Assembly: GCA_002269645.1 (NCBI GenBank)
Contig: NIVC01002379.1
Span: 1-64,000 of the forward strand
Length of the DNA stretch: 64,000 nucleotides
Direction of reading: 5' to 3'
Source: Macrostomum lignano
Taxonomy: Eukaryota
Below, piece after piece: positions 1-64,000 of this stretch. Position numbers and translations under genes: made by a program. Positions within the stretch are counted from its first letter, which is position 1. The number at the start of each line of letters is the position of its first letter. The notes under the pieces are model-generated. The model was given only the letters and a program-made list of their open reading frames with translations, searched no databases and was not told the origin of the DNA.

Positions 1-1342
1 TGGCCATTGAGAGCAAAGAAATGCTCAAACATTGATGCTTATTAAGACTTTTTAGCAAAAAAATATTTACAAATAATAACCAAAGTCAGTAGAGGCAAAA
101 ACCTTAATTTGGACAGTTTTTGTTGAGTGCATGATAACTTATTTTGTTATACAATAAAAAAAACACAATAAAAAAACGGGCTCGACAAAAAATCTAAGAA
201 AGCGTAATTGTAAGTACTGGATTGAATCAGATTGCGCCGGAGACACCAGGAATGTGAAAACTTTGCAGTTTTGATCGCTGCCACTAGCTATATAATAAAA
301 TATGCTGCGAAGTTGTGAATAAATACAACTTGAACGCTATAGAAATTCTGTCACATTGAAGTGATAAAGTATATGATATATATGCTTAATTACAGCTTGT
401 GCTGGCCGGTACAATAAGGGAGATTAAATATAAATATATGGTTATATATGTATGCAATTGTTATTAGTTTATAAACTTTCCTGTTTACGGTTTTGCGTTT
501 TGCGGTTTTATAATTTCGAAAAAAACTTTCAGGCGGTTAATTTAAAAAAATTACCGAAAAAATTGAAGCGAGATTTTATCAAAATATAAATTAAAAAATA
601 CTCTTCACTTAAAATGAGCTTAATGTACCACACAGTAACTATGCATGCATATTGGTGTCGATAAATACTCTGATGGGAGAAAATAAGCATCGAATGCGAT
701 TATTGCAGGGCCAGAAAAGCACAAAACCTAATTAATGACGTAGAGATACACGCCTGCAAAAAGGTTATGATTATGATTATAACAGAATCGGTTTATCTGT
801 GTCACTGCACAAAGACGGCGATCAAATTAACTGTTTCAACAAATTGAAAAACTAGGTTTTAATGATTTTGTTCCGGAAATGATAATAAAACATTACATCA
901 TAATTAAAACAAAGAAGATTCATGATCATCTACTCAAAGAATAGCTTTTGATTACTATCTTTTTACAATCCTGGCTTATCCCGTAGCTATTTAGAGGTAA
1001 AAATACGGCATATCCTTGATTCGGCTTGCCAAAGGGTGGGTCTTAAACTTTGAATCGTTTTGAAGGCATAAAAGTTTTAAAGGTTCTGGGTATTCATGTG
1101 ACGCACATTATTTAGAGAAATAATTGCCTAGAAAAAATTCTACATTTATCCACTTAAGTTCACGAAAGGATCGGAATTTATTAATAGAAAAAAAAGCAAT
1201 AACAACATTATTGCCCTTTGTAATACACTTAATTAAAATATACTCGCTGTGATAGAAAATCGATTGACTCAAGCGCATCTCTTCGTCCCCGATCTTAATA
1301 TCCTGATTGCTCAAATGAGTTCGTGAGCTGGTTTTGGTCGCC

Positions 1343-3301
1343 TCAGTCCTTCGGTTCGATGGCCCTCACCAGGCAGCAGGCCACGATGATGCAGAATAGC
1401 TGCAATGGGATTTTTATTGGCTCATTTTGATCATAAATTCTCATTAAGTCTTGTAGAAGTATTTCAATCAAGGATCTTCCGAACCTTCTGAGCTTTACGA
1501 GAGTAGGAACGCATGTAATAATGATGTTTATGCGTTGCGGAAATTATTTATTGAAAGCAAAAGACTACAAATTCGCATGCCTGTGACGTATAGAGTTAAA
1601 TAACAAATGACTCACCTCAAACACGGCGATGCCAGCGCAGACGCCAATTAGTGGCCCGGCAAACTTGCCGATGAAATCCATGATGCCACTGTAGCAAGTC
1701 TGTAATTCAGTTGGGGGGATTTTCCAGTATTGTCATTCCTAAAGAATGACGCTCTCGCTTGACACACGGAGAGCAGTAGGTTCATATAGAACAAACTTAC
1801 CTTAGTGTGCTGCGTGGTGCCAGTAAAGGGGCAGCTGGGATCCACTAGAGTACCATTGAGTTTGGAAACCCAATTATAGCCTGGGGCAGCGGCTGCAGTC
1901 TTTTGATCCTGGCGAATCTGGCAGCAGGTGATGGGCGTTTGAAGCTCGCGGCCCTCCCAGCTGCGGTTGGACAGGAGCCAGCTGCTGCTGTTGGCAATGT
2001 CGCCTGGCTTTTTGGCTCCGCAGCAGTCGAACTGAAGCAATTTTGCAGAGAATGTCATAGCCAGCAGTTTAATAGAATACTGACAGAAGGCCTAAACCTT
2101 TTGACAGGACACCAATAAACAATCAAACAAATTAATTCTTGACAATGGAACTCTCGATTCGTACAAAGCGATGGCTAAAACGCTGAGACACACCGTCCAG
2201 CTCCCTCTCTTGGTCTCCCAGGGGATAAAGGGGATAATTGGTATCCAGTGAAGTCCGTTTGGTCCAAAGCTTTACTTTGGGCCCTCTTTAGAGCCATAAG
2301 TTGACACCCTCTTTGTGGTATTTTAACATTTCAGCATAATTTATCGTATAAAGTTCCCACCCTGCAATAGATGCGCAGAAAAGCTCACCGACATCTGCAG
2401 ATAGTTGATCAGGGTTGTAACAGTTTTATTATTATCGCTAGTTGAGTCGCTTAGGTAGTCGGTCATAGCTACGAACATCTTCTCCTGCAGGCCGTACATG
2501 CCGTCTTCGGCGGCGGTGCGGATGCGAGCCTGGTACACTGCAGCCAGAATGGCAGCGGTGACCTCCACAGCCAGCACCAGGCCGACCAGGAAGGCGTACT
2601 GCGGACGGTTGGCGGGAACGTAATCGCATCGAAGTACCATAATATGTCGCTATGTTAGTTGAGTCTAGGTAAGCTTTCAACAGTAGAAAACGTATAAGAT
2701 CAAAATAATCTACTTAAGTACTGATGGTATATTCATTCAAGGATTGACACCTACTACATGTTTACAGTCGTAAAATATACTAGCTATATAGAGCACGACT
2801 AAGAGCTGTGAGCGCGAAAGGTGTTGGTTAGAAACTGTCAGAGTTTTCAATAGTGGGATGTCAATTATGTGAGTGCTAAATGTCCTGCGACGCGAAAGCG
2901 AACCATGTGCCCTTTTATCCCACCGGCTAAACCAACGTAAAATTTAAGAGCTCTGAGCCGTACAAAACCAGCAAACAAACCCTCACCATTCCCAGCAGGC
3001 ACTTGGACTCTTTGACGGCGCCGCAGCAGCCGCAGAAGCCCACGACTAGCGTGAAAGCGCCGATCCCGATGAGAATGAATCCGGCCACCGTGACCAGGCC
3101 ATTCTGATTGGCTACCGAGTCTATCTGGCCCTTGTTGTCGCCCTGATCCACTCGGGCATCGATTAGATTGATGACTCGAAAAAGGTCGCTCTTGTTGACG
3201 GCAACCCATATTCCCACGCCGACGCTGGCGGCTCCCAGCAGGAAGAAGACAATATTGAAGATGAAGAGAATCATCTTCGCTAGAGACGTGCTGCAGCTCA
3301 T
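1343..3301 (-). CDS. Tetraspanin, 5 coding exons, ~298 aa
   Basis: Exons 3301-2987, 2598-2389, 2031-1801, 1699-1616 and 1399-1343, all GT-AG and phase 0, total 897 nt in one frame. Four TM segments, GFCGCCGA small loop, and a large loop with CCG, PITCC and two further Cys. Ends LFCIIVACCLVRAIEPKD*. Confidence 0.93.
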
Positions 3302-6300
3302 GACTCTTGGCTTGTTTTTTGATATGTTGCTGCTGAAATATGATTTTTTAGTACATTTTGAGGGCTTGAGTCAGTGGAGACGCATCTTTATCTATGTAAT
3401 TTAACGTACGTATACTTACATGCCTAAAAGTCGGTTTCCTGGGAAATCGAATGTGTTTTCGTGTCCTTTTGACTTCCTGTGTTAGAATCTGTCCGGCGAA
3501 TGTCGAGTTGAAATGCCAGAAATTTTTCTATCAAGCCTAACAAAGCATTAGGCAAGAGAAGAGAGTTTCTGTTTTTTTAGAGACGCGTAAGAAGAGAGAG
3601 AGCTAGGAGGGGCAAAATCTCCCGATCGATATAGCCGTTACCTGGGAAACTCGTCCTTCGCCCATCGTTTAGAAAGCGGCAATGCTCCCTAGGCGTACAG
3701 CCGGGTGCAGAGGGACAGTGATGGAGAGCGATCCTGTGAGTGAGAGAAAAAGGGAATGGAGAGTTTCGTCTTCCCCTTTGAGGAGAGAAACGGCAGAAGA
3801 GTACACATAGTGGAGAGAGGATTTTCTGATGAGCACTAATTATCTCGTCCCTTTATCTATCTCTAATCCAACGACCTCCACGACCCGCGATCCTGCTCGC
3901 CCCTAGTGGTACTGCAAAGGGACAGAGAGACGAGCTGGCTCGTGCATCGGTTTTTTGTTTTTTGCAACCTGCAAGCCGCCGCTTCCCTTGCCATCCCATT
4001 CTTTCTGTTAACTCAATAGCGCATGGCAAGCAATGATCCCTTCTTCTCTCAGCGGCCGCAAAGCCATGTCCCTGTCGCTGCCTCCGCCTGGCTAATTTTA
4101 GAAACAACCAAGCAGCCACTCCTCGGGCGCATTACCTTACTTGACCCATATGCTAATCCGCCAATCCCATCTCTTTCCAGCCTTCCCCAGGCTTTTCATT
4201 CGACTTAGAATCCGTTGACATTTCGAGTCTTTCAGAAAAGCACTACAGAAAATTTTGCGTTAGAGATGGCTGATTTCTCACATGTTTTACTTGGATTGCA
4301 TGTCATGTTCTGCTGATAGCTTAGAGCTGTCTTGGTTACCTATTAGCTCCATTGTTAAGATTAAATTGTTTTATAAAATATGAAAAATCTAATGCTCAGT
4401 TGTTAAAACTGGTGTGGTTCGTTTAGTTTCAATGAATTACATTAATTAGTGCAATGCGTTTTTGCCCACTCCGGCAGCAACTGCTCACAGCGTAGCTGCA
4501 CTCAACCCTGATAATGACAAATTTAATGAGTGCTTAAGTGCCTCTAAAAATTAGTAGAGTTAATTAGTTAACGATTCATTTCCCAGTAGCAGCTCTGCTG
4601 CCGCAAGATCACGAAGAGTTTGCTTTAGCACACTAGAGAGAGGGAAAAAGAAGAGAGAGAGAATTAAGTCCAGTGTCTAAACACACGAACTCCCACTTCC
4701 AGACCTCAAGCCTGGGAACAAAATTCAGTGATCACCTACTGGTGCGGGCTCCTCTTCTTTGTCGTGCAGGTCTGTAGAACTCGTAGTCTTCTTGCGGAGT
4801 TGTCTTCTTGAATTCAGAAAATAGTAACAATTTAATCCATCGACGTGGAAGTATTCCTCGAGTGCAAAAATGAGAAATGCGCCCTAATAACAAAATCAAC
4901 TCTATAACAATGACGAGGTCCTCCATAAAGGGCGTCTTCTTCTATAGAAATAACGGAATCGGAGTCGTGTGCTCCTAACGGTTACTCTAGGGTACCAAAA
5001 TCAATCAAATCGATAATCCTCTAAGAGTATCGGAATCGGTCCGCAGATCCTATCCTATCCCTTAAGAAAAGGGAGGCCTCAAATTCAATGAACTCAGTAA
5101 AATCAACTGATCAGTAACAGCCGGCAAAAAAATCACTCTCAATAATAAAATAACAAAGACTCGAACAAAGGCTTACCAATCGGTATTTGTTTCCCACAGA
5201 GATATAGCCTCGCTCCGCTGCTCTGGCAAAGCTCAAGATCTTGTGAGGCTGCTCCGATTCTGGGATTTCAGCTCGGATTTTTCGCTTGTATTTATACACA
5301 ATTTGAGTCGATCTTGAGCTCAAACTGGTTTTTTTATGAGTTCACGAAAGGAATTTTTATTATTTGACAGGTGGGGTTTTTTAATAGAAACAGTGAAACT
5401 TAGGTAAATTTCAGGTTAAAGTTTGCTGTATTTCGGAGTTCTAAAATTAAATCTTGTTAACCGGTTTTTCGCACAATGAAATTGTCATTTGCTGTTTTCG
5501 TGATACTACTAAGAATAGGTTATGATCGCGGGACATAATTTTGTTTTTTTCGCATTTTATCTCACTACTTCTAGTAGTCTGTTTGTACTGTATTTTGGAG
5601 ATTTCTACACTCACCCCGACTCCCTCCCATTCAGAGTTTCTGCGTCTATGGCAGACAGACTTCCTACCCCAGCACCCCTTTTATCTCCAGCAGTCGGCAG
5701 TAGAGCTTCCGCAAAAATTGTTCAGCTGGAAATTAAACTTGGATAAAAAACGTATGGAATTGAACTACGATTTGATTTTAGAATTACACGACTTTTATTT
5801 GATGTAACAATCTTAGATGCAGCAAGACGAGTAGTATACTATTAGAACGCCAGCACAGAAAACAACAACATAGCAAGATAGAAAGCAGCATAGTTACAAA
5901 GTAGAGAGAAAATAACTGTTGTTGTCTCTTTTTTATTGGGTCGTTTATTTACCCGGCCAAATAAAAGAAACGGACGTTAGCATAGACTTATTTAGATCGA
6001 GTGTGCAAGTGGAGAATAAATAGCAGACTATATACATACAGCTATACATCAATACAAATATAAATTGCCGTTTAAAAATAAAACTATTATGAAGCAGGGA
6101 CTTCTTGAGCACTCTGCAGGACTGGAAACTCACAATCACGCATGGTAAAGGGTTAATTGTTAAGGTGGATTAGAGGCGATTCCTAAGGTGAATTTGGGGT
6201 ACTTGGGATGAAGCTTTTTCACCATGATTTGCGAGTTTCCCGTCCTGGGTGATTAAGACACTCAGGCTGATTAAGAAGGCCTTGTTATAAAGCTGAAACT

Positions 6301-6683
6301 GCTTCATGAACTAAATTTGTGCTGCCGGTGGTCAACAAGCAGACTGCAGCTATCTATGGTCAAAAAGTAAAAGCCGCGTTTTTATGACTAGCTGCAGCTG
6401 CGAAGTTGGCAAGGTCGCTTCCTGGTAACCTTGTACTAAGGATTATAAATATACTACTGAATGGTAGGTTATGGATTCAAAACGTTAACAGACCACAGTA
6501 CAGACAGCACAGTTCTGTGGACAGCAGTACAAGAGAATATTGAATTGTGTTGATGTGTCTTCAAACAACTACCAAACCAAGCAATACCAACAGCTGTTTA
6601 TGGTGGTCTCCACTCTGTACAGCTGAATTCCTGGTGAGTTGACTCTACAGAACGGATTTTTTATTTAAATGTCACTTGCATAT

Positions 6684-7670
6684 CAACAACAACAACAACA
6701 AAACACGCTGTCAGGTGGAAAAATGCAGCGTCACAGCGCACGCTTCAGAGCCTGGGCGCGAACAAAGGCCGCACCGCCGGCAGAGTCCGGGGCGCCAGCG
6801 TCGGCCAGCAGGCAGTCGACGAAACGCCGAGTTCGGGCCTGGCCGCGCCGGTAGGGTGCCTGCAGCGTTAGCAGCAGCACCTCCTGCACCGGCTGCGGGC
6901 AGTAGGACTCGACGCGGATGATGTGGCCTGCCAGCTGGAGTCGCCGAAGTCGCAGCAGTTCACTTGGACGGGCCAGGCCGGCGCGGCGATAGAGTGCCGC
7001 GTTGGTGATCGGCTCGTCGCTGATCATAAAGGCGGCGCGCAGCAGGCCAGCGTGCGCCGCGTTGACTTGCTGTTCGAGCAAATCCATCAGCGTCCAGGTC
7101 TCGGCGTTGTACAACAGAACGATCTCCGGAACAGCGCCGCCCTCTGGCGGTCAGGTAGGGCCTCGGACTGCAGGACAGCCCTCACAGAACGAAAGGCAGC
7201 CCAAGCGAGCCCGCGGCGACGCCGCAGATCTTTGCGGACGTCAGGTACCAGACCGCCGAGGTAGACGAATTAACTGCTGACAGCGCGGAAGCTCCGTTAC
7301 CTGCCCGTCAGCGCCTCGGTAGAAAATTGCGGCCTCGATGTCGCCCGGCACGCAGAGCACAACGGTCTTCTTCGTGTTGACCACCAGGCCGACGCTCGCT
7401 GCAGCGCTAACCAGCTTGTCCAGCTGGCGCTGGGCGCCCCCTCTACGGTCGAGGACAGCAGGGCGAGGTTATCGGCGTAGCCAAGCACGCTGAGCCGTTT
7501 CTCCGGTTGACGTCGACCCACGCGTCGCCACAGTAGGAAGCCGTCTTCGTCGGTAGGAAGAGCAGCACCCAGTCAAGCACCAGGACGAACAGGAACGGCG
7601 CTAGAGTGTCCCCCTGGAGCACCCCGGAGGATGTCTCGAAGGAGTCCGACAGGCCATCCGGCGTCATCAC
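6684..7670 (-). mobile_element. 5'-truncated, frameshifted RTE-like non-LTR retrotransposon (3' part of the RT ORF plus tail)
   Basis: RT motifs TPDG..GVLQGDTLAPFLF and GYADNLAL (YADD degenerate), then YNAETWTL and RLRRLQLAGHI, spread across shifted frames. Stop at 6731, followed by a (TTG)n tail at 6684-6701. No TSD found. Confidence 0.85.
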
Positions 7671-8298
7671 ATATATTACACTTAATGATCGAACTGTCGA
7701 GGCATCCGTCGCCGTGCGTGAAGACATAACAAGCATACGTGCTAACAGTATTTACAAGTAGATACAAATACATTTAAAGCATATTGAAAGAGTTTGAAAG
7801 AGTTAAAGTTGAAAAAACTTCATTGTTAAGCTGTGTGATGAAGAGCCACTGTACTGTACGATGCAGATGTGCCGAGTGCTTAATCCTGTCCCGCCTATCC
7901 TTTCTATAGGACTGTAGGATTCGGGGCGGTCTATAGCTGATGACAAAAAATAATATTACTATATTCCAATATAGTCCTGTCCTCGCAAGCACTGTGCTTG
8001 CAGACACATCAGGATGCAGCGCCTCATGCACCGCGTCTGGGGCAGCATGACTCTAACAGCTGGAGTCTACAGCAGGGTCGCTTGGTCCGGTTAATATTTA
8101 ACAGGACAGTCTCGATCACGCCTGCATGGAACAACGTACGCGCCGCGCCACCCAGCAGAGTCGATCAGGACTACAGGACAGCACCCAGAACGAAACGCAG
8201 TCAATTCAAGAAAAGCAATTAGAAGTCTAAAGTGCCCCTGCTTAGTATTGACCTAAATAACCAAACCGGAACAACAATTTTTTTTCTATTGGTACAAG

Positions 8299-8677
8299 CA
8301 GGGGCATCGCCATGGATTTTATGATGGGGGGACAAAGCCATGCAAGAATTCAACATGTACATATACATGACTAAATTTTGGCACTCATTTTAGCGCCGCA
8401 GGCACTCATTTTGGCGCCGCAGGCATTCCTTTTAGCGCCGCAGGCACTCATTTTAGCGCCGCAGGCACTCATTTTAGATTAGCGCCGCAGGCACTCATTT
8501 TGGCGCAGAAGGCGCTATATTTTGTCGCCCTGAAGAAAAATTATTGATTACCACATTAATTCACAACGACTCACAAAGGTGTGGGGGTGGGGGGACAAAG
8601 CATTGGCATGTCCCCCCAAAGCTTTTACTGGGGGACGGGGGACATGTCCCCCTGTTCCCCCGGTGGCGACGCGCCTG
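8299..8677. mobile_element. hAT-type MITE, family A copy 1, with internal ~22-bp minisatellite
   Basis: Imperfect TIRs CAGGGGCATCGCCA / revcomp CAGGCGCGTCGCCA. Exact 8-bp TSD GGTACAAG at 8291-8298 and 8678-8685. Homologous to 50390-50857. Confidence 0.9.
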
Positions 8678-9270
8678 GGTACAAGTATACATGCATGTTA
8701 CATGTATACATGTAGACCTACATGTACATGTACAGGTATAGCTAACGCGTGTAAACGTAAGAAAATAAAGCGACACCTTTCTTTTGAACGTATGCATGTG
8801 TTTTGTCATGAAATGTTTTTAATGGCCTCTCGAAATCGATGTATTGTAATGTTTTCCACCTTGACACCCGATATTTAGTGGGGCTTATGGCGTGTAACAT
8901 AAAACAGGATTTATCATTCGTTCTCGATTTTTATATTTCTGCAGTTAAAGTCAAAAGTCTTACAGATGGACAACAGACACGCAGATCTTGAACATTTAGT
9001 ATCGGGTAAATAACAAATAGTCCAAAAAATTGGTTTATTGGACACCACACAATTGCGGGCTAAAACCATGAGTTTTAGTCCGGAAAATGATATTTTAAAG
9101 AATAAATTTAGTTCTTCTGTTATGTAGCCTTGTACAAAACTGCCACTAAATTTTATTATTAATTGATTTGTGTCATTTTCTGACAATGTTTGGACAATTT
9201 TTTTGTTTTAATCTGTATTCAAAAGAAACCATATTTTTAAAAGATTTTTAAAACCACGCTTTTGCCCCCG

Positions 9271-9286
9271 GATTGGTCCTGATTGG
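9271..9286 (+). promoter_or_regulatory. Paired inverted CCAAT boxes, possible promoter of the zinc-finger gene
   Basis: GATTGG at 9271 and 9281 (10-bp spacing) in a small GC-rich patch, followed by ~1 kb of AT-rich intron-like DNA before the ATG at 10328. Confidence 0.35.
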
Positions 9287-10327
9287 CCCCGCTCAGGCGC
9301 TCACTACCACTCGCAAGTTATAAGTATATCCTTTAACAGTCAAAAGTTACGAAGCTACATACATTGGCAGCAAAAACCATTTATCTGTAGTGAAACTCGA
9401 AGTTTCTACAATATATTTTTATTCTCTCAGTTTTGATTTGCTGCTGCTTTCATTTCATAGGGCCTAGTATTATTATTATTAAGCCATGTATTATTTAAGA
9501 AATTAACGCATTGCCATTAAGATGGATTATCAGACTTGTAGTTCCATATCTAGAATATTAATAGCATTGCTACTAGAATTAAAAGATGTCAGTAGAAGGC
9601 TATAAGCTATTTAGTAAAGGGACTAGGTGTAGGCTAGAGGACCTATGGCTAAAGATAAATTTAAATTTGGCCTATTTATTGATTTATTTTTTTATTTGAA
9701 TTTTTTAGGCCTTTAATAAAACTATTAATTACATTTTGCAAATTAAAAAGCAACTTTAAAATACTGTATAATCAACTGAATAAGTAAGCAGTAAGCTTAT
9801 AACCCAAAATCAAATTTAGCAGTAATTTATAACAACAAACTCAATAATTAATTATAGTTTGGTAGTTATTACCTTAAAAATTAGTTAAAATTGTCTACTA
9901 AAAAGCATTGTTTTATTATGCTCATATTATTGTGTAATTTAAAAAATAATCATAACTCATACTTTTTCTTGAGACCCAGCCTATGGGCTATGGTTTACAT
10001 TATTTTTTCTTTATAATAATAAGTTTTGATTTTTATAGGCCTATGTAGAGATTAATATACTTGAAATTCCATTTATAAATTTTCTTTATAAAATTTATTG
10101 CAATTTTGTTAATATTTGGTTCAATTGGTTGTATAAATATTCTACAATTATACCTGTTTTTGTTATTTATTTTGTTATTATATATGAATAAATATGAATA
10201 AACAGGCATTGTATTATAATAATTTTTTAAACTTAAACATATTTCTAATATTTAGATAACTAGTTTTGACTATAATAATAATCTGAATGCAACATATTTT
10301 TATCAAATATGACATCCCAATTGCCGC

Positions 10328-11368
10328 ATGGCGTCATTCCAGCAGCCATTCACCATGCAGCTGATCACAGCTGATGGCGTGTCACTGCTGCCAGCTCACA
10401 CTATCATTACTAGTGCTCCTGCCGACTTTCTCCGCAAAGATGGCCAACCAATTCAAGTGACAACAACCTCTGGCGGCTATGCTCAGGCAATTGAGGTCAA
10501 GCCTGGCCAAGTCCTGTCTGGCCAAGTACTATCTGGCCAAATTCTGTCTGGCCAGATGCTTCCAAGCCAGATGCTATCTGGCCAAGTCCTGCCTGGCCAA
10601 GTGCTGAGTGGCCAGATGCCTCTGACAGCTGGGTCGCGCGATTTTTTTGGCCAGGCTGGCCAGCACGTGAAGCTGCAAGCTTTGCCGCATTCCTTCATCA
10701 TACCGACTGCTCAGCTACTGCCCCAGCAGAAGGTGGAAGCTCAGCAGCCTGGTGTGCCGCAGCAGCAGGCGGCCCATCATCAGCAGCATCAGCAGCCGCA
10801 GCAGTGGGTCAAGACTGAGCCCGGCGGTGCTGTCGTGGCTGTTCCGATGCCCCAGCAGCAGCTGCAGCAGCAACAGGCTCAGCCAGCCGGAGGCTTGCCC
10901 TGCACCACCTGCGGCAAGATTGTGGCTGACGCGGCTAAGCTCAAGCGGCACATGGCGACGCACACGGCGGAGGCGGCCGCTTCAGCTGGCGCATTTCCCT
11001 GCGAACACTGCGGCAAAGCCTTCGGCTCCAGCTACAGGCTGCGGCGGCACGCCGTCATTCACAGCGACGCCAAGCCGTACACCTGCCCGACCTGCCACAA
11101 GGCCTTCAGCCGGTCCTACAGCCTCACCACCCATATCAAGATCCACAGCGGCACCAAGGACCATCGCTGCAGTTATTGCGACAAGGCCTACGCCAGGTCC
11201 GACCACCTGCGCCGGCATATCCTGCACGCCCACACGCCGGGCGGCGCGCCGGCCACGCATCGGCCGCCGGCGGCCAAGAATTTTATGTGCCCAGTGTGCG
11301 GCAAGGCCTTCTCCGACTCGTCGCACCTGCGCCGGCACATGCGGACCCATCCGGGCCAGACCGTCTGA
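10328..11368 (+). CDS. C2H2 zinc-finger transcription factor, 5 fingers, Q-rich N-terminus, single coding exon, 346 aa
   Basis: CxxC..HxxxH(x)H fingers (CTTC, CEHC, CPTC, CSYC, CPVC) with SDAKPY and SGTKDH linkers. GC-rich codons flanked by AT-rich DNA. Confidence 0.93.
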   Translation: MASFQQPFTMQLITADGVSLLPAHTIITSAPADFLRKDGQPIQVTTTSGGYAQAIEVKPGQVLSGQVLSGQILSGQMLPSQMLSGQVLPGQVLSGQMPLTAGSRDFFGQAGQHVKLQALPHSFIIPTAQLLPQQKVEAQQPGVPQQQAAHHQQHQQPQQWVKTEPGGAVVAVPMPQQQLQQQQAQPAGGLPCTTCGKIVADAAKLKRHMATHTAEAAASAGAFPCEHCGKAFGSSYRLRRHAVIHSDAKPYTCPTCHKAFSRSYSLTTHIKIHSGTKDHRCSYCDKAYARSDHLRRHILHAHTPGGAPATHRPPAAKNFMCPVCGKAFSDSSHLRRHMRTHPGQTV

Positions 11369-14341
11369 GACTCAATTGGTCCGCCTGCCGCCCCTGGTCA
11401 TCCACCCCGCTTCGAAGTCCAGCGACCCCCCGCCCCCGCCGCCGCTGGGTGAACCGCCTCACCCGCCTCAGCTGCCTCCTCGCCTCCCTTCGACTCCAAC
11501 CCCCGCCTCCAGACAGGCATCTACCAATACCGACCCCGCCTGGCCCCGCCAACTCCGGAGTACTACAGAGACTTCGGGAGACGATTTAAATGCGCGCTTG
11601 AAAAAAATTATTTAAACTTTCATAAAGACTTGGGATATAAGCTTGTTTTTTTAAAAACATTTCTAATAAGCTGAGTATTGAAATCAAATTCGCACGCAAC
11701 AGAGGTGGGGGCAGTTGGGGATGCAACATTTTATCCTTCTGCTTTTTAAAGACCCTGTATTTTCGCCTCCCATCCGCCTCCTCTCAAGCCTCGTGTCGTG
11801 TCCCCACTCGGGTTTTTTCCACAATCCTCTTTCCCCCCCCCCTAGCTTCCCCACCGTCTCCCCTTCCTTGTCTGGGCCCTCTCCCTCCTCCGGCGGTGCC
11901 TTCCCCTTTTCCATCGCGTTTCCCCCACCCAAAAGCCTCGCGTCCGTCTCTCGCCTCTCCTCTTCTCTTCTTTTTCTCTTTTCTGCAACGCAGAAGCTTC
12001 CTCCCCCAGGCCCGCCGCCTCAGCCGCCCGTCAATTCATTCTCCCCTAGCTATAGAACCCGAGGCCTCTCTTTCTCTCGAGTCTGGGCTTGCCTGCCTCC
12101 GCCCTGAGGGGTTTGCGCTGTGGAGTGGGGGCTGACTGGCTGGCTGGCATGACGGGGGCGCGGCGGAGGGGCTGGCTGCTTCTCTTTAGAACTGCGCCCC
12201 CTCGCTCGCTAAAGCCCCCCCATAGCCAGGCCTCTCTAATTTCCTCCTTCAAGCCCGGGGGTTGCTGGCGGAGCGGCCTTCACCCTTTTTTCTAGCCCTA
12301 CTAAAACCCTACCCTGTCTTGCCTGCCTGCTTTTTCCGTCTCTCTGCCTACTGTCTCTCTTGCTTAGTTCTGTCGATATGCGCTTCGCCTCTGGGTCTGC
12401 CTGCCTGCCCTGCCCGCATTCAATAGTCTAGTAGAAGCCTGCGTTTGCTTTGCGTGTTCCACGAGCCCCTTTCCTTCCCGCCTTGCCCCACGCTTCTCTC
12501 TCTCTTAGGCTCTCCCTCCCTCCGCATGGAACGAATGCAATGGCGCAGAACGGCCTATAGCTTTGAAATTGGGGCGGTGGACAGCCGGAGCGGAGGTGGC
12601 CCCGCCCTGGGTCGCTGCTCTCTCTCTCCCTGCTGGCAAGCCTCTCATAGCCTTCCTGCCTCCCTCTCTCTCACTCTGCATTGCTGACGTGCGCGCGTGC
12701 GGCCCTGCAGCTTATTTCTGCAGCCTGCCTGGGTTGGTTGGTGAGGAGTTGGGTGGGTTGTGGCCCAGTTCTAGGAAAGCTATCTCTGTTCTCTCTCCTC
12801 CAACTCTGCAGCATAGGGGCGTGTGTTAGTTGTGTTGTGCTTGTGTAGAAAGAGCGGAATGGAGTGTGGGTGGACCGGTTTTCGGCTCGGGAGGGTGGAG
12901 GCCCCGCGCCGCTCTGCAACCTTCCCTCTTCGCAGGCTGTATCGGGGGCTGAGGCAGACCGGCCCACGTCACTCACGCCACGGCTGCGCCCCCAAGTAAT
13001 GCATGGGGTGGAGGGTCGGTAGAATATCTAGGACTTAGGGGGGCTGACTGTAGGGGAGAAGAGATGGGCCGGGAGCCACCGCCTCTCTCCCTGGGGGTTG
13101 GGGGGGGGATGGGAACAGGGGAAGGCCTCCGCCGCGTGACGCAGTTTTTCATGGGGGGGGATATAACCAGTGTGGCTTCCCCACTCCCGGGAGTCCCCAC
13201 CTCTGCCTCCTCCCAGTTCTCGTTTTATTTCTTCTTTAGCTGATTCGCTTTTGATTGTCCAATATTATTTGATTCTTGCAGTCTGTGCGGGGAGGGCAGG
13301 TGGTGGTTGAAGTTTCAAAGTTTCATTAAATTTACTTGCTAACAATTGATTACTGTTTCAATTTCATCAGTCACGATTTGGTTGCCAACAGGATGTAACA
13401 CCTAAGTCTTAAAAAAGTCTGCCCCTATTCAGAGTCTGTCTATTCTGTGTTTAAACCAGTTTTTTTAACTTGATCCGAGTTTGTTGTTATCATCAGCTCT
13501 GGTTGACACTTCAAACTCAAGTTTGCATGCTGTGTCTGCTTTGCCATGCGGCAATAATTTTTATTAATAATAAGATCTAATTGATTGCTTTTTTCTCTGA
13601 TCTAATCCCCCTTCTCACTGCCTGCCTGTCTGTTTAACCTTTGTTTGAGATTAAAGTACGTTTTTTTACATTTTCCTTCTAGTTCTGGTGGTTAAATTCT
13701 GGTAAGTGCAAGTTCAGGCACTGTAAGTTTGTTTAGCTGTCATTTTTTAACGATTGTTATTATTTTTAAACAAATAAAAGACGTTCACATTCTGTCCGTG
13801 AGGTGGGGGAGAGGCTCTGCCCTTGTACTTGTTGAAAGTAAACAATAATGAGTAAATTTACTATGCAATTTGTCTGTATTGAAATTCTACATTAATTAAC
13901 TAATATTTATCTAGTTGTATTGGTAATTCTTGTGTCCGTGTCTATCTTGCAAGCTCTATTGCTTTTTTCATGCAGTTTTTTATATATATAAACATTCTGT
14001 CAAATTATGTTTCACACGAAGTGTTTCAACTTGTCTCTCCTGTCTCCTCGCCTCTGTACAGACTTGCTAATTTACTTTTGATAATTGTAACACCACACTT
14101 TAACTATTACTGGAAAATCTGTTTCGCCGCTATCCCAGCTAAACTTGCTTGTACATTGTGCCGGATTACTACTGTTTGCTATGACTCCCATTTAGCCAAT
14201 AATTTAATGATTATAGTTGCTTTTCGCTTGTCTGTTGCTTCAGATTGACACAAAAATCTAATTAAATGGTGACTTTGGTCGTAATAAACTACTGAAGTTG
14301 TTTAGGATAATTAGCAATCTAATATTAAAATCAAGTGGCTA

Positions 14342-14712
14342 GATTAGCAATCCAACGATAGATTAGCAATCCAATGGACAGATTAGCAATCCAATGGACA
14401 GATTAGCAATCCAATGGACAGATTAGCAATCCAATAGATAGATTAGCAATACAATGGACAGATTAGCAATCCAATGGACAGATTAGCAATCCAATGGACA
14501 GATTAGCAATCCAAACGATAGATTAGCAATCCAATAGACAGATTAGCAATCCAATGGATAGATTAGCAATCCAAACGATAGATTAGCAATCCAAACGATA
14601 GATTAGCAATCCAAACGATAGATTAGCAATCCAAACGATAGATTAGCAATCCAATAGATAGATTAGCAATCCAATAGATAGATTAGCAATCCAATGGACA
14701 GATTAGCAATCC
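14342..14712. repeat. 20-bp minisatellite GATTAGCAATCCAATGGACA, ~18 copies
   Basis: Directly visible tandem period with variant tails (ACGATA, TAGATA). Confidence 0.95.
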
Positions 14713-15257
14713 GAACCAAGCACTAGTTGTGCTAGTTCCAGAAAGTTACATGTCAAATGTCATTTATTACCCGTTAGTCGTCGGCTGTTGGCTAAAAAGC
14801 GCTGATAAAAATTTATTCTGTCGTTTGTGTTAAAAAATCTGGATTGCGCAAGAAGTAATTGTTTGCTATTTAGTTATGTTTGTCCCTCTGTGACCAATAA
14901 ATATCTGATTTTATAATATGAACTCATGAAATTCTAATAAATAAAACAATAATCAATTACAACTTAACATCAATTTACTGTATAGAAAGCGCTGCCTATC
15001 GCAAAACCGGATGGTCAAAAATCTTAACTAATCTTGTTTTCTTATTTGCTAAAATTCTAATTAACCAGTAGTTTATTGGCTTATATCGAATTAATTGTCT
15101 AAAAGCCTAATTAAATTTTTGTTGCGAAAAACACTTCTGTACTATTTGTGAGTAGCAAGCTAAGCATTTTTTGTTTGTTTGCACAGCGAAATTAATTATA
15201 CACATCTGGCTGTTCCGATTAAGAAATCTACAGGTATACTAACTTGATAATACTTTA

Positions 15258-16085
15258 ACAGGCGCCACAGCTGTTAGACAGGCGCAACGGCTGTTAGACA
15301 GGCGCCACAGATATTTAAACAGGCGCCACAGCTGTTAGACAGGCGCCACGGCTGTTAGACAGGCGTCACGGCTGTTAGACAGGCGCCACAGCTGTTAGAC
15401 AGGTGCGACGGCTGTTAGACAGGCGCCACGGCTGTTAGACAGGTGCCATAGTTGTTAGACAGGCGCCACAGCTGTTAGATAGGCGCCGCAGCTGTTAGAC
15501 AGGCGCCACATATATTTAGACAGGCGCCACAGCTGTTAGACAGGCGCAACGGCTGTTAGACAGGCGCAACGGCTGTTAGACAGGCGCCACAGATATTTAA
15601 ACAGGCGCCATAGCTGTTAGACAGGCGCAACGGCTGTTAGACAGGCGCCACGGCTGTTAGACAGGCGCCACAGCTGTTAGACAGGCGCAACGGCTGTTAG
15701 ACAGGCGCCACGGCTGTTAGACAGGTGCCATAGTTGTTAGACAGGCGCCACAGCTGTTAGATAGGCGCCGCAGCTGTTAGACAGGCGCCACATATATTTA
15801 GACAGGCGCCACAGCTGTTAGACAGGCGCCACAGCTGTTAGACAGGCGCAACGGCTGTTAGACAGGCGCCACGGCTGTTAGACAGGTGTCATAGGTGTTA
15901 GACAGGCGCCACAGCTATTAGATAGGCGCCACAGTTGTTAGACAGGCGCCACGGCTGTTAGACTGGCGCCACAGCTGTTAGACAGGCGCCACGGCTGTTA
16001 GACTGGCGCCACAGCTGTTAGACAGGCGCCACGGCTGTTAGACAGGCGCCACGGCTATTAGATAGGCGCCGCAGCCGTTAAGACA
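15258..16085. repeat. 20-bp minisatellite ACAGGCGCCACAGCTGTTAG, ~41 copies
   Basis: Directly visible tandem period; variant blocks are themselves duplicated. Confidence 0.95.
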
Positions 16086-16547
16086 GGCTATATGTAAAAC
16101 AGGCTCCCAGCTGTTACCGAAACCTAAACCTAACCTTAACCGAAACCTTTGCCCTAGTATTCTACATGTAGCTGTAATAAGAAATCACGAAGCCTTAACC
16201 TTGCATGCTCCCGGCTCCAGTCTGGCTGTGTTCAAAGTGCAAAGCAGCTCAATCTCTTGAAATGCATGCATGCAGTTGCTCGCTTGCAAAGCCGCCCATC
16301 AAAACTATTGATAAGAGCCGTCGAACAGCAATTCGGAAACCACCATGTGTTCGAAACTCTCACTTTTTTGGCTATTGATTAGAAACCAAGGGCTCTGAGT
16401 TCGCGGCTTATCTCTCGTCGAACTGACAGTGTCAAAATAGTTGCCACTCGCGAATAAATAAATGTAATTATTGCATTTACTGAAAGCCTGACTGTTGTGG
16501 AGCTTTTATTTGCTCACAAAAGCGACAGAACAATTTGAATTTTAGCG

Positions 16548-19500
16548 ATGCTAGAATTTCTAATTCCTCTGACCCTTGCCTGTCTGGCGGCCTACTGGTA
16601 TTTCACCTGGAACCGGTGTCTGCCTCCTGGTCCAACCGGTTTGCCCCTGGTCGGCGTCGCACCCTGGCTGGCAGTCAGTGAGTCACTTTCAACGGAGTTT
16701 TACCAGCGTATTAGCAATTCGTAGCAAACTATCTCTGGAAGAATCAGTTTAAAAGAGATAAGGAGCAAGTGTAGTTCCATGCGCCAGAAATCATCAATTG
16801 CATAAATGTATAGGTATTCGAATTGTCAAGTTTACAAGTTTGACAGGGTTAATCTCAAGTCGGGGGATTTAGTTTGAATGCCAAGCACATGACTGCCGGG
16901 CTCCGTCGGGCTTCATTCGAGGACGAACCAGATAAAATTACACGTACCTTAACAAGGCGAATGACTTAAAAAAACATTACAGAACGCCGCGATCACTACT
17001 TCACCGAGCTCGCGAAGCAATACGGAGATATTTTTACAGTTCGAGTCGGATTCTTCTACATTGTGGTGCTAAACTCAGCGGAGGCTATCAAGGAGGCATT
17101 TGCCAGAAACGAGCACATCGCTGGCAGGGGTCTGCGCGCATTCACCAAGTTTCTGTCCGATGGAAAAGGTTCGTGTCATATCACAGAAGAATAAACCATC
17201 TGCACCTCGATCCTTAAAATACCTATCCATTTCGATCTTAGACACTAAGTGGCAATGCTACCACTTCAACCCACCCCAATCCTTAGACACCAAACCACAC
17301 CGATCCTTAGACACCAAACCTGATCCTGATCCTTAGATACCAAACCACACCGATCCTCAAGCATCAATCCTCCTGAATCTTCAGACACCAAACAACACCG
17401 ATCCTACGAAACCAAATCACACCGATACTTCGACACCAAACCCTCCCGATCCTTAGAGACCAAACCATCCCGATCCTTAGACACCAAACAACACTGATCC
17501 TACAACACTAACTACGCCGATCCTACGACACCAAACCACACCGATCCTACGACACCAATTAACACCGAACCTTTGACGCCAAGCCAACTCGATCTTCAAG
17601 CATCGAACCCACCTTGATCCTCAGACACCAACCCACCAACATATTGAAGCAGCCCGGTCACTATCCAACTTCCGCCAACGTAGCAGCAAACCACCCGATT
17701 TCTCCGTCAGGCATCGCCTCCGCTGAGGGTGTCCGCCACCGAGAGCAGCGCCGCTATTGCCTGCGCGTGCTGCGCGACTTTGGCTTCGGCCGGATCAACT
17801 TCGAAGGCGCCATCATCGAGGAAGCAGGCAGACTTGCCGACTCAATCCGGGCCAATGGCTCCGCCCAGCCAATTCGCATCGACGGCCGTCTTTCGCAGGC
17901 GATCGCGAATGTCATCGGGCGCATAGTCTATGGCCGCAGGTTCGAGTACAACTCCACCGAGCTGCACCGGATGGTTTCCGCCCTGCACGAGTTGAACTCG
18001 GCGCCTGGAGGCGTCCTGCTGTTGAACACGACGAGCTTGCTGGACCCTCTGGCCGATTGGCTGGGCGTGGGGAAGCTTAAAGCCGCCCGGGATGGCATCC
18101 GGGACCTACTGGAGCCCATCGTAGCCGAGCACCAGGCCGACCTGGACGAACTTGACGAGGATGGCCTGACCGATTTTCTCTACGCCTATCTTGCGGAGCA
18201 GAAGCGGCACCGCAGCCTGCCCGACGCCGACATATGGGATGGTCTGTCGGGGTGCAGTCTGACGGGACGGGTCTGTCATGATAGTCCTGACACGCTAAAT
18301 CACGATTAGTCTGTCCGGGCTATGATCTGGCTGGATTATGATCTGTCAGGACTAGACCGAACGATCTGTCAGGACTATGATCAGTCGGGACTATAGTCTG
18401 TTAGGATTATTTCTGTCAGAGTTCATTATGTTAGTAATATCTACCAGGACTAGTCTAGGTGGCGGTTCTTTATTGCCGAAAAAGCTATTTCGACGAGCGT
18501 ATTATTTAAAAAAATGCATTCACTGTTTTAAGGGTACCAAAACCAACTACTTGCAGTAGCCACTGATACGGACACAAGCTTAAAATCGTTCGAACACTGC
18601 AATCGCATTTCCCAGACCGGCAGATGATGGAGGTGCTGATCGACCTGATGGTGGCGGGCTCGGATACCACCCGGTCGACGCTGGTGTGGGCCATCAACCT
18701 GTTGAGCGGCAGCCAGCCAGTGCAAGAGGCGGTGCGCCAGGAGCTGGCCAGCGCTGTCGGCGATGCCCGACCGCCGTCGACTAGCGATCTGCCGCGGCTG
18801 CCGCGACTTGACGCCGTCATCCAGGAAGTGCTCAGGTTCGAATTTGGAGCTTTAACTGAAGACACAGTATTTCCATATTAGTAGAGTGGTGGATTGATTG
18901 ATTGACTGACTGACAGAATGATGGACTGATAGAGAGATAGCTTGATAGGTTCACAGACTGTGAACATACATATTGATATATTGATAAATTGATAGATTGA
19001 TTCACAGATAAATTTAGCTAGATGGTATAGATAGAAGATACGAGTAGATAGAAGTCTAAGCTTGGCAAATCCGATATGAAGTCATTTAAACCGTTTTGCA
19101 GAATTTCTGCCCTGGTTCCGACGGCGGTGCCGCACTGCTGCACATCGGACACAGAGCTGCGTGGTTACCAGCTGCCGTTGGGCACAATGGTCATGGCCAA
19201 CACACACTGCCTGACCAGAGATGCTGATGTGTTTGCTAACCCAGATCAGTTCGACCCGTTCGGACACTTTCTGACTGTTGGCGATGAAGGCAGTGGCCAG
19301 CTGCAGGTGGTCAATAAGGACAAGATCTTACCGTTTAGCTACGGTGATTAAAATTTATTTAACGTTTCGATAGCACAAGAGATTGGAATAGATTTACTAT
19401 AATGCACCATACTGAAAAGAATAAAAATGATGAGCCAGTATAAGTTACTCGAACGCTTCGCAAGAAATGCAGTTACAAACTCGGAACTGGAAGTCAACAT

Positions 19501-19725
19501 GCCGCGTGTCCCTCGAATCCCTCTGCCGCCGTTCCAGGACGTCGTTCGTGCATCGGCGAGAGCCTGGCCCGCATGGAAATCTGCCTGTTCCTGAGCTACC
19601 TTCTGCCTCGTTTCCGGTTCGAACTGCCGCCCGGGGTGACGGACGCGGATACGGTGGGCAGCGGCGCGCTGTTTAACACCTGTCGACAGAAAGAGTTTGT
19701 TTTCCGGCCGATCAAAGCTCTGTAA
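16548..19725 (+). CDS. Cytochrome P450, CYP2-clan-like, 6 exons, ~498 aa
   Basis: Exons 16548-16677, 16983-17168, 17711-18241, 18616-18835, 19102-19343 and 19538-19725, GT-AG with compatible phases, total 1497 nt. N-terminal anchor plus PPGP, EQRRYCLRVLRDFG, I-helix AGSDTT, K-helix EVLR, and heme motif FSYGRRSCIGE. Confidence 0.95.
17255..17640. repeat. Degenerate ~24-bp minisatellite (GATCCTTAGACACCAAACCACACC) in P450 intron 2
   Basis: Visible imperfect tandem period. Confidence 0.85.
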
Positions 19726-20070
19726 ATTGCAATGGTTCAACAATTTTAACGTCACAACTGACTTTTAAGTGTCTTTATTTATCACTAAACATTGAAATCC
19801 TGTTTTAATCTTGGTTGACTTCCCGGCATGATTACAATTTTCCATGCTGACATCGATGCTTACTACGGCAGTGATTGCGAGAAGGTTTGAGAGCAAATAT
19901 TTATACAAGCGATCTTGCTAAATTAGATCATGCATTGTTTCTTCTGTCTGCTTCCTAAAGTACGAGCTATCACTGTAATGAATATTCAGAACCTATAGTC
20001 TTATAGATACATTTTCTGCTACACAAGACTCGTACACTTGTACGCCAGCATTGGCCAAATTCTGTGCCAA

Positions 20071-20112
20071 CCAATGACGTCTTGTCCGCATGCGAGGGGG
20101 GAATATATTAAA
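20071..20112 (+). promoter_or_regulatory. CCAAT, CRE-like and TATA-like cluster upstream of the DEG/ENaC gene
   Basis: CCAAT at 20071 overlaps TGACGTCT (7/8 match to CRE); AATATATTAAAA at ~20102; ATG at 20212. Confidence 0.4.
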
Positions 20113-20211
20113 AGCTACCATCAGTCCCATTCCTGTGGAAAAAGTTATTCAGGCAAGCGGGCTTAAAAATTATCGAAAGAAATCAAGATACACACTCCAT
20201 TCAAGACGATC

Positions 20212-28650
<8,439 letters not shown>

Positions 28651-29486
28651 GGAGTCAGGCGGACAGACTTTCAATGCGAGTGGATGCAGATAGATTTTGG
28701 CCACTTGGAATCGCGAGATGCCCTAGCAGCAAGAACTGTTGCTATTTAATTATTCCAGAGCAAGTCACTCTTTGAAGGAACTGGTTTAAAAAATTCGCTT
28801 GCAAATGTATATACGGTCGTATATTGCTTCCGGTTTGGCTTTTGTGTGCCCTTTAGTAAGCATTCCATTCACGCAGGTGACTGGTTAGAACGAGATTGCC
28901 AGCAATTCCGTGTCGATTTCTAGGACTTGGATTCGGTAAAACTTTTATTACAAAAACTTTCAATAGTAATAAAACCAGGGACATGCAGCAACCTCATTAC
29001 TCGTATGCATTGCATTTTACACTTGTATAGACAGACTTTTTCGTTCGAGAGCTCATATGTGGGGGGGGGGCGGGGCAGCTCAATGATAAACGCATCTGAC
29101 TCAAGTACCGCTGAAAGTTGCCGTTTTATCAGTACATAACACTCCGTAAATATTGCAACATTTTTTGAAGATCCGCTTCTTTATGGAGCAGTTTTCTCCT
29201 AGAACTGGGAAATCGCTCCGGGCATGGGGAGCCGAGACAGCGAGAAACTGTCAGAAGGGCGCGCCAGTCTGTGAATGTAATAAAATGCATTAGTTTTGCC
29301 CGTGCTCAGATCACCCGTTACAGCTTCAACGTTAATAGTGCAAGAGCTGAGCACTGCTCAGGATGCGGCCTAATAAAATCAAACCCGACAAGCGCCCGAG
29401 ACCGCACTGAAGCATCTTAATGGGGAGAGTGGGAGAGACCGGGGTGCCTCCCAACTCTGGGCGGCTTTTAGTAGCTGTGTTCTGCG

Positions 29487-30020
29487 AGACACCCATCTGA
29501 ATGAGACACCCATCTGAATGAGACACCCATCTGAATGAGACACCCATCTGAATGAGACACCATCTGAATGGGACACCCATCCGAATGAGACACCCATCTG
29601 AATAAGACACCCATCTGAATGAGACACCCATCTGAATGAGACATCCATCTAAATGAGACACCCATCTGAATGAGACACCCATCTGAATGAGACACCCATC
29701 TGAATGAGACACCCATCTGAATGAGACACCCATCTGAATGAGACACCCATCTGAATAAGACACCCATCTGAATGAGACACCCATCTGAATGAGACACCCA
29801 TCTGAATGAGACACCCATCTGAATGAGACACCCATCTGAATGAGACACCCATCTGAATGAGACACCCATCTGAATGAGACACCCATCTGAATGAGACACC
29901 CATCTGAATGAGACACCCATCTGAATGAGACACCCATCTGAATGAGACACCCATCTGAATGAGACACCCATCTGAATGAGACACCCATCTGAATGAGACA
30001 CCCATCTGAATGAGACACCC
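29487..30020. repeat. 17-bp minisatellite GAGACACCCATCTGAAT
   Basis: Visible period, ~31 copies. Confidence 0.95.
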
Positions 30021-31104
30021 AAATACCACTCTGAATGAAAAAATATTCAAATGAGATTTTGAATAAATTTCACTAAGTTAAAATAAAATAAAATAAAGAA
30101 CCTGACTAGATTACTAAGAGTACGAAGTCAGGGTCCTGTGTCAGACGGCATGAAAGATTTTAATACGAGGATGACTTCTGCTCCAGTAAGCAGAACTCAG
30201 TCACAGCTTCAGTCTGCCTCATCCGTTTCAAGGATATTCAAGCCCATTGTTCCATATCAGTAAAAAAATCCTAAATAGGAAGAAATTATTAAAATGAAGA
30301 GCAATTTTAATTTCCTGAATTCGTGACAGTCTGCTGGCTACAGAGAATGAAGTTTAACGATTGGCAGTCAATATTTTCCCTGGATAAAATATCTCTGCTT
30401 TCTGGCGCTGAAAATTTGTTAATATTTCTGATTTCAAACAAAATTTCATTGCTTTAAAGGAAATTGTAAAATCAAAGCAATCGTTGCAATATTCGAAGCC
30501 TTGCTTCAAAGCAATTACAAATATATTAATTTTGCCTGGTTGCCCCCCCCCTCACCGGTTCTTGGTCAGGCAAACTGAAAGTGAAGCCGAACAAGTTGAG
30601 AAGTTCCATTTGGCAACAGCATGGATTTAGCTGGCAAGAGCAAAATTTGCTTACAAACCAAAGTTACGAATTCATGATTATTTATGCGCTCAAAGAAAAA
30701 TTTCTAAATTTAAAGAAACAAGTCTTCTTATATATTGGATCATAAATTGAATTTCATCCGTCTCAGAGACGTCCCTTCGACCTAAAAAACTACGCATTGA
30801 AGATGTCCGACTTTCTGTACTTGATACGTAAATTTGTTATAGGGGTCTGCAGGTCCTAAAAACGTTCTCTTAGCATACATAGGCTGATCTTTCATATTTC
30901 TGCTTTTGCCTTCCTAAATTTCTAGATTTGTCGTCCAGATTTCTAGCAGCTGACTTGGTGATGAAACCGTCCGATTCTTGACATCTGCAGTGAAAATTGC
31001 AGTGAAAATCAATATCGCCACGAAATGCAATGCCTGGTGATGAAGAACCAATGCTATAGAAACACTGGTTGAGGCAGAGATCGGCAGGTACTTGAAGGTC
31101 CCTT

Positions 31105-31270
31105 GCTGTCTGGGGGATGCTTGCTGTCTGGGGGATGCTTGCTGTCTGGGGGATGCTTGCTGTCTGGGGGATGCTTGCTGTCTTGGGGATGCTTGCTGTC
31201 TGGGGGATGCTTGTTGTCTGGGGGATGCTTGCTGTCTGGGGGATGCTTGCTGTCTGGGGGATGCTTGCTA
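31105..31270. repeat. 18-bp minisatellite GCTTGCTGTCTGGGGGAT
   Basis: Visible period, ~9 copies. Confidence 0.95.
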
Positions 31271-31337
31271 TATGGAGGATGCTGAGATCGATGAATTGAA
31301 ACAATTCAATTAGCAAAATTTATTTTTTTGATGCTTT

Positions 31338-31650
31338 TGATCTGTAGATCTATCTATGAAGCATCTGTAGATCTATCTATGAATCATCTGTGGATCATCT
31401 GTACAGTAGATCTATCTATGGATTATCTATAGAACTAACTGTAGATCAATCTATGAATCATCTGTAGATCAATCTATAGATCATCTGTAGATTTATCTAT
31501 AGATCATCTGTAGATTTATCTATAGATCATCTGTAGATTTATCTATAGATCATCTGTAGATCTATCTATAGATCATCTGTAGATTTATCTATAGATCATC
31601 TGTAGATCTATCTATTAACCATCTGTCGATCTATCTATGAATCATCTGTA
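31338..31650. repeat. 23-bp quasi-palindromic minisatellite AGATCATCTGTAGATTTATCTAT
   Basis: Visible period with degenerate ends. Confidence 0.9.
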
Positions 31651-32719
31651 CGAGCCTACGTACCTCATACGATCGTACTTTATTTTTCCACAATAATTCG
31701 TGATTTCAATATAATTATAAAGACTAGAGACTAGGTCCCAAGCCTCACAGACCTAGTTTTGCTGGTTTTCGTGACCTATGGAGACTCAAATGATGGGGGG
31801 GGGAGAACATTATACTAATTAAGCTATTGAAAGTGTTTTAGGTCGAAGCTTCCAAAGGGGGAGCTGAACTAGTCCACTATCACTAAATTTCTACATTATG
31901 CAAAGCCGTGTACTGTTGCCCTGGCTCGCGAATTGCCATTTAAGGACTTGCCCCACGCTGTCACTGAATATCAGGGGTGCATGCTGATGCGATAAAAATA
32001 GATCTGAATGTAGAAAGTAAAAGTCTATTTTCGGTTCACTTTCGTCCAGCATTAGCTGGTAAAACAGAAAAAGAGCTGTTTTTTTATTAACTTGCAATAT
32101 TAAGTATTTTTCTGCGTGGGAGAAAAGCACACTGATTGCACATCGAAAGTAAACCCGGGAGTCATCAAGTACGAATGCTAGTTGAAATTTTTGATTGGTA
32201 AAAAAATCTCTTCAAGACGTCTTGATGCGTTTCTCAATGTGAGAATACACTGCATTGAAATCAAGGGTTTCGGATCAACCTATTTATAGTAAGCATGAGT
32301 CCCACTCTCAATCATGCCCCCATTCTGATTTTTAGGACCAATTCGTGACAATTAGAGGGGCGGCAGCCGTTAATCCCCACCCCCATTAACTAGCTGATGA
32401 ATTATTCATTTTGTCTCCAACCTGCAGCCAGGCCGCTAAGACACACACTGCATGATACTCGTTCAGCTGCATTGGCTGAACCCAAGGAGGTCTAGAACCA
32501 TGACATGGCTCGAGAGCTCTTCCTCAGATCGCTCACTGTTTAGAAACAAAAGCTAAATCTTTTCTTTCACGATTTTAGGTTCGACTGGCTAATATCGGTC
32601 TAAGCTTGGTCAAAGATGCTTGCTTTACTTAGAAAATATGACAGTTTTTTTAGTCAATAATAATAATTAATATTAGTTATTATCCCCCCGTGCCTTGAGG
32701 GTTGTGCCTAGTTGGATTG

Positions 32720-33585
32720 TAGCCTAGGGGGGGGGTTGTAGCCTAGGGGGTTGTAGCCTAGGGGGTTTGTAGCCTAGGTGGGTTTGTAGCTTAGGGGGGT
32801 TGTAGCCTAGGGGGGTTGTAGCTTAGGGGTTTGTAGCCTAGGGGTTTTTAGCCTAAGGGTTTGTAGCCTAGGGGTTTGTAGCCTAAGGGTTTGTAGCCTA
32901 GGGGTTTGTAGCCTAGGGGGTTGTAGCCCAGGGGGGTTGTAGCCTAGGGGGGTTGTAGCCTAGGGGGGTTGTAGCCTAGGGGTTTGTAGCCTAGGGGGGT
33001 TGTAGCCTAGGGGTTTGTAGCCCAGGGGGGTTGTAGCCTAGGGGGGTTGTAGCTTAGGGGGGTTGTAGCCTAGGGGGGTTGTAGCTTAGGGGTTTGTAGC
33101 CTAGGGGTTTGTAGCCTAGGGGGTTGTAGCCCAGGGGGGTTGTAGCCTAGGGGGGTTGTAGCCTAGGGGGGTTGTAGCCTAGGGGTTTGTAGCCTAGGGG
33201 TTTGTAGCCTAGGGGTTTGTAGCCCAGGGGGGTTGTAGCCTAGGGGGGTTGTAGCTTAGGGGGGTTGTAGCCTAGGGGGGGTTGTAGCTTAGGGGTTTGT
33301 AGCCTAGGGGTTTTTAGCCTAAGGGTTTGTAGCCTAGGGGGGTTGTAGCCCAGGGGGTTGTAGCCTAGGGGGGTTGTAGCCTAGGGGGGTTGTAGCCTAG
33401 GGGGGTTGTGCCTTGTGGGGTTGTGCCAGGGGGTTGTGCCTAGAGGTTGTGCCTAGGGGGTTGTGCCTTGTGGGGTTGTGCCAGGGGGTTGTGCCTGGAG
33501 GTTGTGCCTAGGGGGTTGTGTCTAGGGGGTTGTGCCTAGGGGGCTGTGTCTAGGGGGTTGTGTCTAGGGGGGTTGTGCCTAGGGG
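32720..33585. repeat. G-rich 15-17-bp minisatellite GTAGCCTAG(G)nTT
   Basis: Visible period with variable G-run; grades into GTGCCTAG units at the 3' end. Confidence 0.95.
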
Positions 33586-34082
33586 GATCCGCGCAATAGC
33601 TGCGGCTGTGCTATCAGTTGCACATCTGGCCATTAGGGCAGGTGTAATCAAATTGCTATTACACTCGTATTATTGTGCACTAAAAACTTATTAATTTTCG
33701 AAATGAAGCATAATCCTTTCATTTTTATGGAAACTGCAGAAACACGGCAGTCAGACCGCATTATGTCGTGAGAATGAATCGTGAATCCAGACTTCTGGTT
33801 CTGGGTCGCCTTGGCTGAACCCGTGAGTACGGCATGCGTTTGGTGCCTGGCAATGTCTCAATGGCAGCATCATGGCTGGCGTGTTTGCCGAATCTATTCA
33901 TAGTGTATGTATGGGGCGGGACGCCTTGGCAAACACGAACTCTGCAAAGCAGGAGGAGCGCGGCATAAGTGGATGAAATGCCTGCTCAGTTGTTGAACCG
34001 CCTTCTTCCCTTGCTGTTCGTCCTTGTAATCGAACCCAGTGGTTACAAACAAATGCGTCTACATGTCTACATGTAACCCAGT

Positions 34083-36645
34083 GGGTCATTGAGACATTGG
34101 GTCACTGATCATGAGACACTGGGTCATTGAGACAGTGGGTCATTAACACATTGGGTCACTGATCATGAGACACTGGGTCATTGAGACAGTGGGTCATTAA
34201 CACATTGGGTCACTGATCATGAGACACTGGGTCATTGAGACAGTGGGTCATTAACACATTGGGTCACTGATCATGAGACACTGGGTCATTGAGACAGTGG
34301 GTCATTAACACATTGGGTCACTGATCATGAGACACTGGGTCATTAAGACAGTGGGTCATTAACACATTGGGTCACTGATCATGAGACACTGGGTCATTGA
34401 GACAGTGGGTCATTGAGACATTGGGTCACTGATCATGAGACACTGGGTCATTGAGACATTGGGTCACTGATCATGAGACACTGGGTCATTGAGACAGTGG
34501 GTCATTAACACATTGGGTCACTGATCATGAGACACTGGGTCATTGAGACAGTGGGTCATTAACACATTGGGTCACTGATCATGAGACACTGGGTCATTGA
34601 GACAGTGGGTCATTAACACATTGGGTCACTGATCATGAGACACTGGGTCATTAAGACAGTGGGTCATTAACACATTGGGTCACTGATCATGAGACACTGG
34701 GTCATTAAGACAGTGGGTCATTAACACATTGGGTCACTGATCATGAGACACTGGGTCATTGAGACAGTGGGTCATTAACACATTGGGTCACTGATCATGA
34801 GACACTGGGTCATTGAGACAGTGGGTCATTAACACATTGGGTCACTGATCATGAGACACTGGGTCATTGAGACAGTGGGTCATTAACACATTGGGTCACT
34901 GATCATGAGACACTGGGTCATTGAGACAGTGGGTCATTAACACATTGGGTCACTGATCATGAGACACTGGGTCATTGAGACAGTGGGTCATTGAGACATT
35001 GGGTCACTGATCATGAGACACTGGGTCATTGAGACAGTGGGTCATTAACACATTGGGTCACTGATCATGAGACACTGGGTCATTGAGACAGTGGGTCATT
35101 AACACATTGGGTCACTGATCATGAGACACTGGGTCATTGAGACAGTGGGTCATTAACACATTGGGTCACTGATCATGAGACACTGGGTCATTGAGACAGT
35201 GGGTCATTAACACATTGGGTCACTGATCATGAGACACTGGGTCATTGAGACAGTGGGTCATTAACACATTGGGTCACTGATCATGAGACACTGGGTCATT
35301 GAGACAGTGGGTCATTAACACATTGGGTCACTGATCATGAGACACTGGGTCATTGAGACAGTGGGTCATTAAGACATTGGGTCACTGATCATGAGACACT
35401 GGGTCATTGAGACAGTGGGTCATTAACACATTGGGTCACTGATCATGAGACACTGGGTCATTGAGACAGTGGGTCATTAACACATTGGGTCACTGATCAT
35501 GAGACACTGGGTCATTGAGACAGTGGGTCATTAACACATTGGGTCACTGATCATGAGACACTGGGTCATTGAGACAGTGGGTCATTAACACATTGGGTCA
35601 CTGATCATGAGACACTGGGTCATTGAGACAGTGGGTCATTAACACATTGGGTCACTGATCATGAGACACTGGGTCATTGAGACATTGGGTCATTAACACA
35701 TTGGGTCACTGATCATGAGACACTGGGTCATTGAGACAGTGGGTCATTAACACATTGGGTCACTGATCATGAGACACTGGGTCATTGAGACAGTGGGTCA
35801 TTAACACATTGGGTCACTGATCATGAGACACTGGGTCATTGAGACAGTGGGTCATTAACACATTGGGTCACTGATCATGAGACACTGGGTCATTGAGACA
35901 GTGGGTCATTGAGACATTGGGTCACTGATCATGAGACACTGGGTCATTGAGACAGTGGGTCATTAACACATTGGGTCACTGATCATGAGACACTGGGTCA
36001 TTGAGACAGTGGGTCATTAACACATTGGGTCACTGATCATGAGACACTGGGTCATTGAGACAGTGGGTCATTAACACATTGGGTCACTGATCATGAGACA
36101 CTGGGTCATTGAGACAGTGGGTCATTAACACATTGGGTCACTGATCATGAGACACTGGGTCATTGAGACAGTGGGTCATTAACACATTGGGTCACTGATC
36201 ATGAGACACTGGGTCATTGAGACAGTGGGTCATTAACACATTGGGTCACTGATCATGAGACACTGGGTCATTGAGACAGTGGGTCATTGAGACATTGGGT
36301 CACTGATCATGAGACACTGGGTCATTGAGACAGTGGGTCATTAACACATTGGGTCACTGATCATGAGACACTGGGTCATTGAGACAGTGGGTCATTAACA
36401 CATTGGGTCACTGATCATGAGACACTGGGTCATTGAGACAGTGGGTCATTAACACATTGGGTCACTGATCATGAGACACTGGGTCATTGAGACAGTGGGT
36501 CATTAACACATTGGGTCACTGATCATGAGACACTGGGTCATTGAGACAGTGGGTCATTAACACATTGGGTCACTGATCATGAGACACTGGGTCATTGAGA
36601 CATTGGGTCACTGATCATGAGACACTGGGTCATTGAGACATTTTG
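34083..36645. repeat. 54-bp higher-order satellite (three 16-bp subunits plus GATCAT), ~2.55 kb
   Basis: Unit GAGACACTGGGTCATT-GAGACAGTGGGTCATT-AACACATTGGGTCACT-GATCAT, ~47 copies, very homogeneous. Confidence 0.97.
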
Positions 36646-37214
36646 TTATTGAGACATTCGAATTATCGAGACGACACGCTCTAATTTTACTGCAGAAATT
36701 TCATCGCATATTGCTTCGATGACGAACAAGCTTATCAAAATAAAATAGAAAGCATTTTTTTAAATACGCTCGTAGAAAACGTTTTAAAATCCTGATAGCT
36801 GGCGTGCCTCATGCAGAGAATCCTCCTTGATTGAGACAGACGGACGCACAGAGGAGAGACATAAGGCAGAAAATCCTGGTGCATGCGCAGGGAGCTCTGC
36901 ACTTGAACAGCTTGCAGAGTATTAAAGACCAACTCCCCCCCTCCGCCTTCCACGAACCCATGGCCGCTGCCCCTCGCCGTGTTTACCAACCCGATAGCGG
37001 AAACCCAGCGTCACGCTCGGAGCCCAGAGCTGCCCATAGATGGCGGTGCCGCGATCGGGGGAGGGGGGGGGGTTGCAGGCCTCTCTCAGGACCGCAGCTG
37101 ACTGAGAGAAATGGCTTGGCCTGACCGATCAAATTCTGAACTCTGTGGCGCCTACAGCACGACAGCTTTTCCTTTGTTCTCTTCTACCCTCCTATCCCTG
37201 TCTACTTTACCATT

Positions 37215-37830
37215 CTCCTCTCTCTCCTCTCTCTCTCTCAGTCCCTCTCCTTCTCCTCTCTCTCCTCTGTCTCAGTCCCTCTCCTTCTCCTCTCTCTCCT
37301 CTGTCTCAGTCCCTCTCCTTCTCCTCTCTCTCCTCTGTCTCAGTCCCTCTCCTTCTCCTCTCTCTCCTCTCTCTCTCTCAGTCCCTCTCCTTCTCCTCTC
37401 TCTCTCTCAGTCCCTCTCCTTCTCCTCTCTCTCCTCTCTCTCTCTCAGTCCCTCTCCTTCTCCTCTCTCTCCTCTCTCTCAGTCCCTCTCCTTCTCCTCT
37501 CTCTCCTCTGTCTCAGTCCCTCTCCTTCTCCTCTCTCTCCTCTCTCTCTCTCAGTCCCTCTCCTTCTCCTCTCTCTCTCTCAGTCCCTCTCCTTCTCCTC
37601 TCTCTCCTCTCTCTCAGTCCCTCTCCTTCTCCTCTCTCTCCTCTGTCTCAGTCCCTCTCCTTCTCCTCTCTCTCCTCTCTCTCAGTCCCTCTCCTTCCCC
37701 TCTCTCTCCTCTCTATCAGTCCCTCTCCTTCCCCTCTCTCTCCTCTCTCTCAGTCCCTCTCCTTCTCCTCTCTCTCCTCTCTCTCAGTCCCTCTCCTTCT
37801 CCTCTCTCTCCTCTGTCTCACTCCCTCTCC
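37215..37830. repeat. CT-rich minisatellite CAGTCCCTCTCCTTCTCCT(CT)n
   Basis: Visible period with variable CT length. Confidence 0.93.
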
Positions 37831-38089
37831 TATCCCCCCAATCTCTCTCCTCCCTTTTAGTAGTTCACATTTGCTGCTCGCCATTTACCCTGGCAGGGCT
37901 AAAGCAGGTCACCAGGCTCTCCTATTGGTTCCGTTGTATTGGCAGGAATTTGCAATCAGGCTACAGCGAAACAAGCTCGGGACCAATTAGGGCTACGTTG
38001 GATTCTGTGAAACAATAAAAGGAAGCGGATGCAGGACCGGGCAACTGCACCATTCTGAGAGGATTGACCCAGCCGCACAGCATCCAGAC

Positions 38090-38931
38090 ATGCCGTTCAC
38101 TCCTAGCCACCGCCTGTGCACCCTGCTGCTCTGCCTCGCTGTTCTCAGCGGCAGCTCGACCGGCTTCCTGCTGCTCAAGGAGGCTTCATCGGCCACTACT
38201 GATTCCTTGACTACCCGGGCGGTGGAGGCGGCCGCTATGGCCGAGGCCTTCGCTGAAGCCGCTGAACTGGCAGCTGTTGAAGCCAAATCGGCAACCGCTG
38301 AAGCCGCCGCCGCAGCTTCTGCAGAGAATTCCGTGGCCGAGCCAGCCCAGCGAATGCCGGTTGCCAAGCGGATGACTGGCAGCAACTTGGACGCTTTGAA
38401 GGCGAGGCTCATCGGGCGCGGCTACCTGCCTCCGGGCGCCTCCGACGAGGAACTGGCCCGGCTCGTCCGAAATCTGATTGACGTTTATAGCAGGCGCCGG
38501 TGAGCCTCCCACATTTGTCGCCTGCCTGTGATCCCAATTAGCACACCTATCTCACCTGCTTGTTATCATATAATAAATAATTAGCACACCTCTCTCACCT
38601 GCCTGTTATCATATAATAAATAATTAGCACACCTCTCTCACCTGCCTGTTATCATACAATATAATAATTAGCACACCTCTCTCACCTGCCTGTTATCATA
38701 TAATAAATAATTAGCACCCCTCTTTCATCTGCCTGTTATCATATAATAAATAATTAGCACACCTCTCTCACCTGCCTGTTATCATACAATATAATGATTA
38801 GCACACCTCTCTCACCTGCCTGTTACCATACAATATAATAATTAGCACACCTCTCTCACCTACCTATTATCATATAATAATTAGTACACATTTTACATAC
38901 ATTGCATTGCAGAGTGGGCCGCCGACGATAG
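38090..38931 (+). CDS. Neuropeptide precursor, NPY/NPF-like, amidated C-terminus ...YSRRRV-GRRR*
   Basis: Signal-peptide-like N-terminus, Ala/Glu-rich spacer, KR site. Donor CG|GTGAGC at 38499/38500 and acceptor TTGCAG| at 38912. Exon 2 (38913-38931) reads A GTG GGC CGC CGA CGA TAG. Secreted peptide precursor is well supported; the family assignment is inference. Confidence 0.8.
38535..38885. repeat. 43-bp minisatellite filling the neuropeptide intron
   Basis: Unit AATTAGCACACCTCTCTCACCTGCCTGTTATCATATAATAAAT, ~8 copies. Confidence 0.93.
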
Positions 38932-39421
38932 GCCAAAACCAAGAAGTCAACGAGAGAACAACATGTCAAAGCTGACCAAATTATAATTCGGTACCAGCCC
39001 AGTTACTCTTGAAAGTGTTGCGCTACAAAGTAAAGAGACGGCTGTGCACTAAAAACTTTATCGCATTAATGTTTCAGTAAAACAAAAAATACAATTAGAG
39101 AATGAGCTGACTGAAAATAGAAGAACAGCTTGGGTTATTTCTGTGCCAAGTCAGTAAGAACTGAAGTAGAACCCACCCCCCCCCCCCCCCCCAACCAAGG
39201 AGAAGCACGGACACTGTCAATGCGCTGTCAATGCAACAAGCGTCTGTCGTATGAAATCAATAAACGGAGCTCTGATTAAAAATACGTTGTTGAGAAATAG
39301 GAAATTTTCCGCAAGTTTAATTTCTTTTAAGAGTAAAGTTTTTGAGCAGATTTTTTATTTACATATGTCAGTTTAGTGAGCTGAGCGTCCAAAAGCAGAT
39401 TCCAAAGAACAGATTTATTCC

Positions 39422-41290
39422 AGAGAGTAGATTCCAGAAAGTAGACTCAGGTGAGCAGATCCTGCAGAGTAGATTCCAGAGAGTAGACTCAGGTGAGCAG
39501 ATCCTGCAGAGTAGATTCCAGAAAGTAGACTCAGGTGAGCAGATCCTGCAGAGTAGATTCCAGAGAGTAGACTCAGGTGAGCAGATCACGCAGAGTAGAT
39601 TCCAGAGAGTAGACTCAGGTGAGCAGATCCTGCAGAGTAGATTCCAGAGAGTAGACTCAAGGTGAGCAGATCACGCAGAGTAGATTCCAGAGAGTAGACT
39701 CAGGTGAGCAGATCCTGCAGAGTAGATTCCAGAGAGTAGACTACGGTGAGCAGATCCTGCAGAGTAGATTCCAGAGAGTAGACTCAAGGTGAGCAGATCA
39801 CGCAGAGTAGATTCCAGAGAGTAGACTCAGGTGAGCAGATCCTGCAGAGTAGATTCCAGAGAGTAGACTACGGTGAGCAGATCCTGCAGAGTAGATTCCA
39901 GAGAGTAGACTACGGTGAGCAGATCCTGCAGAGTAGATTCCAGAGAGTAGACTCAAGGTGAGCAGATCCTGCAGAGTAGATTCCAGAGAGTAGACTCAAG
40001 GTGAGCAGATCACGCAGAGTAGATTCCAGAGAGTAGACTACGGTGAGCAGATCCTGCAGAGTAGATTCCAGAGAGTAGACTACGGTGAGCAGATCCTGCA
40101 GAGTAGATTCCAGAGAGTAGACTACGGTGAGCAGATCCTGCAGAGTAGATTCCAGAGAGTAGACTCAAGGTGAGCAGATCACGCAGAGTAGATTCCAGAG
40201 AGTAGACTCAAGGTGAGCAGATCACGCAGAGTAGATTCCAGAGAGTAGACTACGGTGAGCAGATCCTGCAGAGTAGATTCCAGAGAGTAGACTCAAGGTG
40301 AGCAGATCACGCAGAGTAGATTCCAGAGAGTAGACTCAGGTGAGCAGATCCTGCAGAGTAGATTCCAGAGAGTAGACTACGGTGAGCAGATCCTGCAGAG
40401 TAGATTCCAGAGAGTAGACTCAAGGTGAGCAGATCACGCAGAGTAGATTCCAGAGAGTAGACTCAGGTGAGCAGATCCTGCAGAGTAGATTCCAGAGAGT
40501 AGACTACGGTGAGCAGATCCTGCAGAGTAGATTCCAGAGAGTAGACTCAAAGTGAGCAGATCACGCAGAGTAGATTCCAGAGAGCAGACTCAGGTGAGCA
40601 GATCCTGCAGAGTAGATTCCAGAGAGTAGACTACGGTGAGCAGATCCTGCAGAGTAGATTCCAGAGAGTAGACTACGGTGAGCAGATCCTGCAGAGTAGA
40701 TTCCAGAGAGTAGACTACGGTGAGCAGATCCTGCAGAGTAGATTCCAGAGAGTAGACTCAAGGTGAGCAGATCACGCAGAGTAGATTCCAGAGAGTAGAC
40801 TACGGTGAGCAGATCCTGCAGAGTAGATTCCAGAGAGTAGACTACGGTGAGCAGATCCTGCAGAGTAGATTCCAGAGAGTAGACTCAAGGTGAGCAGATC
40901 CTGCAGAGTAGATTCCAGAGAGTAGACTCAAGGTGAGCAGATCACGCAGAGTAGATTCCAGAGAGTAGACTCAGGTGAGCAGATCCTGCAGAGTAGATTC
41001 CAGAGAGTAGACTCAAGGTGAGCAGATCACGCAGAGTAGATTCCAGAGAGTAGACTCAGGTGAGCAGATCCTGCAGAGTAGATTCCAGAGAGTAGACTCA
41101 GGTGAGCAGATCCTGCAGAGTAGATTCCAGAGAGTAGACTCAAGGTGAGCAGATCCTGCAGAGTAGACTCAGGTGAGCAGATCCCGCAGAGTAGATTCCA
41201 GAGAGTAGACTCAAGGTGAGCAAATCACGCAGAGTAGACTCAGGTGAGCAGATCCCGCAGAGTAGATTCCAGAGAGTAGACTCAGGAGAG
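39422..41290. repeat. 42/43-bp satellite GAGTAGACTCAGGTGAGCAGATCCTGCAGAGTAGATTCCAGA, ~1.9 kb
   Basis: Visible period, ~44 copies in a few interleaved variants (CTCAGG, CTCAAGG, CTACGG; CCTG, CACG). Confidence 0.97.
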
Positions 41291-41859
41291 CAGATTCAGT
41301 AGATTAGATTGTTGTCGAGCAGAATGCGATGAAAGTAGTTGTAAAAGAAGGTCAGACAATAATTATTCGATGGCCAAAACACTCATCTGATTTAAACAAT
41401 CTTCAAAAGCAGTTGCCGTATCAAAGGGAACTGACACTGAGTGATCGTGTCTGTTGGGCTCGGGGCTAATCCGGCCAGGTGATTATAGAGACCATTAAAG
41501 ACTCGTGTTTAACCCTCAGATAGTCAAAGCTCTGTTAATTTCATGAAAACAACGCCCCCAGATTGAAAGGAGGCTTCAGGGCCCGCTAATTGTTTTAGCA
41601 CCTTCGGGAGAGCTTTGATTATGCTGAAAGCAGCAGCAATCTGCTTTCTGTCCGGAATTCATTGCCGTGTCTCTCGCGCTCCGCTTCTGTTCTGCATAAG
41701 CCGCCTCGCACTTGCTCCGTGAGTCCTCACTGATCCGCTCTTGCTTACGGACTCTCATCTCTTTCATCCTGATCCCCTCAACTCTGACCCCATAACCTCG
41801 CTCTACTTTACACAAATATTCTCTGTGTAGCTCTACTTTGATCAAATCTCAATACCCAA

Positions 41860-42660
41860 ATCTACCCTACCCGATTTTACTCTACCCAAGTCTACTCTGC
41901 AAAACTTTACTCTACCCGAGTCTACTCTACCCTAATCTACTCTACCCGACTCTACCTCTACCCGAATCTACTCTACCCTAATCTACTCTACCCGACTCTA
42001 CCTCTACCCGAATCTACTCTACCCTAATCTACTCTACCCGACTCTACTCTACCCGACTCTACCCGACTCTACTCTACCCGAATCTACTCTACCCTAATCT
42101 ACTCTACCCGACTCTACTCTACCCGACTCTACTCTACCCGACTCTACTCTACCCGGCTCTACTCTACCCGACTCTACTCTAACTGACTCTACTCTACCCG
42201 ACTCTACTCTACCCGACTCTACTCTACCCGACTCTACTCTACCCGACTCTACTCTACCCGAATCTACTCTACCCGACTCTACTCTACCCGACTCTACTCT
42301 AACCGACTCTACTCTACCCGACTCTACTCTACCCGACTCTACTCTACCCGACTCTACTCTACCCGACTCTACTCTACCCGAATCTACTCTACCCGACTCT
42401 ACTCTACCCGAATCTACTCTACCCGACTCTACTCTACCCGAATCTACTCTACCCGACTCTACCTCTACCCTAATCTACTCTACCCTAATCTACTCTACCC
42501 TAATCTACTCTACTTGACTCTACTCTGCCTGACTCTACTCTACTCAAATATACTCTACAAGACTCTACTCCAATTGGCCCTACCCTAATCGAATCTACTC
42601 TGCTTGACTATACTCTACCGGCTATACTCTACTTGACTTGACTCTACTTTACCCGACTAG
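41860..42660. repeat. (CTCTA)-based 15-bp minisatellite ACTCTACTCTACCCG
   Basis: Visible period with degenerate flanks. Confidence 0.93.
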
Positions 42661-43384
42661 CTCGTATCTGGCAATCTGATTACAGCCCTTCACTACAGTA
42701 GTGAGCTATATATACTGGGTACAAGTTGAAGTTACTAACTTTAAAACCTGAAAAATTTTTAAAGCCGTATAAAGGTGTAGTATTTAACCCTATCTTTAGC
42801 CTTTAACGCTAGCCCTAGCTCTTAGCTCTTTACTTTAGCCCTAGTCGTTACCAATGAAAATAAGCAAACAAAGTTTGGTTGCAACGCGAACCATGGCAGC
42901 TCTGACAATAATTTCGATGAGTCACTGAGCTTTTCATCTGGGCTAAATAAATGATACACGATCGGCAGTTCTGAGTTAACGAAAATTAATCCGCATTTTC
43001 TGTCGCGCTCTCTCTCTCTTTCTCTCTCTCTCACACAGCATCCACTGCAACCATGCTGGCTCATACCAGCGGGAGCCACCCCATCCGTGTAGCAGATCCG
43101 CCCACGCTTTGTTTGGGCTCGAGAAGCAGCATCCTATGCTACATCATCCCCCACCCCCAACAGTCTGTCTAGCGGTGGGCGGGGAAGGCGGGGGGAGTCA
43201 ACAACAACTCTGCAGGTAGACTAAATTTTACATTTTCAATTTGTTCGGGACTGATTGCGTTTGTGGAGGCGGACTGCAATGATTCCGGACGAGAATGATT
43301 CAGGGGGATTCTGGATTCTGGCAGGCAAAGATTTAAAATAAGAACGATCAGGGAGAGAACGATTCAGAGGAGAAGAAAATGATT

Positions 43385-43520
43385 GAGGAAGGGATGGTTC
43401 AGGACTACAATGATTCAGGACGAGAATGATTCAGGAAGAGAATGATTCAGGACGAGAATGATTCAGGAAGAGAGATTCAGGAAGAGAATGATTCAGTACT
43501 AGAATGATTCGGGGCTAGAA
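43385..43520. repeat. Short degenerate repeat GAGAATGATTCAGGA
   Basis: About six imperfect copies. Confidence 0.75.
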
Positions 43521-43726
43521 TGAGCTGTCTTGTCTTGATACAATTTAATAGTTATGCTTTATCACAACGAGAAAAGTATCCAAGTCAAATTTTCGCAAGC
43601 AAACGGCTCTGTGCCACAGACAGTTTCTATAGCTATTAATATATTTTTTCCCCTAATCTGATAAAATTATAATGAACGCAAATACATAGAGAAGATACAC
43701 TCGGAAAATTCAATAGAAAGGCCGTC

Positions 43727-46700
43727 ATGTCTGAGGAAGGATTTTACTTGGTGATGCTAGCTAAGAGAGACGCGGCAGAGACAGCCCTGTGGCAGTGCTA
43801 CAACCAGCTGTTCACCAATCTGGGCTACTTCAACAAGCACCAGGTCACCATAGACGGCAAAAGCGTGCCGCTGACGCAGGAGACGATGGCAACAACAGTT
43901 GACGGGCATGTGACCAAGGGAAACAGGGACGGGTTCTTTATTTTTCGTCAGCACTTTATACACGTGTTTGAGGATGGCAGCCTCATGCTGCAGCTCATCA
44001 AGGATGCGTGCACTGCGCTGGAGAAACCAATGGGCCAACTGAATGACAAGTGAGAATGAGTTCTTTATGATTTTTGACGCAACTAAAGCATCTCACCGCC
44101 CTAACCTCCATTCTCTCGTTGTCTTTCTCACTTACATGTATATTTTCCCAGTCTGTCAGTTTGCAGATCACACTCATGATTTTGACATCAAACCTCCTCT
44201 CTCACCTCTCTCACCTCTCTCTCACTCTCTCACCTCTCTCTCTCACTCTCTCTCACCTCTCTCACTCTCTCACCTCTCTCTCACCTCTCTCTCACCTCTC
44301 TCATCTCTCTCACCTCTCTCTCACCTCTCTCATCTCTCTCACCTCTCTCTCACCTCTCTCATCTCTCTCACCTCTCTCTCTCTCTCTCTCACCTCTCTCA
44401 CCTCTCTCTCTCACCTCTCTCACCTCTCTCTCACCTCTCTCATCTCTCTCTCACCTCTCTCACCTCTCTCTCACCTCTCTCATCTCTCTCACCTCTCTCA
44501 CCTCTCTCTCACCTCTCTCTCACCTCTCTCTCACCTCTCTCTCACCTCTCTCTCACCTCTCTCTCACCTCTCTCTCACCTCTCTCATCTCTCTCACCTCT
44601 CTCTCACCTCTCTCATCTCTCTCACCTCTCTCACCTCTCTCTCTCACCTCTCTCTCTCTCTCACCTCTCTCACCTCTCTCTCTCACCTCTCTCACCTCTC
44701 TCTCATCTCTCTTACCCCTCTCTCACATCTCTCAGATATTATTCTGACTTCTCTAGCCGCTCCTAGACTCGCTTATTCATGTCTTCCCATTACCGGATGT
44801 CATTCTGCCGTGATCTCACTTTAACAATAAAACCAAGCCTTATAGAGCTTTCACCACTCAGCTGATTGTCCCTGAATTCTCTCCCTCACACACACACTCG
44901 CACATCCCACTGCTTCCACCCGTCTCTCCATCTCCACTTCAGTCTTGCACTTAGCTCTCAATTTTAGTCTCGCTTCAGTACGTCATGCAGTTAATTTGAT
45001 TGGCCTTCACTATAAAAATAATTAGCACAAAAGTATGCTAAATTCGCAGTGAATAGCACCCTTGCATTAAGGCCGCCTCACTAAATATTGTGTTGAATTG
45101 ACAGTCCCATATTCTTAATAAAAATGGTTTATATGCAATGAATTCCTCGGCAATGCCTAAAAAGTCCCATTCGAAATAGCTAACGAAGCAATGGTTCTCG
45201 TTATTATTACCTCGCATCAGTTGTATTTTTATTATAATTAAAGCGTATTGCATATTGCATCAGTCAAACGAGCGTTTGCTTGTTCAGAGTGTCTTTCTAG
45301 AAAGAACATGTCAGTATTGTTGTGACGCCTGTTCTGTCGTGAAGACCGTTATGTCAGGTGGCCGTTCTGTCAGATGGCCGTTCTGTCAGTTGGCCGTTCT
45401 GTCAGATGGCCGTTCTGTCAGTTGGCCCTTCTGTCAGATGGCCGTTCTGTCAGGTGGCCGTTCTGTCAGTTGGCCGTTCTGTCAAATGGCCGTTCTGTCA
45501 GATGGCCGTTCTGTCAGTTGGCCGTTCTGTCAGATGGCCGTTCTGTCAGTTGGCCCTTCTGTCAGGTGGCCGTTCTGTCAGTTGGCCGTTCTGTCAGATG
45601 GCCGTTCTGTCAGGTGGCCGTTCTGTCAGTTGGCCGTTCTGTCAAATGGCCGTTCTGTCAGATGGCCGTTCTGTCAGGTGGCCGTTCTGTCAGGTGGCAG
45701 TTCTGTCAGGTGGCCGTTCTGTCAAATGGCCGTTCTGTCAGGTGGCAGTTCTGTCAGGTGGCCGTTCTTTCAAATGGCCGTTCTGTCAGGTGGCCGTTCT
45801 TTCAAATTGCCGTTCTGTCAGGTGGCCGTTCTGTCAGGTGGCCGTTCTGTCAGGTGGCCGTTCTGTCAGTTGGCCGTTCTGTCAAATGGCCGTTCTGTCA
45901 GATGGCCGTTCTGTCAGGTGGCCGTTCTGTCAGATGGCCGGTTTGTCAGGTGGCCGTTTTAGCGTTGCTGGCGTGAAATAAATCATTTAAACAAAAGCTA
46001 CTACAATTTTTAATAAAAACTGCCGCGTATTCATGTTGGAATCGGCATTGGAACGTATTTGCGACTCGACTCTTTACTTGCTACTTACTTGAGTAGCTAG
46101 AAAAGATTCCACTGAAACAGAGAACAGCGGAATCGCTTATTTTGTTTCTTGTAAAGGTGTGATCATCTCGGATATCAAGCACGGAGGTCGCATTGACTGT
46201 TTTTCACCGTTGGCAGCGGAACTTTCACCCCGATGAACAATTTAGACTTGTCTTTAAAATTATTTAATCCTCAGCAACCTTTAGCAATCTCTGCTATTGA
46301 CTGGCTAGGATGGCTCATATAGCACTCTTGGTCTTGGTAGGTTTAATCTGACATGTACTAACTAATCAACTGCAAACTATCCATTGCCAGACAGGCGGCC
46401 TTCGCTTCTAAGAGCAACCCGCTGCTGCGCACAGTATACTGGTACATCGACAAGCACTTCATCACTCAGCTGCCGCCAGCTCAACAGGCTTCGTTCACCG
46501 TAGACTGTCTGATGTTTGGAGAATGGGAGTGCAAGAGCTTCAATCTCATCGGCATGCACCTGGTTGCGCTGGCCTGCATGCTGGAAGCGAAGGAGCTCGC
46601 CACATTCCTACCGCCGGAGGCTGCCAAGCATGCAGCGGTGGTCAATCCGTACTTTAAAGGCTTCCTGGCGAAGAAGGCGATCACATTGTCCATCAGTTTC

Positions 46701-47135
46701 AAGGATGTCAGAACTCCAGTTGGCGGGTCCGGAGCTGGTGCCGGGACAGCGAAGACTTTGGACAAGGGGGCCAATGACAAGAAGGCTGGCAAGGAAGCCA
46801 AGGACGCGAAGGACAAGGACGCGAAGGGAAAAGACGCGAAAGGCAAAGACGCCAAGGACAAGGACGGGAAAGGCAAAGACGCAAAGGGCAAAGATGCGAA
46901 GGACAAGGACGCGAAAGGAAAAGACGCGAAGGGAAAAGACGCGAAAGGCAAAGAGGCGAAGGACAAGGATGCGAAAGGAAAAGACGCGAAAGGCAAAGAC
47001 GTTAAAGCCAAAGACGCAAAGGACAAGGACGCGAAGAGCAAGGACGCAAAAGGCAAAGATGCTAAAGGAAAAGATGCGAAAGGCAAAGATGCGAAGGGAA
47101 AAGACGCAAAGGCAAATACTCCCGCAAAGAAGTAA
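43727..47135 (+). CDS. Uncharacterised 2-exon protein (~355 aa): globular N-terminal region plus Lys/Asp/Ala/Gly pentapeptide (KDAKG) tail
   Basis: Exon 43727-44049 (AA|GTGAG) joins exon 46391-47135 (TGCCAG|A) in phase 2 to read ..GQLNDKQAAFASKSNPLLRTVYWYIDKHF.., total 1068 nt. Acceptor TCAATAG just upstream of the ATG. Synonymous codon variation within the repeat. Confidence 0.8.
44195..44725. repeat. CT-rich low-complexity array (CTCTCAC)n in the intron of the orphan gene
   Basis: Visible low-complexity tandem. Confidence 0.93.
45350..45955. repeat. 16-bp minisatellite GGCCGTTCTGTCAG(A/G/T)T
   Basis: Visible period, ~37 copies. Confidence 0.95.
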
Positions 47136-47635
47136 TGGCAACTGGTAAAATGATCGAGATTGAATTGAACTTAGAGCGTAGAGCGCAGCGGACGTATGAT
47201 GTAGTCAAGCGTGCAAGTTTACACTATTCATTTATTAGGCATGTCGCATAATGCATAGAACTGAATAATACAAACAAATCAATTTTTATTACACAGGCGA
47301 TTAATATAGCGTCTTTTTGATGCGTTTCAAATTTCTACTGAAAAAGTACGAGTAGCTAATATTAAATATAAGTAATGGTTTGAGATTGATGACATAGCTC
47401 TTGCGCCTTGCCACATTTTCCTGTGTCTACTCCTCCCGCTTTAAATGTTAAATCTAGTAAAACAAATTAAAGCACTACGCTCGTGTGCGGAAATTTTTGT
47501 GGGCCGAATTCAACTCGCATTTCTAGAAATTGAGAATTTGGTCTATTCTGTCCTGGCCAGCTCGTACATGCAAACTGAAACCTCTAATGCACTTGAAGCT
47601 TCGATGTTGCGAGATTTCGAGTTCAATTCGGTGAG

Positions 47636-48667
47636 TCACAGTGCTCCCCCCGAGTCGTTTTTGCTTCCACTAGCCCCGCTTCCATCTCCGTCACCGCCTC
47701 CGCCGCCCAGCGACACTCTCGATGGAACCCTAGACGGCATGCTCGCGTTGAGCATAGCGACGAACTCGGCATAGTCGATGCAACCGTCGCCGTTGATGTC
47801 GACCTCTCGGAGCATTTCTTCCACCTCAGCGTCCTCGTACTCGTGGCCGAGGCCGTCTAGTACGGCCTTCAGCTCCGGTGCTGATATATAACCGTTGCGG
47901 TCCTTGTCAAACACGTGGAACGCAGCCAGCAGTTCGTCCTCTGAGTCGTCGGCGTGCGTCTGATCCACCTGGTGCTGCTTTTTGCCGGCGCGCTTCCTCG
48001 GGTCGGACTTCATCAGCTGGATGAACTCCTCGAACTCGATAGTCCCGTTGCCGTCCTTGTCAATGCGACGGAGCATATCCTATTGAGTTGTGTGGAATTT
48101 GGATCTACATATGATTGGAGACTGACTTCGATACGACTGCAGTTTTCTACCAGTGGTTCTATTCCAAATAATTCAATCACGGACTACATACCTACGAGTA
48201 TCGTTTCTTAAGTAGTATCCTTAAAAGCGAATTCTTTTACCTTTAATTGCTCAGTGCTTGGCGATCGACCAATGCATCGGAGAACTGTTCCCAGCTCCTC
48301 AGTAGTGATGCAGCCGTCTCCTAGGTAAATTATGGATTAATGGCTTGTTGACACATTTAATAGCCTCTAATTTCTTCTGATTAAGAGTAGCGAAGTCATT
48401 ACCAACCAATTACATTTCTTATCAACTTTTAATTGAGCTGAATTCTTTTGAGCCGATGATCACAAGGTTTGGGATTCGATGCGCTTTTCAGTAAAGAAAA
48501 TTGATTTCTCAAATCGAGGTCAAGCTTCATCAAGAGATCTTCTCACCGTCTTTATCGAACAGTTGGAAAGTTTCCTGAAAAATCTGCAGCTCAGAGGCGG
48601 TCACCATCAGACTGTCGTCTGACTCGTCCTTCGCTGATGACGAGGCCTGTTCATCCGAGGACATCAT
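47636..48667 (-). CDS. Calmodulin-like protein, 4 EF-hands, 3 coding exons, ~214 aa
   Basis: Exons 48667-48547, 48320-48241 and 48079-47636 (GT-AG, phases 1 and 0). Loops DKDGDGCITTEE, DKDGNGTIEFEE, DKDRNGYISAPE and DINGDGCIDYAE. An acceptor at ~48685 indicates an upstream exon or trans-splice site, so the start could lie further 5'. Confidence 0.9.
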
Positions 48668-49430
48668 CCCTTGTGTGGTGAATGCTGCAGAGTAAAAAGG
48701 TGACTTTTTGCAAGCCGGAGGATATGGAATTGACCAATTTTCCTGGTTGTGCCGTCTCAGCTCTCAGGATTCCAGAGGTGCTATCCGTTCTGCTTCTCGG
48801 ATGATACTCGAGACTCGATTTTTATCCTATACTTACAACAGTGTCCCAGTGGCTCTGATGGGAGCTCTCCGGGGATTTCTTCGAGAAAGGGAAGTGAATT
48901 TCTACGAAAAAAGGAGTTCCCAGCAGAGCAGCGCTTTATATCCTAATTCTCTCGACTTCGATTCGCCATCCTCCTCTTCCCGCCTCAGCTTCCTCTAAGC
49001 GGCCATTCGAAAAAGAAAGAAAATGAGCTGTGAACTGAAGATGCAGTGCCTAGAAAATGAAGACAGCGTCGCAACTGGTCAAAAAACATTTCATCATTTT
49101 CGCTATTCATCTCGACTGCAAAATAATGGGGAATTGGAATAGCAACCGATGTAAAGAGATGCGACTAGAGGAAGAGTAGGGGTAGGGATGATGGAATTCA
49201 AAGGATTCCTCAGTGGATTCACCCCCTCCCCCTATGATCCTAATTATCCATGCCGTTGGACTGAGCAACTCCGTGCAGCACAGATCAAGGACCGGGGCTT
49301 GAGTGGAGCTAATCACCTGGCAAACCCAGCTCTGCGCCTGAGCAGTTGTGCTACAGTGAACGAACTAATGCCGTCTTTATCTACATCTACATGTAGTGGC
49401 TGTTTCTCAGTTCATTCTTATAGCTCCATA

Positions 49431-49627
49431 CAACAGTCCGACGTCGTCGACGTTGGCAGAAGTTTTCGTCGTCTATCGACGTCGATGACAGATATGTACT
49501 TTTTCATTGCACCGACAGATAACGACGTCATACGTCGGCTTAATGTCGGTGTAATATAAAAGTACATAAATATATCTGTTATCGACGTCGATAGACGTCG
49601 AAAAAGTCGGCCAACGTCGGATTGTTG
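49431..49627. mobile_element. Fold-back MITE with long inverted arms and TA flanks
   Basis: Left arm CAACAGTCCGACGT..TTTTCGTCGTCTATCGACGTCGATGACAGATA matches the reverse complement of the right arm (CAACAATCCGACGT..TTTTCGACGTCTATCGACGTCGATAACAGATA). TA on both sides. Confidence 0.75.
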
Positions 49628-50389
49628 TACGAAAACTCGACAGCTCAGCTCAGCTCGAAATTTTTGCCCCAGCTTTAAAATTCTGCACCTACCTATCGAT
49701 TCTAGAACTTTTCTTGTCTATATTCGTCCCCTCTGTCGGTTCCTGCTGAGGAGCTAGAAGATTTAATCGAACAAGTTTAAGATGATGCTCACCTTCCTCG
49801 AAGTCTCGAAGTTCGACATTCCGTTTAAATGAACTTCTATTAACCGTATTAACCGTTGCATTCCAATCCAAGTGCAACAAGTTGGACAATAAATAGTAGC
49901 TCTAATTAAACTTAGAGTTTGATTTGAGGTAACTCGATCGCATTGGATTCACAACAGCTTCGAAGCAATTGCAAACTCTAGTTCGAGTACAGCTTCGCTT
50001 CTCCAGTTTGAAATTGTCTGCATCGGTATGGCTATGCAGTTGTCAATGCTCTTAAGTGCAGACTGCTCCAAACCGAGGTCAGACCAACTTCGAGACAAAC
50101 TTCTGCATGATCTTCTTGGCGACGTGAGACGCCAGACCACCGAGGTACATGTGATTGAACATCTTACAGTGTGCGAGCATAGATACAGCATGTACGCTCG
50201 TATATGTGCAATTTAAATGTAGATGCATGCATTAAAAATCAAATAATTCTTTAATTTACATTTAATTCCGTCAAGGACGAATGACAAAGTCTACTTATAC
50301 CGTCCTCGATTTGCATGAATATCCTCTCGCTTATAGCTTATTTAATATTTACTTACATGCATCTTTTTGGATAATGGGATATATCTAAG

Positions 50390-50857
50390 CAGGGGCGCCG
50401 CCATGGATTTTATGTTGGGGGGACAAAGCCAAGAATTCAGCATGTACATGTACATGACTAAATTCCATCATTTTGAGAATTGTGTTGTCAGCCCTCATTT
50501 TGGCACCGCAGGTACTCATTTTAGCGCCACAGGCACTCATTTTGGCGCCGCAGGCATTTATATGGTGCCGCCCGCAGGCATTACTTTTGGCGCCGCAGGC
50601 ATTAATTTTGGCGCCGCAGGCACTCATTTTAGCGCCGCAGGCATTCTTTTTGGCGCCGCAGGTACTCATTTTGGCGCCGCAGGCACTCATTATAGCGCCC
50701 TAGGCGCTATACATGTATTTGGGTGGCCCTGAGGAGAAATTATTGATTACCACCAACCATGGTCACAAGGTAGGGTGAGGGGGACAAAGCATTGGCATGT
50801 CCCCCCATAGCTTTTACTGGGTGGGACATGTCCCCCCCCCCGGTGGCGACGCGCCTG
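50390..50857. mobile_element. hAT-type MITE, family A copy 2
   Basis: Same ends as 8299-8677. Exact 8-bp TSD TATCTAAG at 50382-50389 and 50858-50865. Longer internal CACTCATTTTGGCGCCGCAGG array. Confidence 0.9.
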
Positions 50858-51071
50858 TATCTAAGAAATAATACCAAATTGTAATGAGATGAATCACTTA
50901 CTTACAGCACTTACTTTTCTGTGAGTTGATCAAAGACCTTATAAATCATATGACTACTCAAGGCATGCACACAAAGCTATTTAATTCATCCTTAGTCGTT
51001 TAATTACCTTAAGATTTTAATTACTCTGCGTGTTTTTATTCATTTAAATTCTGTTGCAATTTATCGTTCTT

Positions 51072-52359
51072 GTTGTTGTTAAACGGGGGTGGGAAGCTGG
51101 GCTACCCGCGGATCAGCCCTGGGTGGGCTCTGCCGCTGAGGGGCACTGCCAGGGGCCAAGGCATTAACTGTCCAGGGCCCGAGATACCCCATGGAATGCA
51201 TTGGGATTGGACCCGGCTCAAAGCGCGGGTGGGCGAGTTGACCCAAACCTACGGTACAAGACACCGCCAACCCAAACAGTGGAATCAGGGACGGTGCTAG
51301 GACCGAGTCCACCCAGGCCACCCCCCAGCTAGCGAGTCCTCGGGAGTGCGCAGAAAAATTGGAAAGCGAAATGCTTGAAATATTACTGAAAAAAGCGGTC
51401 CGAGTGAGGAGTTACTCCTAAACCTACGGAAATGGCTTAAACTATTGGAGCGAGTCTGGGCAGCTAATTACCAAGAGCGATCCTACTACAGGGTCTTGGC
51501 CCCCTGAAGGTCTCGAGCCTCAAGGCTTTTCACTACCCAGCTCTATTTTGGAGTGAGTCTGGAAGGCTTGTATCCGAGGGGGAGACTCTAGGCGGACAGG
51601 ATACACCTCTATTGCTACCAACCCAAGGGCATCGCCTATCCAGCTCATTATTGGGGGCCAGGCCAAGGGGTCGGGAGAAGAGGCACCCAGGGCAAGAGGA
51701 CTCCGGACTCAGCCGGTTGTCCCCGGTTCGGGACGAACATCCTTCCCAGGACACCAATCCACTGTCAGGATGAGAGCCAGAGACACGCAAGCAGGGACCT
51801 TCAGCAGGAGCCAGGAGATGGACCCGAGGACAGGGCAAGATGGACCGGGCAAGGGCAGAGCTCATAACTCCAAAGATTGGATGGCTACTAATGGCCGGGT
51901 AAAAACAGATAAAAGCAAGGGATAAAACCGCGCTGGGATGCCAGCCCAGAAAAAAAGAATGGCAGTGGGGAGGAGCACCATAGCCCTAAAGCAGGCAGCT
52001 TGCCGACCTGCAGCCCGGGTGCTCAGCCTCAGGGCTGGCATGCTACTGGGTCTACCGTACACCTTTGTGAATTGGTCATTTTCTTTCCTGCAGGGCGGGT
52101 ACGACCGGGGGGCTCAGTCCCGTCCTAGCCACACTGCAGTCCAGAGAACCAACTCACTCCGGGCACCACCCCCCTAAACCAAGGCCGAGGGCCGAAATTC
52201 TATAGATAAGAAAAAGAATAGGGTTTAGTATTTGTAATGGGCACAGCCCCTCCGGGGCGGACCCTTAGAAATTGGCATAGCCAATCGGATTGCGCACAAC
52301 CCTTAGACAAGCTGCCAGAGAGGCAACCAGGGTAAAAACAGTCAGAGACCGTCTTTACG
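51072..52359 (-). mobile_element. Non-autonomous retroposed element with a spliced-leader-like 5' head, (AAC)n tail and 12-bp TSD
   Basis: TSD TTTATCGTTCTT at 51060-51071 and 52360-52371. Minus strand starts CGTAAAGACGGTCTCTGACTG and ends ..CCCCCGTTT(AAC)3. GC-rich interior in AT-rich surroundings; no recognisable protein. Confidence 0.8.
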
Positions 52360-53176
52360 TTTATCGTTCTTACGGGTTTAAAAATACAGAAAGTAAAACA
52401 AATATACGCTACGCTATCTTTTTACACATAGGAGTTAAAAGCTAGTATTCAGTTTTAATATGGTTATAAAGAAAACAAATATTAATTGTACTTCATAAAA
52501 GGTGATTTATAGGTAAAATTAATTATAAACTTCGACTGCCTCGTCGTCCGGCCTCTTCATAATCCTCCTTTACTATATTTAGAAGCAGCCCCAATGAAGC
52601 ATTGTAAAAGTAATTACTCGAGTCCCCTGCTTTCCAGTTATTTGGATATTGGTTTCCAATGCTTCCAGTTACCGTTTTAACTATTAGCAGAACTAACTAG
52701 GCCTACTAACTAAATAGGCCTAAACTAAATTAAATAACTAGGCCTAGCCTAGTAGTGCCTAGTGGGCCTAGGTAGTAGCCTAGTAGGGTGGTAGGCCTAC
52801 GGATAGCCAATAAGAATCTAGAATAGACTCGGCTGGGTTTAAACCTAGACCTAACCTAAACTAGGCTATCCACTTAATTAATTTATCCTTATCTACTCTT
52901 CTGTTTGTGCCTAGGTAGTAGCATTTTTACACATCATCCATAGTGTTTTAATTGTAAATTAGATAGAGTTTGTTTTCTAATATTTTCATAGCCTAATGAA
53001 GTTCTTATATAGGCATGGCGGCCATGTCTATAAGTATGGAGCTTATAGGCATGGCGGCTGTGTCTATAATATTTGAGCTTAGGCCTATACTTTATAATTA
53101 TAGGCATGGCTATAATTATCAATATAAAATGTGTATTCTGTAGGGCCTTCTCATAAGCAAATGGTGGCTTAGTAGA

Positions 53177-53359
53177 CAGTGGTGCAACCAGGGAGGGGGG
53201 GTAGTCCTGCCCCCTTAGGTGGAGACCCAAAAAAATCAAAGGGGGGACCAAGCAAATTTTTGCTAAAAACAGAGTCATCCCTCTGCCAGTCTGCCTCCCC
53301 CTCCTGGGACTTTACCCTTGAGAATCCACCCCCTCAAAAAATTTCTGGTTGCACTACTG
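53177..53359. mobile_element. hAT-type MITE, family B (183 bp)
   Basis: 15-bp TIR CAGTGGTGCAACCAG / CAGTAGTGCAACCAG. 8-bp TSD TTAGTAGA / TTAGTGGA (7/8 match). Confidence 0.82.
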
Positions 53360-54970
53360 TTAGTGGATATGTCAACTGCCTTGTGATTACATACTTAATA
53401 ATAAGTAATAAACTAAAGTCTTACAAAAAAGCTACAATATTTCACAATTGTTTATTTAGGTTTAAATAATCCATAAGTACCAAGCTAAAAAAAGTATAAA
53501 AACTAACTAGTAGTCAGCTAAGGATATAAGCAAGTATAGCTTAGTCTGAAATATAATAATATTAGCATTTATTATTTATTATGCCATTTTATTGGCTTTG
53601 AAGTTTTACATTAGGACATTCAAATAGATATCTGACAATAAAGCCAGGCAAGCAAGTTACTGTAAGGTCAGAAAAGCAGTTGATATGCAATAGATTCTTC
53701 TGGTATAAAAAATTGGCAATCTCTCATTGCATGTCATATATGTAAGAAAGCTTGTTCCCATAGCTTTGCTATTAGACTTTGCAATTATATAGTATGGTCT
53801 CTATATTCCATATTTATCTTTTGTCATTGGAGACTAGATCTGGTAATGATTGAGGCTGCTAAAGAAGATAGAGTTGACAATTTTCTATAGACTTTGTTTA
53901 TAGGCATAGGGCCTATTGATAAATCAGAGAAAGGCTTTAGTAGGCCTAAGCTAGGAAATAAGATACATAGTTTGTATAAGTATAAGTCATCTTGTTGGTA
54001 TTAATGGTCTACTTATAGAAGAGCAAAGTAGTCTTATTTGATGGCTTTTTTCTTCTTAATAAGAGGCAGTAAAACATAGGTTGATGGTTGATGATTATTT
54101 TTCTAGTGGCAATGCACTCAAGTGTCAAAGTGCTCAACAAAAATACTTTTTTGCCAATCAGCTTTTAGGGCCTAATGCCTAAGATCTACTTTTCTTTTTT
54201 AGTAGGTTGAGTTGCAGTAGTTAAGATTAGATAGGTGGTATAATCAGGGAAAATTATAAATAAAAGGCATAATAAATAGGGTAAGGTGGCAACATGCATG
54301 AGTAGGGCTAGGAATAGAACCTGTCGAAAAGCCAAAATTGAGTTTGAGATTAGGCACCTTATGGCATCAATCTTATAGAATTAGATATCATAGTATAAAA
54401 TAAAATAATAACTTGAATTCAGCATTTGATAGTAAAAGGTCAATTTTTTCTTATCTTATCTCTTATATATATTGATAATTTTAAATTTCATTCATCTTTT
54501 CTAATTGCTAATAGAACAAGTTAACAAAAGTAGAACAAAATATCAATGAGCAACAACTTGTCAAGCTAATATTAGAAATAATTGGGCAAAGAAATTTAAA
54601 TAGTTGAAAGATAGTTGACCAATGCCAGAGAGGCTATATTTTCAAAAATAGACCTCTTCATTTGCCATGCACAGAAAAAAACCTAAATTATTGATTTTGC
54701 AAACCATGTGCAAAAATGTTTAAAATACACACAATATACAAAAAATATAAAATGGCCCAATTTGGAGCCACTAGACTCAAAAAATACATAGAGGAGATAG
54801 GAAATAGGAATTATTATTTTCAGTTTATATGAATAAATCTGACATCTAGATCTATGCCAATAAGTATCTTGCCTTTTCAATTTTCATATAGCAATTAAAC
54901 AATATAGACCTTAATTTTTTGTTAGAGCATGTCATTCATGTTGCATTAACTTTAATTTTGTTATACTGAA

Positions 54971-55267
54971 CATACATGCGCAACTGCTGGCCGACCTGGC
55001 CGATCTGGCCACCGTAAATTGTAGTGGACCAGGGGTAAGTCGCAAAAATGCCCAACCCAAAGAATACAGACGTAGTACTAATTAGATGACGAGGCATTTA
55101 GCCCTTATAAGACAGTCATAGTTACTTCTGCCGTTTACCCAAAGTTGCGTTAATTCTGCTTTAGGAATTTTTTACATGTAAGTTGCATTTTTGGCCAAAA
55201 ACTATGTCGCATTTTTGTTAAAACTAAGTCGCACGGCCAACCGAATTTTGGAGGTTGCGCATGTATG
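54971..55267. mobile_element. hAT-type MITE, family C (297 bp)
   Basis: Perfect 14-bp TIR CATACATGCGCAAC. Exact 8-bp TSD ATACTGAA at 54963-54970 and 55268-55275. Confidence 0.9.
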
Positions 55268-55541
55268 ATACTGAAGTGAAGTTAAACCCTTGATGCCATG
55301 TTGGCATCTAGTTTTTTTAAGCTAGATGCCATTTAATGTAAGTTATAAATATATATATTATTGGATTGGGCAAGATTACAATCCCATCCTACTTCTATTT
55401 TTATTACAACTTTATGTCTAGAAGTTGAGTTTGAATTAATTAGGCCCAAAATATGTTTGTTTATAATTTCTTGTAGTTAAACAGTAAGTTTAAGAAACAT
55501 AAGAAATTGAATAATTATTTTGTATTTATGTCATCTACTAG

Positions 55542-59687
<4,146 letters not shown>

Positions 59688-60439
59688 GGATTTGCTATAA
59701 TAAACAAACAAATTATTTATGAGGGAAAATCAAACAGAACTCTTGACTCAGAGAGTCAACAAAGATACAGAGAGTGGGGTTCATGCGATTTTGTTTTTAT
59801 AATCTAACTAAAATTATCTGTGCATAAACTTATGACTATTAGAAAGGTAAATTATTGTAACCATTACTCATCCGCGTTTTTGATCAGTCGGAATTGTGTT
59901 AAAATAGTGTTTTTCTGTTCGAAATTGCGACTACATCGTTTGATGCAGAGTTCCGCAAACTAGTGCAATGCCTGTTCTCAGTTCCCGATTCTTGTAACAC
60001 GAAACCAACTCTATGAGTGATTTTTTGATGAATTTTTTTCCTATGCTATGAATCTAATTTCAATAATTAGTTTTGTTAATAACAAACTATATGCATGCTA
60101 TGCGAGTCGCTTCTTGTATGGCGCGTTTGAAGCCCCAGAGTATTTGATGGATATAGTATATATATTGTGACTGTCGCCTGCTGGTATGGAGGCAGCCTGC
60201 GGAACAGTCGGTTTGTTACAGACTTTTACAGAGTCTGTTTAAGGACCACTAATAGTAAGAGAACAGCCACGGTAAAATTATGGGATTTTATTAAAGATCC
60301 GATGCTTATATAGAGGTTCTCGTATCCTTATATAGGGGTCCTCGTGTCTATATAGGTCATCGAGTCCTTTTTATATAGGTCCTAGTGTCCCTTTTATAGA
60401 GGTCCTCGTGTCCATATATTGAGGTCCTAGTGTCCTTAT

Positions 60440-61003
60440 ACGAGTATAGAGGTCCTCGTATCCTTACTACAGTGGTCCTCGTATCCTTACTACAATGGTC
60501 CTCGTCTCCTTACTACAGTGGTCCTCGTATCCTTACTACAGTGGTCCTCGTATCCTTACTACAATGGTCCTCGTCTCCTTACTACAGTGGTCCTCGTCTC
60601 CTTACTACAATGGTCCTCGTCTCCTTACTACAGTGGTCCTCGTATCCTTACTACAGTGGTCCTCGTCTCCTTACTACAGTGGTCCTCGTCTCCTTACTAC
60701 AGTGGTCCTCGTATCCTTACTACAGTGGTCCTCGTATCCTTACTACAGTGGTCCTCGTATCCTTACTACAGTGGTCCTCGTATCCTTACTACAGTGGTCC
60801 TCGTCTCCTTACTACAGTGGTCCTCGTCTCCTTACTACAGTGGTCCTCGTATCCTTACTACAGTGGTCCTCGTATCCTTACTACAGTGGTCCTCGTCTCC
60901 TTACTACAGTGGTCCTCGTCTCCTTACTACAGTGGTCCTCGTCTCCTTACTACAGTGGTCCTCGTCTCCTTACTACAGTGGTCCTCGTATCCTTACTACA
61001 GTG
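60440..61003. repeat. 23-bp minisatellite GGTCCTCGT(A/C)TCCTTACTACAGT
   Basis: Visible period, ~24 copies. Confidence 0.95.
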
Positions 61004-62019
61004 GCAATTATGTTATATGCCTGGGCACCGTTCTGCACTAGCTGTTATTGCTACATATAAACCGCTTAACCACCTGTATGTGAACTGCCGTAACTCATTT
61101 GCTGCTAGCAGTTTACACCCAGCTCTGTTTTCACCGCTGAACCCAATTACTAATAGTAGTATATGTGCTGTTAAATTTCCATTTAAAATGATGTTGTTAT
61201 TTTCCTATTGTTTCGCGTTAACTATATATATATTATGTTATATAAACATAAATGAATGCATAAAAATAATTTATATTTTGAAAACCTGTCAGTTATTTAT
61301 TCAGCTTTTTTTCTGTTTTCAATTTTTATAACTGCTATCATGATGCAAGGCTGCGGTCCCATGCCCCCCCCCTCTCCACCACCTTCATCGTTTGCAGGCA
61401 AATCGCCAAGTTATTTATTACGCTTGTTAAAAAAAACCTCTTAATTTATGCCTGTAAAACTGCCGTGTCAGCCTCCTGCTTAACAAAATTGTATTAATAT
61501 TGCTATATGTTACTATACTAATAAATGTGCGAGACAGAGACAGTTTAAATTTATGTCTGCCGTGCTGTTCTCTTCTCTCTCTCAAAAAAGAAATTATTGT
61601 GTTTGCACCTGATTGGGAACTAGCAGGGATTTTTTCAGATGCAAGGACTGGGTGACTCTCACAACCGGCTATTAACATGTAGCACATCACTCTCGTCTGT
61701 CAAAGCAGAATTGATTACAAATCAATTATCCGCTTTGATTTCCTAGAAATGGAGCTGAATTATGGGCCAGATGGCTTCTTAGTCTGAACTGGATGCAGAA
61801 TTGTTCTCAGATTTTGGAATCTACTGTAGGCACCTGCTGCCTACAGTAGATTCCAAACATGTAGAGAACATGTTCCAAACATCCAAACAAAGATTCCAAC
61901 ATGTAGAGAGCTTCGCTCTCTACATCTACGAGCGTAGGTTACGCACTTACGCTCCTATGTATGATCTATAATTTAGTTATTGATGGCAAATTTTTAAAAG
62001 AATCTCCCCTCCCCCCCTC

Positions 62020-62545
62020 CCAACAGTTCTAGAATCTCTCCAAAGAGTTCTAGAATCTCCACCAATAGCTCTAGAATCTCCCCCCCCCCCCCAACAGCTC
62101 TAGAATCTCCCCCAACAGTTCTAGAATCTCCCCCAACAGCTCTAGAATCCCCCCAACAGCTCTAGAATCTCCCCCAACAGCTCTAGAATCCCCCCAACAG
62201 CTCTAGAATCCCCCAACAGCTCTAGAATCCCCCCCAACAGCTCTAGAATCTCCCCCCCCCCAACAGCTCTAGAATCTCCCCCCCAACAGCTCTAGAATCT
62301 CCCCCCCCAACAGCTCTAGAATCTCCCCCCCCCCAACAGCTCTAGAATCTCCCCCCCCCAACAGCTCTAGAATCTCCCCCCCCCCAACAGCTCTAGAATC
62401 TCCCCCCCCCCAACAGCTCTAGAATCTCCCCCCCCCCAACAGCTCTAGAATCTCCCCCCCCAACAGCTCTAGAATCTCCCCCCCAACAGCTCTAGAATCT
62501 CCCCCCCCAACAGCTCTAGAATCTTCCCCCAACAGCTCTAGAATC
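62020..62545. repeat. Minisatellite CTCTAGAATCT(C)nAACAG with variable C-run
   Basis: Visible period of roughly 20-27 bp. Confidence 0.93.
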
Positions 62546-62772
62546 ACCCTACTTCACTAAAGCACACTTAAGTCATTTTAGACCCTGTGACCTGGCTCAA
62601 AGATTGAAAGCGACTAGTAATAAAGTTCAATAATAAAAGTACATTCATGCCCTCATGACATCGGGTACATGCACGCATGCAACAAGCGTACAATAGAATT
62701 AGAACGCTATACTAAGTATTCAGTTTATTTGGCGGTGATACATGGCTGTCCCATCTGCATGAGCTTGTCAAG

Positions 62773-63225
62773 TTACTGCGGTGGCATTGGTGGCGGGGGC
62801 GGCGTCGGCAGTGACAGGCGGTCAAGATCCCCTGTCGAACTCGCGGAATACACCTCGGCGGCTGCGGCAGTCTCGAGGCGGGCCACCCGGCGCTTGAGCT
62901 TGGCCTGGCCGGACCCGAACTCGGCCGTAAGCCGGGCCAGTCTAGCCTGCAGACAGCCGACATTGTCGGCCAGCCGAGCCAGCTGCTCTGCCTGTGTCTC
63001 CTGGGCCTCCTCGGCGCGTGCCACCGCAGCCTCATCTAGCAGATTGTCCTTCCGGAGCACGTCACGACCGCGCTGTACGAGTTTGTCGCGGGCTTCGGGG
63101 TACTCGTCTAGCGCCGCCCAGAGGTCCCGTTTGCTGAGGCAGAACAGGTCCGAATAGCCTTGGCTGCGTACGTTTGCGGTGCGCCGGTTGCCCGTCTTGT
63201 TGCCGGGGATGTTCAACAGGGACAC
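62773..63225 (-). CDS. Last coding exon of a cyclic-nucleotide-gated channel alpha subunit (CNGA-type); the rest lies beyond the window end
   Basis: Acceptor TTCCCAG| at 63226. VSLLNIPGNKTGNRRTANVRSQGYSDLFCLSK (CNBD), VLRKDNLLD (C-helix), and C-terminal leucine zipper LQARLARLTAEF..KLKRRVARLE. AATAAA ~45 nt after the stop. Confidence 0.92.
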   Translation of the reverse strand: MSLLNIPGNKTGNRRTANVRSQGYSDLFCLSKRDLWAALDEYPEARDKLVQRGRDVLRKDNLLDEAAVARAEEAQETQAEQLARLADNVGCLQARLARLTAEFGSGQAKLKRRVARLETAAAAEVYSASSTGDLDRLSLPTPPPPPMPPQ

Positions 63226-63289
63226 CTGGGAATTCGAGGAATTTGCTGGGACTGGGGGTTAACTGGTTGAAACTCGCTGTGTTGTCTAG

Positions 63290-63880
63290 AATCTGGTGTC
63301 CTGTTTCTGGTCTTCTGTCTCTGGTGTCCTGTCTCTGGTGTCCTGTCTCTCTTGTCTTCTGTCTCTGGTGTCCTGTCTCTGGTCTTCTGTCTCTGGTGTC
63401 CTGTCTCTGGTGTCCTGTCTCTGGTGTCCTCTCTCTGGTCTTCTGTCTCTGGTGTCCTGTCTCTGGTGTCCTGTCCTTGGCTCCTGTCTCTGGTCTCCTG
63501 TCTCTGGTCTTCTGAATCTGGTGTCCTGTCTCTGGTCTTCTGTCTCTGGTGTCCTGTCTATGATGTCCTGGCTCTGGTGTTCTGTCTCTGGTGTCCTGTC
63601 TCTGGTGTCCTGTCTCTGGTGTCCTGTCTTTGGTGTCCTGTCTCTGGTGTCCTGTCTCTGGTGTCTTGTCTTTGGTGTCCTGTCTCAGGTGACCTGTCTT
63701 TGGCTCCTGTCTCTGGTCTCCTGTCTCTGATATCCTGTCTATGGTGACCTGTCTCTGATGTCTTGTCTATTATGTCCTGTCTCTGGCTCCTTTCACTGGT
63801 GCCCTGTCTCGTCTCCTGTCTCTCTGGTCGCCTGTCTCTCTGTCCTCGTGTCTCTTTGGTGTCCTGTCTCTGGTCTCGCT
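63290..63880. repeat. 14-bp minisatellite GTCCTGTCTCTGGT in the CNG intron
   Basis: Visible imperfect period. Confidence 0.93.
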
Positions 63881-64000
63881 AGAATTTTAGTCAAGATCTA
63901 GGATCTAGAACCTAACCAAATTCGAGCTACCCTACTATACAAACTACTCACGAGTAGCAATGCAAGAATTTCAATGCTCAAATATACGCCCTAGTCGTAT

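Follow-up and report, generated by a model that had tools for sequence, protein, structure and literature searches.

A two-exon gene of Macrostomum lignano for a predicted valine-amide peptide with an NPY/NPF-type intron

Introduction

The open reading frame (ORF) at 38090..38503 of a 64,000-nucleotide stretch of Macrostomum lignano DNA (the window) raises the question of whether it encodes an orphan protein or the first exon of a neuropeptide gene, and to which family its product would belong. An initial annotation, made from the sequence alone, proposed that a hidden micro-exon turns this apparent orphan into a divergent NPY/NPF-like precursor. Macrostomorpha branched off early among the flatworms, and M. 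lignano serves as a transgenic model, for which no description of neuropeptides was found in the searchable literature. The planarian NPY-family peptide NPY-8 governs sexual maturation, and in view of this role a divergent paralogue in a genetically tractable flatworm would lend itself directly to study by RNAi, by transgenesis and by pairing with receptors.

Results

The ORF encodes 137 amino acids and its 3' end reads ...AGC AGG CGC CGG TGA, which contains the donor CG|GTGAGC (GT at 38500-38501; last exon-1 base 38499, phase 2). The acceptor, ...CATTGCATTGCAG|A, makes 38913 the first base of exon 2, and the resulting phase-2 intron of 413 nt (38500..38912, forward strand, GTGAGC...TTGCAG) lies inside the Arg137 codon. 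Spliced, the sequence reads CG+A GTG GGC CGC CGA CGA TAG, that is R-V-G-R-R-R-stop, with a coding micro-exon segment of 19 nt (38913..38931, forward strand) made of the A completing Arg137, GTG for Val138, GGC for Gly139, CGC CGA CGA for Arg140-142 and TAG. The 3 kb past the donor contain 501 AG dinucleotides, and only the one leading to 38913 yields an R-x-G-dibasic end, which places this acceptor beyond chance, and this single amidation-type candidate is also the annotated acceptor.

The segment of the window that carries the gene matches NIVC01002379.1:35090-41931 of GCA_002269645.1 (assembly Mlig_3_7) at every base. The GenBank proteins PAA58391.1/PAA63417.1 (BOX15_Mlig014097g2/g3; P0010, 142 aa) correspond exactly to the spliced product under the sole name "hypothetical protein". 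These GenBank models derive from an RNA-seq-guided transcriptome (StringTie/TACO/TransDecoder; PMC5730564). Sequence and gene models therefore agree with the donor at the ORF end, the 19-nt coding exon and the repeat-bearing intron that had been proposed; the exon is not hidden, being already part of the GenBank CDS. It was missed only in the older ab initio models P0002-P0005, P0011 and P0012, which have different ends or are fused to an ORF at ~43.7 kb. The alternative C-termini of P0002, P0003 and P0011 were rejected, as they come from this separate ORF fused on by the ab initio models; no contig record was found for the older UniProt models P0002-P0004.

Three near-identical copies of the gene (g1-g3) have the junction in common in their GenBank models. 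The third copy, g1 (L001), uses the same donor, and the micro-exon is identical in 3/3 copies. Exon 1 differs between copies at 6 nt, 4 synonymous and 2 non-synonymous; the amino-acid differences, A32D and A57V, both fall in the spacer described below, and the mature region differs by synonymous changes only. The three copies are too similar for selection to be demonstrated from them.

A possible core promoter was read from the sequence at 37983..38022 (forward strand), with a CCAAT box at 37983-37987 and a candidate TATA-like element, CAATAAAAGG, at 38013-38022, approximately 70 nt upstream of the ATG. Downstream, a putative 3' UTR extends over 38932..39264 (forward strand) to the first AATAAA (39259-39264), the next signal being ATTAAA at 39275. 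Tandem-repeat detection located a 43-bp minisatellite of 8.0 copies within the intron (38536..38880); copy g1 has about two extra units and an intron 85 nt longer (498 nt). An Rfam scan of the whole window matched no RNA family.

On balance, we regard 38090..38931 as a real two-exon M. lignano gene (BOX15_Mlig014097g2/g3) encoding a 142-aa secretory prepropeptide. It could instead be a gene that is transcribed without having a function, or one of very recent origin, set among repeats and giving no stable peptide: it is restricted to one species, minisatellites both flank and interrupt it, and the searchable literature and two expression supplements yielded neither the gene id Mlig014097 nor any record of expression or phenotype. 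We consider this very improbable, given an ORF intact in three copies with all mature-region changes synonymous, processing signals that form a coherent full set, and an amidation end produced by a unique acceptor.

The precursor is laid out as a signal peptide, an acidic spacer, Lys-Arg, a 44-aa peptide and Gly-Arg-Arg-Arg-stop. The predicted signal peptide, residues 1-25 (MPFTPSHRLCTLLLCLAVLSGSSTG; 38090..38164, forward strand, as are the following segments), was recognized from hydrophobicity and charge and its exact cleavage point is uncertain; it has a positive n-region (H7, R8), a core LCTLLLCLAVL of mean Kyte-Doolittle value 3.0 and a small polar c-region, SGSSTG. The Ala/Glu-rich spacer propeptide (residues 26-92, 38165..38365) has a net charge of about -6 and is followed by Lys-Arg (AAG CGG, residues 93-94, 38366..38371), a predicted prohormone-convertase site. 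Of the predicted mature peptide, exon 1 encodes residues 95-136 plus the CG of Arg137 (MTGSNLDALKARLIGRGYLPPGASDEELARLVRNLIDVYSRR + CG; 38372..38499). There is one such peptide per precursor, between KR and G-RRR; it is basic (predicted pI 10.2) and its length lies within the ~30-46 aa expected of an NPY. The signal peptide, flanking dibasic sites and Gly amide donor that characterize neuropeptide precursors in general are all present, and the V-G-RRR-stop end, the mature peptide of ~44 aa and the long Ala/Glu-rich propeptide ahead of it had been correctly described in the initial annotation.

Processing would start with removal of the signal peptide (about residues 1-25), after which a prohormone convertase would cleave behind Lys93-Arg94 and ahead of Arg140-142, a carboxypeptidase would remove the terminal arginines and an amidating enzyme would use Gly139. 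The product would be the 44-residue MTGSNLDALKARLIGRGYLPPGASDEELARLVRNLIDVYSRRRV-NH2, of monoisotopic mass 4909.69 Da. A single-sequence AlphaFold2 (AF2) model of the peptide (pLDDT 90) consists of a helix at residues 5-16, a loop and a helix at 25-42, suggesting that the product may fold as a helix-loop-helix hairpin displaying the basic RRRV-amide tail, and its presumed target would be a G-protein-coupled receptor of the NPY/NPF type. The internal RR before Val is expected to escape processing, since GAEFFIRRVV-amide has been seen by mass spectrometry in planarians. Judged from its sequence, the precursor most likely yields a secreted hormone-like 44-residue peptide with a valine-amide end.

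To which family this peptide belongs is best approached through the intron, which lies in phase 2 in the codon of the Arg preceding the last residue (...CGC CG|gtgagc...ttgcag|A GTG). A phase-2 intron that splits the codon of the penultimate Arg of the peptide is a hallmark of NPY/NPF genes (PMC2953531; PMC7314547) and is carried by 10/11 planarian npy genes (PMC2953531). The same position and phase were found in all three NPF genes inspected (snail, cestode and mite, from three phyla), so that the proposed correspondence with the NPY/NPF intron stands on both the literature and these genes.

CRH/urocortin/DH44-type precursors are built along comparable lines: behind the signal peptide come a long propeptide and a dibasic site, then a helical, amidated peptide of ~40 aa, whose last residue is often Val- or Ile-amide, and G-basic-stop. 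The similar layout and Val-amide end would thus be compatible with such a peptide, and the RRVV-amide peptides of planarians (NPP-18/SPP-10) offer another possible kinship. Either origin seems to us extremely improbable: no CRH/DH44-family protein appeared in either of the homologue searches reported below, the NPY-type intron is not known as a feature of the CRH family, and NPP-18/SPP-10 encode 10-mers in repeated form, built on a GAEFF core that the M. lignano peptide lacks.

The C-terminus, R-R-R-V-G-RRR, contains the RxR motif and the amidation signal of the NPY/NPF family, with Val in place of the aromatic residue of R-x-R-[F/Y]-amide; the only known precedent for a non-aromatic end is the RPRL-amide of NPY-11 of the planarian Schmidtea mediterranea (Smed). 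Leu occupies the aligned positions of the two conserved Tyr of flatworm NPF, and the only Tyr near the end of the peptide is at -6, in agreement with the terminal Val and the loss of both conserved Tyr noted initially. A single PP pair is found, in the loop, and the N-terminal arm is predicted by AF2 to be alpha-helical rather than polyproline. Several of the features listed as unusual in the initial annotation have planarian precedents, NPY-11 having a Leu-amide and the same gene structure, and NPY-10 a spacer and a GKR end. No precomputed Pfam PF00159 (Hormone_3) domain was found on the M. lignano copies P0001-P0004; this domain is carried by most planarian NPYs, including NPY-11, and by all the mollusc and arthropod NPFs retrieved.

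The ungapped alignment with human NPY that had been put forward was rejected as evidence, as its significance does not extend beyond the last five residues: once the terminal xRxRx was removed, its score was reached by 1491/20000 shuffles. With a 3-residue gap, BLOSUM62 scores were positive against 10/10 planarian NPYs tested, the best pairing being with NPY-4 (RSDEDYVSYLRKVQKYIQLYGRPRF vs ASDEELARLVRNL---IDVYSRRRV), and a permutation that included the gap search reached this level in 8/5000 shuffles. A helix-only HMM gave 4.9 bits (27/5000 shuffles), the weakest true member scoring 6.4, and hhalign against NPYs gave a P of 2e-4 with a probability of only 47%. Similarity of the helix to planarian NPYs, as read from the sequence, is thus weakly indicated, modestly above chance and dependent on the 3-residue gap.

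A word-indexed search of 5.8 billion proteins with the full precursor and a phmmer search of 1.84 billion proteins with the C-terminal 65 aa returned no informative homologue outside M. lignano, and hence no cross-species conservation is seen. In a profile search based on 10 planarian NPY peptides, NPFs of planarians, molluscs and arthropods were recovered, and none of M. lignano.

These results bear on a further reading, in which the gene encodes a lineage-specific orphan precursor of an amidated peptide with no NPY/NPF kinship, the intron and the RxR-aliphatic-amide end being coincidental or convergent. The lack of detectable homologues outside M. lignano and of a PF00159 match, the weak sequence similarity to NPYs, and a long spacer with the peptide at the extreme C-terminus, unlike the usual NPY layout, all speak for it. 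We nevertheless hold it to be unlikely. With one intron in a CDS of 142 codons, this very codon and phase would be hit by coincidence about once in 400, and this intron is common to the 3/3 NPF genes checked and 10/11 planarian npy genes; moreover, the helix similarity withstands permutation and every deviation has a planarian precedent.

A competing match, absent from the initial annotation, is with helix-extended-loop-helix (HeH; SAP/LEM-like) domains. The exhaustive phmmer search matched a protein with 5x LEM repeats, P0008 (E 2.6e-5), which carries Pfam LEM; a profile of the P0008 repeats scored the peptide at 19.1 bits (0/5000 shuffles), and hhalign to LEM-like repeats gave a probability of 91% (P 1e-6), stronger than the match to NPYs. 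Some UniRef automatic names read 'LEM domain-containing' or 'SAP domain-containing', and the helix-loop-helix was predicted confidently by AF2 from the single sequence (pLDDT 90). The gene might accordingly encode a small HeH protein that works folded, unprocessed and without amidation, its Arg-rich end serving as a basic tail.

We find this improbable. Among 1.8 billion proteins P0008 ranks first, and its significance arises through the summing of repeats, one domain giving only ~19 bits. The segment also matches unrelated repeat families, namely the PG-binding-like P0009 and the 'TPRTAA' repeats of P0006/P0007, which suggests a generic L-x-x-R-L-I-x-x-G-Y-x-P-P helix-cap motif. Pfam LEM/SAP is absent from the M. 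lignano proteins; a PDB sequence search with the peptide (E up to 10) gave chance-level matches and no LEM/SAP chain, unlike the P0008 repeat, which does match LAP2 in such a search; and Foldseek of the AF2 model against the PDB returned nothing. Given the N-terminal signal sequence with its positive N-flank, the C-terminal domain would come to lie in the lumen of the secretory pathway, a topology incompatible with nuclear BAF/DNA binding. As to the UniRef names, near-identical models are also called 'SnoaL-like' and 'RxLR effector candidate', and such conflicting names make them unreliable. There is also little probability that both resemblances hold, the mature peptide being a secreted, self-folding HeH (LEM/SAP) mini-domain joined to, or evolved in, an NPY-type gene.

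Weighing these readings, we favour, with moderate confidence, placing the gene in the expanded NPY/NPF superfamily of flatworms as a strongly divergent member, nearest in kind to NPY-11. The NPY/NPF-like identity originally proposed is retained in so far as it rests on the intron, the amidation end and the weak helix similarity; Pfam, the terminal aromatic residue, the conserved Tyr and the homologue searches do not support it.

Discussion

If the gene does derive from NPY/NPF, it would widen the known range of that family by an aliphatic Val-amide end, missing conserved Tyr and a helical N-terminal arm, and the Arg-codon intron would outlast recognisable sequence similarity, which would make it a practical marker for 'orphan' neuropeptides. 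Should the HeH mini-domain in an NPY-type gene prove true, an alpha-helix would stand for the polyproline arm and a Val-amide for the aromatic amide, in other words an NPY-family hormone structurally re-invented, with correspondingly diverged receptor specificity. If it is no relative of NPY, the product would be one more ordinary lineage-specific secreted peptide.

Among known systems, Smed NPY-11 ('atypical neuropeptide Y', BK007021) shares with the M. lignano gene a single long amidated peptide (46 vs 44 aa), an S-R-x-R-aliphatic-amide end (SRPRL in NPY-11, SRRRV in M. lignano), an S-D-E motif opening the helix, and the intron within the Arg codon preceding the last residue. In contrast, the NPY-11 peptide lies directly behind the signal peptide and is followed by a C-terminal flanking peptide, retains Tyr residues and a Pro-rich N-terminus, and is recognised by PF00159, whereas the M. 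lignano peptide is not and needs a 3-residue gap. The AF2 model of NPY-11 (pLDDT 50) was too poor for a comparison of folds.

Smed NPY-10 and NPY-7 likewise have an N-terminal spacer that separates the NPY-like peptide from the signal peptide, with KR also in NPY-10, and their precursors end at GKR or G without a flanking peptide; the common intron and GKR end of npy-10 imply a tiny last coding segment there as well. Their spacers, however, are short and not Ala/Glu-rich, and their peptides have canonical GRPRY-amide ends. Planarian NPY peptides as a whole measure 29-46 aa.

The canonical flatworm NPFs (Arthurdendyus triangulatus NPF/Smed NPY-4; Moniezia NPF) give the best pairwise fit and have in common the Y-[GS]-R-x-R-X-amide end and the identical intron; they differ by a terminal Phe, the Pro of RPR, Tyr at about -10 and -17 and the absence of a helix deletion. 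Vertebrate NPY/PYY/PP (PP-fold, PF00159) resemble the M. lignano peptide in the amidated RxR-X end, the amphipathic C-terminal helix, the hairpin-like fold and the phase-2 Arg-codon intron, but they have 36 residues with a polyproline N-terminal arm and a terminal Tyr, and lie directly behind the signal peptide. Planarian NPP-18/SPP-10 share a basic RR-V...Val-amide C-terminus, whereas each of their precursors contains two copies of a short 10-mer, with no similarity beyond the last residues. Finally, LEM/SAP domains have in common the L-K/R-x-R-L-I-x-R-G-Y-x-P-P ... L-x-x-L pattern and a predicted two-helix hairpin of ~40 residues; they are intracellular or nuclear and bind DNA or BAF, whereas a signal peptide and signals for prohormone processing mark the M. 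lignano protein.

Splice junction and public gene models

Read directly, the ORF at 38090..38503 comprises 137 codons and its 3' end is ...AGC AGG CGC CGG TGA. A GT made of the last base of CGG and the first of TGA would allow an exon to end at 38499 on a phase 2 donor, CG|GTGAGC. The acceptor lies at 38912/38913 (...CATTGCATTGCAG|A), and the 19-nt coding part of exon 2 (38913..38931, + strand) completes the spliced reading CGA GTG GGC CGC CGA CGA TAG, or Arg-Val-Gly-Arg-Arg-Arg-stop. In the intervening 413-nt intron (38500..38912, + strand), a 43-bp unit is present in eight copies (38536..38880). When 501 AG dinucleotides within 3 kb 3' of the donor were translated, an R-x-G-dibasic end was obtained from 38913 only. 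The coordinates and arithmetic of the initial annotation for donor, acceptor, micro-exon and intron were all correct. Contrary to what had been claimed, the micro-exon is not hidden, being already present in the public GenBank annotation, where the product is named hypothetical protein.

The stretch 35090..41931 agrees with GenBank contig NIVC01002379.1 (assembly GCA_002269645.1) at every base, and the 142-aa spliced product matches PAA58391.1/PAA63417.1 (BOX15_Mlig014097g2/g3, P0010) exactly. A third copy, g1 (protein P0001, locus L001), does not differ in donor or micro-exon, although its intron is 85 nt longer. Since RNA-seq data assembled on the genome, with ORFs called by TransDecoder, underlie the GenBank M. 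lignano models (PMC5730564), the junction is transcript-supported, independently of any peptide idea. The gene, its three copies and the junction, the last in publicly available RNA-guided models, are established. The gene model had been released before; a peptide interpretation of this gene was found in no paper of the searchable literature. The older ab initio UniProt models (P0002-P0005, P0011 and P0012) miss the micro-exon and have different ends, or join this donor to another, independent ORF near 43.7 kb. This ORF (MSEEGFYLVMLAKRDAAETALWQCYNQ..., 43725..44050, + strand) is spliced to the peptide-gene donor via an acceptor near 43688 in P0002, P0003 and P0011; it gave no PDB sequence match, and a model fused with it is named 'SnoaL-like domain-containing' in UniRef.

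Exon 1 of the three copies shows six base differences in all, four synonymous and two non-synonymous, the latter both in the spacer of the precursor. These differences would be compatible with constraint on the peptide and are too few to demonstrate it; that this is a young gene without function seems quite improbable to us. The copy number of the intronic 43-bp minisatellite varies between gene copies (intron of 498 nt in L001 vs 413 nt in the window) and the flanks of L001 and the window are 96.7-98.4% identical, which would agree with the recently duplicated chromosomes of M. lignano.

Genomic surroundings

The peptide gene lies in about 1.6 kb of unique sequence, an island amid large minisatellite arrays: a 54-bp unit repeated 11 times (36000..36610), a CT-rich 34-bp unit repeated 18 times (37220..37831) that stops some 260 bp short of the ATG, and a 42-bp unit with at least 37 copies (39424..41000+) that begins some 160 bp beyond the AATAAA. 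Such arrays fill much of the window and long spurious ORFs result. Exons of a DEG/ENaC channel gene (20212..21363 and 28150..28650, + strand) lie 10-18 kb upstream; the best solved relatives of the first are FMRFamide-gated Na+ channels (E 4.5e-9), and in the old model P0005 the product of the second is joined to the peptide gene. The proximity of a peptide-gated-type channel is probably coincidental. A calmodulin-like EF-hand ORF (47636..48076, - strand; E 8e-42 to calmodulin chains) carries a Gly/Asp/Ser-rich C-terminal tail not found in calmodulin. By eye only, the ORF at 10328..11368 (+ strand) shows C2H2 zinc fingers together with a Gln-rich N-terminus, 17614..18309 (+ strand) looks like a cytochrome-P450 exon, and the ORF at 62773..63225 (- strand) is reminiscent of the coiled coil near the C-terminus of a cyclic-nucleotide-gated channel.

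Predicted processing of the precursor

Residues 1-25 read as a classical signal peptide: the n-region is positive, the core (LCTLLLCLAVL) strongly hydrophobic, with a mean hydropathy of 3.0, and the c-region made of small residues. They are followed by an acidic Ala/Glu-rich spacer of net charge about -6 (residues 26-92), then by Lys93-Arg94 and by 44 residues of basic character (pI 10.2), with Gly139, Arg140-142 and the stop directly after these. Judged from sequence, the order of parts is that usual for an amidated peptide prohormone. After removal of the signal peptide, a convertase would cut after KR and at RRR, a carboxypeptidase would trim the terminal arginines and Gly139 would provide the amide, giving a 44-residue Val-amide of 4909.69 Da. 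AlphaFold2 run on the single sequence placed helices at 5-16 and 25-42 around an eight-residue loop (pLDDT 90). The 44-mer would fold as a helical hairpin with the basic RRRV-amide as its tail and serve as a secreted signal, probably via an NPY/NPF-type GPCR. The internal RRR ahead of Val might resemble a cleavage site, yet mass spectrometry has revealed GAEFFIRRVV-amide in planarians, indicating that RR-Val survives flatworm processing and that Val-amide ends exist. We regard a CRH/DH44- or RRVV-amide-type peptide as very improbable, and a processed secreted peptide as the highly probable product of this gene.

Similarity to LEM/SAP modules

A rival resemblance, to LEM/SAP domains, had escaped the initial annotation. 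Outside Macrostomum, an exhaustive scan matched repeat proteins best: P0008 (E 2.6e-5), which has five LEM-like repeats and a confirmed Pfam LEM assignment, two 'TPRTAA...YLPPGASEEE' proteins and one bacterial protein with peptidoglycan-binding-type repeats. A protein of the HeH-domain (LEM/SAP) type would account for the order helix, Arg-Gly-Tyr-x-Pro-Pro loop, helix, typical of HeH modules, for the 19.1 bits given to the peptide by a P0008-repeat profile (0/5000 shuffles reach it) and for an hhalign probability of 91% against the P0008 LEM repeats. However, P0008 is the top of 1.8 billion proteins and its E-value a sum over non-independent repeats, one domain (about 19 bits) being not significant at that scale, and the same peptide segment matches three unrelated repeat families. 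Pfam LEM/SAP is absent from the M. lignano proteins, a PDB sequence search with the peptide, run as far as E 10, returned neither LEM nor SAP chains, whereas a P0008 repeat does find LAP2, and Foldseek of the peptide model gave no match. UniRef automatic names for the near-identical models P0001, P0004, P0011 and P0012 do include LEM domain-containing and SAP domain-containing, but also SnoaL-like domain-containing and RxLR effector candidate; four conflicting names for one gene call for caution on automatic naming. Finally, given its signal sequence, the protein would have this domain in the lumen of the secretory pathway instead of the nucleus. For these reasons we weigh the likeness as one of fold rather than of homology or function, and consider an HeH-domain protein improbable.

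Probable relationship to the NPY/NPF family

NPY/NPF genes from vertebrates to flatworms carry an intron after the second base of the terminal RF/RY Arg codon (PMC7314547, PMC2953531). The snail (L005), cestode (L006) and mite (L007) NPF genes examined all three have a phase 2 intron at ...RP^R|F, bearing out the trait invoked in the initial annotation. The sole coding intron of the M. lignano gene is exactly at this position, a placement that a single intron in a CDS of 142 codons would reach by coincidence roughly once in 400 cases.

The proposed ungapped alignment with human NPY did not hold, being not significant without the last five residues (1491/20000 shuffles). With a 3-residue gap, ASDEELARLVRNL---IDVY scored positively against 10/10 planarian NPY peptides tested, with a mean BLOSUM62 of 16.6 vs -6.4 ungapped and NPY-4 fitting best; 8/5000 shuffles reached the observed score when the gap search was included. 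As the deletion is near one helical turn, the amphipathic face would be roughly retained. An HMM of planarian helices alone gave the peptide 4.9 bits (reached by 27/5000 shuffles), the weakest true members scoring 6.4 and 8.0 in leave-one-out, and hhalign against planarian NPYs gave P 2e-4 with a probability of only 47%.

Against membership, the C-terminal residue is Val, both conserved flatworm NPF Tyr positions align to Leu, and the N-terminal arm is predicted to be helical, not polyproline. PF00159, carried by most planarian NPYs including NPY-11, has no recorded match on any M. lignano copy. No homologue outside M. lignano was found in an indexed search of 5.8 billion proteins or an exhaustive HMMER scan of 1.84 billion representatives, and a profile search with planarian NPY peptides retrieved no canonical M. 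lignano NPFs for comparison. Weighing these data with the intron position and the gapped similarity, we hold an orphan peptide unrelated to NPY/NPF to be rather unlikely and lean towards a processed peptide of NPY/NPF descent.

Among the eleven npy genes of Schmidtea, the 'atypical' npy-11 shares the gene organisation of the family (PMC2953531). Its product, Smed NPY-11, ends in ...IVSRPRL-amide, without an aromatic residue, and Smed NPY-10 has an N-terminal spacer, KR and a precursor stopping at GKR. Of the features previously called unusual, the aliphatic end, the spacer and the missing C-terminal flanking peptide are thus each known in the NPY family. NPY/NPF descent would widen the sequence range of the family, in a transgenic model species, and mark the Arg-codon intron as a durable family marker, a novelty tempered by the atypical NPY paralogues already known in planarians. 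Taken together, the M. lignano peptide probably works like the flatworm NPY/NPF superfamily and descends from it. Since it lacks the defining aromatic amide, Tyr residues and Pfam profile, we do not count it among the proven members; closest in kind are Smed NPY-11 for the C-terminal end and NPY-10 for the precursor layout.

Follow-up and report, generated by a model that had tools for sequence, protein, structure and literature searches.

Small nuclear RNA sequences are found at the 5' ends of several kinds of retroposon. In the snRNA/LINE chimeras (U6/L1, U5 and U3; Buzdin 2002/2003; Doucet 2015, PMC4476161), one pair of target-site duplications (TSDs) surrounds the whole chimera, the 5' part is a sense piece of a small nuclear RNA with its own 5' end complete and its 3' side cut, and the 3' part ends in a LINE-type tail. 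The U5 and U3 segments of L1 chimeras are 5'-complete and 3'-truncated because the switch lands internally, and the stringent LINE clades (L2 and RTE), which form such chimeras too, make snRNA pseudogenes only as template-switch chimeras (PMC4476161). The crocodilian SINEU elements, SINEs with U1 or U2 heads (Kojima 2015, PMC4494074), are non-autonomous retroposons with a piece of a Pol II small nuclear RNA at the 5' end; Pol III is excluded by their internal oligo-T, and the source of transcription is unclear (PMC4494074). SLACS, CZAR and CRE of trypanosomatids and NeSL-1 of nematodes (PMC4640811) are retroelements joined to the 5' part of the spliced leader (SL), and co-transcription from an SL RNA gene would yield exactly an SL(1-n)-element RNA. 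SVA and Sadhu-type Pol II retroposons are non-coding, ~1-2 kb long and mobilised in trans by LINEs, and are neither LINE nor SINE (PMC4494074). Finally, the relict SLs of dinoflagellate retrogenes are genomic SL sequences that arose through reverse transcription (Slamovits & Keeling 2008; PMC5585692). Here we describe an insert in the genome of the flatworm Macrostomum lignano which resembles each of these systems in some respects, and differs from every one of them.

A target-primed insertion into one of two duplicated loci

The window analysed comprised 64,000 nucleotides, positions 1-64000 of scaffold NIVC01002379.1 of the M. lignano assembly Mlig_3_7. A sequence-only reading of this window had described a 12-bp direct repeat around a 1288-bp GC-rich insert. 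We found that both copies of the repeat are exact: the 12-mer TTTATCGTTCTT is present at 51060-51071 and 52360-52371 and nowhere else in the window, and the GC content of the 1288 bp between them is 56%, compared to 35-45% in the flanking 1-kb bins on both sides. The sense strand of the insert (52359..51072) is the minus strand, on which the 5' copy of the repeat (52360..52371) reads AAGAACGATAAA and the 3' copy lies at 51060..51071. The insert begins with CGTAAAGACGGTCTCTGACTG at 52359, the first base past the repeat, and ends with ...CCCCGTTTAACAACAAC at 51072. Both ends, an SL-like start immediately after the repeat and an (AAC)3 end, could be read directly in the sequence as had been claimed. 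The (AAC)3 tail (51072..51080) abuts the 3' copy of the repeat, which itself starts AAGAAC. The non-coding body, nucleotides 22-1279 of the element (51081..52338), is GC-rich and without a long ORF. The insertion site is intergenic, ~2.4 kb upstream of an EF-hand gene that has the same orientation as the insert.

A duplicated locus in the same assembly (NIVC01001210.1, called L001) is collinear with the insert locus at 92-98% identity. It reads ...ACCCGT AAGAACGATAAA TTGC..., with a single copy of the 12-mer (5709-5720) and, base-precisely, no insert. Since this empty site holds one 12-mer, the 12-bp repeat is a true TSD, and retroposition by target-primed reverse transcription, as proposed earlier, is now shown as well. 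Read directly from the sequences, the bottom-strand primer at the insertion site (...CGTTCTT-3') and the complement of the (AAC)n tail agree in 5 of 6 positions, which is expected for target-primed reverse transcription by annealing. The insert is a LINE-type target-primed retroposition into one of two duplicated intergenic copies, with duplication of 12 bp of the target, and a single pair of TSDs surrounds all of it, as is the case for a template-switch chimera. Two other differences of ~1.3 kb between the duplicated loci were rejected as relatives of the insert, one being an AT-rich unrelated sequence and the other a Tc1/mariner transposon.

Spliced-leader identity of the head and a predicted terminal hairpin

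The first 16 nt of the insert, CGTAAAGACGGTCTCT (52344..52359, minus strand), are unambiguously SL-derived, and are identical to SL nt 2-17 (16/16) in published SLs and in genomic SL RNA genes. The junction that follows (52339..52343), read directly from the sequence, consists of a G, where the SL has T18, and ACTG, which equals SL nt 19-22. The SL given in the sequence-only reading is letter for letter the published 44-nt M. lignano consensus (Grudniewska et al. 2016; PMC5173321), and its count of 20 matches in 21 nt from the second SL base (SL nt 2-22) holds. Such a match is unique in the window, where ~2e-6 would be expected by chance over all positions. The sole mismatch in the 21 nt, T18 to G, is located at the junction, exactly at the boundary of SL nt 2-17 and ACTG. 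Because ACTG is identical to SL nt 19-22, it may be SL-derived, donor-derived or a microhomology shared by the two; the SL-derived length is 16-21 nt only.

Later work, in which eight copies of the SL RNA gene are described, uses just a 35-nt SL core starting CGGTCTC (PMC8629364), and the CGTAAAGA prefix has been assembled independently in the SLs of M. cliftonense and M. hystrix (PMC10468722 Table S3). The prefix is contiguous with the core in two environmental macrostomid genomic SL RNA genes (L003 and L005), in both of which an Sm-like site, AUUUUUAG, is visible. SL RNA is an abundant Sm-class small nuclear RNA, broadly of the same type as U5 and U3, and a Pol II transcript in animals where it has been studied. 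In an exact-pattern scan, the 5' half of the SL retrieved these two genuine SL RNA genes of macrostomids, plus three bacterial 19-mers that match by chance. The first base of the head coincides with that of the M. hystrix SL, and lies 1-2 nt inside the start of the M. lignano SL, of the M. cliftonense SL and of the genomic SL RNA genes. As a template switch would have it, the insert opens with a sense piece of a small nuclear RNA extending to the 5' end of that RNA.

The window contains no SL 3' half anywhere. Past nt 21, similarity to the SL was at chance level (pairwise tests, P = 0.63-0.97 against shuffles), and a covariance model of real SL RNA genes gave no match at the head (E<=10). As neither the pairwise tests nor the covariance model lent support, the head as a diverged whole SL RNA was rejected. 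The homology to a small RNA over a substantial length that marks heads of the SINEU type was not seen, identity being confined to nt 1-21.

The first 28 nt of the insert (52332..52359) are predicted to fold into a 12-bp hairpin, GUAAAGACGGUC and GACUGUUUUUAC around a UCU loop, with ten Watson-Crick and two G-U pairs (minimum free energy -12.4 kcal/mol, z = -4.87, 0/200 shuffles as good). All 12 positions pair, compared to 6 of 12 for the canonical SL in the same register, and the chance of the non-SL 7 nt pairing is ~7e-4. Only this terminal hairpin stood out in the insert: z was -1.8 for nt 29-150 and ~0 past nt 150, and the body as a structured RNA was rejected on these grounds. G-U pairs tolerate RNA, not DNA, pairing. 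A plain template switch does not predict a hairpin with G-U pairs, which needs either the added assumption of pairing between donor and SL or selection at the RNA level; the latter would favour a heritable head.

The longest ATG ORF in the insert is 110 aa, with no long ORF, and the 784-aa concatenate of all major stop-to-stop translations had no homologue in a collection of 5.8 billion proteins. This protein search is uninformative on other copies of the insert, since the M. lignano proteins P0001 and P0192 are each on record only from the NCBI assembly, on one contig each. The insert contained no Pfam domain, with no reverse transcriptase (RT), endonuclease or RT remnant found, no tRNA, and no Rfam match at E<=1, including no 7SL or 5S similarity; AATAAA and poly(A) are absent from it. 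Its sense strand has eight runs of T>=4, the first of which is a T5 at nt 22-26, directly after the head. An internal duplication seeded by CTGTTTTTACCC scored no better than shuffles and was rejected. The M. lignano sequence compared, 84 kb (window and L001) of the 764-Mb assembly, holds one copy of the insert and no second copy of its body or tail. The junction, body and tail strings had no exact matches in viral contigs, and a cap-snatched viral mRNA as the source of the leader was dropped on account of the missing ORF, the missing homologue and the LINE-type tail. When the intact Tc1/mariner transposase of L001 was used as a multi-copy bait, matches were obtained only on metagenome and Logan contigs of <=1.5 kb. 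The literature on Macrostomum LINEs and SINEs gives bulk percentages only (LINE 1.66%, SINE 0.39%), without family descriptions.

How the head may have been joined to the body

We favour, with moderate confidence, the reading that the insert is a template-switch chimera resembling the 3'-truncated U5 and U3 snRNA pieces on L1 insertions, which are a closer precedent for it than U6. The SL bases at its start are most likely there because an RT jumped onto an abundant small RNA. With a single copy examined, it is assumed that the chimera is a one-off. The evidence for this reading comprises the empty site in L001 with its single 12-mer, together with a head that is the extreme SL 5' end, in sense and unique in the window; the restriction to a 5' fragment, with no SL 3' half, splice donor or similarity past nt 21; the lone mismatch, a G that falls precisely where SL and body join and precedes 4 nt common to the SL; and the microhomology between tail and target. 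Of the two alternatives offered by the sequence-only reading, the template switch fits this anatomy better, whereas the label of a SINE-like family fits poorly with 1288 bp, T-runs and no head resembling tRNA, 7SL, 5S or any Rfam entry. A stringent LINE would be compatible with the (AAC)3 tail and its microhomology to the target; the 84 kb contained no partner LINE, and the body holds no RT remnant.

We infer that the donor was a non-coding RNA of ~1.27 kb, not made by Pol III and ending in (AAC)n, whose tail would have annealed to the nicked target (...GTTCTT-3'). A "stringent" LINE RT may then have copied the donor through to its 5' end, which would be (G)ACTGTTTTTACCC, without any SL. This end was probably capped. 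RTs add an extra G opposite a cap, and the junction G may be such a base. The enzyme would next have switched to SL RNA, or to the SL end of a trans-spliced mRNA, entering it internally at ~nt 17-22 with the aid of the 4-nt ACTG microhomology and possibly also of pairing between the first 12 nt of the donor and SL nt 3-14. Running toward the SL 5' end and halting 1-2 nt short of it, it would leave a chimeric retrocopy of the form TSD - SL(2-17) - G - ACTG - body - (AAC)3 - TSD, in which the SL fragment would be a by-product of reverse transcription without function. Compared to the described snRNA/LINE chimeras, the acceptor here would be SL RNA, which to our knowledge has not been reported as a chimera partner. 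Moreover, 16-21 nt were copied, whereas U5 pieces measure 36-98 nt. In place of a recognisable LINE, the 3' part consists of non-coding RNA sequence ending in (AAC)n, and the junction is predicted to form a 12-bp hairpin.

Before the insertion the target read CCGTAAGAACGAT, which bears a weak resemblance to the 5' end of the SL (10/13 with SL nt 1-13; p = 0.003 when the register is chosen post hoc, and 0.09 without constraint). Such a resemblance would be more natural for an element that targets SL genes, and counts against a template switch. It is possible, if less probable, that the SL head is heritable, and that the insert belongs to a non-autonomous retroposon family of Pol II type whose RNA always starts with SL nt 1-17/22. 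The copy described here would then be an off-target or an ordinary dispersed insertion, and its 5' hairpin a selected RNA feature. A master copy might reside inside an SL RNA gene and be transcribed from its promoter at SL +1, in parallel with the target co-transcription of SLACS, CZAR, CRE and NeSL, or of R2 with 28S rRNA; alternatively, an SL piece may have been template-switched on once and then propagated, like the U1/U2 heads of SINEU. Tentatively, this would amount to a Macrostomum retroposon family of Pol II type with the first ~17 SL nt in a 5' hairpin, the SL-RNA counterpart of SINEU. The family could conceivably have spread from the SL-gene master copy, by way of a flatworm lineage of SL-gene-targeting LINEs with the present copy having landed on a pseudo-target similar to the SL, or through SL RNA being captured again and again. 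The hairpin favours a heritable head in that it relies on G-U pairs to connect the SL fragment with the 12 nt behind it, and, weakly, so does the target, since the SL part ends at nt 17 and the upstream target resembles SL nt 1-13 in a matching register. In Ascaris, the SL sequence reportedly acts as an intragenic promoter element of its own SL RNA gene (Hannon et al. 1990), and a retroposon could for that reason be expected to retain an SL head. SL exons are targets of the LINEs of the NeSL clade, and target specificities have diversified in the R5/LIN lineage of flatworms (PMC4640811). SINEU shows recurrent addition of 5' snRNA pieces in elements whose oligo-T runs exclude Pol III (PMC4494074). 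However, the window and L001 hold no second copy, the present copy lies outside any SL gene, neither RT nor endonuclease is encoded in the insert, and the target resemblance is not significant when unconstrained (p = 0.09). Published SL-based genome searches did not report such a family; these demanded a 100% match to the 35-nt core, and would have missed an overlap of 13 nt (PMC8629364). SINEU is a proven multi-copy family of <500 bp with recognisable snRNA-segment heads, whereas we describe one copy of 1288 bp with a fragment of 16-21 nt and no match to the SL RNA covariance model. SL-exon LINEs encode RT and endonuclease and occupy a fixed position inside SL genes, in contrast to an insert that is non-coding (longest ORF 110 aa) and intergenic, on a target weakly like the SL; it may nevertheless be an internally deleted derivative of such a LINE. 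Unlike SVA and Sadhu, the insert is known from one copy and its tail is not poly(A).

The remaining explanations are less compatible with the insert than either a template switch or a heritable head. It appears improbable that the insert is a retrocopy of a normally SL-trans-spliced RNA from which an internal deletion afterwards removed SL nt 23-44 or even more, or of an RNA made by an aberrant splice inside the SL exon or from a short-exon SL variant gene. Its parent's first exon would start TTTTTACCC or ACTGTTTTTACCC after an AG acceptor. SL-bearing RNAs are abundant as templates, since up to ~30% of M. lignano genes are reported to be trans-spliced (PMC8629364), and dinoflagellate retrogenes are reported to bear relict SLs (PMC5585692). 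These relicts are described as retrocopies of mature trans-spliced mRNAs, with whole or 5'-trimmed SLs beside coding sequence (Slamovits & Keeling 2008; PMC5585692), whereas the insert has the SL 5' half only and lacks both coding sequence and poly(A). The SL 22/23 boundary offers no GT to serve as a donor, and neither a whole SL exon nor a poly(A) tail, AATAAA, ORF or coding remnant was found. The TSDs, intact at 12 of 12 positions, argue for a young insert, with little time for a precise deletion. Dinoflagellate relict SLs retain the SL 3' part, not the 5' part, which also counts against a retrocopy of this kind. As concluded earlier, the insert did not arise as an ordinary retrocopy of trans-spliced mRNA, the SL 3' half, the ATG and poly(A) all being absent. 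A classical SINE, that is, a short Pol III element with the SL-derived head as its internal promoter, is very unlikely despite the layout of head, body and tail, the TSD and the simple-repeat tail. The insert is too long at 1288 bp (SINEs measure ~80-600 bp and have no internal Pol III terminators), a T5 run lies directly after the head with seven further runs of T>=4 on the sense strand, no Pol III-type head with tRNA, 7SL or 5S similarity and an internal Pol III promoter was seen, and SL RNA is a Pol II transcript in animals where it has been studied. We give almost no credence to the notion that no retroposition occurred and that the repeat reflects chance, an assembly artefact or a deletion in the other locus. 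Both loci do come from one redundant PacBio-based assembly (PMC5730564), but the empty site is precise to the base and holds the 12-mer once, the two ends of the insert are an SL 5' end and a microsatellite tail, and the SL match has a chance of ~2e-6.

Meaning for the spliced leader and retroposons of Macrostomum

The insert provides independent genomic evidence on a small discrepancy in the literature over the SL start: it places the true start of the M. lignano SL RNA at (G)CCGTAAAGA, which is 9 nt upstream of where the 35-nt "SL" of recent annotation work begins. If the chimera is a one-off, SL RNA joins the short list of small nuclear RNAs that LINE RTs jump onto, and template switching at the template end, a step considered to give rise to new SINEs, is shown for a flatworm LINE whose tail is of microsatellite type. 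A heritable head, by contrast, would be the first one of a retroposon to derive from the SL and a hint of SL-gene-associated retroelements in free-living flatworms, and would affect the use of SL-containing reads for calling trans-spliced genes.

An insertion in one of two copies of the locus

The coordinates and sequence statements of the sequence-only reading, which had placed a retroposed element headed by spliced leader (SL) sequence at 51060-52371, were exact on re-reading of the region. Read directly on the minus strand, a 12-mer, AAGAACGATAAA (52371..52360), is followed by a 1288-bp insert that starts with CGTAAAGACGGTCTCTGACTGTTTTTACCC and ends with CCCCGTTTAACAACAAC (52359..51072), and by a second copy of AAGAACGATAAA (51071..51060). 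The 12-mer occurs only twice in the whole window, on either side of the insert, and the two copies are still 12/12 identical. GC content is 56% in the insert, compared with 35-45% in the flanking 1-kb bins on both sides. The insert overlaps no annotated gene; its neighbours on the two sides are an Arf/Ras-like GTPase gene and an EF-hand gene. The EF-hand ORF (47636-48076, minus strand), ~3 kb from the insert, is 99% identical to M. lignano BOX15_Mlig001604g1, whose scaffold is NIVC01001210.1; a second member of this protein cluster, BOX15_Mlig007932g2, is on GCA_002269645.1 NIVC01002379.1, at window coordinates.

The same scaffold, NIVC01001210.1, carries a duplicated locus (L001) that aligns collinearly with ~19 kb of the window at 92-98% identity. 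Large duplicated blocks are known in the assembly, Mlig_3_7 (GCA_002269645.1), because the DV1 line from which it derives has extra copies of the large chromosome (PMC5730564). Alignment blocks between the two loci stop at window position 52360 and restart at 51071, overlapping by exactly 12 bp, and base by base L001 reads ...ACCCGT AAGAACGATAAA TTGC..., with a single 12-mer and no insert. The 12-bp repeat had been taken for a target site duplication and a search for an empty site proposed; L001 provides that site with base precision. The insert is therefore a true insertion in one of two diverged locus copies, and either postdates their divergence or arose in one lineage only. No second copy was found within the window, and pattern scans of viral contigs for further copies gave no match; the M. 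lignano DNA examined amounted to 84 kb of the 764-Mb assembly. Published repeat tables assign 1.66% of the assembly to LINEs and 0.39% to SINEs, without family descriptions.

Other differences between the copies were also seen. An intact Tc1/mariner DNA transposon (L001:8575-9886; TIRs CACTCAGCAACATTTAAAACGC..., 345-aa transposase ORF) is missing from the window, between 48189 and 48191, and is a second presence/absence difference; 99%-identical transposase occurs on short contigs of several unrelated ENA metagenome assemblies and Logan runs. L001:3441-4689 holds ~1.25 kb of extra AT-rich sequence (29% GC) relative to window 53281-53430, with repeated ATGGC[TC]ACCATGT-type motifs, which is unrelated to the SL-headed insert. 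Minisatellite arrays, which differ in copy number between the copies, are unusually abundant in the window (85 TRF rows; units of 14-162 bp; arrays up to 2.5 kb, for example 34079-36610, 39424-41310 and 55964-56976), and a 21-bp unit, CTCATTTTGGCGCCGCAGGCA, adjoins the insert at 50494-50699 and recurs at 8380-8513.

Identity and extent of the spliced leader head

The SL given in the sequence-only reading proved identical at every position to the 44-nt consensus published by Grudniewska et al. 2016 (PMC5173321). Later M. lignano papers give only a 35-nt core, from CGGTCTC (PMC8629364); this definition leaves just 13 nt of the head as SL, and the 9-nt prefix therefore needed checking. The prefix has been assembled independently in M. 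cliftonense (GCCGTAAAGACGG...) and M. hystrix (CGTAAAGACGG...) (PMC10468722 Table S3). Scanning public contigs by exact pattern yielded two genuine macrostomid SL RNA genes, on the environmental contigs L003 and L005, in which prefix and core run on without a break (TTTG CCGTAAAGACGGTCTCTTACTGCGAAGACTCAATTTATTGCATG then GTAAGACACC...); downstream lie a hairpin, an Sm-like site (AUUUUUAG) and a terminal hairpin. Two sister-species SLs and two genomic genes together show that the prefix is real. The '35-nt SL' begins 9 nt inside the SL of the genomic genes, of the two sister species and of the retrocopy (window 52344-52359). Conservation between L003 and L005 starts ~6 nt upstream of CCGT, which places the true SL 5' end near (G)CCGTAAAG, and differences between the two SL RNAs are confined to hairpin loops and stem ends, supporting a three-hairpin structure.

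On L003 (JGI metagenome contig Ga0302322_100095745), the Macrostomum-type SL RNA gene (616-725), whose exon does not differ from the M. lignano SL, adjoins a 382-aa eukaryotic-looking ORF (1774-2922). L005 (JAGQZA010000190.1) is binned into a 'Flavobacteriaceae bacterium' MAG and carries a eukaryotic U1 snRNA gene (1121-1283; 151.7 bits) ~300 bp upstream of its Macrostomum-type SL RNA gene (1590-1699); this marks the contig as flatworm sequence placed in a bacterial genome by mis-binning.

The first base of the insert corresponds to the first base of the M. hystrix SL; in the other SL versions this base falls 1-2 nt in from the 5' end. The head of the insert matches the SL at 20 of 21 positions, a match found nowhere else in the window and expected by chance ~2e-6 times, and the proposed SL identity is thereby upheld. 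The SL 3' half is absent from the whole window, as expected from the claim that only the 5' part is present. Past nt 21, the insert resembles the real SL RNA genes no more than shuffled sequences do (P = 0.63-0.97), and a covariance model built from the two genes, run with filters off, gave no hit at the head at a threshold as loose as E <= 10.

Body, tail and junction

The longest ATG ORF in the body is 110 aa. An ORF-based protein search gave no homologues, and no Pfam domain, Rfam match (E <= 1), tRNA-like part or internal duplication above shuffles was detected; no unusual RNA structure was found beyond the 5'-terminal hairpin. Judged by these searches, nothing in the body points to a coding sequence or a known RNA. 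Both AATAAA and poly(A) are absent from the sense strand, which has eight runs of at least four T, the first being T5 at nt 22-26. The 3' end, (AAC)3, abuts a target that starts AAGAAC, and the tail could base-pair with the nicked bottom strand (...GTTCTT-3') at five of six positions. Such tail-target annealing is the usual priming signature of a LINE recognising a specific, microsatellite-tailed 3' end. We regard retroposition of the insert by target-primed reverse transcription as demonstrated.

The sole SL mismatch, T18 to G, is not randomly placed: nt 2-17 match at 16/16 positions, followed by G and then ACTG, which equals SL nt 19-22 and could come from either partner. Nucleotides 1-28 of the insert form a 12-bp hairpin (GUAAAGACGGUC, UCU loop, GACUGUUUUUAC; 10 Watson-Crick and two G-U pairs) with a z-score of -4.87, equalled in 0/200 shuffles; the canonical SL in the same register pairs at only 6/12 positions. 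The probability that the seven non-SL nt complete the stem by chance is ~7e-4, a post hoc figure, yet low.

Possible origins of the SL head

The sequence-only reading had already rejected an ordinary retrocopy of a trans-spliced mRNA, and such an origin is ruled out, since the SL 3' half, poly(A) and coding sequence are all missing. A classical SINE is ruled out by the length of the insert, the missing Pol III-type head and internal Pol III terminators. Of the two alternatives left in the sequence-only reading, a SINE-like family and a reverse transcriptase template switch onto SL RNA, the second is the one we prefer over a heritable head, at roughly even odds of being correct. The analogy drawn with U6/L1 chimeras holds for the class, and less well for U6 itself, which is captured whole whereas the insert has an SL 5' fragment only; the closest precedents are U5 and U3 pieces in L1 chimeras, in which an internal landing of the switch leaves the 5' end complete and the 3' end truncated (PMC4476161). 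In stringent LINE clades (L2, RTE), snRNA pseudogenes arise solely via such chimeras (PMC4476161). The junction fits a template switch. A donor cDNA that ended in ...CAGT and carried an additional C, placed opposite the cap, would anneal to SL ACUG (nt 19-22) and copying would then proceed over nt 17 to 2; reverse transcriptases may add such a C at an RNA cap. The hairpin may be a trace of pairing between the 5' ends of donor and SL, through which the acceptor RNA would have been brought to the enzyme.

The same hairpin, with its G-U pairs, looks like the product of selection at the RNA level and would suit a heritable SL head, the rival reading, which we regard as less likely; such a head could come from co-transcription of a master copy with an SL RNA gene or from capture as in SINEU. 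LINEs that target SL exons (SLACS, CZAR, CRE, NeSL) offer a precedent; within the NeSL clade, target specificities have diversified in the flatworm R5/LIN branch (PMC4640811), and in SINEU, which like the insert cannot be a Pol III transcript, U1/U2 pieces were repeatedly added to the element 5' end (PMC4494074). The pre-insertion target upstream of the insertion point, CCGTAAGAACGAT (51060-51071 with 52372-52377), also matches SL nt 1-13 at 10/13 positions, in the register for which the insertion falls at SL nt 16/17; however, this resemblance is weak (p = 0.003 in a register picked after seeing the data, 0.09 unconstrained).

The retroposition is real, its boundaries are clean and the event is well dated, and the SL RNA 5'-end fragment within it is genuine. 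On present evidence it is most economically an addition to the known class of small-RNA/LINE template-switch chimeras, among which we know of no report of SL RNA as a partner, while the hairpin and the SL-like target leave room for the more novel option, a heritable SL head.
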